The notes under the pieces were generated by a model. That model searched no databases, was not told where the DNA came from, and saw only the letters and a program-made list of their open reading frames with translations. The position numbers and the translations under genes are program-made. 64,000 nt of DNA, from positions 54,808,001-54,872,000 of the forward strand of contig OX597832.1 in assembly GCA_951406725.2 (NCBI GenBank). Direction: 5' to 3'. Source of the stretch: Octopus vulgaris (taxonomy: Eukaryota). Shown here piece after piece: positions 1 to 64,000 of the stretch (positions within the stretch are counted from its first letter, which is position 1; every line of letters starts with the position of its first letter).

Positions 1-80
1 TATCTGTCTCCTCTCAAAGCTCGTTTTTCCAGCGTTCACCACTTCACATCGTCTTGGCTTAACAGTCCTTACCGTTTGTT

Positions 81-451
<371 letters not shown>

Positions 452-629
452 TATATTCCCACACCAGAATAAAGATTGACAGTTTCTACAACTTCGTCCC
501 ATCATGTGCACTTGCTATTAACCCCAGGTCAACTCTGGTCGAATAGACCGATGATTCAAACATTCCAACACGATTCATTTTTCAGACACAGTGTATCTGA
601 GACGACATTGTATCTATGTATCGACAAGC

Positions 630-995
630 AGCGAGCTGGCAGAGCTGTTAGCACACCGGACTAAATGCTAAACGGCGTTTCATCCGTCTTTATGTTCTGA
701 GTTCGAAGTCGGCCGAGGTTGACTTTACCTTTCATCTTCTGTCAAATCGATAAATAAGCACCAGTGAAATGCTGGGAGTCGATGTAATCGACTTCCCCCT
801 TCCCTGGCTCTGTGTCAAATTTTGAAAGCATTCTTTTGCGTATTTACGTTCTGGGTTCAAATGCCACCGAGGGCAACTTCGTTTTTCATCCTTTAAGGGT
901 CAGTAAAATACGCACCATTTGAGAACTGGGGTCGATGTAATCGATTCCCCTCTTCTCTCAAAAAATTGCTGGCCTTGTGTCAAAATCAGAAAATA
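630..995 (+). mobile_element. Two degenerate SINE family B copies in tandem
   Basis: GCGAGCTGGCAG head, GAGTTCGAAGTC/GGGTTCAAATGCC B-box-like motifs, and a CTTTCATC...GATAAATAAG...GTCGATGTAATCGA core. Confidence 0.8.
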
Positions 996-1098
996 ATTAT
1001 TTGATGTAGCTATCGTTTTTTGAGATGATAGGGTATGATGGGAGCCGAGCAACAATACAGCGACTGCATCGTTGGCTCGGCCATAAGTACGGAATAGC

Positions 1099-1130
1099 AT
1101 GCATATAGTATGTTTGTATGTATATGTATG

Positions 1131-1217
<87 letters not shown>

Positions 1218-1424
1218 GTATGTATGTTTGTATGTATATGTGTGTGTGTATTTATATATATATATATATATGTATGTTTGTATGTATATGTGTGTATGTA
1301 TATGTGTGTATGTATTTATATATATATATATATGTATGTATGTTTGTATGTATATGTGTGTATGTGTATTTATATATATATATATATATATATGTATGTT
1401 TGTATGTATATGTGTGTGTATTTA

Positions 1425-1460
<36 letters not shown>

Positions 1461-1745
1461 TGTATGTATGTATATTTGTGTGTGTGTGCATCTTTGTGTA
1501 TGTGTTTGTTCCCCACCGCCACCGCTTGACAGCCGGTATTGGATTGCTCGAGTCCACGTAACTTAGCACTTTGACAAAGTAGAACCGATACAGTAAGATA
1601 CCAGTCATGAAAGCAAAAAAAAAAGAAAAAGAAATGTACAGGGCGATGGAGTGAGATGGGTGGGGGGCTTAATTTATGTTCAATTTAAACCCTTTCAACG
1701 CCGTGGCCGAGAATGACCGGACTCGAATGGCTAAGATAATCAAAA
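1099..1745 (+). mobile_element. Compound TA/TATG microsatellite followed by the degenerate 3' half of SINE A
   Basis: TGTTTGTTCCCCACCGCCACCGCTTGACAGCCGG...CGTAACTTAGC...ACCGATACAGTAAG resembles the 3' half of SINE A. Confidence 0.65.
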
Positions 1746-2324
1746 GGACTCTTTCCTTCAAATCGATAAGGAAATAATCACTTACAGATCGATATCTATG
1801 ATTAAGGAAAAAAATGTAGCTGTTCAATATATGCATTCATATTTTTAAAACCTGTTTCCTTGCAGATATACGAGGCCGCCATTAAAACCCAATAAATTGC
1901 GATTGATATTTATACGACTACACTTTCTTTTATTTTATTTTACTGCTTTTAGTTACGAGAATACGGCCATACTGGGGCACTGCCTTCAGTAGTATTAATC
2001 GAGCATATAAACCTTGCTACTTGTATGTGTTTGGTGATTATTGTATCGATCTGTATTTATCGATGAGCTACGGTGAATTTTTGACACAATGCCGTGTCTC
2101 TCTCTCGCTCTCGCTCTCTCTTTCTCTCTCTCTCCCTCTCACACACACACCTACACACACATGCATACACACACATGCATACACACACACATGCATACAC
2201 ACACACACGCACACGCGCACACACAATAAATATGGATATGTGTGTGTGTATATGTCTCTGCCTGTCTCTGTGTCTCTCAAGAGTAAACAAGAGAGTCAGA
2301 GACAGGCAAAAACAAGGAAAACGA

Positions 2325-2772
2325 TAACAAAGAAAATCTACTGCGAGCGGCTTGAACGGCTTAAACCAACGCTAGAAGAAAAACGACCATCTTTGGTTTG
2401 AATACGAAAAGTGTTCTTCCATCAGGATTATTTTCGGCCACATACAGCGAGGATGACATTCCAAAGGCTGGATCAGTTTGAATGGAAAACTATGCCATCA
2501 CCTACCTTATTCGCCGGACATTGCCCCGTCTGATTATCATTTATTCGGCAGTCTTCAAAATCATTTGGACGGAAAAAATATGAATTCTGTAGACAAGGTC
2601 AGAACAGTACTGGAGGAGTATTTTTTGGCATAGACAAGAGAATTGTGGAAAAGGGGCCTTGTAAGCCTACCAGATAGATGGAAGAGCATTGTAGAAAATG
2701 AAGGAGAATATATTTTAGATTTAAAAAGAACTTTGTATAAAAAAACTGTATTATCTATGAGATGACCCAATA
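2325..2772 (+). pseudogene. Mariner (DD34D) transposase, C-terminal relic with right TIR
   Basis: Translation across stops and frameshifts gives IYCERLERLKPTLEEKRPSL..VFFHQD..PHTARMT..YSPDIAPSDYHLF.SLQNHLDGK..LPDRWKSIVENEGEYILD. It ends in ...GATGACCCAATA, a TIR-like end before TA repeats. Confidence 0.92.
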
Positions 2773-2819
2773 TATACATACATATATATACATATATGCT
2801 TCCATACATCCATATATAC

Positions 2820-2868
<49 letters not shown>

Positions 2869-2899
2869 AGTGTGTGTGTGTGTATATATATATACATAT

Positions 2900-2971
<72 letters not shown>

Positions 2972-3080
2972 TTGAAGGCGCGAAATTGCGTCTGACCTTC
3001 TGGCCGATAACTGATGAGAATTTTGAAACATTCTGTATCTGTTTTCCGTTTGTGTGAGCATTTATTGTTTTTAATCCTAT

Positions 3081-3153
<73 letters not shown>

Positions 3154-3304
3154 TCAGGGCGTAGTTAATTTATTAATAGTCAGGGCGTAGTGAGGAATTT
3201 TACTGATTAATCCTATACTGCATTTTTCTTGGAAATATATAAACGCCATTTTAATCTTCTCTGAATATATGCAACAGTCTTTTACGTAAATAACTAATAT
3301 CCAG

Positions 3305-3459
3305 AAAAACAGGCGTGATTGCTTCCTAACCACGTGATCTTGCTCCCCAGTTCCTCTATGCGGCGCTTTGGTCGAGCGTCTTATAGCCACGGGCCGACCA
3401 AAGCTTTGTGAGTGGATTCGTTAGACGGAAACTGTGCGGAAACCCATTGTATATGTATA

Positions 3460-3510
<51 letters not shown>

Positions 3511-4010
3511 GTACGTCTTTGTATTTGTGTTTTGTCCCCCTAGCACCGCTTGATTACCGGTGCTGGTGCTGTTGCTGTTGAGCGGTCCGAAACGTGGTCC
3601 TTTGCTATTCGTAAGACCCGCCGAAGAGAAAGCAGGTCAACCCCCGACACCGAGAGCATCGACGGATGGATGAATGCGCATCCAGGCTCAGCGGCTGCGT
3701 AGGAAGTCGGGGACAAGAAACAGGAAGAAAGAGTCAGAGAAATTTGGGATGAAAGAGTACAACAGGGGTCGCCACCACCCCCTTCCGGAGCCTCGTGGAG
3801 CTTTAGGTGTTTTCGCTCAATAAACACACACAACGCCCGATCTGGGAATCGAAACCGCGATCCTTCGACCGCGAGTCCGCTGCCCTAACCACTGAGCCAT
3901 TGCGCCTCCACTACCGGTGCTGGTTTACGTCTCTGCAACTTAACCGTTTGGCATAAGAATAAGTGTCATGCTCAAGAGTAAGTATTGGGGGTCGATTTGT
4001 TTCACTAAAA
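3305..4010 (+). mobile_element. Old SINE A copy interrupted by a SINE C insertion
   Basis: GGGCCGACCAAAGCTTTGTGAGTGGATT..GACGGAAACTG, then a (TG)n tract; the 3' half resumes after 3924. Confidence 0.8.
3568..3911 (-). mobile_element. SINE family C, tail type 1
   Basis: tRNA-like head TGGAGGCGCAATGGCTCAGTGGTTAGGGCAGCGGACTCGCGGTCG...GTTTCGATTCCC. 13-bp TSD TACCGGTGCTGGT at 3555-3567 and 3912-3924. Confidence 0.92.
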
Positions 4011-4084
4011 CAGGGGTTCGGGGGAACTCTTTTAACCATTTACCCCATCAAAATATATTCATTTACACCGACGTTACCCCCTTG

Positions 4085-4226
4085 TACATTATTTACATTT
4101 GACGGATATTTGTCCTCATCTTGTTTGTTGTTAACACACCGTTTCGGCTGTGAGGACAAATATCCGTCAAATGTAAATAATGTAAATAATGTACATTAAT
4201 TCCTTATTTCTTAAATATAGAACTGT
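4085..4226. mobile_element. Small fold-back insertion (Penelope pLTR-like) with 12-bp TSD
   Basis: 34-bp perfect inverted arms at 4085-4118 and 4151-4184. TSD GTTACCCCCTTG at 4073-4084 and 4227-4238. Confidence 0.75.
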
Positions 4227-4935
4227 GTTACCCCCTTGATTTGAAACGAAGAAAATCATAGATATTTTGAATTCAAAAGGTTAATTAAATCTGTTTACAT
4301 GAATCTATTTACACGTCCGTTACATTAGACAGATGCAATGTTACGAGTAGAAAATTCTTGTGGTAACAAGGAAACACGTTTTTTATATAATTTTGTTTAT
4401 GTGTAACGAGTCCTCATTACTCCCCAAAATTTCATTTTTACCCCCCACTCTGTTATATCGCACGTTCCGATGACCTCTACTCAACTCCCGACGTTTAGAT
4501 TTCTCCCTCTATATCTACGTATTGGACTAGCCTACTTCATCGTCAGGGGGCGTCCACACAACACACTTTTACCCCAAGATTTTCATCTTTACCCCCGGTT
4601 CGCCGACCCCTGGACTAAACCCTTCGAGGCTGTACCGCAATACAGTCGCAGTCCAATGACTAAAACAAGAAAAATATAAAGACAGAGAGTCTACGGGAAA
4701 AAATACTCGCCCAAAGTACCTCTCAGTGGGATCGAACCGGAGATTACGTAATTCCGAAGTGAATCTCTTAACGACAACATTCACTTAACCACTTGATCGT
4801 TCGTCTGAATAATTATTTGCGCAGGTTTCAACACGACAGAGTCACGGTCGATTTATTGTCCGTTTGATGTTTGACGTAAAGAGTTGTACTTTAAATGTCA
4901 TTTCAATAACTCTCTCTCTCTCTCTCTCTCATTTC

Positions 4936-4966
<31 letters not shown>

Positions 4967-6204
4967 CTATTTTGTCTTCACCTGTCTCTCTCTCTCTCTC
5001 TCTCTCATTCATTCTCACTATTGATAATCTGTTAAGAGCTTTTATAGATAATCTTTAAAATTTTTATTAACATCGTTATATCATATATTATGTATATTTT
5101 CAAGGACACGGAAATATTTTTTTTGCTTGTGTGTCTACGTGATTCTTTCCAATTTAGGCACAAGGCTAAAAATTTTGAAAGGAGTTGAGGGTTAGTCGAT
5201 ACACCATCGACACCAGTACTTGACTGGTACTATGTTTCATCAAACTCGGAGTGACAGAAGTTGATCTCAGAGAGATTCAAACTCAGGTCTTAAAAGATCT
5301 TACCTTACATTTTTCATTCTAAGATTTTGTGGTTATAAAAATGCATAAACAACAATTTTGGTGTGGAAGATTATATATTCATTCCATGGTTACCTGAGGG
5401 AAAATTTGGCTCTTCTGTTTAATTTCTGATTAGTTAAAGCCACCATCAAATGAAGCATTAGAGCGTATTGTTATGAGAATGGGAGAAATCATGCGTTGTG
5501 GTGTTCATTCATTCATTTCCAAAGTTATTGGAAACGGAAACAAAGTGATGATACTTTCATTGAAACAGCTGGCAAGTAACTTAACACCATTACATGAAAC
5601 AATATACTTCTGTTCATTCCAAAAAGTGTTTAGCGAATCGAGTCAACGGACAGGATTCTGCGAACAATCTGCAAGAAACAGCAGCTAAGTTTCCATCAAA
5701 TTCTCCGTACCGTTTTGAAATGGTAAAATTTTTGTAATGCCGGCAACAGATATGATGCAGCTATGATTCTTTTCTCTAAATTTTTGCTTGATACTAAAAA
5801 TGTTTTACGCGTTTTGACTGTGGTAAAAATGGTAATGCTTCTTTGGGCTTAAGTAGAGTAGAGGAGGCTTTTTAAGTCTAAAGGTTCGACGTACTTTTTG
5901 CTTTTATCTCTCACAAAAGTCATAGTTTAATTGTGCTAAAATGGGACACAGAATTGGTGTTATTAAGTCTGGGAGTATGAAGTAATTCTTGGTCGGAATA
6001 TGGGTCTAAATTCAAATAATAGACAAAAATTAGAGACCAAGAAATTTAAAACAAACATTGCAAAATTCTACAAAATGTTTAGCGCATGCACACACATACA
6101 CACACATACGCACACGCTCTCTCACACAAACACACATACACGTGCATGTATCCAAGTTTGTGTGTATGTATGTATGTAAATGCATATATACATACATATA
6201 TATA

Positions 6205-6241
<37 letters not shown>

Positions 6242-6244
6242 TTA

Positions 6245-6473
6245 AGGCGGTGAGCAGGCAGAAACGTTAGCGCGCCGGGAGAAGTGCTTAGCGGTATTTC
6301 GTCTGTCGTTACGTTCTGAGTTCAAATTCCGCCGAGGTCGACTTTGCCTTTCATCCTTTCGGAGTCGATAAATAAAGTACCAGTTTCGCACTGGGGTCGA
6401 TGTAATCGACTTCATGCCTTTGTCTGTACTTGTTTGTCCCCTCTATGTTTAGCCCCTTGTGGGCAGTAAAGAA

Positions 6474-6476
<3 letters not shown>
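6245..6476 (+). mobile_element. SINE family B, full length
   Basis: AGGCGGTGAGCAGGCAGAAACGTTAGC head, GAGTTCAAATTCC B box, core, and tail ending AGCCCCTTGTGGGCAGTAAAGAAATA. Confidence 0.92.
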
Positions 6477-6513
<37 letters not shown>

Positions 6514-7001
6514 ATATATATGTGTGTGTGTGTGTGTGTGTACGTATTTATGTATCTGTACGTAGATGTACCTTTTCAGCAATGTATATACATGTTTTTG
6601 TGTATGTTTGTATGCATGCATATATGTAAGTGTGTGTATGTGTGCGTGTATGTCTGTCTGTCTGTACGTGAGTGCAGGATATGTCGAATGTCTGCTAAAA
6701 TAACAAAAACTGAAGCTATGTTGTCTTGCCTTTGTCTCTCACAACAGATCGAACTGATTTAAGATAACGGAATGGCTTCATTTCGTAAATTGTTTCACTT
6801 TATTAAATTGGTTTCCAGCGGCCATTGCCAGGAATATGGAAATTAAACGAATGGAACTAATACAATAGTTGTAGTGCATTTACCGTGGAGCTATTCTTCT
6901 GTGTATTATGGGTTGTCATATAAGAAGATAATTGATTCAGAGACATTAGCCGTGTGCAAAACAATAGTTAAGTTAAGGGCTAATATATTTAACACGGTGA
7001 A

Positions 7002-7272
7002 AAGGCGGCAAGCTGGCAGAAACTTAGCATAGCGGCATTTTGTCCTTATTTATGTTCTGAGTTCAAATTCCGCCGAGATCGATAAAATAACTGATAGCTG
7101 AATACTAGGGATTTTGAACTCATCAATGAGTTCAAAATTCCGTCGATGTCGACTTCACCTTTCATTCTTTCGGGAGTCGACAATATAAGTACTAGCTGAG
7201 CCCTTGGCTCGATGTAGTTTGACTTACCCTCTCCTCAGAAATTGCTGGCCTTGTGCTAAAATTTGAAACCAA
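7002..7272 (+). mobile_element. Nested degenerate SINE B copies (tail variant GGCCTTGTGCTAAAATTTGAAACC)
   Basis: Two GAGTTCAAA(A)TTCCG motifs and two core remnants. Confidence 0.75.
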
Positions 7273-7422
7273 TATATTTAATAGCGTGAAAAGAAAGAAA
7301 CATTAGAAAATGCTAATCGGAGATATTAAAAATTTCTATTACCAGTGGTCTAGCGTGTAATGGAAATGTCTAATATTCCCGATTACCCTTTGATAATATT
7401 AATTATTGTGAATAGATCGATT

Positions 7423-7770
<348 letters not shown>

Positions 7771-8931
7771 AAATAAAAACATGAGAGCAAAGTGCTCTCT
7801 CTCTCTCTTTTACGATTTACAGGATCATGCTCAAAGTGGTTTCGTCACTCGCACGCACCATCTTTGCTACATTCACCCCCCCTTTTTTTGAAACTTTCAC
7901 GAGACTGAAACTTAGATAGATATATTGAGTATGACATACTTATTGATACCTTAAGTTACGTAATTTTTTGTCATGTTGGTAGATTCTGTGCTTATACCTG
8001 TTGCTTTCTGCGACTAGAGAGTTAATTGGTGAATTATTTGTGGCTGAACTGTAGCTATGTGGGAGCTGAAATACAAAATATTTTGAGCTAAAACGAAATT
8101 CTAATCAACTGAAGTAAACTCATATTGAAAAGAAAAAAAGAATTAATTAGCGTTAACGACAATTCTTATAAGGAGAAGCACGGAAGATAACTTCAGAGTA
8201 CAAGTCATAGTGTATGGTGAGTGGCTATAATGATTTTCATGATAATTCGGACATGTTTAGTCTTCTCATTAGGTCTCCTCAAAGAAGCATAATCTCACAC
8301 ATTAACTACCAGACCTTAAATATCAGTGAGATGATAATGGATTAGAATGGAAAGAATCGTATTTGATAGTTAACTATATAATTCCCATTTAGGAAATCTA
8401 TAATTATTTTTATCAAACTTTTCACCTGACTGCGGTAGACGTTCTTAATTATCTTAACTTGTGCGGTCATTTAATAAGAAAAACCATTTTTGCAATATAT
8501 TCTTCACGACCCACTAGTACAAATATAATAACCTTTATCGCCAGAATATTAATGAAACTGCTCACATTTCTTGATGTGATAGCATTTAGGCGGCGAGCAG
8601 GTACAACGAACAAAATTCTGAGTTCAAACTCTATCGAAGTCAACTTTACCTATCATCTATTCGGGGTTGATAAAATAAACTGGGGGTCGATTCAGTTGAC
8701 CAGCCTCTCACATATGCGCATACGGGTACCAGATAGATGTTTTATGAGCAGATAATATGTGACTCTCATTAAAATTGATGTAGAAAAATCCAAGATGCTG
8801 GAAGTATAATGAAGTAAACATAAAATATAAGAAATAAAAAGGCAAAGTCGAACTCGTAAAGACGGACAAAATGCTTAGGGGCATTTTGTCCGGTGCCAAA
8901 AATTTGCCAGCTAGCTACCTTACTACTACCA

Positions 8932-8984
<53 letters not shown>

Positions 8985-8988
8985 ACTG

Positions 8989-9030
<42 letters not shown>

Positions 9031-9075
9031 ATAATAATAATAATAATAATAGTAATAGTAATAATAATAATAATA

Positions 9076-10337
<1,262 letters not shown>

Positions 10338-10340
10338 ACC

Positions 10341-10521
10341 TATTTCTTTACTACCCACAAGGGGCTAAACATAGAGAGGACAAACAAGGACAAACAAACG
10401 GATTAAGTCGATTATATCGACCCCAGTGCGTAACTGGTACATATTTAATCGACCCCGAAAGGATGAAAGGCAAAGTAGACCTCCGCGGAATTTGAACTCA
10501 GAACGTAACGGCAGACGAAAT
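10341..10521 (-). mobile_element. SINE B, 5'-truncated
   Basis: TATTTCTTTACTACCCACAAGGGG...GGATGAAAGGCAAAG...TTTGAACTCAGAACGTAACGGCAGACGAAAT. Confidence 0.9.
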
Positions 10522-10545
10522 ATGATGATGATGATGATAACAATG

Positions 10546-10600
<55 letters not shown>

Positions 10601-10634
10601 TAATAATAATAACAATAACAACAACAAATACAAC

Positions 10635-10702
<68 letters not shown>

Positions 10703-10948
10703 CAGTAGCATATCTGAGGTTGTGCATAAATCGAATATAACGTTACTTCCATAACACGAGCAGCGGCAACAACAACAACAACAATTTTTTTTTGTTTGTT
10801 TCTTAGCTGAAATGAATACATTTTCACGAAGAAAATGGTTGGTGTTAGCGATTGCTGTGACGTCAGACACAATTGATCTAAATTTATAGAAAAGTAGGCG
10901 CTCAGCGTCTCTAAGTACACTCGATATATTATTTAACAAAAGTGTTTA

Positions 10949-10984
<36 letters not shown>

Positions 10985-11160
10985 ACTACATGCATATACA
11001 CATGCACACACCTACGTACATGCACACGCCCACACTTCTTACGTTCATGCATACATACATACATACATACATACATACATACATACATACATACATACAT
11101 TAATATATACATACGTACATAAGCTAGCTCACACGGAGGCGTACACAAGCATATATATAT

Positions 11161-11185
11161 ATCATCATCACCATCATCGTCGTCG

Positions 11186-11223
<38 letters not shown>

Positions 11224-11236
11224 GTCATCATCATCG

Positions 11237-11271
<35 letters not shown>

Positions 11272-11356
11272 GTCATCATCATCATCGTCATCATCGTCAT
11301 CATCATCGTCATCATCAACATCATCATCATCATCATCATCGTCGTCATCATCATCG

Positions 11357-11394
<38 letters not shown>

Positions 11395-11431
11395 GTCATC
11401 ATTATCGTCATCATCATCGTCATCATCATCG

Positions 11432-11484
<53 letters not shown>

Positions 11485-11500
11485 GTCGTCATTACCATCT
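11161..11500. repeat. (CAT)n microsatellite with CGT variants
   Basis: Direct inspection. Confidence 0.95.
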
Positions 11501-11584
11501 TCATAGTTTCATCATCGTTTAACGTCCGCCTTCAATGCTGGCATGGATTGGACGGTTTGACGGGAGCTGGCTTCTGTGTCTGCC

Positions 11585-11635
<51 letters not shown>

Positions 11636-11657
11636 TCTGTGTCTATGTGTGTATACT

Positions 11658-11850
11658 TTTATTATTTTACCTTGTTTCAGTCATTTGACTGCGGTCATGC
11701 AGGAGCACCGCCTTTAGTCGAACAAATCGACCCCAGGACTTATTCTTCTGTAAGTCTAGTACTTAATCTATCGGTCTCTTTTCTCCGAACCGCTGAGTTA
11801 CGAGGACATAAATACACCAGCATTGGTTGTCAAGCGATGTTGGGGGACAA

Positions 11851-11903
<53 letters not shown>

Positions 11904-12068
11904 TACACATACACACATGCATACATACGACGGGCATATTTCAGTTTCCGCCTACCAAATCCACTCACAGGTCTTTGGTCGGCCTGAGGCTATAGCACGG
12001 TGTCACGCAGTGGGTTTGTACCCGGAACCATAAGGTTGGTAAGCAAGCTCCTTACCACACAGCCACTA
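11658..12068 (-). mobile_element. SINE A
   Basis: Full structure with an internal (CA)n tract and a small internal deletion near the head. Confidence 0.9.
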
Positions 12069-12680
12069 AACACATATATAGCCATATGTGCATACAAGCA
12101 TACATGCTACCATACATAAATCCATCCATCATTCCACCCGCCCATACATACAGACATCTATGCACACATCCCTCCATCTATCCATTGATCGATCGAGCCA
12201 ACTACTCACCCATCCATTCATCCATCCATCCATCCATCCATCCATCCATCCATCCACCCATCCATCCATCCATTCATACATACATACATTACCCTAGGTT
12301 TCGTGTGGTGGCTTTTCCACACGACGTTGGGAAAATATTAAGGTGAAACTCAGAGTAATGGCGCCGTTAAGTCTATTGTAATTCCTGTTGATACCTATAC
12401 ACACACGCACAATAACACAAACATGTATGCATGCATTTATGTATGTATGTATGTATGTATGTATGTATGTATGTATGTATGTATGTATGTATGTATACAC
12501 GCCCGCACACGCATATCTTCATCGCAAATGGAGTGACACTTGGAAATATATCAAATCACATTAAAATAAAAACATGCATATTATCATTATACACACACAC
12601 ATACACTTACACACACACATACACTCACACACACATGCACATGCACACACATTATACGTACATGAATAATATATATATAT

Positions 12681-12765
12681 ATACTTAAATATATTTGCTA
12701 TAATTCCATAAATATATGCACGTTATAATCATACGTATATATATATATATATCTATATCTATATC

Positions 12766-12806
<41 letters not shown>

Positions 12807-12868
12807 TTAAATATATTTGCTATAATTCCATAAATATATGCACGTTATAATCATACGTATATATATAT

Positions 12869-12899
<31 letters not shown>

Positions 12900-12970
12900 T
12901 ATATATATATACTTAAATATATTTATTATAATTCCATAAATATATGCACGTTATAATCATACGTATATCT

Positions 12971-13029
<59 letters not shown>

Positions 13030-13075
13030 TTAATATAATTCCATAAATATATGCATATTATTATCATACGTATAT
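12681..13075. repeat. Minisatellite: four copies of a ~55-bp unit separated by TA/TATCTA tracts
   Basis: Unit ATACTTAAATATATTTGCTATAATTCCATAAATATATGCACGTTATAATCATACG at about 12681, 12803, 12909 and 13022 (the last is degenerate). Confidence 0.9.
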
Positions 13076-13099
13076 ATATATATATATATACATGTAAAG

Positions 13100-13165
<66 letters not shown>

Positions 13166-13719
13166 TATATCTTATGATATATATAATAAATTAATAAATA
13201 AATAAAACATATGCATATATACATACATATATATACGTATATATATATATGTGCATACGTATCTGAGGCTCGCTTTAGTGTTTGTATCTTTAGTTTGTTT
13301 TTGTTTTTGTTTTTGTTTTTGTTTTTCCTTTTCCTTTTCTTTCTTCGTATATATCAGCAAGTTGCTAGCAATATTACCAATTACGCCTGCTAAGTTATTT
13401 AATAAGCTCCACGTTTCTCGAATACGCCATGCGTGTACAACGACATTCATGTGAATCCTTCAACGTCTTCCTCTCCTTCACCCCGCCCCCCCCCCCACCC
13501 CGCTTCTCTTACTCCTTCTCAGTTTCATTTCCCTCCTCCTCCTCTCCCCCCACCCCCACCGCCAACCGCTTCCTTCTCCTTCTTCTCCGCCTCATCTTTC
13601 ACCCACTTCTCCTCCTCTTCCTTTCTTCGTCTCTCCCTTCTTTTCTTTCTCCTTCATAATTGTTATGATTTGATTTCTGTATAAATGGTGGGCGAATTTA
13701 TTGAATAACTAAACTTCCT

Positions 13720-14330
<611 letters not shown>

Positions 14331-14391
14331 TGTTATTCGTTTAGTTCTGTGCGTGCACGCGTACGCCTGTGTATGTCTATGGCTATGCGAG

Positions 14392-14426
<35 letters not shown>

Positions 14427-15124
14427 TTCTCATTTAATCATTCATACACACATTTCTCTCCTGCTGTCGAGAGGAAGCGTATAATCTTTCCAATATTTAT
14501 CTTTTACACATGCCTCCGCACGCACGAGGAAACACACACACATACACACACACACACACATACATATACACACATGCGTGTGTGTGTATGCATACATACA
14601 TATATACAACGGTTATAGTACATTCGATATCCAATATCCTATAACCATGCATACACATACGTATCTATAACATGTATATAAGGATATTAAAATATGTATG
14701 TATGCGTGTGCGTGCATGTGTATAACTTTATAGTTATATATGTATAAACATACTTGTATATAGGTATATATATGTATATATATGTATATATATGTATATA
14801 TATATATACATATATATATACATGTATATACATATGCACACATACAGACACATGTGTATGTGTATAATTTTATATAGTTATATAAACATGTATGTATACA
14901 TATATATATATATACACGCACGTATATACATACACAAACATACACATACACACAAACATACACACATACACATATATTATATATATATATATGTATATTT
15001 GTATGTATATGTGTATATACGTATATATTTCCATGTTTGAGTACACATATTTATGTGTGTGTGTGTGCGTGAATGTGTGCGTGCGTCTATCTATCTGTAT
15101 ATATATATATATACGTACATATAA

Positions 15125-15162
<38 letters not shown>

Positions 15163-15438
15163 ATATATATATATATATACATACAGACACACACACAGAT
15201 ATATATATGCATATTTGTTTATGTGTGCATACATGCAATTGCGTGCATATACGTATGTCAATGTGCACTCGCGTGCGCGTGTGCGTTCATGCATGTGTTT
15301 GTATACGTTTATCTGTGAATGCCTGAGTGCCTGTAGATGTTTCCGTGTGTGTGTGTGTATCTGTGTGTGTGTGTGTGTGTTTGTGTGTGCTTGTGTATGT
15401 GTTTCTTTATATTAATAATTTCATATTTGTCAAATACG

Positions 15439-15469
<31 letters not shown>

Positions 15470-16158
15470 GCACTCACACACGCACACAGAAACATACGTA
15501 CATATACACGCACACACACATTCGTCGACGCCTACATACACACATACAAAACATACGCACACACAAACATACACACTTGCACACATGCGTATATTGAAAT
15601 GTATAAAAATCCATAATTTTGTGGCCGTTTAATAATGGCCGACGTGTGGAAATGAAATGATATACGCAATAATACGATGTCTGTGTTATTTGATCGTGCA
15701 TTATTAGATGTTAAATTTGTATTTTTTACAATATAATAACATTGCCAATATCTACATCAACAGGTTATTAATTACCTACAGTTGCCAGGCGCCGAACTAA
15801 ATCATTTAATATATTTCGTTTCCTTCGATTATTTATTTTAGTTTAATTTAGTTATTTTACTTGTATTTTTACGTTCAATTGCCATCGGCTTCCATTTTAA
15901 CTTTCATTCCTCCAAAAGTTATTCTTGTTGTTGCTTAGTCTTTCGTCATTAATCTTTAGTCACCAGCGATTCAGCAGACATATAATCCATGCCGTTCCAT
16001 ACGTGTCTATCGTGTCAGCTATAATTATCAGGAACTACATTCTGCGATGTGTGCTGTCTATGAGACACTAAGGGTTTGGTTTGGGAGAAAATTGACTGCT
16101 GTTTTTAGCGTGTGCAGCGACTGAGTAGAAACTGCCTGACTGACCCGTAGAATAAGAA

Positions 16159-16209
<51 letters not shown>

Positions 16210-16262
16210 ATCTAATCTATCTATCTCTCTATATTATGTATATACATACATACATACATACA

Positions 16263-16331
<69 letters not shown>

Positions 16332-16489
16332 TTTTCCGACATTCGCCATGATAGATCGCTAGCCACTACACATTCTTTATTTTCTCTCCTTGTTTCTTTA
16401 TGTGTTCCTTTCTGTGGAAGAGCGTAGATTTGAATTTGAATGTGTATATAGAATATATATATATATATATATATGTATATGTATGTATG

Positions 16490-16523
<34 letters not shown>

Positions 16524-16746
16524 TGTATGTATGTATGTATGTATGTATGTATGTATGCATGTATTATATATAGAGCGTAAACCTACTGTTGCATATGCTT
16601 TGTAATAATATAGCAATATTCTTGATTTCAAATGCCGACGAAACAATTGTAAACAATGGAATGAATGTTATATCATACACTGAATCCTGTACTTACATAC
16701 ATAGATAGATTGATAGATAGAGAGACAGACAGACAGACAGACAGAT

Positions 16747-16911
<165 letters not shown>

Positions 16912-17408
16912 TCCCGTTGGCTCAAATGAACTGAAAATATTAGCTTTGGGAGCAACTAGTCTTTTAAAAGGTTATCATATCGGTGACGTGGGTTTGTAAA
17001 ATAAAAGTGTGTAGGAGGGTTTATAACCAAATCAAGCTGATACGCATCATTAACGTAGTTAACGTTCTTTACAAACTAATAATTATTATGCAGTATCTCT
17101 CTTTATAGGCTGCGAATTCTTCAGAACATTTAAGGGATTATTTTACGGCATTTATTTCACACTTACTGCTCTCTGAGTTCAAATTCCGTCGAGGTCATCT
17201 TTGTCCTTCATCCTTCCAGTTTCAGTTAATGAATTACCTGTCGAATACTGAGCTATTTTTTTTACTTTCTTCCAGAATCGGTGACGTTGCATTGTGTGAA
17301 GAGACCAATCATAGAATCCCTTTTGCCAGAAATGAAAAAAAAAACCCAGAAAAAGGTGAATGGGAGTCTAACAACCTATTCTCAAAGGAAATGCTAATAT
17401 GCTAATAT

Positions 17409-17818
17409 GGCGCAGGAGTGGCTGTGTAGTAAGTAGCTTGTTTACCAACCACATGGTTCCGGGTTCAGTCCCACTGCGTGGCACCTTGGGCAAGTGTCTT
17501 CTACTATAGCCTCGGGCCGACCAAAGCATTGTGAGTGGATTTGGTAGACGGAAACTGAAAGAAGCCCGTCGTATATATGTATAAATATGCATGTGTGTGT
17601 TTGTGTGTCTGTGTTTGTCCCCCTAGCATTTCTTGACAACCGATGCTGGTGTGTTTATGTCCCCGTAACTTAGCGGCTCGGCAAAAGAGACCGATAGAAT
17701 AAGTACTGGGCTTACAAAAGAATAAGTCCCGGGGTCAAGTTGCTCGATTAAAGGCGGTGCTCCAGCATGGCCGCAGTCAAATGACTGAAACAAGTAAAAG
17801 AGAAAAGAGAGAAAGAGA
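17409..17818 (+). mobile_element. SINE A, full-length reference copy
   Basis: GGCGCAGGAGTGGCTGTGTAGTAAG (A box)...GGTTCAGTCCC (B box)...CCTTGGGCAAGTG...short TA/TG tract...CAGCATGGCCGCAGTCAAATGACTGAAACAAGTAAAAGAG tail. Confidence 0.93.
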
Positions 17819-17919
17819 TGGTTCTTGAAACCATCCAGAGGCGGTCGAATATGAAGTCTAATGGAGGGACAATAAAGATCGCCCTTTGCTTGGAATTTAG
17901 CTAAAATAAGAAATTCTTA

Positions 17920-18140
17920 ATATTGGTTTGAAATTTTGACACAAGGGGAGTGTTTAAGTCGATTATATCGACTCCAGTATACAACTGGTATCTATTTTAT
18001 CGATCCCGAAAAGAAGAAGGGTAAAGTCGACCTTGATAGATCTTGAACTCAGATTCTGCCAGCCCGTCGCCTAGAAATTCTTAATATTCTTTTCTACTCT
18101 AGGCACAAGGCCCTAAATTTTGGGCCAGTCGATTAGATCG
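17920..18140 (-). mobile_element. Degenerate SINE B fragments
   Basis: GTCGATTATATCGAC, TTTATCGATCCCGAAAAG and TTGAACTCAG motifs. Confidence 0.7.
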
Positions 18141-18470
18141 ATCTTTTTTTTTGTTCTTTTTTTTTTCTCTATTTCTATTTGATACTCCAACATCATGTCT
18201 GAAAACGGATATAATTTAGTCAAATTTCAGAAAGGATACGAAAAAGCTGTAGAGGAAGAACAGTATTACAAAATATCCCACAAAACTCTGCGATATAAAC
18301 ATATTTTTCGCGCTAAATCAAATAACGTTGGAAAGGATTAATTTAAATGGAGGCGGGGAAAATGAACGAATATATCTGATAACCTAATAGATTATAGAGT
18401 GATGACTTGAGTTAGAACAGAAAAATGAACAAGCATAGTTTAAATTCACAATCTAAGAACTGGAAGTTCA

Positions 18471-18614
18471 CTCTTTACTCTTTTACTCTTTTACTTGTTT
18501 CAGTCATTTGACTGCGGCCATGCTGGAGCACCGCCTTTAATCGAGCAACTCGACCCCGGGACTTATTCTTTTGTAAGCCCATTACTTATCCTATCGGTCT
18601 CTTTTGCCGAACCG
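18471..18614 (-). mobile_element. SINE A 3' fragment
   Basis: Near-identical inverted match to about 17672-17810. Confidence 0.9.
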
Positions 18615-18689
18615 TATTTCAATATTTAACTAAGCGTTTGTAATCGTTCCTTTTAGACGTGGCTGAAAAGTAGCAAAATCATTAGCGGG

Positions 18690-18900
18690 GTGCGGGAAAA
18701 TGTTTTTCGGTATTCATTCCGGATCTTTACGTTCTGAATTTCAAATCCCGCCGAGGCGGATTTTTCCTTTCGTTCTTAGCGTGCGTTTTTATGTCCGTCT
18801 TCATGTTCTGAGTTCAAATTTCGCTGAGGTCGACTTTGCCTTTCAACCCTTCTGGGTCGATAAAATAAGTTACAGTTGAGTGCTGAAGTCGATGTAAGCG
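18690..18900 (+). mobile_element. Two SINE B fragments
   Basis: TTCAAATCCCGCCGAGG and GAGTTCAAATTTCGCTGAGGTCGACTTTGCC motifs. Confidence 0.75.
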
Positions 18901-19056
18901 ATGTGAGTATTACGAAAAAAACCTATGATGCAGAGATGATGATGGAGATGGAAGCATAGAGGAAACTAGTCTATGGAATAGTAGTTGAATGGTAAGTCAA
19001 CTAATGAGTGGTTCGGTCTGTTTAATGCTTCCTCTTACATCAATGCAGAGCAGTTT

Positions 19057-19315
19057 GTGGAGGCACATGGCCTAGTGGTTAGACCGGGTGATGTGTGTGT
19101 TTATGAGCGAAACACCTAAGCTCCACGCGGCTCCGGCAGAAGGTAATGGCGAACTTCTGCTGACTCTTTTGCCACAACTTTCTCTCACTCTTTCTTCCTG
19201 CATCTTGCTGCTCACCTGCGACGGACCAGCGTCCCGTCCAGGTGGAGAACCTATACACCAAAGAAACCGGCCCTTGTGAGCCAGGCATGGCTCGAGAAGG
19301 AGCAAACAACAAACA
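19057..19315 (+). mobile_element. SINE C, tail type 2, with a deletion in the tRNA head
   Basis: 15-bp TSD AATGCAGAGCAGTTT at 19042-19056 and 19316-19330; the body matches the copies at 29065 and 60099. Confidence 0.92.
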
Positions 19316-20099
19316 AATGCAGAGCAGTTTCGTTTAAAATTAATCCTAATCAAAATGAAATATATTCATTGCTGAAAGAGTTGTTGCTGAATTTTGTAAA
19401 ATCGGTAAAACAATCGTAGTGAATTTACGGTGGGGAAACGAAAGAAAAAAGATCCACCGTTTCGAACAGAACCTTCTTCCGGGGAAAGTTGACACGAAAG
19501 AAATTAATGAGAGACAGAAGAGTTTAACATACTCCAAACTGACACGCAACGTAGAACTACCGGTGCTTCACACGTGAACAAAAAGTGGTCCTTCGTTCAT
19601 TATCATCTGCAGCCAATCTTTTTTATAAAATTAGAATATGTAAAACTCTGCTGTCTCCCATTAAATTCCTGTCAGTTTTTCATTGGAGAAGGGCTTGTTG
19701 GATTTTCCCACACCCCACGGCAAGTTCAGAGTATTTCATTTAGTTTTTTTTTTTATCGATTTCTTTAAATAATGCAAGTCGTTGCTATGCAAACCAACAC
19801 TAGTCTCTCTGGAGTTTTTTCTTTATCTTTAATATATTTAGTATGTAGATTGATATCTTTTTAAAGTAATTTTAACAAGGAATAAAACTTAAGTGTTTCT
19901 ATTCTAACCGTTTTCAAAGGAATCAAATAATGAAACACAATAAAAAGGAAATAATAACAGAGACAAATAAGAAACAAAACAACTTCGTATTATAAAATAT
20001 CAGTTGAGAAGAAAGACTTCAAAATGTATATAAGAGTATACGATATTCATGCAAATTAGATACAATTTCTGAACACATAATCGAGACACATTTAACATT

Positions 20100-20370
20100 G
20101 CTATTGAAGGCAGCTTAGGAAGCAGTTGAGATGATAATAAGCTGTTTTAACGAGCGAACTTTTTGGAAGGAGGAAAATGTTTCCTCGACATTCTAGAAAG
20201 AAATCTATAGCAACTCCGATACATCTTCACAACAAACTGATATAAGCAATTGATAAATGTAATGGAGGCAGGAGACAGAATTTTATTAAATTTTAAACCT
20301 TTATATAACGAAGTGTCAAGCAAATAGTTTAAAGTTTTCTTTTGTCTTTTCACAGAGTTTCTAATAAGCA
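20100..20370 (-). pseudogene. Degenerate Penelope-like element linker region (between RT and GIY-YIG)
   Basis: [20 protein letters not shown] resembles the PLE motif FL.LI.KHFP..HK. Confidence 0.45.
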
Positions 20371-20466
20371 TTATAAATTGTTTAGATAGACAGACAGATA
20401 GATATATAGATATATAGATAGATAGAGAGATACATACATACATACATACATACATACATACATACA

Positions 20467-20497
<31 letters not shown>

Positions 20498-20540
20498 GTG
20501 TATGTGTGTATATATTTGTTCATCACCTCCAAATCTAATA

Positions 20541-20652
<112 letters not shown>

Positions 20653-20673
20653 CACACACATATATATATATAT

Positions 20674-20713
<40 letters not shown>

Positions 20714-20857
20714 ACATATATATATATATACATATATATATACATATATATATACATATATATACACATATATATACATACATATATATATGTATATACA
20801 TATATAAATACATATGCACAGATATATATACGTATATATACATATATGTACATATAT

Positions 20858-20927
<70 letters not shown>

Positions 20928-21323
20928 GTGTGTATGTATGTATGTATGTATGTAAGTATGTATGTATGTATGTATGTATGTATGTACACATACGCGCCTG
21001 AACACACGGCTGCGTGCACACACAGTGAGGCATTATTACTCCATATACAAAGCACACGACAACACACATTTGGTATATGTTCTAATTTCACATCGAATAA
21101 TTTATGTGTCTGTGTGTGTGTGTGATTTAAGTGCATAAGTGTGAGTACGGCGTGTGTGTGTGTGTGTGCATGAGTGTGTCTTTATATATTTATGTATATT
21201 CATGTATATTTATCTGTGTTCCTATCTATCTATCAGTCTGTCTATAATGTATGAAAGAATATGCATATATGTATATGTGTATGTCTACGTATTTATATAA
21301 ATACGTATATATATATATACACG

Positions 21324-21399
<76 letters not shown>

Positions 21400-21453
21400 T
21401 AAACACGCATATATACATCTTTACACACATATATGCACATATATTCGTATGTG

Positions 21454-21499
<46 letters not shown>

Positions 21500-22225
21500 C
21501 ATATGCGTATATCTATATCAATCTCTATTTGTATGAATATGTGTATATATGTGCGTGCATGAGTGTGTGTGTATGTGTGTAGATATTCTACAGTTTTATA
21601 TACATAAACTATGTAACTGCATATGCGTATGCATGTGTGTGCGTGTGTGTGTATATTTGTGTATGCATGTGTAGAGTTTTAAGGAATTAACGTTCGGTAG
21701 AGAAAGAAAAAGCAACGAATAACAAAAAAAAATATATAGAACAAAACCAGAAGAACACAGCAGTTCACAGTCTTTGAAACTTTTTCCATTATTCATCAAA
21801 TTAAAAATGAAATGAACTGATCGATAATTTAAAAAAAAAATATCGAGTTTAACCCGCCATAAATTTTCTGTCATGTCGTCGGTTGCATAGTTATCTACGG
21901 ACGGTTAGAAACTACACGGCTGATGAAGAGTGCCGTACTCTCTACAGAGTTCTAGAGGGTAAGGACCAGAGGCACATATAGAGTACTGTACGTACTCTCT
22001 GTTGAGTTTCAGAGATTTTTAGGACCAAAGACCAAAGCTAAAAGAGAGTATCTGCTGCAAAGTAGGTTAGGGTTAGAAACACGATATTGAAAACAGCGGC
22101 AGCCATGATTGAATTTTGGCAAAATCGTTACACGACTGTTGCTGACGTTGTTACTGCCTTTTGTTGCAGCTGCTGCTGCCGCTACTACTACTACTACTAA
22201 TACTACTACTACTACCACCACCACC

Positions 22226-22277
<52 letters not shown>

Positions 22278-22509
22278 GTATTGTAGTAGTCACCACGACG
22301 ACGACCACCACCACCACTATCCTACAACCACGACTACTACTACTAATACTAATACAAAATGAGCATTTGTCTTGCTCATTTTTACATTTTGGCGTTTTGC
22401 TGAGATTTTTCTTGAGAACACATTCTTCGTGGTAATGGCGATTTGACGTCTATGTTTAGCATATTAGGTGTCCACTTAATTGGTCATTCCTCTTGATTTT
22501 GTATGTAAT

Positions 22510-22600
<91 letters not shown>

Positions 22601-22602
<2 letters not shown>

Positions 22603-22715
22603 AAATTTACTCACAAGGCTCTGATCGGCCCCAGGCTATAGTAAAAGACACTTGCCCAAGGGTTGCATGCAGTGGGACTGAACCCGGAACCATGTGGTTG
22701 AGAAGCAAGCTTCTT
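22601..22715 (-). mobile_element. SINE A 5' half
   Basis: ACTCACAAGGC...GACACTTGCCCAAGG...GGGACTGAACCCGGAACCATGTGG. Confidence 0.85.
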
Positions 22716-22969
22716 ATTTATTTAGCACCTTAAGACATAAAGCAATTGAACGTAAACTTTCGGGAATTTCATAACCAATTTCTAAAATCTACAAATTGTT
22801 TGGAGGAAAACAATCTGGTAGCTACGAGTTTAATAAATTGCTTCAGACACACAAGGCCTCTAGACAGTCTTCCATTTTGAAACCTACTGAAGCAATCTGC
22901 TGATCCCAATTCCTTGGCTTTGACGTCAGAAGTGGATGACGAAATTCTTCGAACGGCTATTGGAAATCG

Positions 22970-23152
22970 ATGCTTTTGCATTTCATGTAGCCTTCTGTAG
23001 CTGAGTATTGATCTTGTACAGCTAAAGTTACACCTTCCGTTTTCGCCTTTGGATCCAAAGCCTTTTCAGTTATTGGTAGCTTCCATTTTGAATCACTCCA
23101 ACCCTGCTAGTCTTGCACGATACTGAACATGGAATGATGTTTTCCTCCAAGT
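22970..23152 (-). pseudogene. Degenerate R4/Dong-like LINE fragment
   Basis: The minus strand reads WRKTSFHVQY...SYQ*LK..KAKTEGVTLAVQDQ..TEGY, homologous to WQEKPLNG..KSETERFIIAAQDQCLPTRNY at 41870-42000. Confidence 0.65.
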
Positions 23153-23536
23153 TTTTTTTTTCTTTTTGCATTTTTTAAATATTTATTTATATATTTTTTT
23201 ATTTATATATTTGTTTATTTATTTATTTATTTATTTATTTATATATTTGTTTATTTATTTATTTATTTATTTATTTTCATCCCTTCAACTGTATTCAATT
23301 CATTCGAAATCTTTTCGATTAATGTAATTAGCTTTCTGGGTATACTTTCATTGTTTCTATCATTTTATCTTTTACTCGTTTCAGTCATTGGATTGCGGCC
23401 ATGCTGGGGCACCGCCCTGAACGGTTTAAGTCGAACAACTCAACCCTCGAACTAATTTTATTTTAAAGCACTAATTCTGTCGGTCGCTCTTGCCGAACCG
23501 CTAACTTACAGAGACGTAAACAAATCAACACTGGCT

Positions 23537-23631
<95 letters not shown>

Positions 23632-23635
<4 letters not shown>

Positions 23636-23778
23636 GTAATGCAATACGAGAGTATTGCTTTCCAGTAAAGAATAGCCCGTGAGGGAAAATTATACATAGA
23701 AATAAATATATGGCCCAACGAAGTACCGCACGGGCTATTCTTTACTGGAAAGCAATACTCTCGTATTGCATTACTAAT
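23632..23778. repeat. Perfect 50-bp inverted repeat with 47-bp spacer
   Basis: 23632-23681 is the exact reverse complement of 23729-23778. Confidence 0.97.
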
Positions 23779-23880
23779 GTTATTGAAACCTCTTCACCGT
23801 TCTCGTTCTGTTAGCGTTTCGGCGTTTCAGTCGAGTGTATTGGCATTAATGTGGTAACATCTGAAATGTTGTCGTGGTAT

Positions 23881-23960
23881 ATGTTTGGCTGATGAAGATA
23901 GATCAAGTATATGAGTGCAGGCATATCTTGAAAAATCTGAAACCGGCTCCGGTCCCACAT
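23881..23960 (+). ncRNA. Type I hammerhead ribozyme motif, apparently intact
   Basis: Stem I ATGT(TT)GG/CCACAT. Core CTGATGA at 23889-23895. Stem II AGAT/ATCT, extended by CAAG/CTTG and ATATG/CATAT. GAAA at 23939-23942. Stem III CCG-GCTC-CGG. GTC cleavage triplet, with predicted cut after 23954. Confidence 0.82.
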
Positions 23961-24144
23961 TATCCCTTTCTAGGTATTTCATCTTTCAGATGTTCTCCCT
24001 GGAGGTAAGACAATTTTTTTCAAGTTTGTTGCACTCACGCATTTTTGCTAGTACATACGCGGTGAAGCTATACATTAGCGTCGTATTATTACGTTCGCTA
24101 TTTCCAGTAAATATCGGTACTTCGTTGTGCCATATATTTACTTC

Positions 24145-24201
<57 letters not shown>

Positions 24202-24358
24202 GCACACACACACATATATATACGACGGTACTCTTTCAGTTTCCTCTACAAATCCACTCACAAGGTTTTGGTCGACCCCAAGCTGTAGTAAAAGACACTT
24301 ATCCAAGGTGTCACACATTGTGACTGAACTCGGAACCACGTGGTTGGGAAGCGAGCTT

Positions 24359-24594
24359 CTTATTTCTTTATTACCCACAAGGGGCTAAACATAGAGGGGA
24401 CAAACAAGGACAGACAAACGGATTAAGTCGATTGCATCGATCCTATTGCGTAACTGGTACTTAATTTATCGACCCCGAAAGGATGAAAGGCAAAGTCGAC
24501 CTCGGCGGAATTTGAACTCAGAACGTAACGGCACACGAAATACCGCTAAGCATTTCGCCCAACATGCTAACGTTTCTGCCAGCTTGCCGCCTTT
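24359..24594 (-). mobile_element. SINE B, full length
   Basis: Reverse complement of the family B consensus; inverted partner of 25260-25492. Confidence 0.92.
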
Positions 24595-24840
24595 ATCTCA
24601 CTGAAACACCTGGGTCCGATTAAAAATATTACGAGCTAAAGGGAACTAGCTCAAGTGGGCTGATTGCATAAATTTAGATAAATCAGGTAGATGGTGATGT
24701 TCTGAATGATATCCACAAAATATTCTACATATCAATCACCTTGCCATCTAACAAAGCATGGGTACTTATGATATTCAGCCGAATCCCTAATTTCTCAAAA
24801 TTATCTCTCTTTTTCTTTCTGGGCCACCTACAATCGCTGC

Positions 24841-25218
24841 AGATCTTTTCCTTTTGCACGGCACATGTCAACACAATTTCTAGTTAACTAAACACTTTAA
24901 AACTTCGTATACTGGTAGAATGTGTCAAAATAAAACATTTTTTCTCTTTGCTTTCTTGAGAAAATTGTAAGGGTGAGGGTTAGGGTTAGTGACAGGATGT
25001 TGTCTCAGCTTTAGACGCAGCAAATGATTTTAGCTCAATTAGAGGCAATTGATTGGTTAAAATTCGAAAAATTAAACTACGTTAACCAAACGAATTACAA
25101 TTTTATCAAGAAAGCCAAAAGAAAAAAAATGTTCTATTTTGACACATTCTCCCAGTATACGAAGTTTTAAAGTGTTTAGTTAACTAAAAATTGCGTTGAC
25201 ATGTGCCGTGCAAAGGGG
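24841..25218. mobile_element. MITE with ~120-bp imperfect TIRs and an internal TTAGGG-like tract
   Basis: TTTGCACGGCACATGTCAAC...AAAATTGTAA (about 24852-24970) pairs with about 25095-25214. GGGTGAGGGTTAGGGTTAG at 24971-24989. A related arm lies at 63790-64000. Confidence 0.85.
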
Positions 25219-25259
25219 ACAAACAAGGACAAATCGGACCCAGGTGTTTCAGTGTGGTA

Positions 25260-25534
25260 AAGGCGGCAAGCTGGCAGAACGTTAACACACCGAGCGAAAT
25301 GCCTAGCGGTATTTCGTCTGCCGTTACGTTCTGAGTTCAAATTCCGCCGAGGTCGACTTTGCCTTTCATCCTTTCGGGGTCGATAAATTAAGTACCAGTT
25401 ACGCAATAGGATCGATGTAATTGACTTAATCCATTTGTCTGTCCTTGTTTGTCCCCTTTGTGTTTAGCCCCTTGTGGGCAGTAAAGAAATAGGTATTTCG
25501 TCTGCCGTTACGTTCTGCGTCCAAATTCCGCCGA
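25260..25534 (+). mobile_element. SINE B, full length, followed by a second internal fragment
   Basis: Consensus match; the tail AAGAAATAG joins GTATTTCGTCTGCCGTTACG. Confidence 0.9.
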
Positions 25535-25679
25535 TCCATCGCTGCTAGGTTTCTATTTCCTTTTCTCAATCCATAAAAGACATATTTGAATTCATGGGGA
25601 AATATTCGAGCACGTTATTCCGTACATTATCACCGACCAGATTTATCTAAATTCATACCGTTCTCCAGCATGAGTTATT

Positions 25680-26040
25680 TCCCTTATCAGTTTTATTATA
25701 CCGACTACGGAATACAGCGCAAAGTGTTCTCCTTTCCGTATATAAACTTTTCAGTTGACATAACTTCCAATATATTATATCAAAGCTGTAATTTATATCT
25801 AAGATTGATAATGTAATTCTACGTACTCTGATTTATTGCATTGTGTTCCGTTTTTAATATTATTCTGACTCTTCTGAGTAAATCTTTTCTAATCTTTCCC
25901 CTTTCGTTTCTCTGTTATATTTATTAATTTTACTGTCTAAATCTAACGTAATGTCCTTTCTTTTAATTAATTTCATTCTTCGTATAGTAACTTTGGCACA
26001 TTTCTCTAATTCCTTACTCATTTTGATATATTGTCCAATC
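25680..26040 (-). pseudogene. Degenerate R4/Dong-like reverse transcriptase (domains 6-7 and thumb)
   Basis: IKMSKELEKCAKVTIRRMKL...ITLD; LLRRVRIILKTEHNAIN; INYSFDIIYW..CQL..L. Confidence 0.7.
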
Positions 26041-26660
26041 GATGCACAGTTTTTAATAGGACCTCTAATTGGTTGCCGTCTCTTGCATATCATTTAAAGT
26101 TTTCCACAGACAGGAGCCGGTTTATGGTTTGTCCAGTGTATTTGCAACCCAGTATCGATTTGATTCAGCAGTTCTGGGGGGCGGAATCAATGCAAGGAAG
26201 AGTAACAGAAATGGTAAAAAAAATCTGTTTGAAAAATCTTTTGGTGAACAGAATTATTGAGCTTCCATACATTTGTGCAAATATGTGTAGATCTGAGCAA
26301 GAGCTACTTTATGAAGTCTGAAAATCGTCTAATCATGAAAGGCTCTCTCCAAGACGCCGAGTTTTATTGAAAGGGAAGGCCACCGACTGAAACCGATACA
26401 GCTTAGCATCAATATCGTCGCAGACGTTGCTGTCAGAACGCAAACAGCCGGAACAGACACTGTTATGCATCTTGCCTGAATCTGCAACAGTTCTGCTGAT
26501 CCTAACCCTGGGTTGGTACTACTTTATCGATTTTGAAAGGACCTTGGCAGGAATCGAATTCAGCGTTTACAGAGTCGCAACAAATGCCATCGGGTATTTT
26601 ATCCAGTGTACCAATGCACCGTCTTTGATCAAATTAAGGTTGTTACATCTCGAAATGTTT

Positions 26661-26818
26661 CTGTGTGTTAAGTAGCTTGCTTACCAGCCACATGGCTCCG
26701 GGTTCAGTCCCACTGCGTGTCACATTGGGCAAATGTCTTCTTCTATAGCCTCGGGCCCACCAAAGCCTTGTGAGTGGATTTGGTAGACGGAAACTGAAAG
26801 AAGCCCGTCGTATATATG

Positions 26819-26878
<60 letters not shown>

Positions 26879-27110
26879 TGTGTGTGTGTCTGTGTGTGTG
26901 TTTGTGTGTCTGTGTTTGTCCCCCCAACATCGCTTGGCAACCGATGCTGGTGTGTTTGCGTCCCCGTAACTTAGCGGTTCGGCAAAACAGACCAATAGAA
27001 TAAGTACTGGGCTTACAAAAAATAAGTCCTTGGGTCGATTTGCTCGACTGAAGGCGGTGTTCCAGCATGGCCGCAGTCAAATGACTGAAACAAGTAAAAG
27101 AGTAAAGAGT
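26661..27110 (+). mobile_element. SINE A
   Basis: Near full-length consensus match with an internal (TA)(TG) tract. Confidence 0.92.
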
Positions 27111-27430
27111 GTTGTTTCATAATTTTGACAGGAAATGGCAAAATAATTAGTTTGGAACTATTTTCTTTAAATATTCTGTCTACAGCATACTGGAAGAGGT
27201 GATAGTTTACTATAAAGAATTTAAAAGTCTTCAATCAGGCTTTTTTCTTTACGAGAGAAAAACTTTGACTGTGTATTTCTGGTAACCTTTGACGTCGAAA
27301 GACTGAATGGAGAAATATCTTGAGCTCGAGTGAAGTGAAAAACCTTGACCCCAAGAAAGGTGAATAATCAAATCTGGACACACAATACAAAGAAGGTTAT
27401 AGCAATTTGAAAAAAATAAATAAATACATA

Positions 27431-27609
27431 GACGTAGGAGTGGCTGTGTGGTAAGTAGCTTGCTTACCAACCACATGGCTTCGGGTCCGGTTCCACTGCG
27501 TGGCACCCTGAGCAAGTGTCTTCTACTATAGCCTCGGGCCGACCAAAGCCTTGTGAGTGGATTTGGTAGACGGAAACTGAAAGAAGCCCGTCGTATATAT
27601 GTATATATC

Positions 27610-27674
<65 letters not shown>

Positions 27675-27886
27675 GTATATATTTGTGTGTCTTCCCCCCC
27701 CCCCCAACATCGCTTGACAACCGATGCTTGTGTGTTTACGTCACTGTAACTTAGCGCTTCGGCAAAAGAGACCGATAGAATAAGTACTAGGCTTACAAAG
27801 AATGAGTCCGCCAGGGTCGATCTGCTCGACTAAAGGCGGTGCTCCAGCATGGCCACAGTCAAATGACTGAAACAAGTAAAAGAGAG
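27431..27886 (+). mobile_element. SINE A, full length
   Basis: Consensus match. Confidence 0.92.
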
Positions 27887-27892
27887 AATATA

Positions 27893-27923
<31 letters not shown>

Positions 27924-28427
27924 ATACAACCTTCAGTGGCAGGAGAAACAATTCTAGGGACAAACTAACCAGTGTCTAAAGGTTAGCAATGTTCGCGTTG
28001 TAGGAACTGTTGACAGAGAATAATTTCTAAGTTCTGGCGGGGGGGGGGGCGGATATTTAAAATTTTTTGTAATAATAATAAAAAGAACATGTGTAAAAAA
28101 AAAACACAGAAAAAGAAAACAAAAATGACAGTTGTCCCGAAAATATATTTGTCAAACTAGACAGGCATTTGTACTTTTAGCTTACACAAATGGCGAAAAC
28201 CGAAATGAAATTTTAACACAGAAAATCATCAGCAACATCACACAGCATTTTATATCAGTACTAGGTTGTTCTCCGTCGCTACGCCGCCGGTAAGAATATT
28301 TATTGATAATGCACATATCTTCGTAAAATGTTTAAAGTGAAAGTCTTTGTTTTAAAGTCTGTATTGTGCTATCTGTATGTTGAACGACATACTGAAACAC
28401 GCGCACACAAACAACAGAAAAAACTGT

Positions 28428-28720
28428 GAGATAAGCAGTTTGCTTCCCATCCACATGGTTTTGGGTTCAGTCCCACTGCGTGGTACCTTGGGCAGGTGTC
28501 TTCTACTATAGCCTCGGGCTGACCAAACTCGTACGCCGGGCATAATACCTAGCGGCATTTCGTCCGTCTTTACGTTCTGAGTTCAAATTCCGCCGAGGTC
28601 GACTTTGCTTTCCATCCTTTTGGGGTCGATAAATTAAGTACCTCTCAAGTACTGGGGTCGATGTGATCGACTTACCCCATCCCCTAATATTTCAGGCCTT
28701 GTGCCTATGGTAGAAAGGAT
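28428..28720 (+). mobile_element. SINE A head fused to a SINE B body (tail variant GGCCTTGTGCCTATGGTAGAAAGG(ATT)n)
   Basis: A-type sequence runs to about 28528 and B-type sequence starts at about 28530. Confidence 0.8.
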
Positions 28721-29064
28721 TATTATTATTATTGTCATCATCATCATCATCATCATTATTATTATTACGTTTATTTTTCCACAGCATATTCTGCCATATA
28801 TTTGTCGTGTACACCAACGTTTCTCTAAGCATCATGTTATGTGGAAAGTCTATGCCTCGTATACAAACCTTACGGGAATCTATTATGTCCCACTGGGATG
28901 CACCTTTGACATATGAAACCTGGCGATGGTTGAGTATTAACCAAAGGTTCTTCTAGTTACACGTCGACAATATTCCCTTTATTCCTTCTATATATTACAA
29001 TTACTGTAACAACATTGTCTTCATTTGTTTCAATACTAATCATTGGCCTCGTTCGTATCACACT

Positions 29065-29370
29065 TCTTCTTCTTAATCCTTTTTGCCCCCTGTGGAGCAT
29101 AGGGCCGGTTTCCCAGTTTCCTTGGCGTATAGGTTCCCCAACTGGACGGGACGCCAGTCCGTCGCAGGTGAGCTGCAAGACGCGGGAGGAAAGAGTGAGA
29201 GAAAGTTGTGGCGAAAGAGTCAGCAGACGTTCGCCATTACCTTCTGCCGGAGCCGTGTGGAGCTTAGGTGCTTCGCTCATAAACACTCACACATCGCCCA
29301 GTATGAAATTCGAACCCGCGATCCCTCGACCGCGAATCCGCTGCTTTAACCACTAGGCCATGTTACTCCA
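29065..29370 (-). mobile_element. SINE C, tail type 2
   Basis: 13-bp TSD TTCGTATCACACT at 29052-29064 and 29371-29383. Confidence 0.92.
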
Positions 29371-29433
29371 TTCGTATCACACTAGTTTATTATAAACTCT
29401 TATTTATCATAGTCAGATATCACTGTAATGATA

Positions 29434-29772
29434 TCTCTCTATATATATACGGCAAAATGTCTGCGTGTGTGTCCTTTATACAAATCCACAATTTTTCAGT
29501 TAGAGGGCTCACATTTTCTATGGTCATTCAAAACCGTCCAAGGGTGGTCGTGCACATCTTTACATTAAAAAATCAATAAAAGTGACTTTTTTGTGAATTT
29601 TCTATCCAAAACCCAATCAAAATGCCCAAAACTTGATACGCCAATTGAATGCCAGCTAGCTGTGTGTGATTGGTCGGAGATTTGCACAGTACTCGCGTGT
29701 ATGTGCGCACGCACGCAGCTGTATATGCATGCACTAGCACTATGACCCGGCAACGCCGGGTCATTGTTCTAG
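29434..29772 (+). mobile_element. Non-autonomous Helitron
   Basis: 5' TC after A; subterminal hairpin TGACCCGGC-AAC-GCCGGGTCA; 3' CTAG followed by T; no TSD. Confidence 0.85.
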
Positions 29773-30396
29773 TCTCTTATGCATCATATTCAGATATTAT
29801 TGTAACGATATCTCGTCATATGTCTATGTGAATCACACGATATTTGATATCATAACTAACGCCTCCATAAATGACGACATTGTCACTTGACGTGCTTTCT
29901 CCCCAAACTGCTATTGAAGCTCAATCAATCATAGGTTGCATTATCGAAGATCGATTGACACCAGGCCTATTAAATTCGAATTGATGCTGCATAGGACTGT
30001 AGCTGTCAATTGGCACAAGCCTTGGTGGAAGCCCACTTTTACCACATTAACTCGCTTCATGTTTATTCGACTTCCTAGAAATAGCAGCCGAATCTTTCCT
30101 CACTCTCAACCTTCCCATCTACACAAGAAAGCACATTGAACATTGTCTTCATACACACACGCACACGCACACACAATACACATGCATACACATACACCAC
30201 ACACTCACGCACACACACACACACACGCATACACACACGCACGCACACATACATACACATACCCACCCATACATACACACACATCACACACTCACTCACA
30301 CACACACATACACGCACGCACACGCATACACACACACACACACACATATATATATGCATATATATATATATATATATATATATGCATATATATATG

Positions 30397-30471
<75 letters not shown>

Positions 30472-31248
30472 TATTATAAAAGGCAGATTTTACCTGCCTC
30501 CCTTTGGGAGTTATACAAATCTACAATATAGGATTTCTTCAATTACAATTTACCTAGCATTTTTGAGAGTACAATGCATCGCGTCATGCCAGGTCCAGTT
30601 TTTAAAATTTAAACTCCAATTAAGCAAAATTTACAGAAAACTCACATTCTGGTGTGTGTGTCAAATGCTTTTCTTAGTCTGGTTTACACCACACGCAAAC
30701 GCACACACACAGTGTGCGACGAATAAAATGAAAGTAAATGTAATATTTGTTTCTGTCTATCACGCTGATAGATACATGAGTAAAATGTATGGGAAGCTAA
30801 CAGATAACAGTGAGTGAAAATGTTCTTGGAAGAGAGTAAATTAGCGACAGAGTGATTTGAGCAAGACTAAACTGAAAGTATGAAACAGTGTTTATGTATA
30901 AACAGACGACACTTATATAAACCCTTTCGTTACCAAACCGCCCGAATTTACCTATTCATATTTAAATGAGAATATCAGAGTAAATCTCTTTAGTACATTC
31001 GTGAAAACACGTATTATACTTCGTAAACACTTCAAATACAGTTTTGTACAAAAATCGAAGTGTAATTTTAATTCCGTGAATTATGGGAGATTTTTTTCCG
31101 AAATTTGTTCCTATTGTGTTTTCAAAATTTGTAATTCTGACAAAAAATGGATACGAATTTCATTATATCAAGCAGCGAGTCAGAATTCGAAGGATTTTCT
31201 ACTGAAGACCTTCATAAATCTAACTCTATGACTGAAAAAAAATAAGCA

Positions 31249-31643
31249 TCTTTATATAAGAGTGAAGTTGTGTGTCTGTCCCCTTCGATTTAGATTTGTA
31301 ACTACTCCCACATTTTGCCGTGCAGTTTAACCAAAAGCGGGTATCTTATAGTCGTGATTCATATCGAGCCCTTCTGGGTATTAGCGCGCGTCTACGATGA
31401 GTCTACGATTTAAAAAAAATTTACCATCATATTTTTCCATTTGAATGCATTTTTTTCGCTTTTATATAAGGGAAGTAACTCTCTAAAAATATCTACGATG
31501 TGTCAACGATTTTAAAAAAAATTTACCTTAATTTTTTTTTCAATTTTTAATGCATTTTTTGCTATTTTTTTGGCTATAACTCTCTAAAAATGCTTATATA
31601 GTTATTTCCCTTACAACCCGAGCAACGCCGGGCGATACTGCTA

Positions 31644-31644
<1 letters not shown>
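31249..31644 (+). mobile_element. Non-autonomous Helitron (second family)
   Basis: 5' A|TCTTTATATAAG; hairpin CCCGAGC-AAC-GCCGGG; 3' CTAG|T. Confidence 0.82.
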
Positions 31645-31692
<48 letters not shown>

Positions 31693-31830
31693 TATATATA
31701 TATATATATATATATATGCAACTATATATGTATATATACGTGTGTGTATATATAATTTCGCTTAGGCATACTAATAACCAGGTTTTGGAATTTAATATAC
31801 ATATGATTCAGAATAAAGCAGTATTTTCTG

Positions 31831-31886
<56 letters not shown>

Positions 31887-31922
31887 GTATATGCGTGTGT
31901 ATGTGCGTATGTATGCATAAGC

Positions 31923-31969
<47 letters not shown>

Positions 31970-32450
31970 AGGTCACGCTGGAACGTCTTTGATCAAACAG
32001 AACTTTGATCGAGGTTGACCTTGGACTAAACAACTTGTTTATTTTATACCATTTTACAAATAATTTAAGGAATGGTTACGTTTAAGAATAAGTTATCTAT
32101 ATTCCAGATAAGACTTTATTCTCTCAGGAATGTCTTTCATGTCCTCTATTCTTTAATTCGAAAATATTTCTATAGAAGTTTAGAAACTGCGTGAGATATA
32201 AAATAAACAGGTTTTAACGGTAGAAGACACGAACCCGAAACCATGTGGTTTGAAAGCAACCATCTTACTACTAAGCCACGCAAGTTGCATTTTTTCCTTT
32301 TTTTTTTTTTTTTTGGCGGCGGGTGGGGGCTCCGTTGTCTATTTTAGTCGCGAAAAGCCTGACCATGAATTAGTTCCAGTTTAGCTGATTACTTGTGGCA
32401 GATCCAACCTGACAATAGCAATAAATAATGACTATTTTATATCCATGTAA

Positions 32451-32595
32451 TATTAGGTTGTCCCAAAAGTTCGTAAACACTTGCGAAAATTGAATTTTTA
32501 CTCGCCAAGTACTAACAAAAACAACAAAAATTATTCCTCAAAATAAAGACCATTATTTTCCAAGACTTTCTACGAACTTTTGGGACAACCTTATA
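32451..32595. mobile_element. Mariner-derived MITE
   Basis: 25-bp termini TATTAGGTTGTCCCAAAAGTTCGTA and TACGAACTTTTGGGACAACCTTATA (1 mismatch). The internal minus strand encodes VLENNGLYFEE*, a transposase C-terminus. Confidence 0.9.
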
Positions 32596-32938
32596 TTTAA
32601 AGCTAAGGCAACGAGCTGGCAGAATCGTTCACACGCCGGGCCAAATGCCCTTCCTCGTGTAATAATAATAATTTCAGTGTATAATAAATTATATTTACAT
32701 ATCTGTATTGATATGCGTGCTATGCATTTATACAATACAACTGTTATATTCACAAACCAATACAAATAAAGAAGGCTAGCTCATCAGATCACCAGAATAT
32801 GATGGTTACAAACACGACTGAACTCTGTTATAGCCACACGATTTTATGAATCCATGTAACACAAGAAATATACATACGTACATACACACACATACATATA
32901 TACATGTGTATGTATGTGTGTATGTGTGTGTGTGTGTG

Positions 32939-33002
<64 letters not shown>

Positions 33003-33031
33003 CAGACAGACAAACTGACAGACAGACAGGC

Positions 33032-33086
<55 letters not shown>

Positions 33087-33139
33087 GCGATAGCTAGATG
33101 GATGGATAGATAGACAGACAGACAGACGGACAGATAGAT

Positions 33140-33188
<49 letters not shown>

Positions 33189-34324
33189 CACAAACACACA
33201 CACACACACACACACGCATATATTTACAGTAACATTATGCAAAAATCTTCACATTGAATGCGCTAATATCCTTGTAAATTCTCTCTGGTGCAGCCACGTC
33301 TAAGCGATGGTTTTTCCAGTTTTAGACATTGCAGTAAATTGGCGCCGAACCGCACCGACCAACTTCGGAAAAATGTTAATAAGTAGGGCGCATAAAACCC
33401 ATTATGATTCGCAGTGATACTGAAGAAGTACTTGGCATTCTGTCTGTTAGAAATTCGTTAGAAGTCAGTGACTTCATAGAAATAAAATTAAGGAAGTCTT
33501 TTAAAATAATGTTTCCAAAGACTAATTTTATACTTCGTTTATAGCAGTCTTGATTGTAGATCATTAAACCAGACTTGAAATATATCGATTGTTTAGCTTT
33601 ACAACTTTCAGCTTTGATCAGTCAGTCATTTTGATCAAAGCTGTTCCAGACATGACCGTCCATCTCATTTATCTCGGTCTGTATCATTCAATATATTTAT
33701 GTTTTTTTTAAATGATATAACCTGATATAAGAAGAATTTCTCCTTTGGGTAAATGTCCGTGGCCTATCTGTTAGCGGTGTTGCAATCGTGTTCACGAGAT
33801 CCTGATTATATTTACATGAGAGGTGGGTTCGAGTACCCCGGTAAGCCTTAGATTTTTTTCTATCCCAAACGGGGGGTTTTAACCCAATATTTACACACTA
33901 TTTTTTAAAGCTTTATTTGCTTCGATATTCATTGTTCCCCAAAAGAATTATTTCACGTTCTCGAAGTTTCTAAATCCTTATGACGTCAATAATACACACA
34001 CACACACACACACACACACATAGTAATAATTATTATAATAATCCATGGATATAGTTTATAAATATTTTCATACATCCCTACGCGCGTTTTCACAATTCAC
34101 ATGTTTCTTACGATCATAGTCCATAGAATACATAAATATGATCCACCCGATGTCCAAAGATACTACGAACTGCACTGATATCAACCCAGGAATACGGATT
34201 ATGATCACAAGAAACGTGATTTGTGGAAACGTGCGTAACAATACACTAAAATATTTATAAATACCATCCGTACAACCCCACAAACCTGCTATTACTACTG
34301 AGTATCATTAGGCAGTAACCGAAA

Positions 34325-34763
34325 TCTCTCTCTATATAAACGGCAGTTTGTCTGTCTGTGTGTCTGTGTGTCTGTCAGGTTGTACCCTCAGCCTGACCAC
34401 GGCTTTCAACCGATTCTGATGAAATTTGACACATACATAGCCCAATGTCATAATTCAAAACTAACGCAGCGAAAATTTTGAAAAGTTCCCCCAGTTCTGA
34501 AAAAAATCGATAAATTCGACATGGGGTCGAGAATCTAAGCTTTTTATATGCAACACATTTTCTGTCTAAGGGACACAACTCGACCTTTTTTCGCCCAAAG
34601 GGACAGCTAGGAACATCGTATACACAGAAGTATTCGAGTGAAGACAAGACATTGCAACCTACACATGCGCCTTCGTTCCCTAGAGAGAAAGGACCCGATT
34701 GGGATTAGCCGTTGCCTACTAGGGGCTCTTACATACCCGGGCAACGCCGGACTATGCTGCTAG
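34325..34763 (+). mobile_element. Non-autonomous Helitron (third family)
   Basis: 5' A|TCTCTCTCTATATAAACGGC; hairpin CCGGGC-AAC-GCCGG; 3' CTAG|T. Confidence 0.82.
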
Positions 34764-34990
34764 TAATAAAATAGATTTTATATGTATAGTCGAAAACGTT
34801 TTCCGTACACGAACTTAAAAGGATGTGTGTATCAATGCTTGTTTTTATATTACAATGACAATTTTACATGAAATTGAAGGATTACTCAATGCATTTGGTA
34901 GAGCACAAATGTATTATTATTTAACAAGAATTGTATTGATAGTGACTTCGAATTTTCGGCCAGCTATGTTTGTATGTGACGTGGTGGTGG

Positions 34991-35055
<65 letters not shown>

Positions 35056-35074
35056 TGTTTTGTACAGAAGTTTA

Positions 35075-35260
35075 AAATAACAAGAAGGGGTGAAGAAAAA
35101 AGCAACAAACAAGATATATTAGTTTAACGCTGAGGAAAATTCGAAGAAGTCTTTAACGTTTCGTGCCTATGCTCTACTTCGGAAAGGAAAGACAAGAAGA
35201 GAAAACAAAAATAGAGACAAATGAACAAGCATGTCTCAATCTAACGGTCACAACGTGCTG
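35075..35260 (-). mobile_element. Degenerate Penelope-like pLTR fragment
   Basis: Homologous to 46728-46890 (CAACAAACA.G.TATATTAGTTT.ACG...AAGTCTTT.ACGTTTCG.GCCTA.GCTCT). Confidence 0.65.
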
Positions 35261-36029
35261 AGGTAACAAGCTACTATATCTAACACGACGATCAACGACG
35301 TCAAGGTTCCCTCGTTGAGTTTACACGTAATAACTGTCAGCAAACACACCTGTCAGCGTGAGAACTTATTATTCCCTGTTTCTGTTACATTTTTTTCTTT
35401 TTTTTTCTTTTTATTAGTGGTTACTTTAGGTATTTATTTTATTATTCTAGTATTTTCCTCTTCCTACCTCCCCTTCTTCCTTTCCTCACGCCACCTTTGT
35501 TTTTTTTTTGTTTTATTTTTTATTTTTGGTTCTATTGTCCGACATTTTTTCGTCGCGGTCGCTTCGTTTGTTGAGGAAGGAAAAATATTATGACATTTCT
35601 GTTTGGCACCACCTGATTATTCCTCAAGTGTCAACCTCCAGCCAAACCAACAGGGAAAGAGAGAGAAACACTCGCTGACGGATGATCGTGTTTGGTTTAT
35701 TTGTCACAACCAGATACAAATATGAAATTTTTTTTTTCTTTAGTAAAGAATTGTATGCAAACAAACGTACATACATATCTATGCACATCACACACACACA
35801 GATAGACACGTACCTACACACTGGCATACATACCTGCATACACACACACACATATATATATATAAACAAATATGCATGTGCGTGTGTATATACGTATTTA
35901 TATATATATATATACAACATATATATTTATGTATGCACGAATATATGCATGTATGTACGTATGTATGTATATAACATATATATATATATATATATATATG
36001 CATACACATACACATACACACACACACAT

Positions 36030-36060
<31 letters not shown>

Positions 36061-36119
36061 CGCACACGCGTTTACATATATGTATGTATACGTATATATG
36101 TATATGTATGTATATATAT

Positions 36120-36176
<57 letters not shown>

Positions 36177-36212
36177 CACACACGTTTACATACATGTATA
36201 CGTATATCCGTG

Positions 36213-36248
<36 letters not shown>

Positions 36249-36278
36249 TTTACATATATGTATGTATACGTATATATG

Positions 36279-36310
<32 letters not shown>

Positions 36311-36350
36311 TATATATATTTATGTATTTCTATATATGTGTGTGTGTAAG

Positions 36351-36392
<42 letters not shown>

Positions 36393-36821
36393 CACACATG
36401 TATGCACGCACATAGATACACACTCGTATGCATGAATGTATGTATGTATGTATCTGCGTGTGTGTGTGTGTGTGGGTGTATGTATGCAAAAAAAAAAACA
36501 ATTTGTGAACAGGACAACACACAGACCACATTCACAGCCATTGTCTGCTGAAGGCTCCGACTGATACGTGCGCTGCAAACGATGGTGATGTATTAGTTGA
36601 CTATTATTATGTCTACTGGTGGCATAGCATATGCCATTTAGACACTAAATCCAACAGAATGAGAAGTTCAAGGTCTATACTTACAAACCAATAAATATAA
36701 AAAAGAAAACACCTTATTATTATATTTCTCTCATCGTATATGCACACCACCAGTTCTTACGCACTTCGAAACCATCCATCTCTCGACCGTCGCAGAAGCA
36801 ATGCTGTATATATATATATAT

Positions 36822-37435
36822 ATTTCTTTATTGCCCACAAGGGACTAAACATAGAGAGGACAAACAAGGACAGACAAACGGATTAAGTCGATGATATCGA
36901 CCCCCCAGTGCGTAACTGGTACTTATTTAATCGACCCCGAAAGGATGAAAGGCAAAGTCGACCTTGGCTGAATTTGAACTCAGAACGTAACGACAGACGA
37001 AATACCGCTAAGTATTTCGTCCGGCGCGCTAACGTTTCAGCCAGCTCGCCGCCACAACGCTGTATATATATTCTTTTCTATCCTAGGCACAAGGCCTGAA
37101 TTTTTTTTTGTGGGTGGGGGAGTCAATTAGATCGACCCCCACTATGCAATTGGTACTTAATTTATTGACCCCCGAAAGGATGAAAGGCAAAGTCGACCTC
37201 GACTAAATTTGAACTCGGAATGTAGCGACCGGCGAAATACCTATTTCTTTACTGCCCACAGAGGGCTACACACAGAGGGGACAAACAAGGATAGACAAAC
37301 GGATTAATTCGATTATATCGACCCCCACCCCAGTGCGTAACTGGTACTTATTCAATCGACCCCGAAAGGATGAAAGGCAAAGTCGACCTCGGCGGGATTT
37401 GAACTCAGAACCTAGCGGCAGACAAAATACAGCTC
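36822..37435 (-). mobile_element. Array of three SINE B copies
   Basis: Copies at about 36822-37053, 37070-37240 and 37241-37435. Confidence 0.9.
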
Positions 37436-37442
37436 GCCGTTT

Positions 37443-37509
<67 letters not shown>

Positions 37510-37525
37510 TAATAATAATAATAAT

Positions 37526-37860
37526 GTCTTGCAAAACAACTTGCACATGCCAGTGCTACCAGTCAAAAACTCCGCATACCGGAAGCCAGCAAGTGTATGG
37601 GGTCATCAGGAGAGAATGCGTGCCGTTTCGGGGCCTACCTCTCGACGGCATCAATGCATATCATTGATATGAGGCCCCGCTTGCTAGATCAACTGGTTAT
37701 CAAATAAAGCTCAATATTCTTCTAGCCATCGCTCATCGTCTCTTTTTAACCAAATCCAGTGGCTAGCCTTCTCCACTGTAGTTTGGATATCGGTCACGGT
37801 GGTATGTACTTTACGATGAGTTAGGCCTAGCGATAACAGCAGTCGTCTCACACTGTTTCC

Positions 37861-37862
<2 letters not shown>
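37526..37862 (-). pseudogene. 3' end of a HERO/NeSL-like REL non-LTR retrotransposon in an (AAT)n tract
   Basis: C-terminus VRRLLLSLGL...TVEKASHWIWLKRDDERW* resembles the AE.AS.WLWLKR end of this clade. It is followed by a structured 3' UTR and flanked by (AAT)n on both sides. Confidence 0.72.
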
Positions 37863-37893
<31 letters not shown>

Positions 37894-38199
37894 GACGGCG
37901 GTATTTCGTCCTCGGTATAAACTGTTCCATTGCATTATCTCTGCTTATAACATAGAATTGAATAGTTGACGTTTTTATATAACTGAGTGCCATACTTAGA
38001 GCTCGAGTGACTTTTGGTGGTTTCGCTATAATCATTCACTTAAATTCATCGATTCCTTCAAGCGGAATTTATTATTCTTTATCATATTTTATTGTACAAA
38101 TATCATTATTATTATTATTACTATTATTTTATTTTCTATGCTAAGAAGATGACGAAATTGTTGTAAAATGCAATTCGCAACAGCGGCCTGTTTTTTTTT

Positions 38200-38370
<171 letters not shown>

Positions 38371-38660
38371 GCGAAAAATGACTTATTTTTTCTTTAGTGA
38401 ATGAATATAGTCACAATGCTGCAACAATGGTACAATGGCACAATCGAGTTTTGTTACTGAGGTAACAAGATTCCGAGTTCAAGCATGGTCTACCTTTTAT
38501 CATCACGATCATCATGATCATCATCATCATCATCATTATTATTATTATCATCATCAACAACATTATCAACATCAGTAACAGTTTATATGCATATACACAC
38601 ATATACATATACATATATATGAATATATAAATATATATATATATTTATATATATATATGT

Positions 38661-38692
<32 letters not shown>

Positions 38693-38723
38693 GTGTGTAT
38701 ATGTATGTATATATATGTATATA

Positions 38724-38776
<53 letters not shown>

Positions 38777-39789
38777 GTATGCGTGTAAATTTATATCTAA
38801 GTAAATATGTATATATATATATGAGTGTGTGTGTATGTATATACGTATGTACACACACACAACACACATAATCTAAATATCTGATAGTGTGAAGAAACGT
38901 CTAAGTTTCTTCTGAATAGAAGACTTGGACAAGCTTTCAATTCACGGTCAGCACGGTTTCATATCACTGACGCAAATGATGGTCTTGAGAAAGCCATAAG
39001 CATCACAACCTCCCCGCTTCACATAAAACAAATCATTACATCAATTTAAACTGCAGAGCAATCCTCAGCTGCACAAAGACATAGAAATTAATTAAATTAG
39101 AACAGTTGGACACAGTACAATTATACCTAAAATCTCCAAGAAGTTAAAGAGACAGACAAAGAACATGCTGCCTTACCGAATTTTCCAAGAAGATATACAT
39201 TGTTACAGACTCTGCCTGTCACTGATTTATTGTTTTTATGGGGTCAGTTTTAATTTATAGACTAGTTTATCAAATCCCTTGTATATCTAAGGCTGAGAGA
39301 ACAGAGGGCAGTATATATCAGGGGTAGGGCTGAGGGAGCAGACAGACATCATAGATGGTATAGTCATAAAAATCAAGATTTATTAGAATATTGATTTCAA
39401 AGTTTGGCACAAGGTCAACAATTTCGACCCCATTGTGTAACTGGTACTTATTTTATCAAACTCCAAAGGATGAACAGCAAAGTCGACCTTGAACTCAGAA
39501 CGTGAGGTAACGATTCCGCCAGTTCGCTGCCTTGATATATTGAAATATTGATTTCTTTTATTAACAGAAACGGATGTCAGTATTTCATAGGCAACAGGTA
39601 CAGGACCCCCAATGCCTTACAGGTACTTCTTTGGTCGATCCTGGAAAGATGAAGGACAATGGGTTGAGGTATGCGGTTTCAATTCAGCACTAAACAAGTA
39701 AACGCTGAAAGGTATTTTTTTTGGCCTGGTGCCGCGCGACGCTCACCTTCGCTGCCGCCAATATAATCACTCCCACCAAGACCACCATC

Positions 39790-40063
39790 CTCACTACTAC
39801 TACTACTACTGAGTTGCTGTTGCTATTACTACTGCTACTATTACTGCTACTACTACTACTACTGCTTCTGCTGCTGCTTCTGCTGCTGCTGTTACTGCTG
39901 TTGCTGTTGCTGTTGCTGCTACTACTACTACTATTACTACTACCCCTGCTGTTGCTACTATTACTAATACTACTGCTGCTATTATTATTACTACTCTCAC
40001 CACTACTACTTCTGCTACTACTGCTGCTGCTGCTGCTGTTACTGCTGTTAGTGCTGTTGCTGT

Positions 40064-40105
<42 letters not shown>

Positions 40106-40120
40106 AGCTGCTGCTGCTTT
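39790..40120. repeat. Compound (CTA/CTG/TTG)n microsatellite
   Basis: Direct inspection. Confidence 0.93.
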
Positions 40121-40979
40121 TGCAGCTAAATGGATATATGTGTGTGTGTACGTGTGTATGTGAGTATGTTTGTGTCTGTGCGTGCCTGTGTGCGCGCATG
40201 CGTATGTGTGCGTATGTGTGTGCGCGCATGCGTATGTGTTTGCGTGTGTGTGTCTGTGCGTACTACGTTTCATACGACGTTAAAGAGAGACATGTCTTTG
40301 GCTAATATATTCTCCAATAGTTCGTCCATAAAATATTCTGCAAGACGAGAAAAGCACTTTGCATGATGTGGTCGGAGGGGGAGGGAGAGGAGGGAGTAAT
40401 GGCGCATAGGACATCAAAAATATATTAGAACGATCTAATACAAATTATTCTACAGGAAACGAAAAAGTAAAAAAAAAAAAGAAAATAATGAAAGAAACAA
40501 TTTCTCCAACGAACGCCCTCTATCGGACAAGAAAAATATTGAAAAGCAGACATGTTGGATAGATTGCAAATTGATGTAAAACGATCCTTGTAATATAATA
40601 TTAGTGTGGAAAAGTAAGATAAACGAGTGTCTAAGATAGAAATCTACCGTTGAAAGTGTTAGACCCTGGGGAAGAAGGAAAAACGAAGAGGGCGAGAGGA
40701 AATTGGGGGGAAACAACGGCGGCGGGAAAGAAATTTTGCGATTATATATGTTAAGAAAGTATATGCTTTTGTTCTTGGCTTTGTTGCTATTGATGTTGTT
40801 GTTGTTGTTGTTCTTGAGTTTGTTGTTGTTGTTGTTGTTGTTGTTGTTATTGTTTTTGTTCGTGGAAGATGGGAGGTCGTAGAAAGAAAGATAAACGGCT
40901 GATGTAATAACAACAAAAAAAAACAGAAAATGACAATAACAACAAGAATAATGATAGTAACAGGAGCAGCAACAATATT

Positions 40980-41673
<694 letters not shown>

Positions 41674-42915
41674 GGATGCTAAATCTTGTCTCAAAGCATG
41701 AAAACAAAAAAACCATCACACTCAGTAACAAAACAGGCAAAGGAATATCTAAGTGAATTCCAAATACAACAAATTTCAGAATGAGACGTACGGGAAACAA
41801 GCACAGAAAAAGTTAAGGGTGTGAAACTCCGTGCTAAAACTGCTGCCTTAAATATTCTTACTGATAAATGGCAAGAAAAACCTCTCAATGGCATATATCC
41901 AAAGAGAGCTAATAGTGCCAATGTTGACAAAGACTTAAAATCAGAAACAGAAAGGTTTATCATAGCAGCCCAAGATCAATGCCTACCTACAAGAAACTAC
42001 CAGGCCAACATATTAAAGAATGGCAGTAGCTCAACATGTCGTGTATGTCAACAACAAAATGAAACCGTTCATCATGTTGTTTCCATGTGTTGTCTTTTTG
42101 TGCTTACAGAGTACCTCAACAGGCATGATAGAGCAGCACAATATATTCACTGGGTAATTCACAAAAACCTGTACCTGACCCATGATAAAAACTGATCTTG
42201 AAATAGAAATCAGCAAAATGTGGAACTTGAAGACTAAAACATTACCTGCTGTTATAGGTGCCTTGGGAATGATGGTAAAAGGAGCTGATTGCTACCTAGC
42301 TCAGATACCAGGAAACCCCAAAATGGCAGAAATTCAAAAGATAGTACACATCGGAATAGGCAATGATCACATTTCACTCCTCTGAAACTTCACCATACAC
42401 ACTGATAGAAAGATAGATGCAAATAGGCCAGACATTATATTGAAAGACTTCAGACAAAAATCATGCCTCTTCATTGATTTGACTGTTCCAATCGATTTAC
42501 ACGTATCTGTCGAGACCTACCAAACACTGAGCAAGTATAAAGATCTTGAAATAGAAATTAGCAAAATGTGGAACCTGAAAACTAATACAATACCTGCTGT
42601 CATAGGTGCCTTGGGAATGATAGCAAAAGGAGCTGATTGCTACCTAGCTCAGATACCAGGAAATCCCAAAATTCAAAAGATAGTACACATCGGAACTTCC
42701 CATATCCGACGTAGAATACTGTCTATGTAATCTCAAATTTTAAAACAAACTCATTATTTTCTTATGTTTTCTTAAACATTCTCTAGAATAATACTACGTA
42801 CAAAACCAAATATATGACACTTCTAACTTGTCTCTTGAGGTTTCTGGGTGAGACTTGGAGTTAACTTGTACAAATACAAAGCAAATCAAACATATGATGA
42901 TGATAATAACAACAA
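41674..42915 (+). pseudogene. 5'-truncated R4/Dong-clade LINE (CCHC zinc knuckle plus REL endonuclease)
   Basis: KWQEKPLNG..ETERFIIAAQDQ..TRNY..CRVC..ETVHHVVSMC..YLNRHD..IHW; TDRKIDANRPDIIL..CLFID..KYKDLEIEISKMW..PAVIGALG. Contains stops and an internal duplication; the 5' flank is (AAT)n. Confidence 0.92.
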
Positions 42916-42933
42916 CAACAATATATATATATG

Positions 42934-43060
<127 letters not shown>

Positions 43061-43319
43061 GTAAAATTCCTGGCGTCGATTTACTTGACTAAAGAGCGGT
43101 GCTCAAGCATGGCTGCGGTCAAATGACTGAAACAAGTAAAAACGTAAAAAAGTATAAATAAATGTAAGGACATGTGTCAGTCCATTACGACCGTTTCTAA
43201 CGATTTTTTAAAATTGATCAACGAATACATTATATCATTATAAAAAAACATTTTTTTTCAGATGAATACGTGAATCTTACAATCAAGGATATTCAAAATA
43301 ATTTTTTTTAAATAATTAA

Positions 43320-43651
43320 GAACCACAGCCACGTATAATTTAGCGCCTTCAGACTATCAACGCTTCGGCCCCATGAAAGAGGGTTTGAGAGGCAAACATT
43401 ATTCTAGTAACGAGGAAGTGAAAACTGTAGTGAAGAAGGGGCTCAAAGAATAGTCAACAGAATTTTACGGGGCAGGGATACATGCTCTCATTCGAAGGTG
43501 GAACATTGCTATTGAGAGAAACGGTGACTATGTTGGGAAGTAGGGATGTTATCCACAGAGGACCAGCTTCATTTTGATACATGATACATGTTCCTGTGTT
43601 GGTAATTATACCTGTCCTAAACAAAATGGCATTACTTCTTGACTCATCCTA

Positions 43652-43653
<2 letters not shown>
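43320..43653 (+). pseudogene. Mariner transposase C-terminal relic with right TIR
   Basis: NLAPSDYQRFGPMKEGLRGKHYSSNEEVKTVVKK..TEFYGAGIHALIRRWNIAIERNGDYVGK*; ends ...TTGACTCATCCTAGTA. Confidence 0.9.
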
Positions 43654-44585
<932 letters not shown>

Positions 44586-44590
<5 letters not shown>

Positions 44591-44701
44591 TGTCACTGTC
44601 ACCGACCAGGCTATCAGATGTTGCTACACATCGCTGGTCACAATGCGCTTCGCATTGTTTTAGCCTTCAAATGATACCACCGCGCTGGCTAAGCGAGCAG
44701 G

Positions 44702-44706
<5 letters not shown>
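44586..44706 (-). mobile_element. Orphan copy of SINE C tail type 4 in (TA)n
   Basis: Reverse complement matches 56537-56650. Confidence 0.88.
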
Positions 44707-44750
<44 letters not shown>

Positions 44751-44999
44751 ATATATCGTTAGATAGATAAAGGTATATATGTATTTATATGCGTGCTTTC
44801 ATACATATACAAACGCATACACACATACACATGTGTGTAGAGAAGTAACGATTATTTATTATATAAAGCAAATAGAAGACGGGTACTGTCAGTGATGGCC
44901 GCGGCGTCGGCGGAGGTACTGGTGGTGGTGGTAGCAGTTGTGGTGGTGTTGGTGGTAATTTTAGTGTTAGTGAAGCTGTTGGCGCTGGTGTTGACGTTG

Positions 45000-45417
<418 letters not shown>

Positions 45418-45822
45418 GAAGACGAAGAGGAGGGGGTTAAATGGATTGCATATAACCGTCAGGAGAATGTCTAATTGGACGGGAGCGGCGGGTGGACGGG
45501 TGGACGGGTGGTCGCGCTGTAAACTTTATAGGTCATTGTTAAATACGAAGTGTGTGTGGCGGGAGTGTTTACTTAGTGTTGGTTGACGACCGACAAGGAG
45601 GACATCCTCCGGCGTGACGTAGCAATGACACACACACACACACAGGCACAGACGCACATGTACACGTACATAGTGAGAGAAACACCTAAACACAGGCACA
45701 CCCTCGCACACACGAACCTATCTATTATAAGAATTATGTGCATATTTGGAGACAGGCATAGGTGAAAATGCGATCTATATCTATGTGTGCGTGCGTGTGT
45801 GTGTGCGTGTGTGTGTGTGTGT

Positions 45823-45859
<37 letters not shown>

Positions 45860-46002
45860 TGCGCGTGTGTGTATGTATATGTTATGTAAATTTATATGTT
45901 TTCCATTTATTTAACGGTCATTCTCATAGCTCTTTTGTCTTAATAACGGTCAATTACATGGTCATTTTAACGGTCATTTTCAAAGCATTTTTGTTTGTCT
46001 AA

Positions 46003-46088
46003 ATAACTGACGAGATGCCGGAGTAGATTTCCGCTCCGACATCCGAAACTGAGAATTTTATAATGGCAACCGAATAATTGTTACATAT
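46003..46088 (+). ncRNA. Hammerhead-like motif (same family as 53091-53150), stem III degenerate
   Basis: ATAA CTGACGA GATG CCGGAG..CTCCG A CATC C GAAA CTGAGAATT TTAT. Confidence 0.55.
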
Positions 46089-46098
46089 ATTACATATA

Positions 46099-46225
46099 GA
46101 GCGTAGGCTCGAAACGTTAAAGACTTTTTCATTTCCCGAGCGTTAAACTAATACATCTGTTTGTCGTCTACACCACCTGTCTTCGTTTGCTTTTAGTGAA
46201 TTCTCCCTATATCATTTTATCTAGT
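46099..46225 (+). mobile_element. Inverted truncated pLTR of the Penelope-like element at 46728-47400
   Basis: GAGCGTAGGCTCGAAACGTTAAAGACTTT...AAACTAATA..CTGTTTGT..ACCTGTCT is the reverse complement of 46728-46812. Confidence 0.78.
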
Positions 46226-46238
46226 TTCAGCTCACGAG

Positions 46239-46414
<176 letters not shown>

Positions 46415-46727
46415 CAAATATATGCATATATACATACATCTATGTACATACCTACATATATACATATATAAACATGCATATATAGGTACAGGACATCGAA
46501 AAAAACGTAGACAAAATGAGAAACGAAAACATGAGAACAAAAACATAAAAAACGAACTTTTTTTCGAACAACGAAAAAAACAAACAGAGAAACGAGACAT
46601 GCAACATAAAGAATATTCCCCTTCATCAGTTGTCCCTGTTTCATCTACTCCGCGTTCGAAGGTACACATACATGTGGGTGGTTGTGTGCATACGTATATA
46701 TTTTTATATGTATGCATGTGTGTGTGT

Positions 46728-47400
46728 GAGACAGGTGTATGAACAACAAACAGGTATATTAGTTTGACGTTCGGAAAAGTGAGAAAGTCTTTTACGTTTC
46801 GAGCCTACGCTCTTCAACAGAAAGGAATAAGATGAAATAAGCAGAGAGAGAATAAAAAAAAACTTGTAGATTTAGCGATCAAGCATGGCGACTGGTTGGG
46901 AAAAAGAAAAGGTTTGACAACAGAGGTAGAAAGAATGAGAGATGGTGAAGAGAGAAGGTGTATTGGAGTGAAGAGAGGAAGTAGATGTCAGATGAAGAGG
47001 GGAAGTAGATGTCAGATGAAGGGAGGAGGGTAGTTGAGCCCATGTGTCGCAAAGGAGCGAAGAGAGATTAATTCATGTTCATGGCGAAGGCGGGAGTCCG
47101 GATGGCCCCTGTTCAAAAACAATCCGAACACAGACAGGTATTGTAGTGAATGACCGGTAGAACGGAAATGGTGCGAGACCGAAGTGTCATTGCCAAGACT
47201 GATGTCTCGGAGGTGCTCCGCGAACCGATCGGCCAAGCGGCGTCCGGTTTGACCGAAGTACAGAGAAGGGCAGAAAGAGCAGGAGATGCAGTAAGGGAAG
47301 AAACTGTGGTCCAGGAGGTCACGCAGGTTGTAGGCTCACTTAAAGGGGGGAAGAGGTAGACTGGAGAAGATGTGCGAGGTGGAGGGGTCGGACTAGAGTT
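46728..47400 (-). pseudogene. Penelope-like retroelement 3' end: GIY-YIG endonuclease relic plus pLTR
   Basis: The minus strand at 47012-47295 reads YCISCSFCPSLYFGQTGRRLADRFAEHLRDI..VSHHF..GHS..LSVFGL..RLRHEHELI..HGLN. A hammerhead-like motif lies downstream at 46789-46824. Confidence 0.9.
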
Positions 47401-47412
47401 GAAATTCGTGTA

Positions 47413-47471
<59 letters not shown>

Positions 47472-47509
47472 ACAAATAGAGAGAGAGAGAAAGAGACAGA
47501 TAGACAGAC

Positions 47510-47634
<125 letters not shown>

Positions 47635-47913
47635 TTCTAACTGCCAGCAGTACAATATTTATGCAAATCGAATTTTCGGTTTAGTGGAGTCTTTGTTAAT
47701 AATGACAGTATATGTTGTGCTTTTGCCGATAGAAATACGCAAGTACACAGGCTCAGAAGTATCAGCCAAAATCTCATTCTTTCAGGGGTCGATAAAATAA
47801 GTACTAGTTGAGTATAAGGGTCGATGTTCGCTTTGTGCCAAAATCTGACAGTTATTATTGTTGTTGTTGTTGTTGTTGTTGCTGCTGTTGTTGTTGTGGT
47901 TGTTGTTGTTATA

Positions 47914-47981
<68 letters not shown>

Positions 47982-47988
47982 CATTACT

Positions 47989-48296
47989 GTGGAGTCGCAA
48001 TGGTCCACTGGTTAGAGCAGCAGACTCGCGGTTGGTGGATCGCGGTTTCGATTCCCAGACCGGGCGTTTTGCGTGTTTATTGAGCGAAAACACCTAAAGC
48101 TCCACGAGGCTCCGGCAGGGAGTGGTGGCGACCCCCAACTTTCTCTCACTCTTTCTTCCTGTTTCTTGAGTAACACTGCGATGGACTGGCGTCCTGCTCA
48201 GCTGGGGGGGGGGGAACACACACGCCATAGAAACCGGGAAACCAGACCCATGAGCTTGGCTAGGCTTGAAAAGGGCGCATAAATGAATAAATAAAT
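47989..48296 (+). mobile_element. SINE C, tail type 2 variant, in (ATT)n
   Basis: Family C head and body, followed by CTGCGATGGACTGGCGTCC...AGAAACCGGGAAACC. Confidence 0.9.
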
Positions 48297-48307
48297 TATT
48301 ATTATTA

Positions 48308-48356
<49 letters not shown>

Positions 48357-49034
48357 CATTACTATTTGTGTATGTATGTATGCGTGCGCGTGCTTGTGTT
48401 CTAGATACAGAAGATGAGAGACTTACACACCCATTTGTTTGCCATAGCAAACATTCGTAGCAAGAAAATCCTCTAAAAATGTGTGCATAGGGAACGTGTG
48501 TGTGTGTGTGTCGTTATGTGGGCGTACGTGTGTATGCGTGTGTCAGTGTGTGTGTGTGTACGTGCCTGTGTTTACATACACGTTTGACCTCACCTGACAC
48601 GGCCTGTGCAAATATAGCAGCAACAGTTTGCTCTATTAGCGGTGTTTTAAATTCCAAACATGTGTAGCAACTGAGGCAATCATGAGACGTTTTATTTATT
48701 TCGCTTTCGAGGTTGTGATCGCCGTTAAACCACTAGAAAAATAAAAGGAAATTTGATAAATAGACAAAAAAAAAAACCCCAGAAAAGGACAAAAAATGGC
48801 AATAGTAGAAACACGAAGCAAAAGGGAAATTCTCACCAATCTCTGTGACCTAGTTCCGATTTCAAGTGGAAGCAGATTCATTCCTCTCCCACCGATAATC
48901 TCTTTCGAAAAGGCATGAACTTCACCACGTGTATTTTGATTACTCATACTAATGCAAAGCCCTTTGCGTTTTCGTGAAACAAAATGGATGGTGTGTGTCG
49001 AGTTGGGGTGGGAGTGTAATGTGCTAAATAATGA

Positions 49035-49248
49035 CTTCAATTTTTTGCACAAGGCCAGCAATTTCGTGAGTGGAGGAAAGTCAATCACATCGACCCCAGT
49101 ACTCGACTGTTACATATTTTATCGACCATGAAAGGAGGAAAGGTAAAGTTGACCTCGGCGAAATTCGAACTCAGTATGTAAAAGACAGACGAAATACTGC
49201 TAAGCATTTTACCCGGCATGCTAACGATTCTGCCAGCTCGCTGCCTTC
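49035..49248 (-). mobile_element. SINE B (older, TTGAA-type tail)
   Basis: GCACAAGGCCAGCAATTT...ATCGACCCCAGTAC...TTCGAACTCAG...GCCAGCTCGCTGCCTT. Confidence 0.85.
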
Positions 49249-49736
49249 AATGTGTTAAATAATAGCAATAAACTGATATTAAAACTTTTGGAAGAGAAAT
49301 CAGCGACGTTTCAAACCTAAGTCCTTTACCAAAATAAAGTGGAATGGAAAATAGGGTATACTTCCTAAATATTTAACTGAGCTCATTTGCTGGTCAATTT
49401 AATGATGGTCAATGTGATAATATTATAAGACCGAGGCATATTTAAACGGTTGCTTGTGTAATTGTGATGACATGAATAAATTTGAACTCACCCCACTTTT
49501 TCTTTCTCTGTCCCCCTCTTTCTTTGTCCCCCTCTCTCTGCCCCTCTCTCTCTCACACACATACGCAATTACACATGTACACGCACACATACACACACAT
49601 GCGCTTCTTCGTGAAAATCGCACAAACACATTTATGTATATGTATTAATGCATGTGTGTATATGTGTATGTGTGTGTGCGTATATATATATATATATATA
49701 CACATATATATATATATGTATGTAACAGTATGAATG

Positions 49737-49874
<138 letters not shown>

Positions 49875-49988
49875 TATACAAATACAGTAATACACATACA
49901 TAAATGTATATGTACATAAACATATATTTATATGCTTATATATGTATACACACATGCACACACACACGCACACACGCACAAACACACG

Positions 49989-50019
<31 letters not shown>

Positions 50020-50044
50020 GTGTATGTATGTATACATACATAGA

Positions 50045-50078
<34 letters not shown>

Positions 50079-50605
50079 CGTACGTCTGTACGTAGATACA
50101 TGTGCGCGAGTGAGTGTGTGTGTGTATACATGCATACATACATGCATACATACATACATACATGCACACACACACACACACACACACACGCATGCAGGCA
50201 TACAGGCATACATGCAAGTGTATAATTGAATAAAGGGAAGAAGAACGCGTAGAGCGTGAGGTCGAGAAGACGGAATTCTAACGGTGCACTATTTTTGAAA
50301 AGATAAATTATTTTCTGTAATAACCAGTTAACTTATTCTTTTGACTCCGTCACGTTCTCGCATTGATTCCGACCCTACCGCCGGCCCCTAACTGCACCCT
50401 TCTTCACACTGATCTCTCTCGTCACGTCCCATTATATTACGTCACGACTTCGTATATGGAGTCATGGCGAACGTTTCCGCTCCTCGCCGTCTTCTAACGG
50501 CAGCCTCACAGCCCGTCCGTGATTGATTTGACGCAAAGCAATCGTGCTGATACGTACGTACATGCGTACACACACACGCGCGCACGTACATACATACATA
50601 CATAC

Positions 50606-50674
<69 letters not shown>

Positions 50675-50871
50675 ATACTATTTTCCTCTGTATAATTATG
50701 TGCGTGTGTGTGTGTATGTGCGTGTGTGTGTGTATTTGTGTGTCTGTGTGCGTGTGTATTATATGAGTGTATATATCAAATACGCATCGATAATATTTTA
50801 AGTTTACATTTTTTAAGTACTTATCCAGATCTATCTATCTATCTATGAGTCTGTCTGATTACCTATCTTCA

Positions 50872-50917
<46 letters not shown>

Positions 50918-50958
50918 CATACAAACATACATATATATATATATATATATATACATAT

Positions 50959-51278
50959 ACTCTTTTACTCTCTTTTACTTCTTTCAATCATTTGACTGTG
51001 GTCATGCTGGAGCACCGCCTTTAGTCGAGCAAATCGACCCCAGGACTTATTCTTTGTAAGCCTAGTACTTATTCTATCGGTCACTTTTGCCGAACCACTA
51101 AGTTACGGGGACTTAAACACACCACCATCAGTTGTCAAGTGATGTTGGGGGGACAAATAGAGACACACAAACGCACACATGTATACATATACATATATAC
51201 GACAGGCTTCTTTCAGTTTCTGTCTACCAAATCCACTCACAACGCTTTGGTCGGACCGAAGCTATAGCAGAAGACACT
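50959..51278 (-). mobile_element. SINE A lacking its head
   Basis: Consensus match up to GAAGACACT. Confidence 0.9.
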
Positions 51279-51291
51279 AGAGTAGAAAAGA

Positions 51292-51678
51292 GTAGTAGTA
51301 GGAGCACTCCGTCGGTTGCCACGATGAGGGTCCCTGCTGATACGATCAACGGAACAGCTTGCTCGTGATATTACCGTGCAAGTGGCTGAGCACTCCACAG
51401 ACACGTGTACCCTTAACGTAGTTCTCGGGGATATTCAGCGTGACACAGAGAGTGACAAGGCTGGCCCTTTGAAATACAGGTACAAGAGAAACAGGAAGAA
51501 AGAGCGAGAGAAAGTTGTGGTGAAAGAGTACAGCAGGGTTCATCACCACCCCCTGCCGGAGCCTCGTGGAGCTTTGGGTGTTTTTGCTCAATAAACACTC
51601 ACAATGCCCGGTCTGGGAATCGAAACCGCGATCCTACGACCGCGAGTCCGCTGCCCTAACCACTGGGCCATTGCGCCT
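51292..51678 (-). mobile_element. SINE C, tail type 3
   Basis: 11-bp TSD AGTAGAAAAGA at 51281-51291 and 51679-51689; tail ends in (CTA)n. Confidence 0.9.
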
Positions 51679-51699
51679 AGTAGAAAAGAATATGTATAA

Positions 51700-51918
51700 T
51701 ACGAGCGAGTGCTAAAAAGTTCCTGGTTTTAAGTAAAAGAAAATACTGGCGAATTAAATTATGATTTTATTGAACATATTCCTCTCTCAGATTCACACAC
51801 TTATTTCAGCGGTTGTTCTGCTTTCCGAAGGCCTGTAAAAGAACTCGGAAGGTTGAACTTTGACCAAGGCTTTCACGACACCCATAAAGCTTGAAGCCTT
51901 TCAGCACCCCCTCGGATA
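51700..51918. mobile_element. Mariner-derived MITE
   Basis: Imperfect TIRs TACGAGCGAGTGCTAAAAAG and CTTTCAGCACCCCCTCG; internal minus strand reads R*NKCVNLREEYVQ*. Confidence 0.78.
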
Positions 51919-51976
51919 AGTATAGTATAGAATACATACATACATACATACATACATACATACATACATACATACA

Positions 51977-52007
<31 letters not shown>

Positions 52008-52322
52008 GTATATACATATATAAAATATGAATTAGAGATAAAACCACTATTAGGCAATTCAAACAGTGATAGACATAACCAATACATAAATAGCAAATAA
52101 TATAAATATAATTAATTTGATTTGATTTTGATTTTTCCAGTTTCAGCTTATGAGCTGTGGCCATGCTGGGCACCGCCAATATATATTTTTCCCCAAAAGT
52201 ATAAAAAGAATGATAAACATAATATAATAAGTAAAATAAAAATATATATAAATACGGTGAAATTTGATTTAATACTAAATCGAATTTTTTCCCTATAAGT
52301 TTGGAGCCATACTCCCTAATAT

Positions 52323-52418
<96 letters not shown>

Positions 52419-52478
52419 ATAAGAAATTGAGCAATAATCAGCAATGAGAAGTGGATTGTTTAATTAAATTACGAGTAT

Positions 52479-52554
52479 GTTTGCAGCTGTTTCTATTTAT
52501 AAAATGGAGTAAATTTGCATTTGCCTCGTTACAATTCATAAACATCTTCAGAAC
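52479..52554 (-). ncRNA. Hammerhead-like motif with one core substitution
   Basis: GTT CTGAAGA TGTTTATGAA...TTTATAAATA GAAA CAGCTG CA AAC. Stem II is 10 bp and stem III is palindromic; U16.1 reads C. Confidence 0.55.
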
Positions 52555-52915
52555 GATTACATGGAAAAAGAAGGCAACGATAAAATAGAAAGAAAAAAAG
52601 GAAGAGAGTTCGTTAAAGCAATAGTGTTAAATTTTAGTGACTTACATATTTCCACGTGTCAACAGAAGGATAAAAGGGAATAGAGTTCGTTAAATCCATA
52701 GTCTTACATTTAGTGACTTTCATATTTCCACGTGTCCGTAGATTCCTAAATTCGTTGCTGATGGGACAATGTTTTTGTAATTCCTATTAGTAAATGAAAC
52801 ACGTGTAATGTTTTATAAATAATACCAAAATTTTCCAATTTCCTTCTCTGTTACAGATGTATATATACATACTTACATACATACACACACACACACACAT
52901 ATGCATACATATATG

Positions 52916-52975
<60 letters not shown>

Positions 52976-53037
52976 TAAAAACGGTAAGATAGCAAAAGAA
53001 AGAAGGAGACCTAAATATTATGTAAATAGACGAAATT

Positions 53038-53184
53038 TATCTGTAAAATAATATGTGACAATTATTCGGTAGCCAAGATAAAACTCTGAGATAACCGAAG
53101 AGATGGTGGTGTGGATTTCCACCTCGGCATCCGAAACTCAGAGTTTTATCTTGGCTACCGAATAATTGTCACATATTATTTTAC

Positions 53185-53189
<5 letters not shown>
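53038..53189. repeat. Perfect 53-bp inverted repeat enclosing a hammerhead-like motif
   Basis: 53038-53090 is the exact reverse complement of 53137-53189, with a 46-bp spacer. Confidence 0.95.
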
Positions 53190-53238
<49 letters not shown>

Positions 53239-53937
53239 TTTCAAATGCGAATGGATTAAATTACAGTTTCAATCAAATCGACAAGCTTTCGCCTATCCAA
53301 TTTCACTCTCCGAAACTTGGATCGACTCGATGCTTGCCTAAGATTCTACGCCATAGGAATTTTTTTCTTCCCGCCAGAAGTTCGGTCCTCCGGAAAACCA
53401 TCAATTTACCTCGGTTTTCTCAAACGTTATCTTGAACATGGACTTACGTCGTCGACCTAACAAATCTAGAAAGACTTGCCTGGGTCACGAAAACATACTG
53501 CTCTTTCTCTTAGGGCTAAATAACAAAAATAGCTTGCATGCGAAGAAGAAAGACGCAGAGAAAGAAAAGAAGAAAGATCGAAAGAGATATTAGAGCGAAG
53601 GAGAAAAAGAAAAAGAATAGTCCGGAGATAAATAAAATAAATAATAATCTTGAGGCGTAAACACATACGTAAAGTTGTGCCAAATTTGTTCATAAAACTG
53701 GATTCATAGACTGAGTGGGTGTTTGACAAAAAGGATATTTGTAACATAAGCCAATGAGAGATATAAAACAGGAGATAACCCAAACGTCAGGCGTGAAACT
53801 ATTGATAGAGTCTGCCGACATGAAAATAAGTCGGTTTTTAAAAAATCGTACGGGGAATGAATGTGTGTGTGACGCGAGTTAGAGGAGTTTACTGTAACGA
53901 AATGATACCACGAAACACAAATCTGCGACAGATACTT

Positions 53938-54024
<87 letters not shown>

Positions 54025-54190
54025 ACATATATATATATACATATTACATTTATATAAACTTATTTATATAAACATAAACATATATATACACACACACAGA
54101 CACACACATATATATATGTGTGTGTGTGTGTGTGAATAGAATGTGTAGTATATATAATGGTGTATATATATATATATATAATATATATAT

Positions 54191-54250
<60 letters not shown>

Positions 54251-54293
54251 GTATATATAGAATGTGTAGTATATATGGAATGTGTATATACAT

Positions 54294-54326
<33 letters not shown>

Positions 54327-54354
54327 CATCTATTTTATATTATATATATATTTG

Positions 54355-54387
<33 letters not shown>

Positions 54388-54659
54388 ATATGTATGTATG
54401 TATATACGTATGTATGTATGTATGTACGTATGTATGTGTGTACACACACACACCATATGACGCAAACATATGGTATGGAATCGGCCTCTCGTCATAAGAT
54501 TGTTATATTGATTGCTATACAAAGCTGCAATATCGATCAGCAAACAAGACATTATAACGTTCGATTCTCGCTGATCAGGTTACATCTGAAATTTCCATCA
54601 CACAAAATCTGTAGCAAATGTGTTAAGATCTGATATAACTGCAACGTGTATGAATGTAC

Positions 54660-54734
<75 letters not shown>

Positions 54735-55522
54735 TCGCCTTTGTTGTCAATATTGGAGATGTTAGCTTTGAATGGGAGAATCTACTTCCCGCTGGAATCA
54801 ATTTATATCAATGTTTTCTTGTTCTATACAAGTTTCTATTAAATTTATTTTAGCCTACGGTCTACTTTCCTGATAATGACGCTACCAACTGAGACAAAAG
54901 TTTCGCGATTGCAGTCGATAAGCGTCTTGTATATAGCGGCAACTAATGCCGCTATAAAACCATTGATTGAATTCACATGAACAAACATCAAAATCTCTCT
55001 TTCAACTTGAACGGGCTTAATTCACCGTCTGTGACCTCCCTATGAAATTGTTCGATATCTCGCAAACTTCCGGTGTCCGTTATTTCATATTTACCTCGAA
55101 TGTATGATTGTGCTTAGAGACGATTAAATCAAAAAATGATTCCATGCGGTAATAATGTTAATTCTATATAAATCTTTCATGGTTTGTTAAGTCATATCTT
55201 ATTTATTTAATAATATTCGGTGGTGTTTGTGTATTCTTAGCAAAACCGAAAGAAAGGAAATGGTGTTCTACGAAAAGCAGGCGCTCGATTAAATCACTCA
55301 GCAATAGGATGGAATCAATACTGAACTCATCGACTACAAATAACCTGAATATTTCTAGATCTACCATTCTTTCGTTGGATCTCTTCAAATAAATCATTCC
55401 ATTCTAATCTAGCTGACCGTTATTCACATACCCGGAAGTCGTACTAATCATTTAAGTTTCAGCCATGTTTCCACTTACCGCATAGAAAACTTATTTCCTT
55501 CGCTTGACACAGGTAAGCCTAC

Positions 55523-55594
<72 letters not shown>

Positions 55595-55974
55595 ATGGGA
55601 AGATATGCGCTAAGCCACTTCTAAGCAAATATGAACAAGTTTAGACCTTACCATTATTAAAGACTGGAGGTTTGATTTTCCTCTCTCTATATATATATTC
55701 TTTTAATGAATGTCGGTAATGCCTTACAAATTTAGAAAATTGGTCAAATAGTGATTAGTGTTGATATAATATATTTTGCGCAATGAATGTGTAGATCCTG
55801 CAGATGTTGCGTCAATAGTTTTCTGGTAATAAAGACGGCTTTGCAAGCATGTTGTTTCCAAGTCCAAATATCCCTGAACAGCCGAGTGTGCACATGTGTA
55901 TACGTAAGAGCGGGCGTGACTCTGTGCGTGCGTATGAGTGAATATGCATGGGTGTACGTATGTTTGTATACTAT

Positions 55975-56690
<716 letters not shown>

Positions 56691-56969
56691 CTTTTGGATT
56701 TTTCTAGATCTGTCTTTATAACAAACACTAGGCTACACATATGTTGGAAAGTATCGGTTCAGGTAAATGTAAGCCAATCAATTGTTTGTCATCAGTATCT
56801 TCTCATAGGCCACAGGTTGCTTAGTTCAAGCATCAGTCCATTGCTGGAAATGAATCCATCGGATCTTAAAGAACCTGGTTTTTCTTTCAGTACCACACTA
56901 CCACAATAAAACCTATCATCACGACATTTTCATGGTTCTTGGACCTGGAAAATCCCACACAAAATACCA

Positions 56970-57188
56970 CTTTCAAATTTTGGCACAAGAAACCACCGAT
57001 TTTGTGAGGGAGGGGACAAGTTGATTACATCAACCCCAGAATTTAACTGTTACTTTATTTTATGGATCACGTTAAGATGAAAGGCTAAGCTGACCTTGGC
57101 GACATTTGAAACCAGAACATTTAGAACCGGAAGAAATGCCGATGTCCATTTTGTCTGACACGTTAACCATTCTGCTACCTCGCCGCAT
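56970..57188 (-). mobile_element. Old SINE B
   Basis: TTTCAAATTTTGGCACAAG...GATGAAAGGCTAAG...CTCGCCGC. Confidence 0.7.
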
Positions 57189-57780
57189 TTGTTTTGTACA
57201 TAATGACAACATTACTTAACCCTGGTTGGAAACAAAGTAATATGAATTATCCGATACACGATATTGAGGCAGTATTTAATTAAAATAGCTATCTCTCAAT
57301 CATATTTAATGTAAACACACACTGTCAATAGGCCGGTTGCTGCAGTATTTGTCCTGAGATAAAATCTCTAGTGAACTTACAGTGTGCTTTTGTGTTATAG
57401 ATACAGCAGGTCAGTAAGAGATGTTATCTTTGGACAAATACTCGACTCTGTGTGCACATTGCATATGTTACCTCGATGTGTGTGTGTGTGTATAAATATA
57501 TATATATATGTATATGTATGTGTGTCTATATATATATATATGTGTATGCGTATATATATGCATATATACAAATATATATATGTATATGTGTGTGTATGTG
57601 TATGTGTGTAAGTATATATATATATATGTATGTATGTATGTATGTAGATATATATATATATGTATGTATGTATGTATATATATATATGTATGTATATATA
57701 TGTGTGTGTATATATATATGTATATATATGTGTATATATATATATATATGTGTGTATATATGTATATATGTATATATATA

Positions 57781-57824
<44 letters not shown>

Positions 57825-57843
57825 CATATACATATACATATGT

Positions 57844-57889
<46 letters not shown>

Positions 57890-57895
<6 letters not shown>

Positions 57896-58717
57896 AGAAT
57901 GAACTGCCGGTTAGCCGGCTAAATTACGCAAAAATTAAAAAAGCACTGCTGTTTCATTTTAACAGACATATCAGATATACTTACCAAAATTACATTAAAA
58001 TATCTTGAAATACTAACGAGTAAATTTATTCAATGAAATCGCCATTGGCTTCAACCACGGCCGCCAAATGACTTCGGAATCTGCAACTTTTCTGGACGGT
58101 CTCCTTGTTTAAGTTGGTCAATGCTGCCATAATCCTTGCCTTCAGTTCATCAACTGTGCCCCACACATCATAATCAAGGAGGTTGCAGTGTGAGGAGACA
58201 GGAGGCCAGATGTTAGGGGTGATGTGGTCGCAGAAATTTTCTGACAGTCAAGAGTTCCCCTGCTTGCGTGGCATGGTGCAAAGTCCTGTTGCCAGACATA
58301 GTCTTCCAGCAGCCACCCTCTTCACCCACGACAGCACTGCCTCCTCCGGGCACTTGATGTAGACCTCCGTGTTGAACCTGAGGCCGTGCCCATCACGAGT
58401 GATGACTCCAAACACCAAGATGTTGACTGGATGTTTGATTTTTATCACTCTCGGTACATGTTCTCGGATCGCACTGCCCTCAAATTGACACCCAAACACT
58501 CTGAAATATTCGTATTAAAGCTTCCAGTGTGAATGCCAAGCAGTACAGCATGTCGTTTCGAAATTTCTGACAGAGTGAATTGCGTTATAGTGCTGTTTTT
58601 CTCACAGACAGTGCCCAACTGATCCTACTATGCTGTGTAGTCGATAAATTCAAAAACAATGCGCACGCGCGAAACTAATAATATAAAATGGCAACAATTT
58701 ACTCATCGCACCCTGTA
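57890..58717 (-). pseudogene. Tc1/mariner superfamily maT-type (DD37D) transposon relic
   Basis: KHPVNILVFGVIT..GLRFNTEVYIKC..YVWQQDFAPCH..LSENFCDHITPNIWPP...CNLLDY.VWG. D-to-D spacing is about 37 after correcting one frameshift. TIR TACAGGGTGCG at 58717. Confidence 0.88.
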
Positions 58718-58739
58718 TACACCTCCTCCCACACACATA

Positions 58740-58943
58740 TCTCTTTTACTTGTTTCAGTCATTTGACTACGGCCATGCTGGAGCACCACCTTTAGTCGAG
58801 CAAATCGACCCCAGGACTTATTCTTTGTAAGCCTAGTATTTATTCTATCGGTGTCTTTAGCCGAACCGCTAAGTGACGGGGACGTAAACGTACCAGCATC
58901 GGTTGTGAAGCGATATTGGGAGTACAAACACAGACGGACAAAC

Positions 58944-59000
<57 letters not shown>

Positions 59001-59001
59001 C

Positions 59002-59068
<67 letters not shown>

Positions 59069-59239
59069 CATATATACGACATGCTTCTTTCAGTTTCCGT
59101 CTACTAAATCCACTCAAAAGGCTTTGGTTGGCCCGAGGCTATAGTGGAAGACACTTGCCCAAGGTGCCACGCAGTGTGACTGAACCCGGAACCATGTGGT
59201 TGGTAAGCAAGCTACTTAACACACAGCCACTCCTGCACC

Positions 59240-59240
<1 letters not shown>
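58740..59240 (-). mobile_element. SINE A, full length
   Basis: Consensus match. Confidence 0.92.
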
Positions 59241-59310
<70 letters not shown>

Positions 59311-59311
59311 G

Positions 59312-59399
<88 letters not shown>

Positions 59400-60098
59400 T
59401 ATGATGTCTTTGTAATATAAGAACAATGAGTGTGCATTTACACCAATCGTTTCTTGTCATCTGAAGATGGCATCAGTTTGTGACCAAGAAAAGATGTTTC
59501 TGATAAACATGCTTCTGAAATTACTGCTGCTTTCTTTAGAGTACATTTTAGGTCGTCTGATTTCGTATCCGTTACAATGTGTTAGCACAACATACTTAGC
59601 ACAACGTTATCATTTTTAATATACAGGCATTATATCGCCATTCATCTGACTACGCAGATAAATGAAGCTTAGGGTTCCGTTTCTTATTCAATTATATGTA
59701 CTTTATGCAATTCTTCTGATAAGAAATAGCATACAAAGAGTGAAAAGCATTGAGAAGAACAGAACGTAACTGGGACCTGATGAGAGTTACAGAACAGAAA
59801 CACGTGTTTCGTGAAAACTCGGGCGGTACGTGCGCCATTTACGATACACCCAACGGGGAAATCACTTGAATATTTATTGTATATATCTAGTTTGTAAATA
59901 TATAGATGGTGACTTGATTGTTAGTTTTTTACTGAAAATGGTCCTCTACTCAGACTGTGTATCTAGTTTGAATCTTGAAGTAGGCTGTTTGCGACATGGG
60001 TGTATGGAACCTTCGGAAAATAGGATTAATTTAATAGAATATTGCTCGCAAGAAGACATTTATACTGTCTCCATTTAAGCAGTTTTTGCATTAGACAT

Positions 60099-60405
60099 TT
60101 GATGTTTGTTCCTTCTCGAGCCAGGCCTGGTTCATTGGGGCCCGTTTCCCAGTTTCTTTGGCGTATAGGTTCCCCAACTGGACGGGACGCCGGTCCGTCG
60201 CAGGTGAGCTGCAAGATGCAGGAGGAAAGAGTGAGAGAAAATTGTGGCGAAAGAGTCAGCAGAAGTTCGCCATTACCTTCTGCCGGAGCCGCGTGGAGCT
60301 TAGGTGTTTCGCTCATAAACACAAACATCGCCCGGTCAGAGATTCGAACCCGCGGTCCCTCGACCGCGAGTCCGCTACTCTAACCACTAGGCCATGTACC
60401 TCCAC
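60099..60405 (-). mobile_element. SINE C, tail type 2, full length
   Basis: TSD TGCATTAG(A/T)CAT at 60087-60098 and 60406-60417; B box GGGTTCGAATC. Confidence 0.92.
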
Positions 60406-60507
60406 TGCATTAGTCATACACCTACTTTTTTGCAGAAAAAAATGGGACAAAAAAAATCCCCATGTAATGTTTGATAATACACTCATACACTCGGTATCCT
60501 ATCTAAA

Positions 60508-60739
60508 AAGGCGGCGAGCTGGCAGAAACGTTAGCACGCCGGGCGAAATGCTTAGCGGTATTTCGTCTGCGTTACGTTGTGAGTTCAAATTCCGCCGAGG
60601 TCGACTTTGCCTTTCATCCTTTCGGGGTCGATAAATTAAGTACCAGTTACGCACTGGGGTCGATGTAATCGACTTAATACCTATGTATGTCCTTGTTTGT
60701 CCGCTCTGTGTTTAGCCCCTTGTGGGTAATAAAGAAATA
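60508..60739 (+). mobile_element. SINE B, full-length young copy
   Basis: 15-bp TSD GGTATCCTATCTAAA at 60493-60507 and 60740-60754. Confidence 0.95.
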
Positions 60740-60994
60740 GGTATCCTATCTAAAGAAATACGATCAATTGTTAGGCTAAATTTAAGAATTAAACAATGAG
60801 AGTCTTATAAACCCGCATATCCGGTTATAAAATTTAACACGATCAGTGATCATCGTCGGCGTCGTGATCATTATGTATCGTACGGTTGCAGCGTATTGAT
60901 AATACTATAACGAGAGTTTCCCGATTACACGCGAGTTCTTCAGCTACTTTGTCAATCTTGTCCAAAGAGCTCTTCATATTGTCCATCCATACAT

Positions 60995-61150
60995 GAGTGG
61001 CTGTGTGGTAAGTAGCGTGCTTACCAACCACATGGTTTCGGGTTCAGTCCCACTGCGTGGCACATTTGGCAAATATTTCCTACTATAGCCTCGGGCCGAC
61101 CATAGCTGTGTGAATGGATTTGGTAGACGGAAACTGAAAGAAGCCCGTCG
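60995..61150 (+). mobile_element. SINE A 5' half running into a TA microsatellite
   Basis: GAGTGGCTGTGTGGTAAG...GAAAGAAGCCCGTCG. Confidence 0.88.
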
Positions 61151-61168
61151 TATATATATATATATCTG

Positions 61169-61241
<73 letters not shown>

Positions 61242-61248
61242 TTATATA

Positions 61249-61298
<50 letters not shown>

Positions 61299-62137
61299 CA
61301 TACATACACGTTAAAATGTTTAACGATAGATTTGCTAAATAAGAGCCATCGTGGGTTTAAACAATAACAGCAGCTGCAGCAGCAACAGCAGCAGCAATAG
61401 CGACAACAACATCAAGAGTAGCAACAGCAGTAGTAAGGAATTTCGACGATTTTAGTTTCGTTCCATTAACGATTGGAAAGGCGAAACTTTTTTCTTCTGT
61501 GCCTCAAAACAACGAACCTCGTAAGATAAGCAAAGCTGCTCCATATCCGAAACTCCCGTATGTTTTATGACATTTTGGATTGCTATCTGGAAAGTTCCTC
61601 TCCAATGTATTACCCTGGCCATGTTTTATTTTAAAGTACGACCAGCAGATATTCCTACATGAAATTTTCCTACTCTTTGCCATCCATAGTGTTCTGAGGA
61701 AGGTGAAAGATCGAAACAGCTTGGTACCGATGTCGTCGTAAACATGCCGGCTCTTTAACAGCGAAACATACTCACTCCACCAAATGTTTTGTATTTCGCT
61801 CTACAGTAGTTAACCAATAATGGATATCTAACAAATAAGGACAGATTTCAACAAGGATTGTAACCCAATCGTGATGGAACTCACTTATGAAAGGTGAGAG
61901 CCACGGTCGACGCCCAAAGTGGGGGATGTATACAATGAATTTACTGTATCGCTGCTATCCCAGCGTAAATTTGTACTGGTGTTTTGTAGGACAAAACTGT
62001 TGACGAGTCAGCAGGGGTTGGATTTCATGGCTAACAATGTTGTCTCATCGTACGACGTTGGTCGATCTCCCTCATCTCTCTTGCTTTTCTCCCTCTTTAT
62101 TTCTCTCTCTCTTTCTCTCTCTCTATCCATCTATTTT

Positions 62138-62196
<59 letters not shown>

Positions 62197-62250
62197 GCAT
62201 ACATATGCATTTATGTATACATATGTAGATATATACATATGTATGTATAT

Positions 62251-62291
<41 letters not shown>

Positions 62292-62492
62292 TATACATAT
62301 ATATATATGCATATATATACGTATATACATATATAAATATACAATACATATGTGTATGTATATATATATATATGCATACATATACATATATATATATGCA
62401 TATGCATACACACAAACAAAACACACAAACACACACACACACACACACACACATACACACATACACACATATATATATATATATATACACAT

Positions 62493-62550
<58 letters not shown>

Positions 62551-63067
62551 GATGATCATGATGATAGCTTCATCTTGTCAACTGATAGCCGTATCACATT
62601 CCGCTCGATTGTTCTGATTTACTTTCAGCCCTGCATGTTCGCGGTTATGATTGGATATAACACCGCCACGCTGCCATCACCGTAGGAATTTATAAAATAC
62701 AAAAACAGACCAAGAAATGAAATGATAGTGAGACATCTGTAAGTCATTATTGGATTTAGGTGACAAAAGCTTGTATAACACTTTTGCCACTCTCTCTGTC
62801 GCCATGGTAGGTTTCAGTGACAAGAAATGCAAAATGACTCATACTGCGTAGAAATTAAGTTTTATGTCAGAATATCTTTCTGCGAGAAGAGTAGCTGCCT
62901 TCTTCTCCAAAGTATACACTGCATCCGCTAGTGAGGACCCAGCTGGGGGGTTCTGGTGATGTGGAGAGCGTGCAGTCGCTCCTTGAGTACCATTAGTCCT
63001 GGGTCCGTTCTAATCTTGAACGGTAGTGCCCGTCAGGGCCCCACCTATGAGTTAAACATGCTTCACA

Positions 63068-63557
63068 GGGGAATTTGAACTCAGAACGTAGCGGCAGACG
63101 AAATGCCGCTAAGCATTTCGCCCGGCGTGCTAACGTTTCTTATTTCTCTATTGCCCAAAAGGAGCTAAACGTAGAGAGGACAAACAAGGACAGACAAACG
63201 GATTAAGTCGATTATATCGACCCCAGTGCGTAACTGGTACTTTATTTATCGACCCCAAAGGGATGAAAGGCAAAGTCGACCTCGGCGGAATTTGAACTCA
63301 GAACGTAACGGCAGACGAAATATCTCTTTCTTTACTACCCACAAAGTACTAAACACAGAGGGGACAAACAAGGACAGACAAACGAATTAAGTCGATTACA
63401 TCGACCCCAGTGCGTAACTGGTACTTAATTTATCGACCCCGAAAGGATGAAAGGCAAAGTCGACCTCGGCGGAATTTGAACTCAGAACATAACAGCAGAC
63501 AAAATACAGCTACGTATTTCGCCCGGCGTGCTAACGATTCTACCAGCTCACCGCCTT
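63068..63557 (-). mobile_element. Array of three SINE B pieces
   Basis: Pieces at about 63068-63139, 63140-63322 and 63323-63557. Confidence 0.9.
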
Positions 63558-63789
63558 CTATATACTATATACTACTGTCCGCTTAGCTACACTCGCTGTC
63601 AAATCTTGTGGTGGGGTCAACCTTAAACTGATTCCCTCCTTTTCGATAAGTCTGTCGTACTCCTTTAGCTTCTTTTTCTCCATCTTTACCTCTCGAACCT
63701 GTAACATGTCTGGATTAACGAAAGATTTATGAGATGTGAAAAAATAATGATAATGAAAATGGCTTTCTACCCCACCAAAGTAGAAAGTT

Positions 63790-64000
63790 GGGATCTTTTC
63801 GGTTTGAACGGTAGCTTTTAACATAATTTCTAGCTAACTAAAAAATTTTAAACTTCGTATACTGGTAGAATGTGTTTATAAAACATCTTTTTCTCTTGGC
63901 TTTATTGAGAAAATTCTATAGTTTGTAAGATATATGTTGGTTTTTTTTTCTTCAATTTCTGCAATTTGAACCAATCAAAGGCGTCTATTGAGGTAAAAAC
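63790..64000. mobile_element. One arm of a MITE related to 24841-25218 (runs off the window)
   Basis: GATCTTTTC...AATTTCTAG.TAACTAAA...AAACTTCGTATACTGGTAGAATGTGT...TTGAGAAAATT. Confidence 0.82.

Follow-up and report, generated by a model that had tools for sequence, protein, structure and literature searches.

A 433-nucleotide retrozyme-like unit with a type I hammerhead motif and Penelope-like insertion hallmarks in Octopus vulgaris

A small non-coding insert carrying a type I hammerhead motif was analyzed within a 64-kb window of the Octopus vulgaris genome, the window being the whole stretch of DNA under analysis (64,000 nt). In our view, the insert probably represents a single copy of a dispersed 433-nt element that is not autonomous, that descends from an endonuclease-bearing Penelope-like element (PLE) and owes its movement to one, and that functions like an animal non-LTR retrozyme. 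A first-pass annotation of this DNA had proposed a non-autonomous ribozyme-bearing retroelement family, a proposal that is upheld by a family that is multicopy, related to PLEs and retrozymes and preferentially conserved in its ribozyme core. The suggestion that the family may be undescribed also stands so far: we found no description of it in the openly accessible literature on hammerheads, retrozymes or PLEs and cephalopods. The main text of a 2026 repeat annotation of Octopus vulgaris contains neither "hammerhead" nor "ribozyme," although its library, or Repbase/Dfam, may hold the sequence unlabelled (PMC13282606), and the supplement of PMC7229834 may list cephalopod families. The family is apparently an undescribed one of a known kind, a retrozyme-like non-autonomous PLE derivative, and none of it amounts to a new kind of system.

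Anatomy of the insert and the closed unit

The insert had been described as about 515 bp long, with no credible open reading frame (ORF) and with (TA)n on both sides. The latter two features hold, but the insert is not one simple piece. An inverted, 5'-truncated piece on the minus strand (23630-23728) is set head to head with a forward copy on the plus strand (23730-24152), which comprises 423 of the 433 nt of the unit. The left flank is a microsatellite target of (CA)n followed by (TA)n (23540-23629, with (TA)n at 23604-23629), and the right flank is a (TA)n target (24149-24198). Both copy ends enter the (TA)n through TA letters shared with the target, and the exact end of the forward copy may lie anywhere in 24148-24152. 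A target duplication is unreadable within (TA)n, and the (TA)n target itself is seen at one locus.

Two long inverted pairs run through the insert, 23627-23684 with 23726-23783 and 23691-23728 with 24115-24152. Read on the minus strand, the inverted piece gives first the last 38 nt of the unit (36 of 38 alike to 24115-24152), next a 10-nt bridge (23690-23681), and then 49 nt identical to 23730-23778. It thus reads the end of the unit followed by its start, so the template was evidently either a 433-nt circle or units of that length in tandem. The bridge and the 49-nt part make up a "tail" of 59-64 nt present at one 3' end only, the inverted copy stopping that much further round the unit than the forward copy.

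Three hallmarks of PLE insertion are therefore present at this copy, namely, the inverted 5'-truncated piece placed head to head, the one-ended tail, and the (TA)n target, and on these grounds we regard the insertion as probably PLE made. Insertions of PLEs have been described with an inverted 5'-truncated copy, a 30-40-bp tail at one end and, in several clades, a bias to (TA)n (PMC8557442; PMC3846280); the tail here is longer than those published. In the Poseidon element of the anole, which has AT-rich targets, the tail equals the distance between two internal starts of reverse transcription (RT) (PMC11167929).

Once closed, the unit is 433 nt long with 39% GC, and it is non-coding apart from its one hammerhead. 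The single hammerhead of the locus makes it at most a monomer derivative. The longest ORF on the closed unit is 85 amino acids, a length reached by 40 of 500 shuffles, and none of six candidates proved homologous to the 54 amino acids of it that the window encodes, a weak test; with ORF length at chance level and no homologue, a coding unit was rejected. The ORF with RT and GIY-YIG that defines an autonomous PLE is absent from the insert. ARAGORN and Rfam revealed no tRNA-like head in the insert, a search that decayed heads could escape, and a tRNA-derived SINE was discarded on that basis. BLAST of the insert against the 64-kb window returned only itself and its internal repeats.

Splice-like signals occur in the unit at 23980-24051: a pyrimidine tract and AG precede an ATG at 23990, GTAAG at 24006 resembles a donor, and an AG close to 24050 resembles an acceptor. 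They could be the remnant of the intron and ORF start in the pLTR of a parent PLE. An X7 contig (the sequencing runs are introduced below) joins 23817>23990 in a manner that might be taken for splicing; with 25 letters on the short side and ends TT..AG, it was judged too weak.

Hammerhead core, stems and predicted cleavage

The type I hammerhead motif is real. It occupies 23881-23963 on the plus strand, with C3-A9 (CUGAUGA) at 23889-23895, G12-A15.1 (GAAA) at 23939-23942, U16.1 at 23953, and C17 at 23954. The complete core and three pairable helices recognized in the first-pass annotation are confirmed, as all core positions could be located, helix I is open, and the topology is type I. Its expected cut after 23954 likewise agrees with our placement of C17, from which cleavage is predicted at 23954/23955.

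Stem II (23896-23938) is long and interrupted, as had been noted, with 14 bp in three parts. A 4-bp helix (23896-99/23935-38) separates the core from a 3x3 loop of purines; two 5-bp helices with a bulge between them follow, and an 8-nt loop closes the stem. Stem III (23942-23953) has 4 bp, counting A15.1-U16.1, and a 4-nt loop. The earlier view that it is closed by its own tetraloop is accurate to that extent, but the same letters are also an imperfect palindrome (5 bp, 2 mismatches, and 5 bp), and stem III may form either as a hairpin in a monomer or as a 5+5-bp duplex in a dimer. Stem I is built of 3 bp, a 2-nt bulge, and 3 bp, and its six pairs are followed by U1.7 (23961), which is unpaired in the predicted active fold. 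An unpaired U1.7 and the last A of loop 2 make up the hammerhead loop contact described in PMC11875169. A possible counterpart in the octopus motif, which would speak for monomer action, is A23934, placed at the expected end of loop 2 but inside an internal loop. According to the same source, U7 is not essential and extension of stem II can inhibit a hammerhead.

A descriptor calling for contiguous stems of at least 3, 4, and 3 bp found one match in the real window, compared with a match in 1 of 200 block-shuffled windows; another descriptor hit, at 9259, has stems II and III of 2 bp each and was discarded. The Rfam hammerhead models, whose use the first-pass annotation had advised, gave no score. 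No hammerhead family reached its gathering score over the 64 kb, and none appeared at E<=10 in 601 or 111 bases. Rfam likewise passed over a minimal hammerhead candidate at 46.8 kb, so its models may have low sensitivity for hammerheads of this sort, and those with a long stem II may be undercounted. Matches to microRNA families in the insert came from the inverted repeat, fell far below gathering scores, and were set aside.

Folding models, which omit tertiary contacts, give stem III -3.3 kcal/mol as a hairpin and -16.2 as a two-copy duplex. In the local model, the active monomer fold exceeds the best fold by 1.2 kcal/mol; in context the gap is 4.7-6.8 kcal/mol, because 23887-91 can pair with 23944-48, letters present only in the long form of stem III. 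A one-site dimer compared to two monomers comes to -5.0 in the local model and +1.6 in wider context, with linked copies favoring other folds by 3.7-9.7 kcal/mol. In our judgement, cleavage in some form is very likely, while the prospect of cleavage as a monomer falls slightly short of even. If the motif lay in a host intron, as the first-pass annotation suggested, it might cut the pre-mRNA; we identified no host gene here.

Dispersed copies, predicted fold and constraint

Part of the stretch studied here is contained in 20 of 24 listed sequencing runs (10 studies and five organism labels). Copies were analyzed in four runs of four studies, X1, X7, X14, and X19, where the best DNA run may be the window's own sample and the other three are from other studies. 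X14 and X19 were guessed to be RNA; being assembled contigs of guessed type, they are uninformative on expression, RNA ends, and circles. Matching records numbered 359 of 23,566,041 in X1, 240 of 14,162,910 in X7, 117 of 6,579,193 in X14, and 5 of 767,095 in X19, with identities from 99+% down to less than 90%. The family is multicopy, being represented by 5 to 359 contigs per run across the four runs. Beyond these runs, an exact 22-nt pattern had no match in metagenome contigs, and a gapped pattern had none in viral contigs; two matches of the gapped pattern in metagenome contigs (L001 and L002) were without the helices and were dismissed as chance.

Contig detail rests on 21 of 88 loose ends and 29 of 731 pieces, and among the pieces listed none is longer than 239 nt, none spans the stretch, and none shows an array with two hammerheads. 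A head-to-tail joint in X1, 24144>23729 with 17 letters between, gives 416 + 17 = 433 nt, so that an independent contig agrees with the window's own inverted piece; a second X1 joint, 24150>23730, has 12 letters between. An X14 joint, 23651>23825, links opposite strands with 68 letters on the shorter side and a depth of 164. We read it as a single contig that leads from the unit end to the tail (23651 corresponds to 23759) and on into interior sequence belonging to a second subfamily. The joints 23705>23885 and 23670>23985, weak at depths of 18 and 7, appear to be inversions at other points in other copies.

Summed depth, which is no measure of copy number, increases in the 3' direction in all three deep runs, the gradient expected from 5' truncation. 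The excess over the 3' third (24044-24133) and the tail placement (23630-23683) relative to 23738-23971 can also be read differently, with the sequence being mainly the pLTR of an abundant autonomous PLE, the 433-nt unit an occasional internally deleted by-product, and selection on the parent keeping hammerhead and rod. PLE pLTRs carry hammerheads (PMC4209133), and the acceptor-like AG and subsequent ATG at 23988-23992 resemble the intron and ORF start of Penelope and Poseidon pLTRs (PMC8557442; PMC11167929). Contigs pass one or other end of the stretch in every run (16 in X1, 12 in X7, 6 in X14, and 1 in X19), and those leaving its left end could run on into an ORF. However, deep contigs run from tail to interior in three runs (X1 record 1, depth 214; X7 record 23, depth 435; and X14 record 9, depth 144), where depth holds up across 23774-23791 and two subfamilies seem to be involved. 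Of the aligned depth, a share of 0 in X1, 0.03 in X7, 0.01 in X14, and 0.24 in X19 (5 contigs) continues into sequence unlike the stretch, a weak measure with contigs this short. Moreover, the frame from 23990 carries two common 1-nt insertions and is without a homologue, in a weak test. The pLTR reading seems unlikely to us, and we prefer that of a dispersed 433-nt element.

A diverged subfamily, known from loose ends at 23949 and 24020 in X19 and X7, has another apical stem II helix and a minimal stem III. It keeps the 3' core and the proximal stem II helices (in the 3' 30 letters of the X19 loose end), with 119 nt upstream that are unaligned at 85%. At 23949, GAAA directly precedes the loose ends of X7 and X19, which implies that these relatives are without 23943-23948 and have a minimal 6-nt palindrome incapable of forming a hairpin. 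Six gaps also occur at some point in the stem III region in a single contig of X14 and in one of X7. No such deletion reaches the 8% listing threshold, which makes the long form the prevailing one in terms of depth. What separates the two forms is a short direct duplication, and they offer a ready natural comparison of monomer and dimer cleavage. The first-pass annotation had treated the self-closed stem III as distinctive; this does not hold, as axolotl has one retrozyme family with a short helix III and another with a tetraloop-capped helix III (PMC7229834). Among nine predicted Xenopus retrozymes, eight did not cleave (10.64898/2026.07.22.740005).

Folded as a 433-nt circle, the unit comes to -122.3 kcal/mol, where shuffles give -90.5 +/- 6.0 (z -5.3; none of 100 as stable). 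Unjoined, 23780-24110 has a z of -5.5 on the plus (ribozyme) strand and -2.5 on the minus strand, where ten control stretches folded on both strands gave 20 values between -2.4 and +2.4. The predicted structure is a long rod with the hammerhead at its tip, its 5' arm at 23792-23873 and its 3' arm at 24009-24067 on the plus strand, and 11 of its 66 pairs are G-U. An 11-bp helix between 23741-23751 and 24101-24111 (plus strand; pairing probability 0.65) would, in tandem or circular RNA, span the unit junction and enclose the first 3' end; neither of its strands has a substitution among those listed. A 7-bp tail hairpin (23752-23769, plus strand; probability 0.96) is predicted just 5' of the second 3' end (23778-23783), and its one variant sits in the loop.

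Variation among copies is consistent with this fold. Of 36 listed substitutions, 16 fall at unpaired sites, 10 keep their pair, 5 are rescued if the listed partner change is linked, and 5 break a pair (23840, 23863, 23868, 23909 in distal stem II, and 24047), so that pairing is kept or regained in 15 of 20 paired-site variants. The five breaks compare with 13.7 expected under random placement of the same changes (P = 0.0002). Preferential conservation of the core, which the first-pass annotation had named among its tests, is likewise seen: a 37-nt core zone contains none of the 36 listed substitutions (P = 0.028) and none of six listed indels, which the pairing count excludes. The two P values are on the generous side, given that the predicted helices derive from this copy and that the variants are not independent, being linked within subfamilies. 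These results indicate that the plus strand of the family folds as a strand-specific, conserved rod tipped by an intact hammerhead.

The clean core zone bears on whether the motif still cuts. In a PLE-derived mini-element with a hammerhead that no longer cuts, the motif would be kept as a recognition structure for the PLE protein, or the family would be too young for its loss. The energies of the active monomer fold in context and of the one-site dimer are compatible with such a state, and the Poseidon hammerhead of the anole works only with protein and is not required for insertion in vitro, which proceeds in hammerhead mutants (PMC11167929). Nevertheless, the folding models leave out tertiary contacts, the core zone is free of listed substitutions and indels, and the diverged subfamily retains the 3' core and proximal stem II, leaving a dead hammerhead highly improbable in our view.

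The strand specificity of the fold and its richness in G-U pairs also speak against a chance hammerhead-like arrangement in a palindromic DNA element, MITE- or Helitron-like, to which the lack of an Rfam score, the long inverted repeats, and the TA target might otherwise point. Shuffled windows rarely yield the motif, the inverted arms duplicate the unit junction and are not terminal repeats, and, by the weak joints above, other copies appear inverted at other points. We consider a chance origin largely refuted and retain an element of PLE descent.

Relation to Penelope-like elements and retrozymes

Non-LTR retrozymes of animals consist of short units in tandem that carry a type I hammerhead, and they give rise to self-paired circular RNAs in animals that include mussel, where units are ~350-390 bp (Cervera and de la Pena 2020, PMC7229834). 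A preprint derives retrozymes from PLE pLTRs and includes solo monomers among them (Li, Clavereau and Pollet 2026, 10.64898/2026.07.22.740005). The octopus unit falls within the definition that we applied (~150-1000 nt, non-coding, low GC, and a type I hammerhead), and it shares with these retrozymes the single hammerhead, a head-to-tail junction, dispersed monomers, a highly self-paired predicted circle, and a proposed PLE mobilization. It differs in its 433-nt length and in a 14-bp interrupted stem II in place of ~4 bp, and the PLE inversion and tail in (TA)n found at the octopus copy are not among the features reported for retrozymes in the texts consulted. As a family known here from a single-hammerhead copy and head-to-tail junctions, the element appears retrozyme-like, its formal membership being incomplete.

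Comparison with PLEs is equally close. PLE hammerheads, including the minimal forms (min-HHRs), have a palindromic helix III and act as dimers, with a larger helix II (PMC4209133). In the Hydra clade, stem III has 3-4 bp around a 1-3-nt center (PMC8557442 Files S1/S2), and the target is (TA)n in 26 of 27 families listed (PMC8557442). With the pLTR hammerheads of this clade and min-HHRs (PMC8557442; PMC4209133), the octopus motif shares the type I form, a place on the sense strand near the 3' end, and an imperfect palindrome as stem III, and with the PLEs themselves the (TA)n target, inverted 5' copy, and tail. In contrast to Hydra-clade PLEs, the unit is without an ORF, its stem III is one pair longer and its stem II much longer, its tail reaches ~60 nt, and the distance from cut site to 3' end is ~200 nt, compared to ~40 nt in Hydra-1_Obim. 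Poseidon of Anolis also has an AT-rich target, and it provides a mechanism that was tested there, with RT starting internally at two sites whose spacing equals the tail. It differs in being autonomous, with an ORF that starts inside stem II, and its RT starts lie in an AC-rich stem-loop, for which we claim no match here (PMC11167929).

A parent PLE was sought in the window and among published ends. The insert has no BLAST match to a PLE fragment near 47 kb in the window, and by eye it has no likeness to the published consensus ends of octopus Naiad and Hydra elements in the supplementary files consulted. On inspection by eye, Hydra-1_Obim was rejected as parent on its unlike 3' UTR (PMC8557442 supplement), and Naiad_Ovul and Naiad_Obim were rejected on ends of another arrangement. 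The Naiad "HHR_half_core," with core halves 35-50 nt apart as here, was also set aside, since two 16-nt motifs gave 0 matches in the supplement text, where line breaks may hide some. The first 30 nt of Hydra-1_Obim are loosely alike to the tail. In the half core of Naiad_Obim and Naiad_Ovul, GAAA lies upstream of CUGAUGA with hairpins between (PMC8557442 supplement), a layout that might fit a hammerhead of type II or III.

Taken as a moving element, the unit probably spreads as follows. Plus-strand RNA would come from a circle or from a source locus with at least two units, and the hammerhead would cut it after 23954 to unit length, more easily as a dimer of neighboring units and possibly as a monomer; the unit-length RNA may then be ligated to a circle. 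A PLE protein acting in trans would bind the structured junction region and nick (TA)n, and reverse transcription would begin internally at two sites ~60 nt apart, 24148-24152 and the next unit's 23778-23783. Joining of the two cDNAs head to head would leave a forward copy and a short inverted copy with its tail. The present copy, with its single ribozyme, is probably a dead end.

A bolder version, possible though doubtful, would place an active retrozyme between two ribozyme states. In that version, a 6-nt duplication would have allowed a palindromic PLE hammerhead, previously able to cut only as a dimer, to cut alone, with the purine loop replacing loop 2. This form would now be dominant and give rise to an abundant, rod-shaped circular RNA of 433 nt, and the PLE protein would recognize the 11-bp helix that exists only at the junction, with RT from the two sites ~60 nt apart. 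If true, the octopus family would furnish direct genomic evidence of retrozyme circles or multimers being copied by PLE enzymes in an invertebrate, along with a portable cis-signal of PLEs. In print, the case for the movement of animal retrozymes by PLEs comes from vertebrates, where the two co-occur, have hammerheads in common, and are linked by pLTR phylogeny, and the preprint that sets this out notes limited life-cycle evidence and no test outside vertebrates (10.64898/2026.07.22.740005). A retrozyme-sized unit with the inversion-and-tail footprint of PLEs is a mechanistic clue in this respect, and it points to a helix across the junction and to two RT start sites that can be put to the test.

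Other elements are present in the window. The 3' fragment of an autonomous-type PLE lies between (TA)n tracts on the minus strand (47335-46500), which counts in favor of the PLE reading of the insert. Its frame at 47015-47335 is GIY-YIG-like, with GIY-YIG look-alikes at 0.94-0.95 and the GIY-YIG family on 42-63% of the members of its atlas look-alikes; Pfam had no match for this frame. The fragment contains the minimal hammerhead candidate mentioned above (core at 46820, with the variant CUGUUGA, a 4-bp stem II, and a stem III that is palindromic); at 46629 there is another core-like CUGAUGA. On the plus strand, 41785-42730 holds broken C-terminal frames of a non-LTR retrotransposon, with a weak zf-RVT match below the cut-off (E 0.0016); the frames may resemble a restriction-like endonuclease. 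Dispersed repeats, presumably SINE-like, flank the microsatellites on either side of the insert (23330-23540 and 24200-24600), and similar text recurs in many frames across the window.
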